From: an uncultured archaeon
Lineage (GTDB): Archaea > Asgardarchaeota > Hermodarchaeia > Hermodarchaeales > Hermodarchaeaceae
Assembly (NCBI GenBank): GCA_964347045.1
Contig: CAYFXC010000024.1
Location: 1-27,849, forward strand
Direction of reading: 5' to 3'
Length of the DNA: 27,849 nucleotides
The position numbers were made by a program, and so were the translations under genes. Each line of letters begins with the position of its first letter. Positions within the stretch are counted from its first letter, which is position 1. Below the pieces are notes generated by a model. It searched no databases. It was not told the origin of the DNA and saw nothing but the letters and a program-made list of their open reading frames with translations. Positions 1 to 27,849 of this stretch are shown here, piece by piece.

Positions 1-398
1 GTCTCGAACATGATCTCGGCCATCTTTTCACGATTGGCCCGAGGGTTCAAGGGGGCTTCGGTTAAGAGGATGGGGTGTTCGGTGGGGTCGATGCGTAAGT
101 CGTTGTAGAAGGTGTAGTGCCAGATTTTTTCCATGGCGGGCCAGTCGGTGATTTGGCCGTGGGCGATGGGGTAGACGAGTTTGAGGACGCCGCGGAGTTG
201 GAGGGCTTCTTCGCCGATGTAGTATTCGCGGGTGTAGTGTTCGACGTCGGTCATGTAGGCAGGATACTTGGGGTAGCCGATGAGCGTGGGGAACACGCTG
301 CGTGGCTGGTCTTCACCGGCGTAGCCGTTTTTGCTAAGGCCGGTGCCGTTGTCAACCACCAAGGGTTTGGCGGTGACCATTTCTTCTTCAGTTGCCAT
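1..398 (-). CDS. Actin (Asgard Lokiactin-type), 5' part; runs off the left edge of the window
   Basis: Manual translation from ATG at 398: [133 protein letters not shown]. It contains the actin phosphate-1 loop DNGTG, YPIxHG, MEKIWHxTFYNxLR and the [16 protein letters not shown] signature. SD-like AAGGAGAUGA lies upstream. Confidence 0.98.
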
Positions 399-507
399 TG
401 GATGAGTTCATCTCCTTCGAAGGGTTTTGGGTTTTAAAAGGGTAAGTCAGGCTGGAATACTTCCCAGGCTGGTCTTTGTATTCCCACAGTTAGTCCTTCG
501 AATTTTA

Positions 508-516
508 CTTTTAAAG
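508..516 (-). promoter_or_regulatory. Putative TATA box for the actin gene
   Basis: Minus-strand TTTAAAAG about 24 nt upstream of GGGAATAC (485-478), a plausible TSS. A second TTTTAAAA lies at about 432-439. Confidence 0.45.
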
Positions 517-713
517 ATTGAGGCGCCTTTTGGCGTCATCTCTATCAACGTTATTAGTGATGGAGATGTTGAATTAAACCGCAAACCCGTCTAGGTGAAG
601 GTAGCGCGGGTCGAGCCATTTATATGCCGGACTTTGTAGGTTTTTAGTGTAGCAACCCATGTTCTGAGAGAGCTCAACAGAGATAGAGAACCGTATAACC
701 ATGGTGGCATAAA

Positions 714-1379
714 GTGTCTGAGGGTAAAGTGCGACGCGTGATCGGCGGAGTCGAAGCACGCAAGATTATCCTCCGGAATCTTTTAGATGGTCCTCAGACC
801 GGCTTGGTGTTACGGGCCGCCATTGCCCGCAGGGTCTCAAAGCCCGTGGATGAAGTCTCCGATGCGATGCTCTATTTTAATTTGCAACATTTGGAAAACA
901 ATGGGCTGATTGAACGGTTCCGCGATGGTAAAGAGAAAGCTGCACGATTAGTTCCCCATGAAATTCAAAGCGTCCGGCGTGTACTTGGAGTCAATGCCCC
1001 AGTGGCCTATATTGGTGCCATTAGTGATGACCCAAGTGTTTTGCATGCGGTCCCCAAACGGATTCGAGCTGAAACAGCCTTTCGCCCTGAAAAATACCAC
1101 TACTTTGTCGAGGAAGCCGCCCGCCGTCGCTTGAGCGGGCTAACCCCGGACCGCGTCTTACATGAAGTTCCCGCAGATATTTTCTTGCATGATTTGGGCA
1201 AAATGTATGAATTGGTCTACAGCCTCTCCAATGATCTCATCCGCGAATATGCGATACTGGTTGATGTGACAGGGGGCGAGAAGGTGTGTGCCCTCGCGTT
1301 GTACCAACTAGCCATTGAGTTTGATTTGCCCTGTATTTTCGTCACGGAGCTGGGCACAGTCACTTGGATGCGCCGCTAA
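714..1379 (+). CDS. Winged-HTH (PadR/ArsR-like) plus C-terminal CARF-domain protein, putative ligand-sensing transcription regulator
   Basis: N-terminal wHTH pattern (ARKIILRNLLDGPQTG...SDAMLYFNLQHLENNGLIERFRDG). C-terminal Rossmann-like domain with CARF motif ILVDVTGGEKVCALALY...DLPCIFV. GTG start preceded by GGTGG. Confidence 0.8.
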   Translation: MSEGKVRRVIGGVEARKIILRNLLDGPQTGLVLRAAIARRVSKPVDEVSDAMLYFNLQHLENNGLIERFRDGKEKAARLVPHEIQSVRRVLGVNAPVAYIGAISDDPSVLHAVPKRIRAETAFRPEKYHYFVEEAARRRLSGLTPDRVLHEVPADIFLHDLGKMYELVYSLSNDLIREYAILVDVTGGEKVCALALYQLAIEFDLPCIFVTELGTVTWMRR

Positions 1380-1422
1380 ACCAGAAAAATTCTTTTACCG
1401 GGTTCTTGTGCTCGATATCGGA

Positions 1423-3603
1423 TTATGCAGTGGCGTTGTTTGTAAACTCATAAGGAAAATCAGTCTGGATGGGCACTATCAAACCTTTTTCGCGGAGATT
1501 AAAGAGCGCTTCAAATACTTCGATACGTTGCACGCCTTTATCCTGCAAATATTTGTCAACAAGCTCCCGAATGAAAAATGAACCGTTCGAGAGTGTAAGC
1601 GTTTTCGCTAGTGCATAAAGAGTGCGTTCTGGTTGAGAAAGCAAGAAGCGACTAACCTGTCCCGTGTGAAGGGTGTGAGGTAACCGGAGGGAAATAAACA
1701 AGTACTCATCAACAAGGGGAACCGCCTCGTTGAAGATGTTGAGTCGACCTGCCCAGTTTTCAAGGACGTCTTGGTATTGCTCTTCAAAGCGTTTTGTAAA
1801 TTCTTCCAGACGTTTATCGAGCTCACTATTGGGAGGTTGCCTGAATATCAGCGCATTACGTGTATATTGGCCGTCATGGACAATGATGTGAAAGTCGTGA
1901 TAGGTGATCTGTCGAAGCGAGGAGGTGTCATCAAGAGGTTCTGAGGAGCCCTCAGATTCGGTAAGGCTAACTCCAAAGGTTGTAATCGCTTGAATTAGCG
2001 CACTGACGAGGTTAGCTTTCATTTTACGATCCACAATTGGATCCAAGAGACATAGCCCTGTTTCTTTGTGGATAAGTAATATCCGTTTGATTTTGTTGAT
2101 ATCATAGAATGTATCAGCAAGCGCTTGGAGGTGACGACGGCGGATACGCTGGCGGGGAAGCAGGATTTGCTGACGGTAGAAAATGAAGAGGGCGAAAAGT
2201 AGCATGACTAGGATAACAGCAAGCCAGACAAAAATTCCACTATATAATGTTAGTGGAGAGATGGGAACCAAGCAAAAAACTTGCCAGAGTCCATCTTCTG
2301 CATTATTAATGATTAATACCTCGTCATCAACTACCCAGTTTGTATACAGAACGGTGTTACGTGTGAGCCATTCAATGCTCCATTCAGGGTGCACAGAAAG
2401 GTGGATGGTTTGATTAGTGATATCCGTTGGAAAATCAACTATTATCGTTAGGAGCCAATTCGCCTCGACGGAGCCTGGAAGAAACCCTGCTTGGACTGGT
2501 ATAGAATCTAAGAAATACCCAATCCATCTAACGTCGAACCCAACTACCCATTGATAGTAATCGGGCCAATTCACTGTCATTTGGTATCCAATGACAGCAC
2601 CGTTCAAAGAGAGAGGAGGTTGGTATTCACCACTATCCCAAATTCCTTTAGACGGAGAACTCAGGTTAGTGACAACGAGACCATTCACTTGCATATCGAT
2701 GTCAGTAGGATAGAGTTCTAGATTTACTGGAAGGATGGAGACGTTAAGGAATAAATCCCGAGTACGATATGACCACGAACTAAAGCGCCCATAGCAATCG
2801 CCTTCATCGTCTTCATCAGGAATAACATCATCGCGACAATAAACCCAGTTTATACGAGTATCGGTTGTGGCCTCAAAGGCACGGGCAAGACCAAAATAAA
2901 ATGTATGGTCATAGGTTTCCAGTGGATGGAGAATTAGGGTGCTTTCATTTGTATCAACCCAAAACCAGTATTCGTCTCCCGGTTCGAGAGTAGGAGATAT
3001 TGGAACCTCAATCCAATCAGTTAAGGGAGCAGAAGTGTCAACGAAAGTGTCTGCTGAAGTTCCTGGTTCAGCGCCATAAACACGGTATCGAAAGATCCCT
3101 TGGGTTGGTCCGCGAAGGTATATCCAAAACCCGTCGACCCGCACTGGTTCAGTTCCATTGATACGGAAACTCATGTAAGATTCTTCATCGGTCCAGATGT
3201 AGTCCTCAAAAGGACTATTGGCGGGATCATAATCTTCTACTGCTATTTGAATGGGTTCGGGCTCGATTCGATTAAAATAGAGGGTTTCCCTGTATAGCAA
3301 TCCTTGTTCAAGGGTTACAATTAACTCGGCATTACTGTTCCAATTTTCCCAAATGCGCTGATGCATCCAATTTAGTTGAGCAAAACGTGAACTTTGATTT
3401 TCAAAAGTTTGAGTAGCCCCAGCGAGATATGCCAAATTATTGTATGCCGGTGAATACTCCGGAAAAAAAATCAAAGCCTCATGAGCTGGACTATTGTGTG
3501 GTTTACCAATGGGAATTATTAGGAGCATTCCATTGATCAAGACTATTAGACAAATTGCTAGGCAGACTATATGAAGCCCGGATGCGTTCCGGGTTTTCTT
3601 CAT
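1423..3603 (-). CDS. Single-pass membrane protein: signal/anchor, beta-rich ectodomain, TM helix, cytoplasmic longin-like domain, C-terminal winged helix
   Basis: Likely start ATG 3603 (MKKTRN), with GGGAGGT upstream. Hydrophobic N-terminus. TM segment LYSGIFVWLAVILVMLLFALFIFY followed by RQRIRRR. Longin-type pattern ILLIHKETGLCL...LVSALIQAITTF...FTKRFEEQY...W.G.LNIF. C-terminal wHTH-like IEVFEALFNLREKGLI. Confidence 0.75.
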   Translation of the reverse strand: MKKTRNASGLHIVCLAICLIVLINGMLLIIPIGKPHNSPAHEALIFFPEYSPAYNNLAYLAGATQTFENQSSRFAQLNWMHQRIWENWNSNAELIVTLEQGLLYRETLYFNRIEPEPIQIAVEDYDPANSPFEDYIWTDEESYMSFRINGTEPVRVDGFWIYLRGPTQGIFRYRVYGAEPGTSADTFVDTSAPLTDWIEVPISPTLEPGDEYWFWVDTNESTLILHPLETYDHTFYFGLARAFEATTDTRINWVYCRDDVIPDEDDEGDCYGRFSSWSYRTRDLFLNVSILPVNLELYPTDIDMQVNGLVVTNLSSPSKGIWDSGEYQPPLSLNGAVIGYQMTVNWPDYYQWVVGFDVRWIGYFLDSIPVQAGFLPGSVEANWLLTIIVDFPTDITNQTIHLSVHPEWSIEWLTRNTVLYTNWVVDDEVLIINNAEDGLWQVFCLVPISPLTLYSGIFVWLAVILVMLLFALFIFYRQQILLPRQRIRRRHLQALADTFYDINKIKRILLIHKETGLCLLDPIVDRKMKANLVSALIQAITTFGVSLTESEGSSEPLDDTSSLRQITYHDFHIIVHDGQYTRNALIFRQPPNSELDKRLEEFTKRFEEQYQDVLENWAGRLNIFNEAVPLVDEYLFISLRLPHTLHTGQVSRFLLSQPERTLYALAKTLTLSNGSFFIRELVDKYLQDKGVQRIEVFEALFNLREKGLIVPIQTDFPYEFTNNATA

Positions 3604-3838
3604 ATTAACCGCTACCTCCCACACGCGATGCATTTTATTGCCAAGTGTGTTTTGTCAGCTACATGGTTCTTCGATTTCAGGAAATCAGTAGCATTTGACA
3701 AAGGTGAGTAGTTCAATAAATAGCCTGTTCCTAAAGTTCCAGCCACCTAGGTATTATTGACGAATCCGTAATGTGTTTTTCAGTAAAAGCCGACAAAAAC
3801 CCTGAAAATTTCTTAGTCAATGATGAATGGCACACATA

Positions 3839-4564
3839 TCAGGCTATTGATTCAACGTTGGGTGAAAAAGGAACCAAACCATCCTTATGGAAAATTGGGG
3901 TTAGATCATACCGATTTGGCTGGGCACAAAAGTAGATATCCCCTTCATAGCCTGCTTGCACCAATAAACTGCCATGCCGGCTCACCAAAAGCTCTCGAGC
4001 TAAATCTCCAATATCTGCATAGCCAGGAGGGCCTTCAGGATCTTTGATGCGGATAATTAGTTGATAGGAAGTAAAATCATCTTCCATTGAGATTCCATGC
4101 AAACTTCCGGCGGAAATGACTGAAATGGGTTGCCCGATTTTTGCAGCCAAGTGCCGTGCAGTAGTGGCTACATGGTCAATATTTAGAAATGCGCCGACAA
4201 GAATTGTTGCGGAGGAAGGAGGTCTCCCAAGGGTTCGGGTGAAATTACTGGTGGTTAAGATAATGGGTCGCCCTTTAATGCGCTCGGTGATAAAACTTCG
4301 GGGGGAGTTGCCAAAATCGAAGCCTGCAGGTGGGTGAGCATCTCGTTCACCAGCAAGAAACCCAGTTGGATAATGATAGATCAATTCTCGTGCTTCTTCA
4401 ACAGTAGGTACGGGGATGATTTTTGAGGCGCCATTTGCCAGAGCAGTAATAATGGTGCTGCTTGCCCGTAGTACATCCACTAACACAACTACATGATTCT
4501 GTTCCACAGCCTTGGCTAACGCGGCAGGACCGGAACTATGAGCAACTTCGAAAGAATCAGACAT
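3839..4564 (-). CDS. comB: 2-phosphosulfolactate phosphatase family (ComB-like) phosphatase
   Basis: Motifs VDVLRASSTI, LAGER, GFDFGNSP, TTSN, GAFLN and SMED. Confidence 0.9.
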   Translation of the reverse strand: MSDSFEVAHSSGPAALAKAVEQNHVVVLVDVLRASSTIITALANGASKIIPVPTVEEARELIYHYPTGFLAGERDAHPPAGFDFGNSPRSFITERIKGRPIILTTSNFTRTLGRPPSSATILVGAFLNIDHVATTARHLAAKIGQPISVISAGSLHGISMEDDFTSYQLIIRIKDPEGPPGYADIGDLARELLVSRHGSLLVQAGYEGDIYFCAQPNRYDLTPIFHKDGLVPFSPNVESIA

Positions 4565-4592
4565 GCTGGTAGGCTCCAGTGATTCATCTGGT

Positions 4593-5216
4593 TTAAAGTT
4601 TCGGAGAGACTATCTCATGTAGCTGACGACGATAACAGAGCATCCGATATATCACCGTGAGATGGCTCAGAACCGCAACCAAGATTAATCCCAAATACAG
4701 GGCGGGAGGAAAAAGAAATGCAACAACACTGGTGACAACCAATATGAAGAGCCGCTCAGACCTTGCAGCGAGACCCACATCGGTATCTGCGACACCGGCA
4801 GCCTGTGCTCGACTTCTTGTATAACTGACGAGTATAACCCCAGATACTGCAGCGGTAACCCACCACCAACTGGGCCCTAACTGGGGGTAAGGATTGGGCA
4901 ACCAAAGAAAAGGTAAAAGAACCACCACGTCGGCAACACGATCTAACAAAGAATCAAAAAACCCTCCAACCAGAGAGACCTGATCAGTTTGACGGGCGAC
5001 TTCGCCGTCAACACCATCTAGTATACCAGCAACAAAAACCAATAACCCGTAGAAGATCACCCAATGATACAAAGTGAGTACAAAAGCAGCAAGAGATGCT
5101 AAGAACAATGCAAGAACACTGATCATATTGGGAGACATATGAAGGCGAATAAAGCCCCGGGCAGTAAGTCGAACCAGGGGACCAAAAACCCGTCTAAGTC
5201 GAAACCAAGAAGGCAT
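4593..5216 (-). CDS. CDP-alcohol phosphatidyltransferase (archaetidylinositol-phosphate synthase-like)
   Basis: Signature DGVDGEVAR...GGFFDSLLDR, plus SPN, VSYTRSRA and RSER motifs; multiple TM helices. Confidence 0.9.
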   Translation of the reverse strand: MPSWFRLRRVFGPLVRLTARGFIRLHMSPNMISVLALFLASLAAFVLTLYHWVIFYGLLVFVAGILDGVDGEVARQTDQVSLVGGFFDSLLDRVADVVVLLPFLWLPNPYPQLGPSWWWVTAAVSGVILVSYTRSRAQAAGVADTDVGLAARSERLFILVVTSVVAFLFPPALYLGLILVAVLSHLTVIYRMLCYRRQLHEIVSPKL

Positions 5217-5233
5217 TTTAATCGCATCCGATA

Positions 5234-6244
5234 CTAGATATGCACAATATTCCCTTCAGTATCTAATATTACCGAATTTAGGTTTACATTTGAAGGAACC
5301 TGAGTATGAGGAAAGGTAATACATTGGGCTAATTCGGAATTCGCTTGAATAATCGTCGAGGGTCCAAGTGTGGTCCCATCATGAATAAAACAATTATTCC
5401 CTACCTGAACTTGTGTTCCTACGAGCACAGGCCCCATTATCTGCGATTGGTGACCCAAACTTAGAGTGGCACTTTGGATCGGACCATCAACAGCCGTACC
5501 CGCGGGAACATAGGTACCCGGTGGGCGAGGCATGGGTGGCCATCCATCGGTTAAGAGGTAGTGATTCAAATTAATAAGGTGCCTTGGTGTGTCAACATCA
5601 CACCAAACCCTATCCGTGATGGGTATACCTTGAATTATTCCCCCTTGCTCTAGCCACCGACACAATAGGTCATAGATTGTTGATTGAAAGGCCGAACTTA
5701 CTTTGAGACCCAATTGTAGGAATTCGGGTGTTACGCGGAGCGCAGGCAAGCTCGAAAAATAATCCGGAAGATAATCAGAAGATTGTGTGAATTTACTGAT
5801 TTGTTGGGACGCATTCATCTGAATCAAAGTACCCGCTTTTTTAGTCTCAGCGTCAAAGAGTAACGCCATTTCAGAGGGAGACGAACTGAGAAGGCGTAGA
5901 TTTTGTGGGGATATATAGAGATCAGCAGGAACTAAGATGAAGGGCTCCTGATTTGAAAGATAAGGAATAACCGCTTTGAAAGATGCAAGAGGACCTTGTT
6001 CCCAATCTGGAACCAGCACGGGTTTCACTGAAGAAGAAATAGAGGTAACCGCAAGGAATTGTTCTAATCGGTCTCCTGCATATCCGATTGTGACAAAGAG
6101 ATCAGTACAACCGACTTCGGTAAGGGCGAAAAGGAGATACTCGAGAAGTGGACGATTAGCAAGAGGCAAGAGCGGTTTTGGAATGAAATCGGTAAGGGGT
6201 CGAAATCGTGATCCACGGCCACTAGCTAAGATAATTGCTTGCAA
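5234..6244 (-). CDS. Sugar/polyol-phosphate nucleotidyltransferase with C-terminal hexapeptide (left-handed beta-helix) repeats
   Basis: AIILASGRGSRFRPLT..PKPL motif, WCDVDTP, and hexapeptide-like C-terminus. TTG start with GAGGT upstream. Confidence 0.88.
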   Translation of the reverse strand: MQAIILASGRGSRFRPLTDFIPKPLLPLANRPLLEYLLFALTEVGCTDLFVTIGYAGDRLEQFLAVTSISSSVKPVLVPDWEQGPLASFKAVIPYLSNQEPFILVPADLYISPQNLRLLSSSPSEMALLFDAETKKAGTLIQMNASQQISKFTQSSDYLPDYFSSLPALRVTPEFLQLGLKVSSAFQSTIYDLLCRWLEQGGIIQGIPITDRVWCDVDTPRHLINLNHYLLTDGWPPMPRPPGTYVPAGTAVDGPIQSATLSLGHQSQIMGPVLVGTQVQVGNNCFIHDGTTLGPSTIIQANSELAQCITFPHTQVPSNVNLNSVILDTEGNIVHI

Positions 6245-6307
6245 CGAGTGAACCTCGAACAGATTTTAGGTTAGAATGTCTTCTACATTAGTGGTGGCAA
6301 CTGAAAA

Positions 6308-6955
6308 ATGACTAGGCGTCAAACCATCGACCCCAAAAATCCGAATCTCCACATCATCCAAGAGGTTGCATCCTGCATCAAAGAGGGACTCATCGTAGTA
6401 CTGCCGACGGACACCGCATATGGTTTAACCGGCAATCCATCCGATGCAAAGGTTGTGCACCGGATTCTAACAGTGAAACAGCGAACCAAAAAACTGGGTA
6501 TGCCCCTTCTTGCCGCAAACCTAGCACAAGTACACAACCTAGTCACACTTTCCACAATGGCTGAAGCATTTACAGCACAGTGTTGGCCAGGAGCCGTGAC
6601 CATAATTGCGCCAGCCAAACAGGTGTTTCCTCCAGGTATTTTGGGTCCCCAAAATTCCCTTGCGGTCCGAGTGCCTAACCATCCTGTAACTCTTGATGTA
6701 ATTCGCGCAACAGGGTATCCAATCATTGGGACAAGTGCCAACATATCAAATTTGTCAAGTCCAAGGACCGCAGACGCGGCGGAAATACAACTCGGAGATA
6801 TGGTGGATTATATCTTGGACGCAGGACCCACACATCATTCGGTGGATTCCACCATCGTAAATTTCTCTGTAGATCCGCCAGAAATCATCCGTGAAGGAGC
6901 CGTCAGCCGAAAAACTGTGGAATTTTGGCTGAAAACAAGAAAAGGTGAACAATAA
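6308..6955 (+). CDS. tsaC: L-threonylcarbamoyladenylate synthase (YrdC/TsaC-type, no SUA5 C-terminal domain)
   Basis: Motifs PTDTAYGL, KQR, WPG, AVRVPNHP, GTSAN, STIV and IREGA; 215 aa. Confidence 0.93.
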   Translation: MTRRQTIDPKNPNLHIIQEVASCIKEGLIVVLPTDTAYGLTGNPSDAKVVHRILTVKQRTKKLGMPLLAANLAQVHNLVTLSTMAEAFTAQCWPGAVTIIAPAKQVFPPGILGPQNSLAVRVPNHPVTLDVIRATGYPIIGTSANISNLSSPRTADAAEIQLGDMVDYILDAGPTHHSVDSTIVNFSVDPPEIIREGAVSRKTVEFWLKTRKGEQ

Positions 6956-7015
6956 GTTTCTGGTGTAGCACGATTCCTGAAGACTTAAAAAAGGAAGTGT
7001 GCACCCTTTGAGCGT

Positions 7016-7546
7016 ATGCTGTCAGTCAATGATAAATTTAATTTATTGCTATCGTGCCGCCGATTCCAAGAGGCAGAAAGTTGTCAAGAACTCCGACGAA
7101 TCATCGAAGAGGAACCAGACCTGGGTTCCTTGGAATGGTGTAAGCTCACAGGAATTACGTGTCTTGTGGTAGCGAAGCTAGAAGGCGATTCCCATACCTT
7201 TGTCACACGAATTGGACAACTTGTTAAGAAAATGCCATGGATAGTCCGCGATCTATTGAAGATTCATCCTATTGACCTCGTTGTTGACAGCACCATTGAG
7301 GCCATTCGCGAAGGCAGTAAAGAATTGGCTAAACGAATGACAAAATCAGCCAAGTTTCGTGTAAGCCTCAATCGCAGGGATACAGATTTAGATCGTGACA
7401 AGCTCCTTCACGAAGTGGCCATTCAATTCCCAGGGAAAGTCGATTTGGAAGAATATGATTGGGTGGTTGCTGTAGAACTTTTAGGACCCGTAGCGGGTCT
7501 TGCATTGTTACGCGAAGAGGAGATTATGACCCTGCGTCGACCCTAG
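7016..7546 (+). CDS. THUMP-domain RNA-binding protein (Tan1/THUMPD1-like)
   Basis: FRVSLNRR...KVDLEEYDWVVAVELLGPVAG THUMP pattern and KIHPID. Confidence 0.85.
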   Translation: MLSVNDKFNLLLSCRRFQEAESCQELRRIIEEEPDLGSLEWCKLTGITCLVVAKLEGDSHTFVTRIGQLVKKMPWIVRDLLKIHPIDLVVDSTIEAIREGSKELAKRMTKSAKFRVSLNRRDTDLDRDKLLHEVAIQFPGKVDLEEYDWVVAVELLGPVAGLALLREEEIMTLRRP

Positions 7547-8142
7547 CGCGTAATTGCAAGAAGAGCACAGCGATCGTAAACAAGTTTTTGCAGTGCAAGT
7601 CTCCTTTCTTTGGGTTTTCGAGATGGACAAATCGCATCAAGTTCTTCGTCTGAAATCTGAAAGGCCGTTTGAACAGCTTGCGCCTTTTGTTTTGTTTTCA
7701 GTTCCAATAATGCGGGATCATCAGTTGCTTCCATTAGATTCAAAAAGTCAAGATAAGTTGATTCAAGTATTGTCGAGTTAGAGTCCGCTAAAACGCCAGC
7801 GAAACCCCGAGTGTTTTCTGTAACACCAAGTAGATTAAGTGCTTGAGAGATTTGCCGTTGTGCTGCCGCAAATCGTATAATTTCCATTTGCCGAGTGGAG
7901 GCGCGGTTGGTCTTCCGGCTAAAAGCCGTAAATGCATGTATTGTGGCAAAGAGTAAATGATCGGCCCCTGCTACGAAGTTTGCGTCAACTAATAGAAAGG
8001 TCAGGTCTTGTTTCGACGTTACTTGTCGGGTAATCTCACGAATTTCATCCGGCATCAGTGGTGTGGAACGCCTGCAACCAAAAATGCCAATTTGGTGAGT
8101 GGTATGCCCGATGAACGCTTCCTGCAAGAAGAGGGGAGCCAT
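7543..8142 (-). CDS. cgi121: KEOPS complex subunit Cgi121
   Basis: DANFVAGADHLLFATIHA...MEIIRFAAAQRQISQALNLLG motif. Confidence 0.9.
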   Translation of the reverse strand: MAPLFLQEAFIGHTTHQIGIFGCRRSTPLMPDEIREITRQVTSKQDLTFLLVDANFVAGADHLLFATIHAFTAFSRKTNRASTRQMEIIRFAAAQRQISQALNLLGVTENTRGFAGVLADSNSTILESTYLDFLNLMEATDDPALLELKTKQKAQAVQTAFQISDEELDAICPSRKPKERRLALQKLVYDRCALLAITR

Positions 8143-8178
8143 TAGATAATTTCACCTTGGATGCAGCGATCTTTGTAA

Positions 8179-8958
8179 TTAGAATGGGAAGCCCCAGAAA
8201 AACCATTCCGGTAGGAGATATGGAAAGTGAATTCGTAAAATAAAGGTTACATAAAGAACAAAAGCAAGGACCAGAGTTGTTATCAGCATTATGCTGTAAT
8301 CGCGTTTCTGAAGCTTGAGTTCATAAAGGCTGGTTCGTGTGACAGTGGACCCAAAGGCACGAGATTCCAAACTCTCCGCGACTTGAAGGGCGCGGCGAAT
8401 AGAGCTGACAATTATCGGGATAAGGATGGGGATGTAGTTGCGTACTTTTTGAAAGACATTACCTCGTTCTAATTCTAGCCCACGTGACATTTGGGCATCA
8501 CGAATGGTTTCGGTTTCGGAAGCAATAGTTGGAACGTAACGAACCGCCATTGAAAACGCAAAGGCAAATTCATATGGGATGTGCATTTTGATGAGAGCCA
8601 GGGCGAAATCATCAGGATGCACCGTAAGAAAGAAGAGTGAGAACGCAGTCATGAGTACAATTAACCGTAACACAGTTGATACAGCAAAGGAGAAGGAAAT
8701 GAAGAAGGAATTGATAATTAGGATAAAGCCAGCAAGATAGGCAAGCCCTCGAAGGCTTCTGAACCATTGTCGGGTTGACCGAGCAAGGATAATGAAAGGA
8801 AGCATAGATAGCAAAATAATGAGTAGTGGAATGATTTGGAGAAAAAGCATACCGATAATTGAAAAACCTACAGCCATGTAAAAAGTGGTCCGAGGGTCAA
8901 GGCGGTGCATGAAAGTGTCTTTTTGTTTGAAACGAAATGCTTCAAAGATTGCGGCCAT
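8179..8958 (-). CDS. ecfT: ECF transporter transmembrane component T
   Basis: HRLDPR, AVRYVP, AQMSRG and SLESRAF motifs. Confidence 0.93.
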   Translation of the reverse strand: MAAIFEAFRFKQKDTFMHRLDPRTTFYMAVGFSIIGMLFLQIIPLLIILLSMLPFIILARSTRQWFRSLRGLAYLAGFILIINSFFISFSFAVSTVLRLIVLMTAFSLFFLTVHPDDFALALIKMHIPYEFAFAFSMAVRYVPTIASETETIRDAQMSRGLELERGNVFQKVRNYIPILIPIIVSSIRRALQVAESLESRAFGSTVTRTSLYELKLQKRDYSIMLITTLVLAFVLYVTFILRIHFPYLLPEWFFWGFPF

Positions 8959-8965
8959 GCATTGC

Positions 8966-9793
8966 TCACCTCTGACTCCTAATGAGTTGGTTGACTGCCT
9001 CCACTGCTTCGGGAATAGTAGCCACGTTAGCGGGGAACAGGGGAAACTGTTTAGTAAGTTGATGGGCTAGCTGTGTGAGTTGGGGGGGTAAAAGACGGGC
9101 GCGATCTAAGATCTGGGGATTACTCAGAATTTGCTGTGGTGCTCCATCGGCTATCAATTGCCCCTGTGAGAGAATGAGAAGACGGTCAACGGCTTTTATG
9201 GCAAATTCCACATCGTGGGTGACAAGCAACAAAATATGCTCTGGGTCTCGAAACCCGTCCATTAATTTGAGAAGTTTTTCCTTTTGTAGTGCATCTTGGG
9301 CTTGAGTGGGTTCATCTAGGATGAGAATACTCGGTTCAATACAGAGAACGGAAGCCAACGCTAACCGTTTTCTTTCACCACCACTGAGTAAAAACGGGGA
9401 TTGCCCTTGGTACTTAGTGAGTTCAAACAATTCTAAATATCGGGTTACACGATTGTCAATCTCTTCCTTTGAAAAGTCAAGGTTTCGTAAAGCAAAGGCT
9501 ATTTCGCTTTGCAAGGTATCGGCGAAAAGTTGGTGATCTGCGTTCTGAAACACAAAACCTACTTTTTTCGCTAATTGTGCTGTTGATGTTTCGCGAGTGT
9601 CTATCCCATCAACATAAACTGCTCCTCTCGTTGGTTTTAGCAGCCCATTAATCTGTTTGACCAAGGTTGTTTTTCCAGCGCCATTTTCGCCCATGAGACC
9701 AATAACTTGCCCAGGCTGAATTTCAAGATTCAGATTACGAAGAACGGGGTGACCCGGTTCATATTCAAATCCTACATCGTTGAAAAGAATCAA
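8966..9793 (-). CDS. ecfA2: ECF transporter ATPase (A' subunit)
   Basis: Walker A GENGAGKT, VFQNADHQ, LSGGE, Walker B ILILDEP, THD. Confidence 0.9.
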   Translation of the reverse strand: MILFNDVGFEYEPGHPVLRNLNLEIQPGQVIGLMGENGAGKTTLVKQINGLLKPTRGAVYVDGIDTRETSTAQLAKKVGFVFQNADHQLFADTLQSEIAFALRNLDFSKEEIDNRVTRYLELFELTKYQGQSPFLLSGGERKRLALASVLCIEPSILILDEPTQAQDALQKEKLLKLMDGFRDPEHILLLVTHDVEFAIKAVDRLLILSQGQLIADGAPQQILSNPQILDRARLLPPQLTQLAHQLTKQFPLFPANVATIPEAVEAVNQLIRSQR

Positions 9794-10629
9794 CGGCCTA
9801 CCTCCTTGAGAATTGTTCCCACAGCTTCGTCGACAGAAAGCGGAGTTGTTGAGCGAATTCGAAGGTTATCCACTTGTTTTAATAACTGGATCATACTTGG
9901 GACAGCTACACCAATTTGAGAAACCAAAGGATTGTTAAAAACATCTCCAGGTAATCCTTTGGCCACAATTTTCCCATTATCGAGGACAATCAGTTCATGG
10001 ATATGTGGCAAAACAAGTTCCAATCGATGTTCAATAAGTAGGACAGTTAGTTGCATTTCTTGGTTTAATTTCGCAATCAGTTGTAAAATCTCAAAGGCAG
10101 AAAAAGGATCAAGATTTGCGGTTGGCTCATCTAATACTAAGATATCAGGTTCTAAGGCTAAAACCGCAGCAATCGCTACACGTTGTTGTTCGCCGCCAGA
10201 CAGTTCATAGGGTGCTTTAGCACGGAGCTCTTCAAGATGGTGTTGGTGAATCAGAGTTTCTATCCGTTTACGGATTTCATCACGAGAGACCCCAAGATTT
10301 TCCGGTCCGAATGCCAGTTCGCGTTCTACAGTGGGAGCAACTAGTTGATTTTCTGGGTTTTGGAATACAAGCCCAACTTTCTGGGCAAGTTCATGCGCAC
10401 GATGTTCCTGAGAGTTCAACCCCTGAACGATGACGGTGCCTTCTAGGTCACCGGGATGAAAATGGGGAATAAGACCATTCAAGCAGCGCGCAAGTGTGGT
10501 CTTCCCACATCCGCTTGGTCCGACGAGTCCAATAAAAGCGCCTTGAGGAATAGAAAGAGAAATGTTATCGAGCACTTTGGCATCTGAACCCGAATAAGTG
10601 AAAGAAAGTTGGTTGATTTCAATGCTCAC
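9790..10629 (-). CDS. ecfA1: ECF transporter ATPase (A subunit)
   Basis: GPSGCGKT, VFQNPENQ, LSGGEQQR, LVLDEP, EH. Confidence 0.9.
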   Translation of the reverse strand: MSIEINQLSFTYSGSDAKVLDNISLSIPQGAFIGLVGPSGCGKTTLARCLNGLIPHFHPGDLEGTVIVQGLNSQEHRAHELAQKVGLVFQNPENQLVAPTVERELAFGPENLGVSRDEIRKRIETLIHQHHLEELRAKAPYELSGGEQQRVAIAAVLALEPDILVLDEPTANLDPFSAFEILQLIAKLNQEMQLTVLLIEHRLELVLPHIHELIVLDNGKIVAKGLPGDVFNNPLVSQIGVAVPSMIQLLKQVDNLRIRSTTPLSVDEAVGTILKEVGR

Positions 10630-10635
10630 AACAAG

Positions 10636-11706
10636 TCACCCTTCAGCACCTTTATCAGAGGCCGGCTGAGATTGGCCATGATCCGCCTTTAGAGTTTTCC
10701 GGAGTAATTGAAGTGCAAGCCCCAGAGCGTAATCACTTGAAGCAACACCATTTGCCCCTGCCGCTGAAGGGTGACCACCACCCGCGCCTCCAATCATTTC
10801 ACCTAAGGGCTCCATGACATCCCTTGCAAGATCAAGGCCCCTTTCACTGGTTACGGCAAGAGTTGAACGCGCACTAATACGAACTTCATCTTTTTTTGTA
10901 GCAGAAGCTATCGCAATGTCGGCGCCTAAACCGATTAGAGCCCGACAGGCACTAGCCTCAAATGATCGGATTTTAGTAGCCGCAATGAGAAGATCGAATT
11001 CATCATAAATCACAACCCGTTGGGCGGCTTTCAACCGAGCGACGCGTTCAGATTTATCTAGCGGTGTTGACAGAAGAGTAAGCACCCGTTCATAATCTGC
11101 GCCCTTTTGCAGTAACATGAGAAAATTTTCAAAGGTACTTTGCACGGCAATACGAAAGTGCCGTGAATCATAGACCAACCCACAGGCTAGCTGTGTTGCT
11201 GCATCCACAGTCAATTCATCGGAAACTTCATGCCAAAGCTTTAGGATAAGCTCGGCTGTTGACCGAATTTGGTCATCAAACAGAACATAATTCGTTAGTT
11301 TGGGGAGATCCCTATGCGGAGCATGATGATCTACACAAAAAATCGTGGAACCCTTTTTCGGTAGATTCGCTGCAAGAGTACCAATCTGCTCAATATTATT
11401 CAAATCGATTAAAATGATGGTCGAGTGCTTACCAAGATCCTCAGGGGGGGCGATTTCTATATCGAAAAATGTTGCAATATTTTTTGCAGAACGGTTTAGG
11501 CTTTCGGCAAATATCTGTGAACGAACCTTACCTTTTAGATGTAGAAGCTGAGCTAAGGCGGCAGCGCTCCCAATAGCATCAGGATCCGCACTCTGATGAA
11601 GAATTAATGCTACCTGGTCTTTTACCTTCTCTAATAGTGTACCAAGGAATTGGGAAGGATTAAGTTTCTTCAACGAACGTCCCGCCGTCTTCAAGATTAG
11701 ATTCAA
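10636..11706 (-). CDS. DHH/DHHA1 family phosphoesterase (NrnA-like)
   Basis: HQSADPDA, LID, VDHH, YDS and GGGHPSAAG motifs; conserved position after pfdB. Confidence 0.92.
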   Translation of the reverse strand: MNLILKTAGRSLKKLNPSQFLGTLLEKVKDQVALILHQSADPDAIGSAAALAQLLHLKGKVRSQIFAESLNRSAKNIATFFDIEIAPPEDLGKHSTIILIDLNNIEQIGTLAANLPKKGSTIFCVDHHAPHRDLPKLTNYVLFDDQIRSTAELILKLWHEVSDELTVDAATQLACGLVYDSRHFRIAVQSTFENFLMLLQKGADYERVLTLLSTPLDKSERVARLKAAQRVVIYDEFDLLIAATKIRSFEASACRALIGLGADIAIASATKKDEVRISARSTLAVTSERGLDLARDVMEPLGEMIGGAGGGHPSAAGANGVASSDYALGLALQLLRKTLKADHGQSQPASDKGAEG

Positions 11707-11730
11707 GGGCGGAAAAGCCAGTATGTAATA

Positions 11731-12096
11731 CTAGCCAGCAGGAGCGGTACCTGGTTGTCCAAGCATCCCGCGAAGAGTTTCTTGGAGTGTATCGTATTGT
11801 TTGCGTAATTGGGCTTCTTGTTTTTCAAGGGATTTGACTCGAAGCTCAAGCGCCTCAATCTGTTCTTTCAAATTTTTATTTGCCTTTGTTTTTGTTGTTC
11901 TAAATAGTAGCGGTCCGGAAGCTTGATAGATTACACTTTTTGCAGTCAACCCCTTTATTTGCTCTTGAGCATTTTTGGTTTCAGCTAATTGCTGTTTAAC
12001 CTGAAGTAGAAGGGCCGTGACATATTGTAGACTATCACGTGTTTGCTGTACTCTAACAAGTTGTTGACGAACACGCGGTGGAAGCTCTTCACCCAT
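11731..12096 (-). CDS. pfdB: Prefoldin beta subunit
   Basis: LPPRVRQQL start, coiled coils flanking the IYQASGPLLF hairpin, LELRVKSLEKQE. Confidence 0.92.
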   Translation of the reverse strand: MGEELPPRVRQQLVRVQQTRDSLQYVTALLLQVKQQLAETKNAQEQIKGLTAKSVIYQASGPLLFRTTKTKANKNLKEQIEALELRVKSLEKQEAQLRKQYDTLQETLRGMLGQPGTAPAG

Positions 12097-12358
12097 TTTT
12101 CTTCACCGTAAATTGGTGTACACCATCAGCCACCACATATAGACGCATCAGCGTTGTTGCCGCAGCGCGAAGGGCTGTTACATCCTTGGCGGTGAGGTGA
12201 AACACTATTTTATTTTTGTTAGATTTACTGTGAAACTTGACTCTTTTTGAATCTATCGACGTGAATTCCGGTTCAAGGGCTAACCAAATGGCCTCTTGTT
12301 TTTTGGAACTTTCAGAATGAAATGTGATTGAAAGGGTATAGGAATGAGGTGTTACCAT
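12089..12358 (-). CDS. pcc1: KEOPS complex subunit Pcc1
   Basis: ALEPE...AKDVTALRAA motif; 89 aa; superoperon position. Confidence 0.88.
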   Translation of the reverse strand: MVTPHSYTLSITFHSESSKKQEAIWLALEPEFTSIDSKRVKFHSKSNKNKIVFHLTAKDVTALRAAATTLMRLYVVADGVHQFTVKKNG

Positions 12359-12912
12359 CGTTTCTCTTCTCCCATAGGTCGAGTTAGAAAGTGTTTTATT
12401 TTCATTGAAGGGCCAAGAAGTTGTGTTTCGTTGGGTGATACAAAATCTATTGCTTTATAGCGTGCTATTCCAACGCGGAGAACCGCTGTATTATCTTGTA
12501 AATTTGGTAGAGCGGCTCGTTGAATACAGGGAACCTTTAAGGCTTCAGCCAGCAGTTTAGCCTTATTTAGATCAAAAGACACATCTGGAAGAACGACCAC
12601 CTTTTTGATGTTTCGGGGTGGATTATGTTGACCTTCGCGAAGTAATTGGGTAGATTTGATAATTATTGTTGGTGGAAAAAACTCCCAAGCGTCCCCTGTA
12701 TATTGCAAAAAACCGATGCGCCCAGGATTCCCGTGAAACCCACCCACAAGAAGCAGGCGGGTAGCTCCTTGTTCATAGGCGGCATCGCAAAAGTCAGCAA
12801 ATCCTTGCTTCCCGCGTGTTAGACGAATAGAACCTGGAATCACTCTAGCGAGTTCCTTAATAAAACTACGAATACGTTGCGTGGGCTTACGAGTTGTGCC
12901 AATGGCAATCAC
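12352..12912 (-). CDS. Brix-domain (Imp4-like) ribosome biogenesis protein
   Basis: [21 protein letters not shown] and GPSM motifs. Confidence 0.88.
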
Positions 12913-13184
12913 GTTGATCGCCGACTTACCGACCGTTCACGAAAAGAGCGGAGAATTTTTTGTGCATCTGTAGTTGGCATATAGGCCCCGCCGGTGAAGG
13001 TATGACCGCATTTTCGGCATTTCCAAATACCTGTTGAAATCCGGCGTACGGCTTTGGTTTGGCAACTAGGACACTTGTGTAAGACTTTCATATTAGCCTC
13101 AATTTTTGCTACACGTTGACGAAGCGTGACCCCATAGCGGGCACCAAAGCGTCCTGCTCGTCCAGCTTTTTTCGTACGTCCCAT
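12909..13184 (-). CDS. rpl37ae: 50S ribosomal protein L37Ae (eL43)
   Basis: [12 protein letters not shown]...WKCRKC zinc ribbon, FTGGAY. ATG 13184 preceded by AGGTGA. Confidence 0.97.
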
Positions 13185-13192
13185 TGAAGTGC

Positions 13193-13993
13193 TCACCTTT
13201 TGGGAAGCTGTTTGCGCATCTTTTTAATAATTTTGCTCGCACGTTCAATACAGTCTGTGACCTCTTGACGGCTGAAAGAAGTGGTTCCCCACTTTTGCAT
13301 TGAAGCAAGTGTGTCGTCTCCATCGATGGCAATGGAAAGACGCCCATCCAAAACCCGTTCCTCTTCGAGATTTGGATCAGCAACAATATGATCGCCAAGT
13401 TTTGCGAAAGTAATTGTTAACGGCGGGGACCCCATTTGGAGTGGGGTAGTCTCTTCCAATATTTCAGCATCACCTTCATCGGTGACATTAACCTTTGGGA
13501 TTTTAGTATTCATTAAGGCACTAATAGCGGCAAGTGAGGAAGCATCTATGAGATTCCCATGGTCTGCGAGTACATATAGATCTACTAAGACCATGTAAAC
13601 AAACTCGCCAGATTTGATACAAAGATCAGTTCGTTGAATGGCGCTAGAATGGCGAATACCTCGATCAACAACTCGAGCTAATTCAATAGCCTGTTCGCCC
13701 GGAGGACCTAATTCAAAAGTCGGTGATGCAATGGGTGAAAGTTCTGAGGAAGTAATGATTACACCTTCGTCAGGAGTATCAGAAAAGGGTTTTCCAACCT
13801 GAATTTTTACGCCAGCTACCACACGGGTCTCACCTAACCATGCTTCGGCAGAACCTTCCGCTTTTGAGATGAAATCTTGTGTTATTTTGATTGGGCGAAC
13901 ATCATCAACGTCTCTACCGTCAAGGCGTTTTCCTTCACGCAGTAGTGCTAAAATTTGTTCACGTTCAATTTCAGTTACGATTTCCATCTTCAA
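13193..13993 (-). CDS. rrp42: Exosome subunit Rrp42
   Basis: [34 protein letters not shown] and VADPNLEEE motifs. Confidence 0.96.
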
Positions 13994-14908
13994 TCACTCC
14001 TTGGCTTCTAAGGCCTCGTCTTTTGTCTTCGAGGGTTTACGCTTTTTTGTTGTCTTGGGTTTGTCTTCCGTTTTTTCAGTTTTTGGTCGTTTAACCCGTT
14101 TTTTCGTAGGTTTAGGTTCTTTCTTGGGTTTCTCTTCCTCCGGAGGGGGAGTTTCAACGGTGTCATCAATCTTTTCCCGAATTTTTGCATATTTTTCAAG
14201 GAGTACAGCTCTTTGCATTTCTTGGATTTGATGAGCACCATCTTCCGCCAATCGAAGCACTTCCCTAAATTCTGTAAGGGATAGTTTTCCATCCATTTGA
14301 AGAAGAGTAATTTCACCACGATCCGGAGCCATTGCTAAGGGAACATCAGCCTCACCGATTTTGTCTTCGATATCACTCAAATCTAATGCCACTTTGCCAT
14401 CAATCTTTCCAGCGGCAACACCGGCGATTAGACCTCGCATTGGGATTCCCGCATCGGCGAGAGCCAATGACGCTGCTGTGGCGCCTGCACAACGAGAGCC
14501 TCCATCGGCTTCAAGAACCATGATGAAAACATCAATTGCAGCGCGGGGATACATCTTCAGAAATAACATAGGTTCAAGCGCTTGACGAAGAACCATTGAG
14601 ATTTCATGTTCTCGACGACTTGGAGCGGGTCGTTTTCGGTCAGATACAGAAAATGTAGCCATTCGATAATTCACTCGGAGTAACGCTCGATCTGATTGCG
14701 CAAGGTGTCGAGGATGAAGCTCGCGGGGTCCATAAACCGCTACCACAATCTTGTTTCGACCTTGTTCGATGTATGCAGATCCATCCGCGCGGCTAAGATT
14801 TCCAACTTCTAAGCGTATCGGTCGAAGTTCATCGAGCTTTCGACCGTCCGTGCGGCGCCCCTTAGAATCTATTAAAGGCTGTTCTGCTTCAACTTTTTTA
14901 TCACTCAT
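13994..14908 (-). CDS. rrp41: Exosome catalytic subunit Rrp41 with Lys/Glu/Pro-rich C-terminal tail
   Basis: RTDGR, ADGSAY, YGPRE, ADGGSR, EDKIGEADVP and LLQMDG motifs. Likely ATG at 14908 (GGTGA SD). Confidence 0.97.
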   Translation of the reverse strand: MSDKKVEAEQPLIDSKGRRTDGRKLDELRPIRLEVGNLSRADGSAYIEQGRNKIVVAVYGPRELHPRHLAQSDRALLRVNYRMATFSVSDRKRPAPSRREHEISMVLRQALEPMLFLKMYPRAAIDVFIMVLEADGGSRCAGATAASLALADAGIPMRGLIAGVAAGKIDGKVALDLSDIEDKIGEADVPLAMAPDRGEITLLQMDGKLSLTEFREVLRLAEDGAHQIQEMQRAVLLEKYAKIREKIDDTVETPPPEEEKPKKEPKPTKKRVKRPKTEKTEDKPKTTKKRKPSKTKDEALEAKE

Positions 14909-14909
14909 A

Positions 14910-15611
14910 TTATTCACCATTTAATTCAGCAAGCTTAGCGTTTACGATGTCGCGAACGCGATCTGTTAAGCCACTAGTGTGGGCTTCGCGTTCAATTTGA
15001 CGAATTGCTTCGACAGCAATGTTCATTCGATCAGGATTTCCCTTCATCCAAACAATCCCGTTCTGTCCGACGACGATATCGATTTGAAGGTCGGATTTGA
15101 GCATATTAATCATCGATCCTTTTCGGCCAATTAGCCGGGGAACACGGGTGGAAACAATTGTTATTATAGTTCCGCCACGAATTTTGCCCAGCCCACGACC
15201 AAGAGTAGTCACTAAGGGATCCCTCGTTCGGTCCGCTGCAATGATTTCAGCGACAACCGTTTCACCAACATCATAATATCTTCGGAGATTATCTTTAGCC
15301 CTTGCCGCATCACGGCGAGATAGCGCATGAATGACGGGAAGCAATGCGGGATAAGGGCTGTTAAAATCTAGAAGCCAACCATTCAACGTGACTTCTACAA
15401 CTTTTCCAATAATGATATCTCGGATTTTCGGTATGTATTGTCCTTTCAAGGGAACAACATAAACCATTTTGCCTTTCATTTTCGCCACACCAATAACTGA
15501 GGCGAACACTTTTTCTTGTTCCTTGTATGCACCATCACCGTTACGATAATCGCCTTCGGCAAGGAGCTGTCCCGGAACGACAATATCTTGTTGTTCAAAA
15601 TGGATTGACAC
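14910..15611 (-). CDS. rrp4: Exosome RNA-binding subunit Rrp4 (S1 + KH)
   Basis: VVPGQ, YIPK..DIIIG, VPRLIGRKGSMI, VGQNG and EAHTSGLTD motifs. Confidence 0.96.
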   Translation of the reverse strand: MSIHFEQQDIVVPGQLLAEGDYRNGDGAYKEQEKVFASVIGVAKMKGKMVYVVPLKGQYIPKIRDIIIGKVVEVTLNGWLLDFNSPYPALLPVIHALSRRDAARAKDNLRRYYDVGETVVAEIIAADRTRDPLVTTLGRGLGKIRGGTIITIVSTRVPRLIGRKGSMINMLKSDLQIDIVVGQNGIVWMKGNPDRMNIAVEAIRQIEREAHTSGLTDRVRDIVNAKLAELNGE

Positions 15612-15626
15612 GATTGGTAAAGCCTC

Positions 15627-16376
15627 CTATAATGTTTCCTTTTTTAGAATCTTAATTTCTGCTCGACCACGAGTTAGATTGTTGAGGGCATCAATAAGCT
15701 CACCCCGGAGCCCAGCGGGAACTTCAACGATAGCGATCCACGAGCCATCTTTTTGCCATTCGTCTTTTGCAATATGACCTTGGCGTTCAACAATTCCGTA
15801 TGCTTTGGGAGCAAAGTCAGAAGGAATCTTTATTGCGATTTGTTGAAGTTCCATACGAATGGGAATTATTGGTTGCAGTGCTTTGACAACGTCTCGTGCT
15901 TGTTCTTCAGCTGTCTGAGTGGAGTCGATGACCACATGAGCTTCATCCATAGCCGATTCAATTCGAGCGGGAGGATGTGGTAGCCCAGTTTTTGGATTAA
16001 TTGAGTTACGAACAATGAGATCAATCACTTGCCGCCGGCGCTTATCTACCATCTCACGGCGTTGTTCTGTTGTAAGCTGAAGAGACCCCTTTTCAAGAAT
16101 TATTCGGGCGATTTCAAGCTCATCAGATGTTCCAAAAGCGCCTTCTAGATTTTCAGAAGGAGCCTTCCTACTTCGCAATGCATCCTCGAAAATTGTTTCG
16201 CCCCGAAGAACTTCACGGAGTTCGACTTCTTCACCCTGCTTGAAACTCCACGCAAGTTTAGGGTCTACAATAACTTCGAATCGATGTCCATGTGTGTCTA
16301 GCCTAGCTAAAGCGGCATCACCCAAATCGACACGTTTGTCGCCCCGTATTCCACCCATTCCTGACATAATTGTCAC
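15627..16376 (-). CDS. sdo1: Ribosome maturation protein SBDS/Sdo1
   Basis: RFEV.VDP, LQLTTEQRR, NPKT..PHPP.RIE.AM and WQKDGSW motifs. Confidence 0.96.
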   Translation of the reverse strand: MTIMSGMGGIRGDKRVDLGDAALARLDTHGHRFEVIVDPKLAWSFKQGEEVELREVLRGETIFEDALRSRKAPSENLEGAFGTSDELEIARIILEKGSLQLTTEQRREMVDKRRRQVIDLIVRNSINPKTGLPHPPARIESAMDEAHVVIDSTQTAEEQARDVVKALQPIIPIRMELQQIAIKIPSDFAPKAYGIVERQGHIAKDEWQKDGSWIAIVEVPAGLRGELIDALNNLTRGRAEIKILKKETL

Positions 16377-16387
16377 CTAATCACGAA

Positions 16388-17110
16388 TTACGAAGAGTCT
16401 AATATTTGTTGGATAGTCTTTTTGTCTACTTGTTCGAATTTCTTATCAACTGTTGTTATTTTTGCAGCCACAATTCCTTCAGGGTGAAGAGGTGTAGAGG
16501 CAGTTTCTTTGTGAATTCGAATTGCTAGATTTAAGGCTTCATCGACTTTTAGTAAAGGAGAATATTCCTTTTCCAACACGGTATTCATTTGGTTAGCGCC
16601 CATACCGACAGCATGGGCTTTGTAGCTCCAAAACCCGCCTATGGGAGTCGTTAGATAAAGTTGGGGAGTAGAGTCAACACCGATTATGAGAAAAGAAACG
16701 CCATAAGGTCGGGTTCCTCCCTGCTGGGTGTAGGATTGAATGTGATCACTGAGTTTCTTACTAAGCGTTTTTACTGAAATGGACTCATCGAATGTGAGAC
16801 GGTTAATTTGCGCTAGCTCTCGCGCATAGCGAACGAGTGAACGGGCATCACCGGATAATCCGGCAATTGCGATGCCGATGGATTCATCAATTGTAAATAT
16901 TTTGTCATTATGGTTGGGTTCTTGGAGGGAATGTTTTCTTAGTGCGGCAGTTAAAATCACACCATCTGAGCAACGAATACCCAAAATTGGAGTACCTTTT
17001 CGAACCGCCTCATTGGCGTATTCTACCTGAAATAGGCGTCCCTCAGGACTAAATGTAGTCAAGGCAATATCATAGTCTTGGGTGTTACTGAACAACGAGG
17101 GGTCCTCCAT
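16388..17110 (-). CDS. psmA: 20S proteasome alpha subunit
   Basis: YD..LTTFSPEGRLFQVEYA.EAV, AGLSGDAR and YTQ.GG.RPYGVS motifs. The true start may be TTG 17095 (MFSNTQDY), with GGAGG upstream. Confidence 0.96.
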   Translation of the reverse strand: MEDPSLFSNTQDYDIALTTFSPEGRLFQVEYANEAVRKGTPILGIRCSDGVILTAALRKHSLQEPNHNDKIFTIDESIGIAIAGLSGDARSLVRYARELAQINRLTFDESISVKTLSKKLSDHIQSYTQQGGTRPYGVSFLIIGVDSTPQLYLTTPIGGFWSYKAHAVGMGANQMNTVLEKEYSPLLKVDEALNLAIRIHKETASTPLHPEGIVAAKITTVDKKFEQVDKKTIQQILDSS

Positions 17111-17243
17111 TAACGCCTAATAAGAAGGGAGTTGTGTGAAAGCCCTCTTACTTTTCGTTGGTCTTGTAGGTTTGCCGATTAGGAATAGCACCTTTAAAAT
17201 CTTGTTATTGACAGAATCCAATTTTGCAGACTATGACTCTGGC

Positions 17244-17636
17244 TTAATCTTGGGCTTGATGAAGATAGTAGATGACGCCGATGCAAAGAAGCCCTGTTAG
17301 GAGCGCGTGAAGCCAGCTGAATCCAATGAACGCAATAACGATAACAATGATTAAGAAAATGATTAGCTCAAACCAACCGGCGGTTTCCCCGTAATATTCT
17401 CGAAGGTTGCCGAAGAGCACGACTAGCCCAATGAATGCTAGTACGAGGAGTAAAATCGCTATCACGCCCGTAACTACAGGACCAATAAAGTCAAGAAAGA
17501 CTCCAATGGGATCCAAGCGCGAGATCATTAATGCCATAAGAATGCTAAAGAAGGCGATAGCTGCTGTACTAATGATCATACTGCGACGCATGAATTGTCT
17601 ATCTCGAGACCTATCTTTGGACATCGCTCGTAGCAA
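17244..17636 (-). CDS. Small four-TM membrane protein of unknown function
   Basis: Four hydrophobic segments and a basic N-terminus; probable ATG at 17624 with GAGGT upstream. Confidence 0.75.
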   Translation of the reverse strand: MLRAMSKDRSRDRQFMRRSMIISTAAIAFFSILMALMISRLDPIGVFLDFIGPVVTGVIAILLLVLAFIGLVVLFGNLREYYGETAGWFELIIFLIIVIVIAFIGFSWLHALLTGLLCIGVIYYLHQAQD

Positions 17637-17711
17637 CCTCTTGTCATGCCGCTTGAGATGCGAAAACTCAAAAGGTGAGGAGCTTTTAAGTCTTTGGCTG
17701 TGGGTTCACGT

Positions 17712-18149
17712 ATGACTTCGCCCCGCGTCGCTCGAATACAGTTGACATCGTTGCACCGACGACAATTATATGGAATTCGTCGACGGGCGATGCCCAATGA
17801 GGGGTGTGCAATACTTCTTGGAACTTATAGCAAAGATGGTTTAGTCGCTCGAGTCGTACGCGTCGCTGAAACCGAAAACATAGCCCAATCGAGCGCGGCT
17901 TTTGAGATTGATGCAGAACACCAATATTGTATCCTCACTGCAGCAGCAGAGGAGGGGCTGGAACAAGTCGGGATTTATCATTCTCATCCAACGTCTCCGG
18001 AACCATCAGGCAGTGATTTGGAATTTATGAAATACAATCCCTGCGTTTGGGTTATCGATGGTAAACGAAATAATCGGTTTCGAATGAGAGCTTTTCAGCT
18101 GTGGAAAGGATTTCTAATTTCAGTTGAAATTCTTACAGTACCACCGTAA
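17712..18149 (+). CDS. JAB1/MPN/Mov34 (JAMM) metalloprotease
   Basis: NEGCAILLG (catalytic Glu) and YHSHPTSPEPSGSD (HxH-x7-S-xx-D). ATG 17712 preferred over TTG 17694. Confidence 0.92.
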   Translation: MTSPRVARIQLTSLHRRQLYGIRRRAMPNEGCAILLGTYSKDGLVARVVRVAETENIAQSSAAFEIDAEHQYCILTAAAEEGLEQVGIYHSHPTSPEPSGSDLEFMKYNPCVWVIDGKRNNRFRMRAFQLWKGFLISVEILTVPP

Positions 18150-18158
18150 AAAGAAGAG
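18148..18158 (-). terminator. Pyrimidine/U-rich terminator-like tract after the C/D sRNA
   Basis: Minus-strand CTCTTCTTTTT immediately 3' of the sRNA terminal stem. Confidence 0.45.
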
Positions 18159-18161
18159 GCG

Positions 18162-18234
18162 GGGGCTCTCGGCTCGTCGCGAGATCGTCATAGCACAAGG
18201 CTCAGTTTGGAGCGGCGTGGCTTCACTGAACCCC
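18162..18234 (-). ncRNA. Box C/D 2'-O-methylation guide sRNA (dual guide)
   Basis: 5'-GGGGUUC A [GUGAAGC, box C] CACGCCGCUCCAAA [CUGA, D'] GC CUUGU GC U [AUGACGA, C'] UCUCGCGACGAG [CCGA, D] GAGCCCC-3'. It has a 7-bp terminal stem, two k-turns with 3-nt bulges (AGU, UAU), and 14- and 12-nt guides complementary to conserved 23S rRNA motifs. Confidence 0.85.
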
Positions 18235-18324
18235 GGAGACTCTGTTAGCAAGGCGAGTTTTATCTGTTTTGGCACATGAAGTAGAGCTCCTAAAGAAACT
18301 GAATAGTTAGATTGATCAGATATA

Positions 18325-18681
18325 CTATCGGTATTTGCGGACTCGGATTACTCCTCGGGCTTCGATATCAGGTAGATGCGTTAGTGCTTTTCGAAGTGTA
18401 CCACTTATTCCAACAACATGAAAAAGAAGGGGGTTCGAATCCATCTGTGTAATTGTTGCTAAGGCAGCTCGGAGCGGGCGAACCTCCGTGTGTTGGCAAC
18501 GAATAATGGCACTCTTTTGTTTAGGATGATATGATATTAGCCAAAAACCAATTCGGCTGACTCCCATCTCTCCATATAATTCTTGCAACTGCTGCCAGAT
18601 AGCATTTCGGAAGTTGGATTCAGAAGGGAGTTTCTTGGAAGTGTGAACCCGAATTGCGAGATATCGTTGACGAGAACGCAT
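18325..18681 (-). CDS. rnp2: RNase P protein component 2 (Pop5/Rpp14)
   Basis: RQRYL, LYGEMG, IIRC and VVGISGTLRKA motifs. Confidence 0.95.
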   Translation of the reverse strand: MRSRQRYLAIRVHTSKKLPSESNFRNAIWQQLQELYGEMGVSRIGFWLISYHPKQKSAIIRCQHTEVRPLRAALATITQMDSNPLLFHVVGISGTLRKALTHLPDIEARGVIRVRKYR

Positions 18682-19370
18682 TAGCAGGTTGTCCTCCGTG
18701 ATTGTGCTGATAGGTGAGATTCTCTGTGAACAGATATTTGCGACACAAGTTTCGTCGGTTCAAGATTCATCGCATTCTTGGCAAAATCCTCAGGAACCGA
18801 GGCAAGGTAGCTTAAAGCTTCTAAATCTTTGGGAGCGCGTAGCTCACAAGGATTGGCAGCGCCTGAGGTTAAAATCAAGGAGCAGTTAGCTCGCACCAAA
18901 TGATTCAGGGCAGATCGCATGACCCGCATCAATCGAGAACGAATTGATCCAGTAAGTGTAAGGAGCTGGTGAAGGCATACTTCGACGGGCTTGTTGTGGT
19001 TCGCCATTGCACGGGCTACTTGTGAATCTATTACGGTAAAATCATCGATATCTCTAAGCATGATCATCTGTACAGTTGGAATCTCGGCTGCGGTAAGCCA
19101 AATAGGTTTAGAGCGTCCGTGAATGACAATAAGGTCGGCCAATTTTAGTTGCTTATTCACATGGAATCGGAGTCGTCCAGCACTTCGAGGTGAAATGGTT
19201 AATCGATGAATTATTACCAGGGGCTTGTGCATATTTTCTATCGTAAACGGTTTGGGAGAATCAATGGCTAGCCCAACGAATCCTAATTTGGTTGCGATTT
19301 TTTGAAGTGTTGTGAACTCCCTTTCGTTGTTTTGTGGGTTAAAACGAACATGGAGATCATATGCACACAT
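18681..19370 (-). CDS. rnp3: RNase P protein component 3 (Rpp30)
   Basis: YDLHV, LGF and LTSGA...ELRAP.DL motifs; operon position. Confidence 0.92.
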   Translation of the reverse strand: MCAYDLHVRFNPQNNEREFTTLQKIATKLGFVGLAIDSPKPFTIENMHKPLVIIHRLTISPRSAGRLRFHVNKQLKLADLIVIHGRSKPIWLTAAEIPTVQMIMLRDIDDFTVIDSQVARAMANHNKPVEVCLHQLLTLTGSIRSRLMRVMRSALNHLVRANCSLILTSGAANPCELRAPKDLEALSYLASVPEDFAKNAMNLEPTKLVSQISVHRESHLSAQSRRTTC

Positions 19371-19382
19371 TCTTTTCTCGTC

Positions 19383-19841
19383 CTAGATGAGTTTGAACTG
19401 ACGGCTGTAATTTTTTAGCTCTTTGAGTGATGGTTTTCGACCTGCAAACCGGATGACGATACGGATAGAATCACCACGATTAATTATGCGAATTCGTCCT
19501 TGATAAGCCTCCTGTTTATCAATTCTGAGAAAAAGCTGACCCTTCTGATCTATGCGAGAAGCAAAAGTCCTATCGATTTGGACACGATCCTGCATAGTTA
19601 ATTTTTGGCCAATGGATGTTAGAGTTTGTACAATTTGATCAGGGTGTGTTAACTGGATTTCAATTCGAAGAATAGGATTGTGGTAGTGACCACGAAGGCT
19701 TGTTGTTTTGAATTTTAGAAGGCTTTGAATAGCTTGTGGAAAGAGATTTTCAATTGCTGTTTTAACTCTATCAAAGTCTTCAGTGGCATGAACAGAAGCT
19801 TGCACATTAAGACGAACCGGTCCGCCTTCAGATGCGGCCAC
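19383..19841 (-). CDS. COG1325 predicted exosome-associated RNA-binding protein
   Basis: VHATED..RV..A, GHYHNPI and LFLRIDKQ.A motifs. Confidence 0.88.
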   Translation of the reverse strand: MAASEGGPVRLNVQASVHATEDFDRVKTAIENLFPQAIQSLLKFKTTSLRGHYHNPILRIEIQLTHPDQIVQTLTSIGQKLTMQDRVQIDRTFASRIDQKGQLFLRIDKQEAYQGRIRIINRGDSIRIVIRFAGRKPSLKELKNYSRQFKLI

Positions 19842-19876
19842 GGATTAAGCACTCTCCAAAGGGGATCTTATTACAG

Positions 19877-20452
19877 TTATTTCCCGCGTCGTCCATATTT
19901 TCCAATACTTGGACGAAGTTTCTCTGCACCAGTTCCTCGATGGCGTAAACCACGAGAGGTCTTCCCCGCCGGAGATAAACCCCGAAAAACGCGGCCCTTC
20001 TGTGTCGGTTCACATATCCAGTTGATTCGAGGGTCAGCTTGGATTGCTGGATGAGCAGGATCAACAAGAATAACTTCATACCAAAGGTTCTTGCCATCCT
20101 CGGCAATGTGATAGGAGCCCAACACGCGCATGTTCGGATATCTACGGGCTGTTCGCTCTTCAGCAATCCATTGACGACTGCGTCCAGGGGTTATCTTTAC
20201 AGTTCCCATCTTTTTGGGTTTTCGACCCATCGTAGGTCGTGGTTTCCGTCGGGATCCGCGAGGAACACGTTGGCGAACTACAATGAAGCCCTGCTTTGCC
20301 CGATATCCAATTTGACGAGCCCGATCAATTCTTGTAGGCTTATCTATGCGATTTGTCGCAGGCTCTTTTCGCCACTCAATAAGCCGGGAACGAATAAGGG
20401 CCTTCAAATCTTTATCATGGCTTGCATAGAGCTTGCCAATGTGCCTATACAT
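19877..20452 (-). CDS. rpl15e: 50S ribosomal protein L15e
   Basis: PTR.DRAR..GYRAKQG, AEER, EVILVDP.HP.I..D and GRVFRGL motifs. Confidence 0.98.
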   Translation of the reverse strand: MYRHIGKLYASHDKDLKALIRSRLIEWRKEPATNRIDKPTRIDRARQIGYRAKQGFIVVRQRVPRGSRRKPRPTMGRKPKKMGTVKITPGRSRQWIAEERTARRYPNMRVLGSYHIAEDGKNLWYEVILVDPAHPAIQADPRINWICEPTQKGRVFRGLSPAGKTSRGLRHRGTGAEKLRPSIGKYGRRGK

Positions 20453-20498
20453 TGATGTAGACGCCTCCGCGTAATAGGGGATAGCGAACCGCCATTGC

Positions 20499-20506
20499 CT
20501 ATAAAA
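20499..20506 (-). promoter_or_regulatory. Putative TATA box of the rpl15e superoperon
   Basis: Minus-strand TTTTATAG about 47 nt upstream of the rpl15e ATG; GGAGG SD in between. Confidence 0.45.
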
Positions 20507-20517
20507 TTGTTATGCTA

Positions 20518-21450
20518 CTACTTCAAGAACGCAATGAGTTTATCTGCAATAATCATAGAATTGGCTCGAGAAGCTTCATTGGTTTGGGCTCCAATATGGG
20601 GCGTGGATACCACATTGGGGAGCGCAACAAGCTTTTTCAGAAGAGCATTACCGAATGGAGGCTCATCTGAAAAGACATCGATGCCAGCACCGCCTAAATG
20701 GCCATTTATTAAACTATTATAGAGCGCCTCTTCATCCACGATACCTCCACGTGCCGTGTTAATCAGAATGGCTCCTTTGGGCATAGCTTCCAATTCTTTA
20801 GCTCCAATAAGCCCACGAGTTTTGGGAGTCAAAGGCACATGTACTGTTAGAATATCGGATATTGAAACGAGCTCTTCAACAAGAACAAACTTGACGCCTA
20901 ATTCTTTCATAACCTCGATTCTTTGAGGATTTAAATCGAATCCATATACCGACATTCCAAAAGCAAGCGCTCGTTTTGCCACTTGCTCTCCAATATGACC
21001 AAATCCCCAGATCCCTATACGCCGTCCTCGCATTTCGCCTCCCTTACTAGTTTTCTTTAGCCACTCACCACGTCGGATGCCTAAATCTCCATATGTAATT
21101 TTTCGTAGAACATTCAGAGCTAGAGCAAAAACAAGTTCAGCTACAGATACAGAAGGTCCTTGCGGTGAATTAACAACCTGGATTCCTTTCTCTTTGGCGG
21201 CTTCCCAATCAACATTATCTAATCCAACGCCTGCCCGGGCAATTAACTTAAGGGATGTCCCAGCATCGATTACTTCTTTGGTGACTTGGGTTCGACTACG
21301 GACTATAATTGCGTTGTAGCCGCTAATTTCCTCAACTAACTGCGCAGGGGTAATGTCTGTTCGAAGATCGAGGTCAAAGCCAGCGTTTTGTAATTGCTCA
21401 ATCGCATCCTCATGAATCGGATCTGCAACTAAAATACGACCCTTAACCAT
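20518..21450 (-). CDS. serA: D-3-phosphoglycerate dehydrogenase / D-2-hydroxyacid dehydrogenase (no ACT domain)
   Basis: IVRSRT, ARAGVGLDNVD, GFGHIG, INTARG, DVF..EP and TPHIGAQT.EA motifs. ATG 21450 with AGGTGA SD. Confidence 0.85.
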   Translation of the reverse strand: MVKGRILVADPIHEDAIEQLQNAGFDLDLRTDITPAQLVEEISGYNAIIVRSRTQVTKEVIDAGTSLKLIARAGVGLDNVDWEAAKEKGIQVVNSPQGPSVSVAELVFALALNVLRKITYGDLGIRRGEWLKKTSKGGEMRGRRIGIWGFGHIGEQVAKRALAFGMSVYGFDLNPQRIEVMKELGVKFVLVEELVSISDILTVHVPLTPKTRGLIGAKELEAMPKGAILINTARGGIVDEEALYNSLINGHLGGAGIDVFSDEPPFGNALLKKLVALPNVVSTPHIGAQTNEASRANSMIIADKLIAFLK

Positions 21451-21574
21451 AGTTTTCACCTGATTATTCTTTCTCTTTGATTCATTATTAAAAGCAGGTA
21501 CTGTTTTCTGTAAAAGCACCAAGTACTGTAATTTATTTATTTACATTATGAATAATTCAGTGAGGTTACTCGTC

Positions 21575-22783
21575 TTGCTAATTGGAATTGTCGGTAAACC
21601 GTCTTCAGGAAAAAGTACGTTTCTGAACGCGGCCTGTCGTACTGCCGCGAAGGTCGGAGCATACCCTTTTACAACAATTGAACCGAACCCAGGAACCGCA
21701 TATGTTCGTGTAGATTGCCTGTGCCAAGAATTCGAACTAGTATGCAACGCGAAAAATTCCATTTGCCGTGATGGAGTGCGACTAATTCCAATTGAGATGT
21801 TAGACGTAGCGGGACTCGTTCCTGAGGCACATCTCGGACGCGGACGAGGTAATCAGTTCCTTGATGAACTTAGCCGAGCGGATGCATTTATTCATGTCGT
21901 GGATACTTCTGGGTCACTTGATGCAGAAGGACGCGATGTCGAACCGGGTTCTTGGGATCCACGTCAAGATGTCAAATTTCTTGAACGTGAAATTAACATG
22001 TGGCTTGTCCAAATCCTTCAACGAGATTGGCGTCGCCTTTCACGGAGAGCAGAAACTGAGAAACTAAAAATAAGTAGCTTACTAGGTGAAAAACTCTCAG
22101 GATTACAAATCACGGAGTCAGCAATTAAAACCGCCATCCGCGATGCGGAATTACAAACTGATAAACCTACTCTTTGGTCAGATGAGGACCTTGAAAGGTT
22201 TGTACAATTTCTACGCCGTCGTGCGAAACCTATGGTAGTTGCAGCCAATAAGATAGACCGCCCACAAGCCGCGCAACATCTGGAAGCATTAAGGAAACTG
22301 ACAGATGAGATAATAATTCCTTGCACTGCTGCAGGTGAATTTGTACTACGTAATCTCAGTGAAAAAGGAGTAATTTCGTATCTACCTGGCGCATCAACCT
22401 TCGATATCTTGACTCCAAATGCATTAAGTGATACCGAACAATCTCAATTGCAACGTTTACAAACAGAAATATTGGACAGGTACGGATCCACAGGCGTTCA
22501 ACAAGTCTTGAATACAATAGTATTCGAAGTTCTTCACCTCATTCCCGTTTATCCAGTCGAAGATGCTGGAAAATTATCTGACCATGACGGTAATGTTCTA
22601 CCCGATGTTTATCTAGTTCCAAAAGGCACAACGGCCCGACAGCTCGCATATAAAATTCACACTGAGCTAGGAGAAACCTTCATTCACGCCCTCGATGCCC
22701 GTACGAAAAAGCGTCTAGCAGAAGATTACGAATTAAAAACTAACGATGTAATTCGCATTGTCGCCGCAGGCGCCACCCATTAG
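21575..22783 (+). CDS. ychF: Obg-family YchF/Ygr210-type NTPase with C-terminal TGS domain
   Basis: GKPSSGKST, YPFTTIEPN, DVAGL, NKID, Cys cluster and TGS C-terminus. Probable TTG start 21575 after GAGGT. Confidence 0.92.
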   Translation: MLIGIVGKPSSGKSTFLNAACRTAAKVGAYPFTTIEPNPGTAYVRVDCLCQEFELVCNAKNSICRDGVRLIPIEMLDVAGLVPEAHLGRGRGNQFLDELSRADAFIHVVDTSGSLDAEGRDVEPGSWDPRQDVKFLEREINMWLVQILQRDWRRLSRRAETEKLKISSLLGEKLSGLQITESAIKTAIRDAELQTDKPTLWSDEDLERFVQFLRRRAKPMVVAANKIDRPQAAQHLEALRKLTDEIIIPCTAAGEFVLRNLSEKGVISYLPGASTFDILTPNALSDTEQSQLQRLQTEILDRYGSTGVQQVLNTIVFEVLHLIPVYPVEDAGKLSDHDGNVLPDVYLVPKGTTARQLAYKIHTELGETFIHALDARTKKRLAEDYELKTNDVIRIVAAGATH

Positions 22784-23227
22784 CTAGGTACTCTTTCGCT
22801 CATAATATCCCCATGATTTCTGGGAGCCAAAACTTCGGAGACCCTTACGGCGTAATTGGTTTCGAAGCTCCTCGGCATGCACCGCGTTGATTTCCCCTTG
22901 CTTTTCCAAGAAATCGATGATTTCCAATGCTTCGTCTTCTGTAGTACAACGTCGCAGAAAATCTATTACATCAGGAGAATAACCGGAAAACCGGTCTTCT
23001 CCAGTTCTAACAGGTTGTCGGGTTCGATCAGTCTCTTCCCACCGCACCCCATCAATTCGAACACCTGTTTCAGAAGTTTTTATTTCATCGGCTAAATTGG
23101 GTAGATGCTCTAGGACCTTTTCGGTTAGATCCTCAGACTCTGCACCTAATTTGTCTTCTATTTCTTTCTCAATCTCAGATGCAATTTCAGTATCTTTCTT
23201 TTTAGCTGGTCTTTTTTTTGAGTCCAT
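22784..23227 (-). CDS. DUF2095 family protein
   Basis: P.LA.E and GY.PDVIDFLRRC.T.DEALEII.FLEK.GEI...LRSFG...GYY motifs; ATG 23227. Confidence 0.85.
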   Translation of the reverse strand: MDSKKRPAKKKDTEIASEIEKEIEDKLGAESEDLTEKVLEHLPNLADEIKTSETGVRIDGVRWEETDRTRQPVRTGEDRFSGYSPDVIDFLRRCTTEDEALEIIDFLEKQGEINAVHAEELRNQLRRKGLRSFGSQKSWGYYERKST

Positions 23228-23257
23228 ATTGTTGCCCCAAGCGGTGGATAAGTACAA

Positions 23258-24853
23258 TCACTGCTCAAGCTTGGCAAACCGTTGCAATAAAATATTACGA
23301 TTAATGCCCACATCAATTCGATCCCAAGCAAAAGTTACATCTGGAGAATAATCAGCAGTCGCAAGAGTCTCAAGATTCAAACCAAGATTTTTTGCGGCCT
23401 GAAACCAAGTGCCAGCAGTAATCTGCTCCTTTTGCGCTACATTTAGAATTAATGATGATAATTCACTCGACCCCCGGGAGAGCACAGCTTGAATGATGCT
23501 CCATCGGGGATTTGGTAAGTCTAACTGAATCCGGCCATATCGACGCAGCTTTTCTAAAAGCTGAAGGCGTTTCTTCAGTGTTTTGCGCGGAGCAAGCCCC
23601 AACCATTGGAAGGGTGTGTGGGGTTTAGGAATAAAGGGAGAGACACTCACATGAATTCGGTGACCTTTGCTGGTGAGAGTAAGAAGATTAATACAAAAGT
23701 CATGAATTGCTTGAATATCTGCGTCAGATTCAGTTGGTAATCCGATCATGAAGTAAAGTTTGAATTGTGTAAATTTTGCTGCCAGTGCTGATTCAAACGT
23801 CTGTAAAAATGTATCATCGGTAATTGGTTTTCCAATAACTGTACGGAGTCGTTCGGAGCCAGCCTCAGGAGCGAACGTGAGTGTACGTTGTCCACCCTGA
23901 AAAATTAGCGGAAGAATTTGAGAGTCAGGAAGATCAGCACGAAGTGATGGAACAGACAATTGATGCCCATTATCCACAATAGTGGCAAGTAGAGAAGCTA
24001 ATTCAGAATGATCTACAAAGCCAGAAGCTAAGAGTGCTACCTTTTCTACACCTGAGCATTGGGTTCCATCGTCGATTATGTGTTTCAAAGTATTTAGCGA
24101 GCGTTCACGTCGGGGACTGCATTGATAGGTCGTCATACAAAAACTGCACCGCCGATCGCATCCCCTTGAAATCTCAACCAATAGGGCTTGACCAAAGGTT
24201 GGCTCAAGCTCAGAGGGATAGGGAGGCTCAGGTAATATCTGGCATGTGGGATGAAAGGCAGAATCTAAATCATCTGTAAATGCTCTTATCGCCCTATCTC
24301 TTTTCGGCATCAAGAAATGATTATCCAATTGGGAGCTGAAATCAACACCCGTTTGTATTTTTAGAAGAGCATTCAGAAGTTGTGGATAAACAGGTTCAAT
24401 ATCCCCAATTTGCACCACATCAATAAAAGGCAGCATCGGAAAAGGATTTGAAACTGCACAAGGACCCCCAGCAATGACCCAAGGTTTATGTCGATCTGCT
24501 GCTAGTGGAGGAATACCTGAGCGAATCAGCATTTCAAGGACGTGTACAAAATCAGTTTCAAATTGGAGTGAAAAAGCAATGACATCAAATTTAGAAAGAG
24601 GTTGCCCCGATTCAAGAGAACGGGGAACCTCACCGGGAACATAGAAAACACGTTCACAGGCAACCAACGGATCAGCATTAAATTGAGCATACAATAAGTG
24701 AACCGCAAGACTGGTCATACCCACACGATAGACATTGGGGTAACACAACGCGATGCGCAGCTGAACCTTCCTCCAGTCCTTTTGCACCACATTACGTTCC
24801 CGAAACTGCGAAGGCATTCCAACCACATCGATAGAAGATATCACTCTAACCAT
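23258..24853 (-). CDS. Radical SAM protein with N-terminal cobalamin-binding-like domain (COG1032/YgiQ-like)
   Basis: YPNVYRVGMTSL, AGGP, EISRGCDRRCSFC (CxxxCxxC), PSLRAD, APEAGSERLR, KLYFMIGLP and FIPKPHTPFQW motifs. Confidence 0.92.
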   Translation of the reverse strand: MVRVISSIDVVGMPSQFRERNVVQKDWRKVQLRIALCYPNVYRVGMTSLAVHLLYAQFNADPLVACERVFYVPGEVPRSLESGQPLSKFDVIAFSLQFETDFVHVLEMLIRSGIPPLAADRHKPWVIAGGPCAVSNPFPMLPFIDVVQIGDIEPVYPQLLNALLKIQTGVDFSSQLDNHFLMPKRDRAIRAFTDDLDSAFHPTCQILPEPPYPSELEPTFGQALLVEISRGCDRRCSFCMTTYQCSPRRERSLNTLKHIIDDGTQCSGVEKVALLASGFVDHSELASLLATIVDNGHQLSVPSLRADLPDSQILPLIFQGGQRTLTFAPEAGSERLRTVIGKPITDDTFLQTFESALAAKFTQFKLYFMIGLPTESDADIQAIHDFCINLLTLTSKGHRIHVSVSPFIPKPHTPFQWLGLAPRKTLKKRLQLLEKLRRYGRIQLDLPNPRWSIIQAVLSRGSSELSSLILNVAQKEQITAGTWFQAAKNLGLNLETLATADYSPDVTFAWDRIDVGINRNILLQRFAKLEQ

Positions 24854-24976
24854 TTAGACTAGTTATTTTCATCCTAGCCCAGATTTCACGTTACTAAAAC
24901 TTTCTGACTAAAACAAAATGTGAGGTAAATTGACCTGTTTACGGGACTAATTTGAATAGAGATATGAAATGGACGT

Positions 24977-25291
24977 CTAATCACTGGAGAGCTGCACAAG
25001 GGAATGAAGTGATGGGGATTCCACAGCAATCCGACCTTTCATAGCTTCGAGTTCAGCAAGGAAAGTTCTGAGGGCTTTAGCTCGTTTGAAGACACGAACA
25101 ATGCCCAACTCGGTAATGCGGAGAACCGCCACGCGATTCATAACCTCAACATAAATGCCACCTAGATATAAATCGTGCTTTAAGAAGATTCTTCGACCAG
25201 ATTCATTCTCTACATTTCGGGCTTTCCAAAAGCCTTGCCGCTGGAGAGTTCGAGCAAACATACTAGCCAGACCCTCGCTAGATTGACGCAT
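24977..25291 (-). CDS. Hypothetical basic protein (104 aa)
   Basis: Sole ORF in the gap, with ATG start and alternating strand/helix composition; no family recognised. Confidence 0.6.
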   Translation of the reverse strand: MRQSSEGLASMFARTLQRQGFWKARNVENESGRRIFLKHDLYLGGIYVEVMNRVAVLRITELGIVRVFKRAKALRTFLAELEAMKGRIAVESPSLHSLVQLSSD

Positions 25292-25351
25292 TAATTGCTA
25301 ATAAGCCTTACCGGTTCGCTTTAGTAGAAAACCGTTTTAAGTCGGTTTAAT

Positions 25352-25376
25352 TTTTGAAGAAAAACCCTCTTCAAAA
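25352..25376. repeat. Perfect 9-bp inverted repeat TTTTGAAGA-N7-TCTTCAAAA
   Basis: Read directly in the AT-rich intergenic region between rps3ae and the hypothetical gene. Confidence 0.6.
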
Positions 25377-25539
25377 CCCCAACTTTCAAACCCTATACTT
25401 AAACGAAATTACTGATTCCGAGGTTGTATAAAAACCTGTTAATATCTCCATAACATGCGCGCGCTTAAAGACAGTATTATCTGTTTGCAATATTTAATAT
25501 TCTGAGACACAATTAAAGAGAACTGAAACGTTTCAGAAA

Positions 25540-26133
25540 CTAGCTAGCCGCAGCCACAGGCTGGGCAAGAAGCTTACTCTTTCGGATTTCACTCTTTCTT
25601 AAAGGGAAGATAGTTTTCGCTTTATTATAGATATCACTACCAATTTTTCCAAGGACACATTCTTGAATGAATGCATCGAATTTGAGTTGTTTAGCTCGTT
25701 TAGATATGATTTTTTGCATGACCTCACGGATTGCAGATTGTTGCGTTGTCTTGGCTCGGCGAACGGGAAATGCAATGGCATACACACGAATTTCATAACC
25801 GTCCTTGGTGGTAACATCAAAGATACCATCGATTCGACTACTCCCTCTTCGTACCAAACTTCGTAAATAATCACGTGTGAAATCATGACCTGAAAAATAA
25901 GTATAGGCTTTATCACCCTTCACTTCATTAATTTGGAAATACAACTTGATATGGATTTGATTGAAATCTCCTGATATGGCGTATAGCGTGGTCTCTACCT
26001 TTCGTCCAACCAAGACCTTTGCGTTGGCAGCGGGGGTTTCCCCGATTTCAACATTTCCGAAGGAAGATGGGGCTACCATCATATACCAGCGTTTTTCACG
26101 CCACTTATCACGGACTCGAGATTGACGGCTCAT
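25540..26133 (-). CDS. rps3ae: 30S ribosomal protein S3Ae (eS1)
   Basis: DKW..K.WY...AP..FG, GR.VETTL, DYLRSLVRR.SS.ID and IFPLRK.EIRK motifs. Confidence 0.98.
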   Translation of the reverse strand: MSRQSRVRDKWREKRWYMMVAPSSFGNVEIGETPAANAKVLVGRKVETTLYAISGDFNQIHIKLYFQINEVKGDKAYTYFSGHDFTRDYLRSLVRRGSSRIDGIFDVTTKDGYEIRVYAIAFPVRRAKTTQQSAIREVMQKIISKRAKQLKFDAFIQECVLGKIGSDIYNKAKTIFPLRKSEIRKSKLLAQPVAAAS

Positions 26134-26196
26134 AATCGGTTACCTTTCAAATACTGGTCTTTTTTGATGAAACGTGAAGGGCAAAATCAACTGCAG

Positions 26197-27693
26197 CTAT
26201 TTAATTGTTTCCTCATTCGCAATCTCCTCCCCTGGAATGACAGCCTCTTTCATACGCCCCATTTGTTTCCGAAGAATACGTTCAATAATTTGTATAAATC
26301 GATCTTCCTGACCGCGAGGAATGGTCGCACCAGCAGCAATATTATGACCTCCACCCTCAGAACCGCGCCCAATTTCATCAGAAGCTAGTTTCATCGCTTT
26401 ACCGAGGTCTGCTCCTGCTTCAACAATCTGCCGTATCGTTCGACCAGAGACTTTGACGCGTCCATCGTGAGAATAGACAAACGCTATGACTGGTTTTGAC
26501 CAGTCTAATATCCGCGAGTTTAACGCCATACCGGCAATTGATCCCACTATGGTATCAGGAACACGATTTTTCGCATGAAAGGTTTGGATAAGCTTCAGTT
26601 TCTTTACTGCATCTGGATCATCGGTTAACCATTGAAGTCCCAAAGCAAGTTGTTCGCGGTAATCTTTAAGAATTGTTTCAGCTTTTCGTAACAGATTCTT
26701 CCGGTCACCCATACAGATGGCGACCCCAATACCGCCTTGGTTAGAACGACCTGTAGCATTGAGCAATGTAGAAAACATGCGAGCATCACGAATGTAGCTA
26801 CCCTTCTCTTCACGAACCAGTGTGAATACTACACCTATGAGAGATTGGGCTTCTCGTGGCGGAATATTCTTTTTAAGCATGTAAGTAACGAGGGCGGAGT
26901 TGAGTTTCCGTTTTTCTTCTTTTGAGAGTGAGGCAATCGTACGCCACTGTTCACCTTCACGAAGCTCGATATCAAGGTCAGCAAGAAAATCCAAAGCTCC
27001 TTCAGGGTCGTTGCTAATCCCCGGAATATAGGGGTCACTGGTATACTGCAAGGCAATATGAATTGGCCGGGTTTCTCGTCCGAAAATTCGCATATCAATG
27101 GATCGATCGATCACTCCTGCGGCAATAGCATCTTCAACAATAATTTCTTTATTGAGACCTACAAGGTCGTGCTGTTTTCCACGATCTTGAATATCACCCA
27201 AGGCCCCTACAACAGCTAGACCCGCTAAATCTTCATTAGCCCCACCAAGGTGTCGGGCAACTAAATACGAAACACCCGCACCCGATATCTCATAGGTGGC
27301 ATCAAATCCATATTCATGAGGATTGACTTGGCGGATATTCGAGGGATTTTTCTTGTTTAGAGGAGGATGATGGTCTAAAATGAGAATTTCTGCATTGGTC
27401 AAAGTTTCCTCAATATAGGATAACTGACCACTTCCTAGATCACAGAATATAAACGGTCCTGGACCATTTGCAGCCAACTCAGAAAGATACATTTGGTCCA
27501 GTTGGCGGACAATTCGAAGATGAAATGGCGCATTTCGCCGAGTTAGCGCAGTTGCTATGATACCGGCGGCAGAAAGACCATCAGCATCCAAGTGAGAAGT
27601 CAGAAAAATTGGTTCATTCGCTTCAATCCAGTCATTGACACGGCCAGCCGCCGAATCGGCGATTTCTAAAAGGCGATCCAGATCTTTTGTCAA
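26197..27693 (-). CDS. RecJ/Cdc45-like DHH nuclease (GAN-type, GINS-associated)
   Basis: HLDADG, CDLGSG, LDHH, GALGD.QD, LNATGR and GGGHNIAAGA motifs; located between rps15 and rps3ae like archaeal GAN. Confidence 0.88.
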   Translation of the reverse strand: MTKDLDRLLEIADSAAGRVNDWIEANEPIFLTSHLDADGLSAAGIIATALTRRNAPFHLRIVRQLDQMYLSELAANGPGPFIFCDLGSGQLSYIEETLTNAEILILDHHPPLNKKNPSNIRQVNPHEYGFDATYEISGAGVSYLVARHLGGANEDLAGLAVVGALGDIQDRGKQHDLVGLNKEIIVEDAIAAGVIDRSIDMRIFGRETRPIHIALQYTSDPYIPGISNDPEGALDFLADLDIELREGEQWRTIASLSKEEKRKLNSALVTYMLKKNIPPREAQSLIGVVFTLVREEKGSYIRDARMFSTLLNATGRSNQGGIGVAICMGDRKNLLRKAETILKDYREQLALGLQWLTDDPDAVKKLKLIQTFHAKNRVPDTIVGSIAGMALNSRILDWSKPVIAFVYSHDGRVKVSGRTIRQIVEAGADLGKAMKLASDEIGRGSEGGGHNIAAGATIPRGQEDRFIQIIERILRKQMGRMKEAVIPGEEIANEETIK

Positions 27694-27719
27694 GGAAATC
27701 AGCCAACAGCCCTCTACGC

Positions 27720-27849
27720 CTAGCGAATGAGGAGCGCGGCTTGCTCTGGCGTGTATTTCCAGTCTTGAGGTAGAACTCCTCGTCGACGGTAATATTTCAC
27801 TAGGCGACGTATTTTACTCTCGATGAGTCGGAGCCCATACCGAGAGTGA
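27720..27849 (-). CDS. rps15: 30S ribosomal protein S15 (uS15/S13e), 3' end only
   Basis: Manual translation [42 protein letters not shown]; ESKIRRL.KYY signature. Confidence 0.95.

Follow-up and report, generated by a model that had tools for sequence, protein, structure and literature searches.

The DNA analysed here (the window, 27,849 nucleotides) is the initial 27.8 kb of contig C24 from the genome of an uncultured archaeon of the Hermodarchaeaceae. This genome comprises 2.58 Mb on 83 contigs, with 88.9% completeness and 3.8% contamination. The 5′ part of an actin gene lies on the reverse strand at the left edge of the window (positions 3 to 398, 132 codons; Pfam Actin, E 9e-38). The open reading frame is truncated there, since the window edge is also the end of the contig. 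A complete copy of the gene is present on contig C30 and has the same residues as the C24 fragment over the shared part. Because this full-length copy matches eukaryotic actins (E ~1e-163), the gene is assigned to the eukaryote-like Lokiactin type. An open reading frame of 221 aa follows on the forward strand (714-1379), with a GTG start at 714 and the sequence GGTGG upstream at 703-707. Its product is referred to below as the regulator. The two genes diverge from an intergenic gap of 315 nt (399-713). An earlier note on this DNA had described an actin gene 315 nt from a divergent gene for a winged helix-turn-helix (wHTH) CARF protein, and both the coordinates and the Pfam match agree with it.

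The remainder of the window is unrelated to defence in everything that was scanned. No CRISPR-like array was detected in the window, and no cas or cyclase genes were found among 20 of the 34 other open reading frames of at least 110 aa (the 14 left out of the scan are mostly short or overlapping). All 20 have housekeeping functions. They include a cluster of phosphatase, CDP-alcohol transferase and nucleotidyltransferase genes, Sua5, THUMP, CGI-121 and KEOPS genes, an ECF transporter, two DHH phosphoesterases, exosome subunits, SBDS and a proteasome subunit. The statement in the earlier note that the window holds no cas, CRISPR or cyclase gene is thus borne out for arrays and for the scanned reading frames.

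The regulator is a wHTH plus CARF protein, which is clear from its AlphaFold2 (AF2) model, from fold searches and from its match to the CARF_m5 profile; the domain assignment made earlier from the letters was correct. The AF2 model, built from an alignment of 15 homologues, has a pLDDT of 92 and a pTM of 0.86. The N-terminal domain (aa 1-94, positions 714-995) has the fold of an ArsR/SmtB/PadR/RosR winged helix, and was aligned by VIA-align with RosR, CzrA, SmtB, HlyU and PadR-family winged helices at Z 10-12. Its recognition helix spans approximately aa 49-62 (nt 858-899). In alignment A1 there is no variation at S49, D50, Y54, N56, L57 or L60; over 61 rows of the actin-linked clade, D50, Y54, N56 and L60 are still invariant or nearly so. 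The curated Pfam and NCBIfam libraries returned sub-threshold matches only, among them Pfam PadR (PF03551; 17.6 bits, gathering cut-off 27) and NCBIfam Csa3 (TIGR01884; 17.2 bits, cut-off 60.2). A profile search of PDB sequences gave weak wHTH matches only.

The C-terminal domain (aa 95-221, positions 996-1379 with the stop codon) was compared with known CARF structures, as the earlier note had proposed, and was found to have a CARF fold. More than 15 solved CARF proteins match it at Z from 15.4 to 10. These include Can2 (8bao; Z 15.4, rmsd 1.9 Å over 116 aa), VC1899 (Z 15.0), Card1 (13.9), Cdn1 (13.8) and Csm6 (13.1), and also Can1, Cad1, Cam1 and the ring nuclease Sso2081. The best Foldseek matches of the regulator are CARF proteins throughout. 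Members of the CARF superfamily have a six-stranded Rossmann-like core in which strands 5 and 6 form a hairpin, and carry the signature [DN]x[ST]xxx[RK] right after strand 4 (PMC4012209). The AF2 model places six strands in the domain, at residues 97-103, 125-133, 147-152, 180-184, 207-210 and 216-220. Directly after the fourth of these stands D184-V-T186-G-G-E-K190 (nt 1263-1283), in which the signature is intact. The end of strand 1, where the superfamily expects a polar S or T, reads G101-A-I-S104-D-D-P107; position 104 is D, G or S among orthologues, and P107 is kept in 56 of 61.

The regulator also has a place in an existing classification. It matches the PADLOC profile PDLC01987 (CARF_m5--CARF) at E 7e-43, with aa 15-219 aligned to positions 9-195 of the 195 in the profile. 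Since this match runs nearly from end to end, the regulator is a member of a catalogued minor CARF family. Its relatives match the same profile at E 5e-29 to 7e-54, and both its distant orthologues and its CRISPR-linked paralogues belong to CARF_m5. Only two matches to the profile were found in the genome of the window, and both are the actin-linked copies.

The regulator is predicted to form a homodimer (ipSAE 0.53; best control 0.00). Of 30 proteins whose solved structure is a pair of one chain, 20 attained this ipSAE value, compared with one of 23 whose solved structure is a single chain. Independent runs share at least 95% of the contacts, and the pLDDT of the partner is at least 88. The predicted interface is made by aa 159-162, 185-201 and 209-219, corresponding to the strand-4 loop, helix 4 and the C-terminal hairpin. 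These are the elements used in solved CARF dimers, so the positive dimer score may reflect that likeness. In the predicted dimer, the signature loops (185-190) of the two subunits oppose each other. The model thus describes a putative CARF-type two-fold homodimer with its pocket at the interface.

The pairing of the regulator with actin has been conserved well beyond the closest relatives, which stand at 84-94% protein identity. Of 400 Asgard genomes searched with a profile, 139 contain the regulator family. The flanks of the best 30 matches were examined, together with those of 40 more that were spread over families irrespective of their neighbours. Actin adjoins the regulator orthologue in 53 of 58 informative loci, and these 53 come from 11 Asgard families (numbered here with an f; the window belongs to f1); three further orthologous loci stop short of the neighbouring gene and were excluded from the 58. 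In 51 of the 58 loci the two genes are divergent (f1, f2, f3, f4, f5, f14, f26, f27, f30 and f31), with a gap of 135-596 nt (median 348). Two loci of f15 have the regulator immediately upstream of actin and co-directional with it. The genes are unlinked in five loci (f13, f16 and f17), in one of which they are just 3.3 kb apart. Separate look-ups at 85%, 40% and 32% protein identity likewise found the pair, which persists to approximately 30% identity. Recurring at 53 of 58 loci, the association is more than chance. The conserved synteny of a wHTH-CARF gene with actin across Asgard genomes, which the earlier note had put forward as a check, was therefore found.

Conserved adjacency can have more than one origin. 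The pair forms part of a longer, old block of conserved housekeeping genes, which encode a 2-phosphosulfolactate-phosphatase-like protein, a CDP-alcohol phosphotransferase, a nucleotidyltransferase, Sua5, THUMP and CGI-121. This block recurs in f1, in two loci with an f5-type protein (L002 and L003) and in one whose protein groups with f2 (L005). Where actin has relocated, as in f13, f16 and f17, the regulator has kept its place beside the phosphatase gene. The adjacency could therefore be, in part, inherited gene order. In the main rival to a regulatory link, the order would be a relic: the regulator would act on itself or on distant genes, and the conserved DNA at the actin promoter would serve another factor. 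This we consider unlikely. Inherited order does not readily account for a head-to-head arrangement kept in so many loci, with a gap of limited range, at such low protein identity. The intergenic DNA described below bears on it in both directions.

The intergenic region was aligned with that of ten genus- and family-level relatives. Reading from the actin gene on the reverse strand, a likely ribosome-binding site (GGAG in GAAGGAGATG, 409-418) is kept in nine of nine genus-level relatives. It is followed by a block that is nearly invariant in the genus alignment and lies within the presumed actin 5′ leader (448-487); this block contains two copies of CAGGCTGG and one of GTCTTTGTATTCCCA. The likely actin TATA box is TTTAAAAG at 508-515, which reads TTTATAAA in relatives. 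The likely TATA box of the regulator, on the forward strand, is ATTTATAT at 618-625, of which CATTTATATGC is invariant in the genus alignment. Between the two promoters lies a candidate operator, an inverted repeat of CATCTCTATCA and TGATGGAGATG separated by 10 nt (537-568). A further conserved block, ATGTTGAATTAAACCGCAAA, is found at 566-585.

The candidate operator is a palindrome of 32 bp with 11-nt arms and a 10-nt spacer, and its arms are 91% complementary. The likely TATA box of actin lies approximately 40 bp downstream of it in one direction, and that of the regulator approximately 70 bp downstream in the other. The left arm and the centre are nearly invariant among relatives. Changes in the right arm are not compensated, which disfavours an RNA stem; an Rfam search of positions 1-1500 gave no match. 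When the genome was scanned with a position weight matrix (PWM) of the palindrome, the site at 537-568 scored 49 and that at the C30 copy scored 48. The next independent site scored only 21, close to the best scores of 17-19 in shuffled genomes, and the palindrome is therefore unique to this type of locus in the genome. The absence of a second such site pointing to other targets argues against a regulator that acts on distant genes. Two other candidate sites were rejected. One, at C10:81027, was found with a looser pattern as a possible second regulon site; it has four arm mismatches, overlaps the start of an unidentified gene, and is of a kind for which approximately 0.5 chance matches are expected. 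The other is a half-site copy at 682-689, which is not conserved in relatives.

A related element was found upstream of actin in other families. The box GATATC(A/G)TC(T/C)ATA stands approximately 20-25 bp beyond an actin-proximal TATA-like element and is mostly accompanied by an inverted counterpart at a distance of 6 or 15 nt. TATA-like boxes lie 20-25 bp on the promoter-proximal side of the palindromic box in f5, f14, f26 and f27, and the palindromes of f31 have different arms. A 14-mer derived from f5 recurs upstream of actin with one or two mismatches in f14, f27, f26, f13 and f30 (equalled in 0-3 of 300 shuffles), and with three mismatches in f17 and f4. The palindrome of the window has five mismatches to this cross-family 14-mer, which is not significant, and it is read as a diverged version. 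A universal TATCA half-site was also considered and rejected, as it is not enriched (15 observed, 12.4 expected).

The distribution of the box is informative with respect to the regulator. In f13 and f17 it is present upstream of actin despite the regulator gene being elsewhere. In f20 and f7, two families that have no regulator, the best 14-mer match in 36 actin loci has 3-6 mismatches (mostly 4-6), and the actin upstream regions of these families show no element that is conserved across the family. Because the box is found at actin even where the regulator is unlinked, and was not found in f20 and f7, it is a component of the actin promoter that occurs together with the regulator. The genomes compared are related, however, and are not independent samples. 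The upstream regions of unlinked regulator genes were also searched for the box, and it was not found there. It is therefore co-occurrence alone that ties the protein to the box. That the box follows actin and not the regulator gene is compatible with inherited order and another factor at the actin promoter, whereas its occurrence in regulator-bearing families and not in the 36 loci of f20 and f7 argues against that explanation.

The history of the regulator was examined in a maximum-likelihood tree of 59 rows (quick search). The actin-linked orthologues and those that are secondarily unlinked form a single branch (SH-aLRT 94), separate from 13 paralogues. Six of these paralogues are in defence contexts. 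Neighbour scans with PADLOC placed five of them beside Cas10 (E 8e-67), Csm3 and Cas1, Csx1/Csm6, CARF-PIN and viperin, and the contig of the sixth (L076) carries a Cas10-like match. Vertical inheritance is suggested by the actin clade, in which the tree tracks the genome families. This clade has the appearance of an early offshoot, the rest of its Asgard family having remained in CRISPR or defence loci.

The CARF signature has drifted within this branch. The motif E/D-x-T-G-G-T-K is strictly kept by paralogues in defence loci. The actin clade retains the D, the T or S, and the G of the signature, and the basic residue (R or K) is present in 38 of 61 rows. This residue is retained in the family of the window. 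In f31, the largest clade, Pro, Ala or Ser stands in its place, so the ligand may not be a nucleotide in every lineage; in f2 the position is occupied by Glu. Could the CARF domain have been reduced to a dimerisation module, leaving a protein that binds the actin promoter constitutively and irrespective of any ligand? Besides the f31 and f2 substitutions, this explanation can draw on the CARF domain making the predicted dimer interface and on a genome search in which no ligand generator was found (see below). We judge it to be quite improbable, given that D184, T/S186, G188 and K/R190 are kept in the family of the window and in most others, and P107 in 56 of 61 orthologues; taken together, this conservation exceeds the needs of a dimer interface alone.

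The earlier note had suggested that infection could be linked to actin levels through cyclic oligoadenylates, and had pointed to Cas10, CD-NTase and mCpol as genes to be sought in the genome. No generator was found. Searches of the 88.9%-complete genome gave no match to Cas10 (TIGR02578 and TIGR02577), mCpol, GGDEF or DAC, and the sole SMODS match (17 bits) is below the cut-off. As the genome is 89% complete, a cyclase is described here as not found rather than absent. Type III CRISPR ancillary proteins are expected to have a cyclic-oligoadenylate synthase in their locus or genome, and none was found in either. The same holds at the level of families. Cas10-like matches were found in none of 18 f1 genomes and in at most nine of the 89 in an f31-f33 pool, as against 11 and 79, respectively, for the regulator. 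In this version, a type III CRISPR or CBASS-like system would respond to infection by making cyclic oligoadenylates, and the CARF domain would sense these and so couple defence to actin levels. The intact signature in f1 and the placement of the nearest paralogues in type III CRISPR loci are in line with such a ligand, as are the titles of solved structures, in which CARF relatives bind cA3, cA4 or cA6. Set against these are the missing generators, the rarity of Cas10-like genes in families where the regulator is common, and a tree that suggests vertical inheritance like that of a core gene. The cyclic-oligoadenylate link is therefore very improbable.

In our view, the regulator is probably a dedicated, CRISPR-independent, ligand-responsive one-component regulator of actin from the CARF_m5 family. 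DNA binding by the protein, its target gene, its ligand and the sign of regulation are what we infer from the features described above. The N-terminal PadR/ArsR-like winged helix would bind DNA, and the CARF domain would dimerise and shape a ligand pocket on the two-fold axis. The dimer would sit on the palindrome at 537-568, between the divergent promoters and upstream of the actin core promoter. A small ligand in the CARF pocket, probably derived from a nucleotide, would alter DNA binding. The state of the ligand would thereby set the transcription of actin, and perhaps that of the regulator itself. Archaeal activators typically bind upstream of the TATA box. Because the palindrome lies upstream of the BRE/TATA elements and not over them, activation would be slightly favoured over repression. 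The signal in this organism would come from a source other than a type III CRISPR system. The nucleotide switch proposed in the earlier note is thus retained in part: the CARF fold, the conserved pairing and a conserved palindrome that is unique in the genome are in its favour, and the link to infection through cyclic oligoadenylates, for which no generator was found, is not kept.

A broader proposal can be attached to this reading, and we put it forward as doubtful. The regulator could be part of an ancient one-component pathway, exapted from CRISPR and present in most Asgards other than the Loki lineage, in which a novel nucleotide-derived messenger acts through the CARF domain directly on actin transcription. 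The messenger would then be made by an enzyme other than Cas10, mCpol, CD-NTase, GGDEF or DAC.

Parts of the system are already known, namely the CARF_m5 family, regulators that combine CARF with a wHTH (Csa3), and a CARF regulator that acts outside defence (RtcR). CARF_m5 reportedly takes its name from the CARF classification of Makarova and colleagues (2020). The regulator matches the profile over its full length, and the profile name conveys only that the protein has a CARF domain; it says nothing of the N-terminal winged helix, the linkage to actin or the independence from CRISPR. Csa3 proteins (Csa3a and Csa3b) are CRISPR-associated CARF-wHTH transcription factors of the Sulfolobales. Like the regulator, Csa3 combines a CARF sensor and a winged helix in one small dimeric protein, and the structure of Csa3 bound to cA4 (6wxq) aligns with the regulator at Z 11.4 (rmsd 2.6 Å over 115 aa). 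The order of domains is reversed, from CARF to wHTH in Csa3 and from wHTH (1-94) to CARF (95-221) in the actin regulator. Unlike Csa3, the actin regulator has no cas neighbourhood and no Cas10 was found in its genome. Its apparent target is a cytoskeletal gene, as opposed to the cas genes of Csa3.

RtcR is a bacterial activator of the rtcBA RNA-repair operon with a CARF-AAA+-HTH architecture. It offers a precedent for control of a housekeeping operon, as opposed to a defence operon, by a CARF domain, and its ligand is other than a cyclic oligoadenylate. RtcR also lacks the basic residue after strand 4 (PMC4012209), as do the f31 orthologues. It differs in having a sigma-54-type AAA+ module and another HTH and in being bacterial, and no sequence kinship was detected. 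Regulators of the PadR, ArsR and RosR type share the wHTH fold and the PadR-like pattern of the recognition helix with the actin regulator. The sensor of such regulators is a C-terminal helix or a metal site, whereas that of the actin regulator is the CARF domain.

In the literature searched, which lay outside the 2020 CARF classification, no paper was found to describe the pairing of a CARF regulator with actin, the reversed domain order, the independence from CRISPR or the promoter box, and the family name CARF_m5 was not mentioned. The remark in the earlier note that its author knew of no described system like this holds for the pairing within that literature; for the protein it has to be amended, as its family was already catalogued as CARF_m5.

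Few Asgard proteins are as strongly conserved and as highly expressed as Lokiactin, which underlies the cell architecture invoked by models of eukaryogenesis. To our knowledge, no mechanism that controls its gene has been described. The locus described here makes the control of actin approachable in terms of one protein, one 32-bp site and one pocket. We know of no comparable precedent for a CARF domain outside defence other than RtcR. If the proposed regulation is true, the regulator would provide a clear case of a CARF sensor that was moved from defence into core cell biology. If the more doubtful proposal of an ancient messenger pathway is also true, control of the cytoskeleton by a second messenger would be older than the eukaryotes.

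The locus that carries the regulator (winged helix plus CARF domain) and the divergent actin gene is present twice in the Hermodarchaeaceae genome G000. Positions 1-3300 of a second contig, C30 (loci L009 and L010), hold a diverged copy of the whole locus at window positions 1-3205, comprising a receptor-like gene, the regulator gene and the actin gene. Across the stretch from the regulator gene through the intergenic region to the 5' part of actin, the two copies are 84% identical in nucleotide sequence. At the amino-acid level, the regulators share 90% identity and the receptor-like proteins 60-74%, and the N-terminus of actin is identical in both copies. The break of contig C24, from which the window is taken, falls within the actin gene. 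In the other genomes of the genus the locus is single-copy, compared with two copies in G000, and the GC content of C30 is 0.49, against 0.43 for the genome. The C30 copy stems either from a second population within the bin or from an ancient duplication.

A minus-strand gene (window 1423-3633) converges on the regulator gene and encodes a 736-aa protein that gave no match in a Pfam search. This gene is retained in the genus (731 aa in locus L001) and in the C30 copy, and was absent from the other families in the neighbourhood comparison. In the window, it separates the regulator gene from the phosphatase gene of a minus-strand cluster (3839-6244) encoding 2-phosphosulfolactate-phosphatase-like, CDP-alcohol phosphotransferase and nucleotidyltransferase proteins. 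The cluster is also found in L041, L063 and L005; in L005, an Arf/Ras-type GTPase gene occupies the position between phosphatase and regulator. In families f13 and f16, where actin is relocated, the phosphatase and regulator genes lie tail-to-tail.

The presumed actin leader contains two exact direct repeats, one of 9 nt (TCCTTCGAA, window 413-421 and 494-502) and one of 8 nt (CAGGCTGG, window 448-455 and 465-472). The leader region and both repeats are conserved across the genus. A palindrome similar to the candidate operator of the actin locus (four arm mismatches, similar spacer) occurs on contig C10 of G000 at 81027-81059, where it overlaps an ORF of 300 aa at its start codon. Its match level is about that expected by chance, and it was not among the sites listed by the PWM scan of the genome.

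The window also encodes two DHH/DHHA1 phosphoesterases on the minus strand (10636-11706 and 26197-27693), one of them NrnA-like (DHH-DHHA1), the other of the DHH-CID (GAN/RecJ-like) type. Enzymes of the NrnA-like DHH-DHHA1 type can degrade short or cyclic nucleotides in other settings.

In family f31 (L043:3287-3979, L056:3318-4001 and L047:3162-3998), the start of an RNase III-domain gene (PF00636, E ~1e-13) shares 4 nt with the regulator gene. The orthologues with this overlapping partner are also the ones whose CARF signature has lost its basic residue. Five CARF_m5 paralogues, mostly from family f20 (L054, L065, L066, L070 and L072), adjoin defence genes; their neighbours include Cas10, Csm3 with Cas1, Csx1/Csm6, CARF-PIN and a viperin. 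These defence-linked paralogues retain the strict E/D-x-T-G-G-T-K motif.

Follow-up and report, generated by a model that had tools for sequence, protein, structure and literature searches.

The described enzymes most similar to the one considered here are the JAMM1 desampylases of Haloferax volcanii (HvJAMM1) and Pyrococcus furiosus (PfJAMM1, PDB 5LD9/5LDA), which are stand-alone, minimal MPN+ domains of about 130–150 amino acids. The reference JAMM motif is E...H-x-H-x(7)-S-x-x-D. The MPN+ fold and its catalytic chemistry are also found in Rpn11 and CsRpn11, the deubiquitinases of the proteasome lid and of Caldiarchaeum, respectively. The genomic setting is the archaeal exosome–proteasome–RNase P superoperon, reportedly described by Koonin, Wolf and Aravind in 2001, in an account not known to include either of the two genes presented below. 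Outside Asgard archaea, rnp2 and psmA are usually adjacent. The locus bears on how ubiquitin-like (Ubl) tagging, the proteasome and membrane machineries connect in Asgard archaea. The window analysed here (the whole stretch of DNA, 27,849 nucleotides) comes from a Hermodarchaeota-like genome, in which the interval between Pop5 (rnp2) and psmA, at 17244–18149, holds two genuine genes, referred to as JAMM and TM4.

A divergent gene pair in the exosome–proteasome superoperon

A single run of minus-strand genes in the window encodes L15e, a PF01877 protein, Rpp30, Pop5, psmA, SBDS, Rrp4, Rrp41, Rrp42, L37ae, Pcc1 and prefoldin beta. The co-linear L15e, RNase P, psmA, SBDS and Rrp4/41/42 genes, as assigned with Pfam, correspond to the archaeal superoperon, and their order is the same in the family loci. 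JAMM is the sole plus-strand gene between 10636 and 21522 (prefoldin beta to L15e), and its position on the opposite strand means that it is not co-transcribed with the other genes of the run. The layout proposed in the first-pass annotation, with two genes between rnp2 and psmA, the membrane protein in the same orientation as psmA, and a divergent gap of less than 90 nt, was borne out (Table 1). The gap lies between two conserved start codons, the ATG of JAMM at 17712, kept in 15/15 aligned family loci and in the protein alignment, and that of TM4 at 17624, also kept in 15/15 aligned loci. Gene callers at times place the start of TM4 at M12 (17591) or M16. An Rfam search over 17100–18340 gave no match at E ≤ 1. 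No RNA run was listed as covering 16300–18700, and a single DNA run, perhaps the source sample, contains the stretch. The genome encodes a second proteasome alpha paralogue elsewhere (C3:153738-154424).

Table 1. Features of the Pop5–psmA interval and its two flanking genes (positions in the window)
Feature	Position	Strand	Description
psmA, proteasome alpha subunit (superoperon copy)	16388..17110	-	Pfam Proteasome 1.4e-47, plus Proteasome_A_N
TM4 ORF	17244-17624/17636	-	126 aa; four-helix integral membrane protein; heads the TM4-psmA-SBDS-Rrp4 run
Divergent JAMM/TM4 spacer	17625..17711		87 nt; putative bidirectional promoter
JAMM ORF	17694/17712-18149	+	145 aa; alternative TTG start at 17694
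Pop5/Rpp14 (rnp2), RNase P subunit	18325..18681	-	Pfam RNase_P_Rpp14 2.5e-23; tail to tail with JAMM

The TM4|JAMM arrangement is present in 18/18 family loci (the genome itself and 17 of its 18 sampled relatives), which is more than chance would give, and the divergent pair was found in 31 of the 79 sampled Asgard genomes that have both genes, in five of 13 families (gene coordinates compared by eye). The genes are adjacent in 18/18 (f1), 4/4 (f14), 5/5 (f15), 3/3 (f20) and 1/1 (f12) cases, although genomes within one family are kin, so that high within-family counts overstate independence. The pairing is old and conserved, and is not a strain-specific insertion, a possibility raised at first pass. 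JAMM and TM4 lie apart in the other 48 of the 79 genomes, including those of the Thorarchaeota-like family f6 (on different contigs in 26/26 sampled genomes), family f9 (15/15) and six further families, and coupling is thus not obligatory. In the Thor loci read, Pop5 adjoins JAMM and psmA adjoins TM4; overall, of the 80 JAMM loci read, 40 have the gene next to Pop5. Each gene was also found where the other was not: TM4 without this JAMM in f4 (TM4 in 13/14 genomes, JAMM in 0/14), f5 and two of the three f12 genomes, and JAMM without TM4 in f18 (6/6) and f19 (5/7). The accessible parts of the literature on Asgard archaea, JAMM proteins and the proteasome do not mention this locus.

The spacer between the two genes has a 44-nt core (17657–17700) that is nearly invariant in 15/15 family loci and contains two opposed TATA-like boxes, CTTTTAAG on the plus strand and CTTTTGAG on the minus strand. 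The flanking proteins diverge more (54–77% identity for JAMM and 56–84% for TM4 in the family loci), and stronger conservation in a spacer than in the adjoining coding sequences is difficult to account for unless the two genes share regulation. The block is unique in the genome, with up to 8 mismatches allowed, and is confined to family f1 among all the loci compared. An RNA hairpin formed by the spacer palindrome was considered and rejected: a TT-to-AA change in two loci has no compensating change in the opposite arm, and a DNA element is thus favoured.

The nearly invariant core and its opposed boxes suggest that the synthesis of JAMM and that of the TM4 operon are probably coupled, and the best reading of these sequences is that a tag-removing enzyme would be co-regulated with the TM4-psmA operon. 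JAMM and TM4, which heads the TM4-psmA-SBDS-exosome run, would be transcribed away from each other, and the putative promoter activity of the spacer would probably link the production of a deconjugase to that of a proteasome alpha and RNA-processing operon. The explanation preferred here, tentatively and at a little under an even chance, is that the locus represents an ancient, conserved Asgard extension of the exosome/proteasome/RNase P superoperon, in which a JAMM1-type deconjugase is co-regulated with the TM4-psmA operon and TM4 is a small membrane adaptor. The maintenance of the pair in five families argues for this explanation, particularly in f15, in which the two genes stay together outside the superoperon, away from both psmA and Pop5. 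Against it, a gene for an Lrp/AsnC regulator lies directly upstream of JAMM and co-oriented with it in Thor- and Baldr-like loci (together with an HD-domain gene in Thor), but this partner is absent at the present locus and the genome has no close copy of it; the unusual motif spacing of JAMM (see below) also counts against it.

The neighbourhood could instead have been inherited without functional coupling, with JAMM serving the cell as its general desampylase, or regenerating MoaD-type carriers, and lying on the opposite strand through an accident of history, and with TM4 being a translation- or translocon-related protein that sits in the superoperon independently of JAMM and the proteasome. 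This is possible, if rather unlikely; it would fit the separation of the two genes in most genomes holding both and the status of JAMM as the only opposite-strand gene of the run. It fits poorly with the persistence of the pair in five families, including f15, in which the rest of the superoperon is not close by, and with the conservation of the spacer above that of the coding sequence on both sides.

Family, fold and probable substrates of JAMM

The JAMM protein matches the Pfam family Prok-JAB (PF14464) with 69.6 bits (curated cut-off 25, E 2.6e-19), against 23.5 bits for PF01398, the Rpn11/CSN5-type JAB family. The motif had been called intact at first pass, and its catalytic residues (E30, H90, H92, S99 and D102) are indeed invariant in 16/16 relatives in the protein alignment. 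Between His and Ser, 15 of 16 sequences have x6, whereas aligned relatives in the PDB have x7, one residue longer. The AF2 model (pLDDT 93.7) matched 263 PDB chains at E ≤ 0.001, with JAMM1, Rpn11 and BRCC36 on top, identifying an MPN fold. Its best match was 5lda_A, PfJAMM1 with SAMP2 (E 6.3e-13, TM 0.79/0.87, 30% identity), as against E 1.6e-9 and 20% identity for Rpn11 chains, and the sequence itself matches the PfJAMM1 chains 5lda/5ld9 at 2e-11. The best NCBIfam model is the desampylase NF041370, with 51.6 bits, below the 130-bit equivalog cut-off, so that orthology to the JAMM1 desampylases is not established; the genome's other two JAMM genes reach 18.8 and 16.2 bits with this model. An Rpn11-like identity, one of the options named at first pass, is disfavoured by the Pfam scores and by PfJAMM1 being the best fold match. 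Judged from its sequence and predicted structure, JAMM is a stand-alone, intact metalloprotease of the JAMM1/desampylase type, a putative zinc isopeptidase, neither Rpn11-like nor Mec-like. In the loci read, relatives from Nitrososphaera and from other archaea outside the Asgard group lack neighbouring genes for the proteasome, Ubls or E1, a further point against the preferred explanation. They adjoin genes for a cupredoxin, an AspRS/AsnRS-type synthetase, UbiA and others, which give no functional clue.

The genome offers several potential tags. It has five ThiS-family (SAMP/MoaD-like) open reading frames, all ending in GG, and a single ubiquitin, also GG-ended, encoded in a RING-Ub-E2-E1 cluster on C8 that contains no JAMM gene of its own. 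Five ThiF-family matches lie above the cut-off, two of which are adjacent halves on C9. The Rpn11-like JAMM of this genome is a separate gene (C7:52042-52368, 57.8 bits with PF01398), the product of which has a C-terminal membrane helix; membrane-bound JAMM enzymes therefore exist in this organism. Since the Ubl proteins are all made in the mature, GG-ended form, deconjugation is a more plausible role for JAMM than precursor trimming. JAMM would most likely cut Gly-Gly-linked tags (the five SAMP/MoaD-like proteins and the ubiquitin being the probable substrates) off modified proteins, permitting the recycling of the tags, and where the ubiquitin operon of a lineage encodes no deubiquitinase, JAMM is a candidate for the general removal of tags.

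The alternative that JAMM is a Mec+/CysO-type enzyme, trimming C-terminal extensions from sulfur-carrier proteins, is highly improbable, and the genomic context of JAMM shows no sign of the Mec type considered at first pass. JAMM does belong to the same broad Prok-JAB family, and three of the five ThiS-like genes have metabolic neighbours, some of them aldehyde:ferredoxin-oxidoreductase-like. However, none of the six Ubl open reading frames carries a C-terminal extension beyond its GG end, no sulfur-carrier, cysM or E1 gene adjoins JAMM in any locus read, and the best matches of JAMM are the desampylase model and PfJAMM1.

The TM4 membrane protein

TM4 has no Pfam or NCBIfam family match, consistent with its first description as an unrecognised protein, and its 42 close homologues are all unnamed or labelled 'hypothetical'. 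A search of 1.84 billion proteins yielded 77 cluster representatives, and TM4 appears, so far, to be restricted to Asgard-type sequences; the gene is single-copy and present in 104 of the 151 Asgard genomes sampled. The AF2 model (pLDDT 92.5) consists of four long helices and one short helix. R75, G83, W84 and Y120 are the same in all 16 sequences compared, and the conserved residues (R14, R75/E76, G83-W84, Y120), located in the N-tail, in the loop joining helix 2 to helix 3 and at the end of helix 4, should face the cytoplasm, as predicted by the positive-inside rule. TM4 is probably a small membrane adaptor holding a soluble partner. Used as a profile against the PDB, the TM4 alignment retrieved just a designed helical protein and an unnamed membrane protein (E 0.058 and 0.35), and a search of the ESM Atlas only unnamed archaeal clusters, with scores ≤ 0.86. 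DUF2070 was rejected as a relative: its weak matches, in 8 of 73 TM4 members, fit membrane-helix composition, and a full DUF2070 gene is present elsewhere in the genome (377 bits).

The slot occupied by TM4 is nearly always the same, upstream of psmA in the superoperon or beside SBDS where psmA is missing. The next gene after TM4 is psmA in 16 of 18 loci of its own family and in 12 of the 40 TM4-centred loci read in other families, and at least one superoperon gene lies within 4 kb of TM4 in 34 of these 40. SBDS is beside TM4, with psmA absent there, at 10 of the 40, and one genome of the same genus has this arrangement too. Further neighbours are the translation genes for S6e, TFIIB, L37e-LSm, prefoldin beta and an NFACT/Rqc2-like protein. 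The retention of TM4 by SBDS without psmA, and these translation genes, are again in keeping with a neighbourhood inherited without coupling. Taken with the separation of the two genes throughout f6 and the position of the f15 pair, the SBDS loci also weaken the specific link to the proteasome that the first-pass annotation had proposed.

TM4 might tether JAMM, the 20S proteasome or both to the membrane for the quality control of membrane proteins, although this appears quite improbable. The frequent position of TM4 directly upstream of psmA, its pairing with JAMM in five families, the predicted cytoplasmic exposure of its conserved residues and the membrane anchor of the genome's Rpn11-like JAMM would all be consistent with such a tether. 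TM4 is, however, kept at loci without psmA, the f15 pair is located away from psmA, and the C-terminus of TM4 has no hydrophobic-Tyr-X tail, the motif used by proteasome activators to dock on the alpha ring. Physical contact between TM4 and JAMM or the 20S proteasome is a speculative element of any such scheme.

A Foldseek search with the TM4 model, suggested at first pass, produced one outstanding match, but one unaccompanied by sequence support: chain N of 9n9j/9ygy, with a probability of 0.97 and TM 0.55/0.58. VIA-align against 9ygy_N gave a Z of 12.7 (rmsd 2.1 Å over 105 of 117 residues; runner-up Z 8.6), a value within the range, below about 13, that helical bundles may reach by chance according to the tool's own note, and an identity of 13%. 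From its length (117 residues) and the text of the structure paper, chain N is inferred to be KCP2 (KRTCAP2) of the eukaryotic OST-A translocon, the coordinates of which are a fitted AlphaFold model in that structure. DAD1, with 113 residues at full length, is shorter than chain N.

TM4 could then be the archaeal counterpart of KCP2, a small four-helix subunit of the OST-A/Sec61 translocon, at the ribosome–translocon junction, with JAMM as a bystander or peripheral partner; for example, TM4 might bind a DC2/Ost3-like protein by its N-terminal tail, held in a cytosolic cleft. Such a role, which would account for the position of TM4 among ribosome and RNA-processing genes, is improbable on present evidence. 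Beyond the single outstanding match, the genome has a short, TM-only open reading frame of the OST3/OST6 family (DC2-like; C1:76988-77317, 33.5 bits), but OST3/OST6 matches occur in 136 of the 151 Asgard genomes, families lacking TM4 included, and so near-universal a distribution says nothing for or against the idea. The identity of chain N, the fitted coordinates, the chance range of the Z score and the low sequence identity count against it, as does the KCP2 model PF09775 (Keratin_assoc), which had no match in a six-frame search of the genome at E ≤ 10 and is absent from the families listed for TM4 members (best 25 of 30 for 16 members; best 25 of 93 for 73 members). The TM4 loci read show no link to glycosylation genes, and a literature search found no paper joining Asgard archaea to KCP2, or Asgard archaea to oligosaccharyltransferase and DC2.

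A broader proposal combines these ideas, and we consider it a long shot: TM4 would be an unrecognised Asgard counterpart of KCP2, forming a cytoplasm-facing docking platform at the ribosome–membrane junction, and in several Asgard classes JAMM would be co-regulated with TM4, and perhaps docked on it, removing Ubl tags from proteins associated with the ribosome or the membrane, next to psmA. If true, the Asgard repertoire would gain a new eukaryote-like membrane component and a deconjugation step close to the membrane. KCP2 is, to our knowledge, treated as eukaryote-specific. If the resemblance reflected common descent, a translocon accessory subunit would go back to archaea.

Comparison with described systems

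The locus offers a compact, highly conserved putative bidirectional control region that is directly testable, and a widespread, well-defined and uncharacterised membrane protein family fixed in a highly conserved archaeal gene array. Like KCP2, and at about the same size, TM4 forms a small bundle of four membrane helices, but it has no detectable sequence similarity to KCP2, and the comparison is with an inferred chain and predicted coordinates. The proximity of JAMM to a proteasome gene invites analogy with Rpn11 and CsRpn11, with which it would share fold and chemistry, but its family and fold scores with these enzymes are weaker and its gene lies outside the ubiquitin operon. With the JAMM1 desampylases, JAMM shares the E...HxH...SxxD zinc site, a minimal stand-alone domain, the best sequence, family and fold matches, and a setting in which GG-ended SAMP-like proteins and E1-like enzymes are encoded in the same genome; it differs in its shorter motif spacing and its sub-threshold score with the desampylase model, and its activity is a prediction. 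It also differs from HvJAMM1 and PfJAMM1 in its fixed place beside Pop5 and TM4 in the superoperon, and we know of no description of such a position for either enzyme. The superoperon itself shares the gene set of that reportedly described in 2001, from L15e through prefoldin beta, but here JAMM and TM4 are additional genes between Pop5 and psmA, with JAMM on the opposite strand.

Gene array and divergent spacer

The archaeal exosome/proteasome/RNase P superoperon, reportedly known since the work of Koonin and colleagues in 2001, is present in the window, where its classical genes extend from 20452 to 11731 within a longer minus-strand run (21522–10636). The first-pass annotation described two genes between Pop5 (rnp2) and psmA, a JAMM isopeptidase gene and a divergent gene for a four-helix membrane protein (TM4). 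This layout was borne out, and no gene of the run other than JAMM is on the plus strand. The ATG start codons of both genes are kept in 15/15 aligned family loci, defining a spacer of 87 nt.

Genes of the superoperon run and other features of the window
Feature	Position	Strand	Remark
L15e	superoperon run	-	
PF01877 RNA-binding protein	superoperon run	-	
RNase P subunit Rpp30	superoperon run	-	
RNase P subunit Pop5	18325-18681	-	
JAMM	17712-18149	+	between Pop5 and psmA
TM4	17244-17624	-	126 codons, membrane protein, between Pop5 and psmA
Proteasome alpha (psmA)	16388-17110	-	
SBDS, Rrp4, Rrp41, Rrp42	superoperon run	-	
L37ae, Pcc1, prefoldin beta	superoperon run	-	
ORF, 186 aa	12352-12912	-	no Pfam match at E≤1e-5; inside superoperon, between L37ae and Pcc1
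ORF, 736 aa	1423-3633	-	no Pfam match at E≤1e-5
ORF, 221 aa	714-1379	+	no Pfam match at E≤1e-5
Conserved spacer block, 44 nt	17657-17700		

The 44-nt block of the spacer is nearly unchanged across 15 loci of the family, which represent two genera, whereas the flanking proteins vary more (54–77% identity for JAMM, 56–84% for TM4). It occurs once in the genome when up to 8 mismatches are allowed, and its 27-nt core (up to 5 mismatches) was found only in loci of the window's own family among all the fetched loci searched. Its plus strand carries CTTTTAAG, about 22–29 nt before the JAMM ATG, and its minus strand CTTTTGAG; these may be opposed TATA-like boxes, forming a putative bidirectional archaeal promoter. 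The arms of the spacer can also pair as a hairpin, but two loci carry a TT-to-AA change that the other arm does not compensate, which favours a DNA element. The spacer matched no Rfam family.

The genome has two proteasome alpha genes. The second lies outside the superoperon (C3:153738-154424), and its product is 53% identical to the superoperon psmA of another family (f12), versus 47% for the superoperon copy in the window.

Enzyme type and candidate substrates

JAMM scores 69.6 bits against Pfam Prok-JAB and only 23.5 bits against the eukaryote-type JAB model, and by sequence it best matches, in the PDB, a Prok-JAB structure (2kcq) and JAMM1 of Pyrococcus (5ld9/5lda, about 2e-11). The top NCBIfam model is that of the haloarchaeal desampylase, at 51.6 bits and thus below the equivalog cut-off of 130 bits; the genome's other two JAMM genes score 18.8 and 16.2 bits with this model. 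The structure model, built from 16 relatives (pLDDT 93.7), superposes most closely on PfJAMM1 with SAMP2 (E 6.3e-13, TM 0.79/0.87, 30% identity), with Rpn11 chains ranking behind (E 1.6e-9, 20% identity). Glu30, His90, His92, Ser99 and Asp102 are unchanged in 16/16 sequences, and solved relatives have one more residue in the loop from the second His to the Ser. Given these family scores, the PfJAMM1 fold match and the invariant catalytic residues, JAMM is predicted to be an intact JAMM1-type isopeptidase rather than an Rpn11 homologue, as far as sequence and fold can settle the point.

The genome encodes five ThiS/MoaD-family proteins and one ubiquitin, the latter within a RING-Ub-E2-E1 cluster adjoining ESCRT genes, and all six proteins end in Gly-Gly. 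A Mec-type role, in which JAMM would trim C-terminal extensions of sulfur carriers, is therefore highly improbable, as nothing is left that needs trimming. Deconjugation would be the plausible task for the enzyme. The ubiquitin cluster (C8:39717-45977) consists of ESCRT-like genes followed by RING finger, ubiquitin (ending in GG), E2 and E1 genes, with functions assigned by eye except for the Pfam matches for ubiquitin and ThiF; it contains neither a JAMM gene nor any deubiquitinase gene. A second JAMM gene (196 aa; locus C5:24326-27625), with a helicase-like ORF on one side and an E1-like gene of the ThiF family on the other, has weak NCBIfam matches to the anti-phage cap2_3 model, and its locus may form a module of its own for Ubl conjugation or of defence type. 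The third (locus C7:50569-53838) is Rpn11-like (PF01398, 57.8 bits), with a hydrophobic C-terminal membrane helix, and adjoins what appears by eye to be a Roadblock/LC7-like ORF; a protein of the same architecture is encoded at L088:5988-6689, in a Hodarchaeota-labelled locus, near a JAMM1-type ORF.

The TM4 family and its possible resemblance to KCP2

No Pfam or NCBIfam family matched TM4. The 42 close homologues found by word-indexed search are all unnamed or "hypothetical", only 77 of 1.84 billion cluster representatives matched its profile (lengths 51–196 aa), and the ESM Atlas listed unnamed archaeal clusters, with no named relative. The AlphaFold model (pLDDT 92.5, pTM 0.84) has four long helices and a short one. 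R75, G83, W84 and Y120 are unchanged in 16 diverse members, R14 nearly so, and E76 and Y120 are more than 90% conserved in an alignment of 72 representatives and the window protein. As the N-terminal tail is basic, a cytoplasmic orientation is expected for all the conserved residues.

TM4 could be a KCP2-like translocon protein. A Foldseek search against the PDB gave a single notable match, 9n9j_N (probability 0.97, E 0.37), and a Foldseek-independent search ranked that chain highest (as 9ygy_N; Z 12.7, rmsd 2.1 Å, 105/117 residues), with a runner-up at Z 8.6. In the paper on this entry (PMC12804085), a small four-helix bundle is assigned to KCP2, positioned from an AlphaFold model, and has a cytosolic cleft holding the DC2 N-terminus; chain N is probably KCP2. 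Sequence lends no support, PF09775 having no match in the genome at E≤10. We consider the KCP2-like translocon reading of TM4 unlikely. As OST3/OST6-family ORFs are near-universal (136/151 Asgard genomes), they provide no phyletic test, and the likeness is a lead rather than a classification. One short ORF of the genome (C1:76988-77317, open frame 144 aa) is DC2-like in size, since its match to the OST3/OST6 family covers just the membrane portion (169-278 of 294, 33.5 bits).

Conservation of the arrangement and its interpretation

Single-protein searches of 41 genomes (the window's own and 40 relatives) detected JAMM in 25 and TM4 in 24, including, for each protein, 17/18 relatives from the window's family. 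The two genes are neighbouring and divergent in 18/18 family loci (own genome included), and the arrangement thus extends beyond one strain. JAMM is followed by Pop5 in 16/18 loci, the other two ending first, and TM4 by psmA in 16/18, one ending first and one (L013) truly lacking psmA before SBDS. The congener concerned (L013/L070) has no superoperon psmA copy at all.

Among the best 80 JAMM-related loci (contigs from one genome per species), nine, of Hermod-type, have TM4-JAMM-Pop5, with psmA too in 7/9. In 26, mostly Thorarchaeota-titled, an HD-domain gene, an Lrp/AsnC gene and JAMM converge on Pop5-Rpp30-PF01877-L15e; four more have JAMM beside Pop5, and one (Baldrarchaeota-titled) has psmA-TM4 divergent from Lrp-JAMM, then Pop5. 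The TM4-JAMM pair occurs without other query genes in four (Sif-, Borr-, Hodarchaeota- or only Promethearchaeota-titled), and JAMM without any query gene in 36, mostly Nitrososphaera- or Thermoproteota-titled; the neighbours in nine of these 36 gave no functional clue. Broken arrays keep JAMM with Pop5 or TM4, never with psmA alone, and a service of JAMM specific to the proteasome is not supported. In array-breaking lineages, TM4 stays with psmA or SBDS.

In Thor- and Baldr-like genomes (L076-L146; L142, L167, L168), JAMM lies directly downstream of a co-oriented Lrp/AsnC-type regulator gene, accompanied in Thor-like loci by the HD-domain gene; the JAMM and Pop5 matches of the Thor loci mostly have only about 10–60 nt between them. 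Baldr-like loci place the Lrp gene divergently from TM4-psmA, as is usual for a regulator and its target. The window's genome has no close copy of either the Lrp or the HD gene. In a Borrarchaeota-labelled locus, TM4 and JAMM are separated by an 80-aa ORF (L077:3588-3830) that carries two CxxC pairs, resembles a zinc ribbon by eye and has no Pfam match. In three loci of this kind, TM4 is followed by a histone-deacetylase-family gene.

The TM4 profile matched 104/151 evenly sampled Asgard genomes (44/52 genera), nearly always in one copy. Forty TM4-centred stretches were taken from 39 genomes outside the window's family, and 34 of them have one or more superoperon genes within 4 kb; TM4 is followed directly by psmA in 12 and has SBDS as a neighbour, with psmA absent, in 10. 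Rpp30/Pop5 lie near TM4 in 5/5 loci of family f4 and 5/6 of f9, and further neighbours include S6e, TFIIB, L37e-LSm, prefoldin beta and an NFACT/Rqc2-like gene. From these loci, TM4 is an old, phylum-wide member of the superoperon array, with a position independent of psmA. In f9 and f23 (L160, L161, L179), the NFACT/Rqc2-like gene, which belongs to a ribosome quality control family, is no more than about 1 kb from TM4. A role of TM4 as a membrane quality-control tether is quite unlikely.

The JAMM profile (E≤1e-10) matched 103 of the same 151 genomes, and 79 have both genes. Comparison of the coordinate tables by eye placed the two on one contig within about 1.1 kb in 31/79: f1, the window's family, 18/18, f14 4/4 (with an Lrp gene in between), f15 5/5, f20 3/3 and f12 1/1. 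Since genomes of one family are related to each other, pairing is independently supported by five families rather than by 31 genomes. The genes are not together in 48/79 (Thorarchaeota-like f6 0/26, f9 0/15, f13 0/2, five families 0/1 each), and the weak f9 matches may belong to another JAMM subfamily. The arrangement is conserved family-wide and, in part, phylum-wide. Our tentative reading of the divergent pair, held with a little less than even confidence, is a co-regulated JAMM1-type deconjugase plus membrane adaptor, in which the pair would serve a joint function through shared regulation and perhaps docking; an inherited neighbourhood is a somewhat less likely explanation.

Literature searches yielded no description of the TM4 family, its fixed array slot, the recurrent TM4-JAMM pairing or the conserved spacer, and these four would be new relative to what was found in print; TM4 may appear as an unnamed orthologous group in the supplementary tables of comparative papers on Asgard archaea. 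JAMM itself adds one more member to an enzyme kind already known.

Follow-up and report, generated by a model that had tools for sequence, protein, structure and literature searches.

The window, by which we mean the whole stretch of 27,849 nucleotides that was analysed, opens with a fragment of an actin-family gene, the Pfam match of which (window 3-398, E 8.9e-38) is Asgard-like and agrees with the assignment of this DNA to an Asgard archaeon, made in the original prediction from the letters alone. The subject of this report is a 73-nt unit on the minus strand, 18162-18234, with its 5′ end at 18234. It lies on the strand of pop5, at a distance of 90 nt downstream of this gene, after a string of genes for a dehydrogenase, eL15, a PF01877 protein, Rpp30 and Pop5; beyond it come a JAB gene on the opposite strand, a 130-aa ORF, and the genes for PsmA, SBDS and Rrp4. 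This neighbourhood is the known archaeal superoperon of exosome, proteasome and RNase P genes. Two genes separate pop5 from psmA: a Prok-JAB/JAMM gene at 17694-18149 on the plus strand, whose stop overlaps the T-rich tail of the 73-nt unit, and the ORF of 130 aa at 17244-17636 on the minus strand, which is without a Pfam match. The adjacency to pop5 recurs in one genome of another family (G039, family f12), where the unit is 6 nt downstream of the gene, and in G025 (f8) the unit lies next to psmA; neither was seen in G021, G047 and G056.

The unit has the layout of a box C/D sRNA, with the boxes in the order C, D′, C′, D and a terminal stem that brings its ends together (all coordinates of the unit refer to the minus strand). 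The two strands of the stem, 18228-18234 on the 5′ side and 18162-18168 on the 3′ side, form 7 bp that are paired in 100% of the cells of 15 sequences and are kept in the MFE fold. Variation in this stem is limited to a one-sided change from U-G to C-G, found in 4 of the 15 sequences; double-sided covariation is absent within the alignment of the window's own family (f1), the members of which are too alike. Box C (18220-18226) is the variant GUGAAGC, invariant in f1 and aligned with the canonical RUGAUGA-type boxes of other families. Next comes the spacer of the D′ guide (18206-18219), whose positions 3-11, counted from box D′, pair with 23S rRNA 2249-2257, and whose 9-nt core is invariant in f1; the spacer is 14 nt long in the window, 13 nt in the sister genus and 12 nt, the usual length, in other families. 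Box D′ is CUGA (18202-18205; CCGA in G008), and a linker of 10 nt (18192-18201), which forms a short hairpin of 2 bp here and of 3 bp in the sister genus, leads to box C′, AUGACGA (18185-18191), recognized from its sequence and from the f1 alignment. The 12-nt spacer of the D guide (18173-18184) follows, which is able to pair with helix 89 or helix 93 and is invariant in f1 at positions 2-11, and the unit closes with box D, here the variant CCGA (18169-18172). The GA of box D is invariant, and its first two letters vary, being CC, CA or UG in f1 and CU, UU, AU or CA in other families.

How good are the k-turns? The original prediction called both of them ideal. The GA dinucleotides that both k-turns need are there, the 7-bp stem directly adjoins boxes C and D, and the internal CUGA and AUGACGA, 10 nt apart, provide for a second k-turn or k-loop. 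Nevertheless, the word ideal overstates the case: box C departs from RUGAUGA at 2 positions and box D from CUGA at 1, and as a result the 3b-3n pair is A-C and not U-U. The pair between G6 of box C and C1 of box D is retained, as GC in 14 sequences and as GU in 1. Conservation of the boxes in relatives, on which the original prediction had staked its case, is seen in these same GA dinucleotides, which are invariant in all homologues. Taken with the box layout, the stem and the conservation described below, this bears out the identification of the unit as a box C/D sRNA. The energy of the MFE fold is ordinary when compared with shuffled sequences (z -0.71), and such unremarkable stability is normal for the class. 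Rfam at gathering thresholds gave no match over the window; near the sRNA site the best C/D model reached 13.5 bits against a cut-off of 70, and a scan at an E-value threshold returned nothing useful. ARAGORN found no tRNA in the window. A string resembling a tRNA T-arm (a run of G followed by TTCGAATCC) does occur at 18428-18444 on the plus strand, within the pop5 ORF of the opposite strand, and is probably there by chance.

Another question is whether the sRNA depends on the transcripts of its neighbours. The ribosome-biogenesis operon in which it had originally been placed is recognizable as the RNase P/proteasome/exosome superoperon, but the sRNA also has a conserved promoter-like motif of its own. 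This motif, of the BRE/TATA type, occupies 18258-18273 on the minus strand and is near-invariant in all of the 16 loci that were aligned from two genera, in contrast to the 23 nt between motif and sRNA, which vary; its position and type of sequence suggest the role of a promoter. The centre of the TATA-like part lies ∼27 nt upstream of the 5′ end of the sRNA (18234), which is the usual distance from an archaeal TATA box to the start of transcription, so that transcription of the sRNA probably begins independently, at the first G of the stem or close to it. The segment 18235-18290 on the minus strand consequently looks like the promoter of the sRNA rather than a 5′ domain of the RNA. On the other side, directly downstream, there is a T-rich tract (18148-18155, minus strand, 7 T of 8) that may act as an archaeal terminator, and pyrimidine-rich tails trail the sRNA in relatives too. 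A scan for terminators of the bacterial type found nothing. Looked for in sequencing runs, the locus turned up in the probable source metagenome (X1) and in no RNA run.

With regard to its distribution, BLAST places the element in 13/14 genomes of the same genus, and the sister genus has it too. The 73 nt are ∼91% identical in the alignments, both flanks diverge right at the ends of the stem, and both guide cores are invariant in the alignment of near relatives (f1). More distant homologues were collected with two covariance models, R1, built on the window's family, and R2, built on the hits of R1 in other families. R1 recovers the same two-guide RNA in other families, and R2, in the search across Asgard genomes that the original prediction had proposed as a check, has matches with E <= 0.01 in 90 of the 151 genomes sampled from the phylum, a count that includes some unrelated C/D sRNAs at its weak end; the match in G055 (f9), for instance, has different guides. 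Both guide cores are recognizable in at least 17 families (30 sequences inspected). Among the genomes that carry the family are complete ones, e.g., G056, G053, G039 and G042. Judged from these alignments, the sRNA is conserved across much of the Asgard archaea. Some candidates were discarded along the way: the R1 matches in G023 and G024, with E of about 1-10, are not homologues, and three weak matches among 121 genomes of Thermoplasmatota are unrelated C/D sRNAs, the guides of which are different and do not match helix 89 or helix 93 of the 23S rRNA in their own genomes. A scan of contigs with a pattern of the two cores was too loose and returned chance matches in GC-rich bacterial sequence.

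The rRNA to which the guides are compared has to come from relatives, because neither a 23S nor a 16S rRNA is assembled in the window's genome, which is 88.9% complete. ARAGORN calls only 19 tRNAs in it, one of them with an implausible span of 1.9 kb, and its RNA gene content is thus incomplete. The 23S targets were taken from two genomes of the same genus (G006 and G008) and from 19 others, 21 in total, and the E. coli numbering used throughout was verified with the help of an annotated 23S rRNA from E. coli (L192:735-3638). There, the P-loop motif falls at 2249-2256, the helix 93 motif at 2591-2600 and the helix 89 strand at 2455-2467, the last aligning with the archaeal sequences without indels. 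Both motifs that the original prediction had taken from consensus, those of the P-loop and of helix 93, are correct on the E. coli molecule and are both present in the 23S rRNA of G006 and G008 as well. The complementarity of at least 9 bp on which that prediction depended is likewise found when the 23S rRNA of the same genus is used, as a 9-bp pairing for G2251 and a 10-bp one for U2593, both in the N+5 register. The 23S rRNAs of the relatives have a peculiarity of their own in domain V: between the P-loop and helix 93, that of G006 (L031) carries ∼147 extra nt and that of G008 (L032) ∼1 kb, and in G056 (L195), G029 (L005) and G126 (L200) the sequence leaves the conserved one right after 2600-2601, beside the helix 93 site. 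These insertions and departures look like rRNA introns.

Are such matches meaningful? When the guides were shuffled 300 times and compared with the 16S and 23S rRNA of the same genus, the best match of the real guide was equalled in 21% of the shuffles for D′ and in 14% for D. The complementarity between guide and target in a single genome is not beyond chance, and the support for the targets therefore rests on the comparison between genomes. What does exceed chance is the sharp-edged conservation in 13/14 genomes of the genus, the spread through the phylum, and the covariation of guide and target. Among the 19 tRNAs, the best candidate target was a 9-bp run at the acceptor end of a tRNA-Leu whose call is odd; it was set aside, being without comparative support.

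For the D′ guide, the comparison gives a simple answer. On the 23S rRNA of the same genus, positions 3-11 of the guide pair with 2249-2257 in 9 bp, including one G-U at 2252, and G2251 is at position 5. The same site is the top match of each genome's own D′ guide on its own 23S rRNA in 17/21 genomes, and the four exceptions carry an internal mismatch. Two compensatory changes accompany this pairing: family f4 has U2257 with A in the guide, where the others have C2257 with G, and G110 has U2254 with A in the guide, where the others have C2254 with G. The distance from the core to box D′ is constant in nearly all lineages, which leaves G2251 at position 5. Another candidate site, near nucleotide 80 of the 23S rRNA (10 bp, two of them G-U, in G006), was dismissed, as it is complementary only in f1. 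The prediction that the D′ guide targets G2251 of the P-loop by the N+5 rule, leading to Gm2251, has thus stood up and is well supported by the comparison of genomes.

The duplex with the P-loop is never perfect. It contains exactly one wobble or mismatch in 21/21 genomes, at a site that differs by lineage (alignment A3) and that is either an A-C at 2254 or a G-U at one of 2251, 2252, 2253 and 2256. The G-U wobble of the window's family adjoins the pair made by G2251, and work on archaeal sRNPs in vitro indicates that a wobble next to the target pair may lower the efficiency. As a guess, the weak spot may ease the release of the product.

The D guide is less straightforward, and it fits two places since the two rRNA strands resemble each other. 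On the 23S rRNA of the same genus, positions 2-11 pair with the 5′ strand of helix 89 (2457-2466) in 10 bp with one G-U, placing U2460 at position 5, and positions 3-12 pair with helix 93 (2591-2600), again in 10 bp with one G-U, placing U2593 at position 5. Only the second had been foreseen in the original prediction, which gave Um2593 as the product; the 10-bp match and its N+5 register are real, but the changes that the guide has undergone follow helix 89 and break the pairing with helix 93 in several lineages. U2460 is the top match of the genome's own D guide in 15/21 genomes and is tied with helix 93 in 2 more. A guide with U at position 7 is confined to genomes with A2462 (4/4), and one with A at position 3 to genomes with U2458 (6/6); each of the three f4 genomes with U2463 has A at position 8. 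In G029, G019/G030, G053 and G042 the U at position 10 has become C, which allows a G-C pair at 2465 and no longer matches A2598 in helix 93. Invariance in f1 extends over positions 2-11 of the guide, and these are exactly the positions that pair with helix 89. In the solved structures of archaeal C/D RNPs, the duplex of guide and substrate comprises ∼10 bp at positions 2-11, which would favour helix 89 here.

Helix 89 cannot be the sole site everywhere, because three genomes do not fit: a G-G mismatch lies beside U2460 in G110, where the pairing with helix 93 is a perfect 9 bp, and an A-C mismatch interrupts the pairing with helix 89 in G024 and G069, where position 8 fits helix 93. In addition, the spacer between C′ and D is 13-14 nt long in G056, G035, G053 and G025 (alignment A3), and the N+5 rule would there shift to 2459 or 2458. 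The simplest reading of these comparisons is that U2460 in helix 89 is the main conserved predicted target of the D guide, and that U2593 in helix 93 may serve as an additional site in many lineages, that of the window among them.

Collectively, these data make it likely, in our judgement, that the element is a dual-guide archaeal C/D sRNA, transcribed independently, that guides the modification of G2251 and U2460, with U2593 in helix 93 as a further possible site. The course of events that we propose builds on what could be seen directly, namely the architecture, the conservation, the complementarity, the covariation of guide and target, and the genes for fibrillarin (303.9 bits) and Nop5 (227.8 bits), which lie side by side elsewhere in the same genome, on contig C1. 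The sRNA would be transcribed from its own promoter and would assemble with L7Ae, Nop5 and fibrillarin, and the resulting RNP would pair with domain V of the nascent 23S rRNA. The D′ guide would settle on the P-loop (helix 80), with G2251 in the fifth place from box D′, to give Gm2251; the D guide would settle on the 5′ strand of helix 89, with U2460 in the fifth place from box D, and direct its methylation. In the window's family the same D guide could also pair with helix 93, with U2593 at position 5.

Could helix 93 instead be the true target of the D guide, with Um2593 as the product and the match to helix 89 as an incidental one? We regard this as unlikely, although it is not without merits. 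Apart from the 10-bp pairing in the same genus, helix 93 is the top match in G025, G110 and G024 and is first or second in 13/21 genomes; position 10 of the guide is U in most lineages, which is a Watson-Crick partner only for A2598, and the A at position 8 in G024 and G069 suits U2596 and not C2463. A site at U2867 in the numbering of Dennis et al. 2015, which is about E. coli U2593, is moreover a predicted archaeal one. Against this, the score of helix 93 falls to 4.5-6.5 (rank 6 to 32) in G029, G019/G030, G053, G042 and G114, where that of helix 89 is 8.5-10.5 (rank 1). The changes at positions 3 and 7 can be understood only with respect to helix 89, since C2591 and G2595 do not vary, and the conserved A at position 2 has a partner in U2457, whereas in the register of helix 93 it is opposite C2590. 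A different proposal, and one to which we give slightly less credence, concerns not the site but the function: the sRNA would be mainly a folding chaperone that holds the strands of helix 80 and of helix 89 and/or 93 of the PTC during assembly, with little or no transfer of methyl groups. The wobble or mismatch that each lineage keeps in the P-loop duplex, the fit of a single guide to two helices and the degenerate boxes in f1 would all be in keeping with such a role, and it has been proposed for archaeal sRNAs with distant targets (PMC4644070). Yet a pure chaperone would have no need for the constant distance from the core to box D′, which keeps G2251 at position 5 in nearly all lineages; furthermore, G2251 is methylated in all three domains of life (PMC11542601), and the genome has a gene for fibrillarin.

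The most radical objection is that the element is no guide RNA at all, and that it belongs either to the end of the pop5 operon, as a conserved 3′ UTR or terminator, or to a small ORF. Its position downstream of pop5 on the same strand, at 90 nt here and at 6 nt in G039, invites this thought, as do two overlapping frames of 51 aa, at 18120-18275 on the minus strand and at 18124-18279 on the plus strand. We consider it very improbable: the same RNA is found in unrelated neighbourhoods in other families, its conservation ends at the stem while the flanks, which would be parts of the ORF, diverge, and its ordinary fold energy is expected of a C/D sRNA and not of a structured terminator. Nor would it explain the covariation of guide and target. 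Perhaps, finally, the functions of guide and chaperone are combined: one guide is kept fit for both helix 89 and helix 93 across the phylum, its partner works on an imperfect duplex with the P-loop, and the RNP is at once a chaperone of three PTC strands and a methylase. To us, this combination is conceivable but rather doubtful, and the dual-guide sRNA directed at G2251 and U2460 is the reading that we prefer.

What does such an RNA add? The family brings a well-supported, phylum-wide C/D sRNA to the Asgard archaea, for which no catalogue of this kind was found: the reviews PMC8339473 and PMC7994747 contain no Asgard C/D sRNA, and a search of the literature turned up no Asgard catalogue. In these archaea, which are the closest to eukaryotes, it predicts Gm2251 and Um2460, and perhaps Um2593 as well, all within the catalytic core of the ribosome. 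In terms of method, it offers an example of how covariation across genomes can pick out the real target where the matches in a single genome are not significant, and it also exemplifies how one guide may serve two similar rRNA strands. The general understanding of how box C/D guides work is unchanged by it.

The archaeal box C/D sRNAs described from Pyrococcus, Sulfolobus, Pyrobaculum and the like (Dennis et al. 2015, PMC4644070; Breuer et al. 2021, PMC7994747) are of the same general kind as the one in the window, with a common size class, the order C, D′, C′, D, a terminal stem, spacers of ∼12 nt and two guides, and their targets are likewise in the domain V hotspot around the PTC. The sRNA of the window differs from them in having no Rfam family, in its non-canonical boxes C and D, in its 14-nt D′ spacer and in its Asgard host. 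As for the P-loop, a guanosine methylated or predicted to be methylated with the help of an archaeal sRNA is already in the literature (PMC11542601, PMC4644070). The makers of Gm2251 and its equivalents, as tabulated in PMC11542601, are RlmB in E. coli, aFib with an sRNA for Gm1950 in Haloarcula marismortui, and snoRNPs for Gm2619 in yeast and Gm4196 in human; the sRNA of the window is predicted to act on this same, universally conserved guanosine. Dennis et al. 2015 (PMC4644070) described domain V as a hotspot and predicted sRNA-guided methylation of the equivalent of G2251 in three archaea. In those archaea, the partners of the P-loop guides are directed to nearby sites (e.g., U2544 and G2490 in their numbering), whereas the partner in the window is directed to helix 89 and helix 93.

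A parallel for this second guide is also available. In the alignment of Dennis et al. 2015 (PMC4644070), Crenarchaeota and methanogens have a very similar helix 89 strand, and the offsets between the pan-archaeal numbering of that paper and the numbering of E. coli (their G2520 is E. coli G2251, and their C2880 is E. coli C2606) allow sites to be carried over. The supplementary table of the same paper lists an sRNA, sR17, with U2734 and U2867 of the 23S rRNA, which are about E. coli U2460 and U2593, i.e., the same pair of sites in helix 89 and helix 93 as in the window; the figure labels P17/T17 suggest, without certainty, that its species are Thermoproteales. The likeness is one of listed sites, and it stops at the partner guide, which in sR17 is listed for G2768/G2920 and not for the P-loop. 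The sRNA of the window would thus share with sR17 the choice of the helix 89 and helix 93 sites, and with the P-loop guides of other archaea the choice of G2251.
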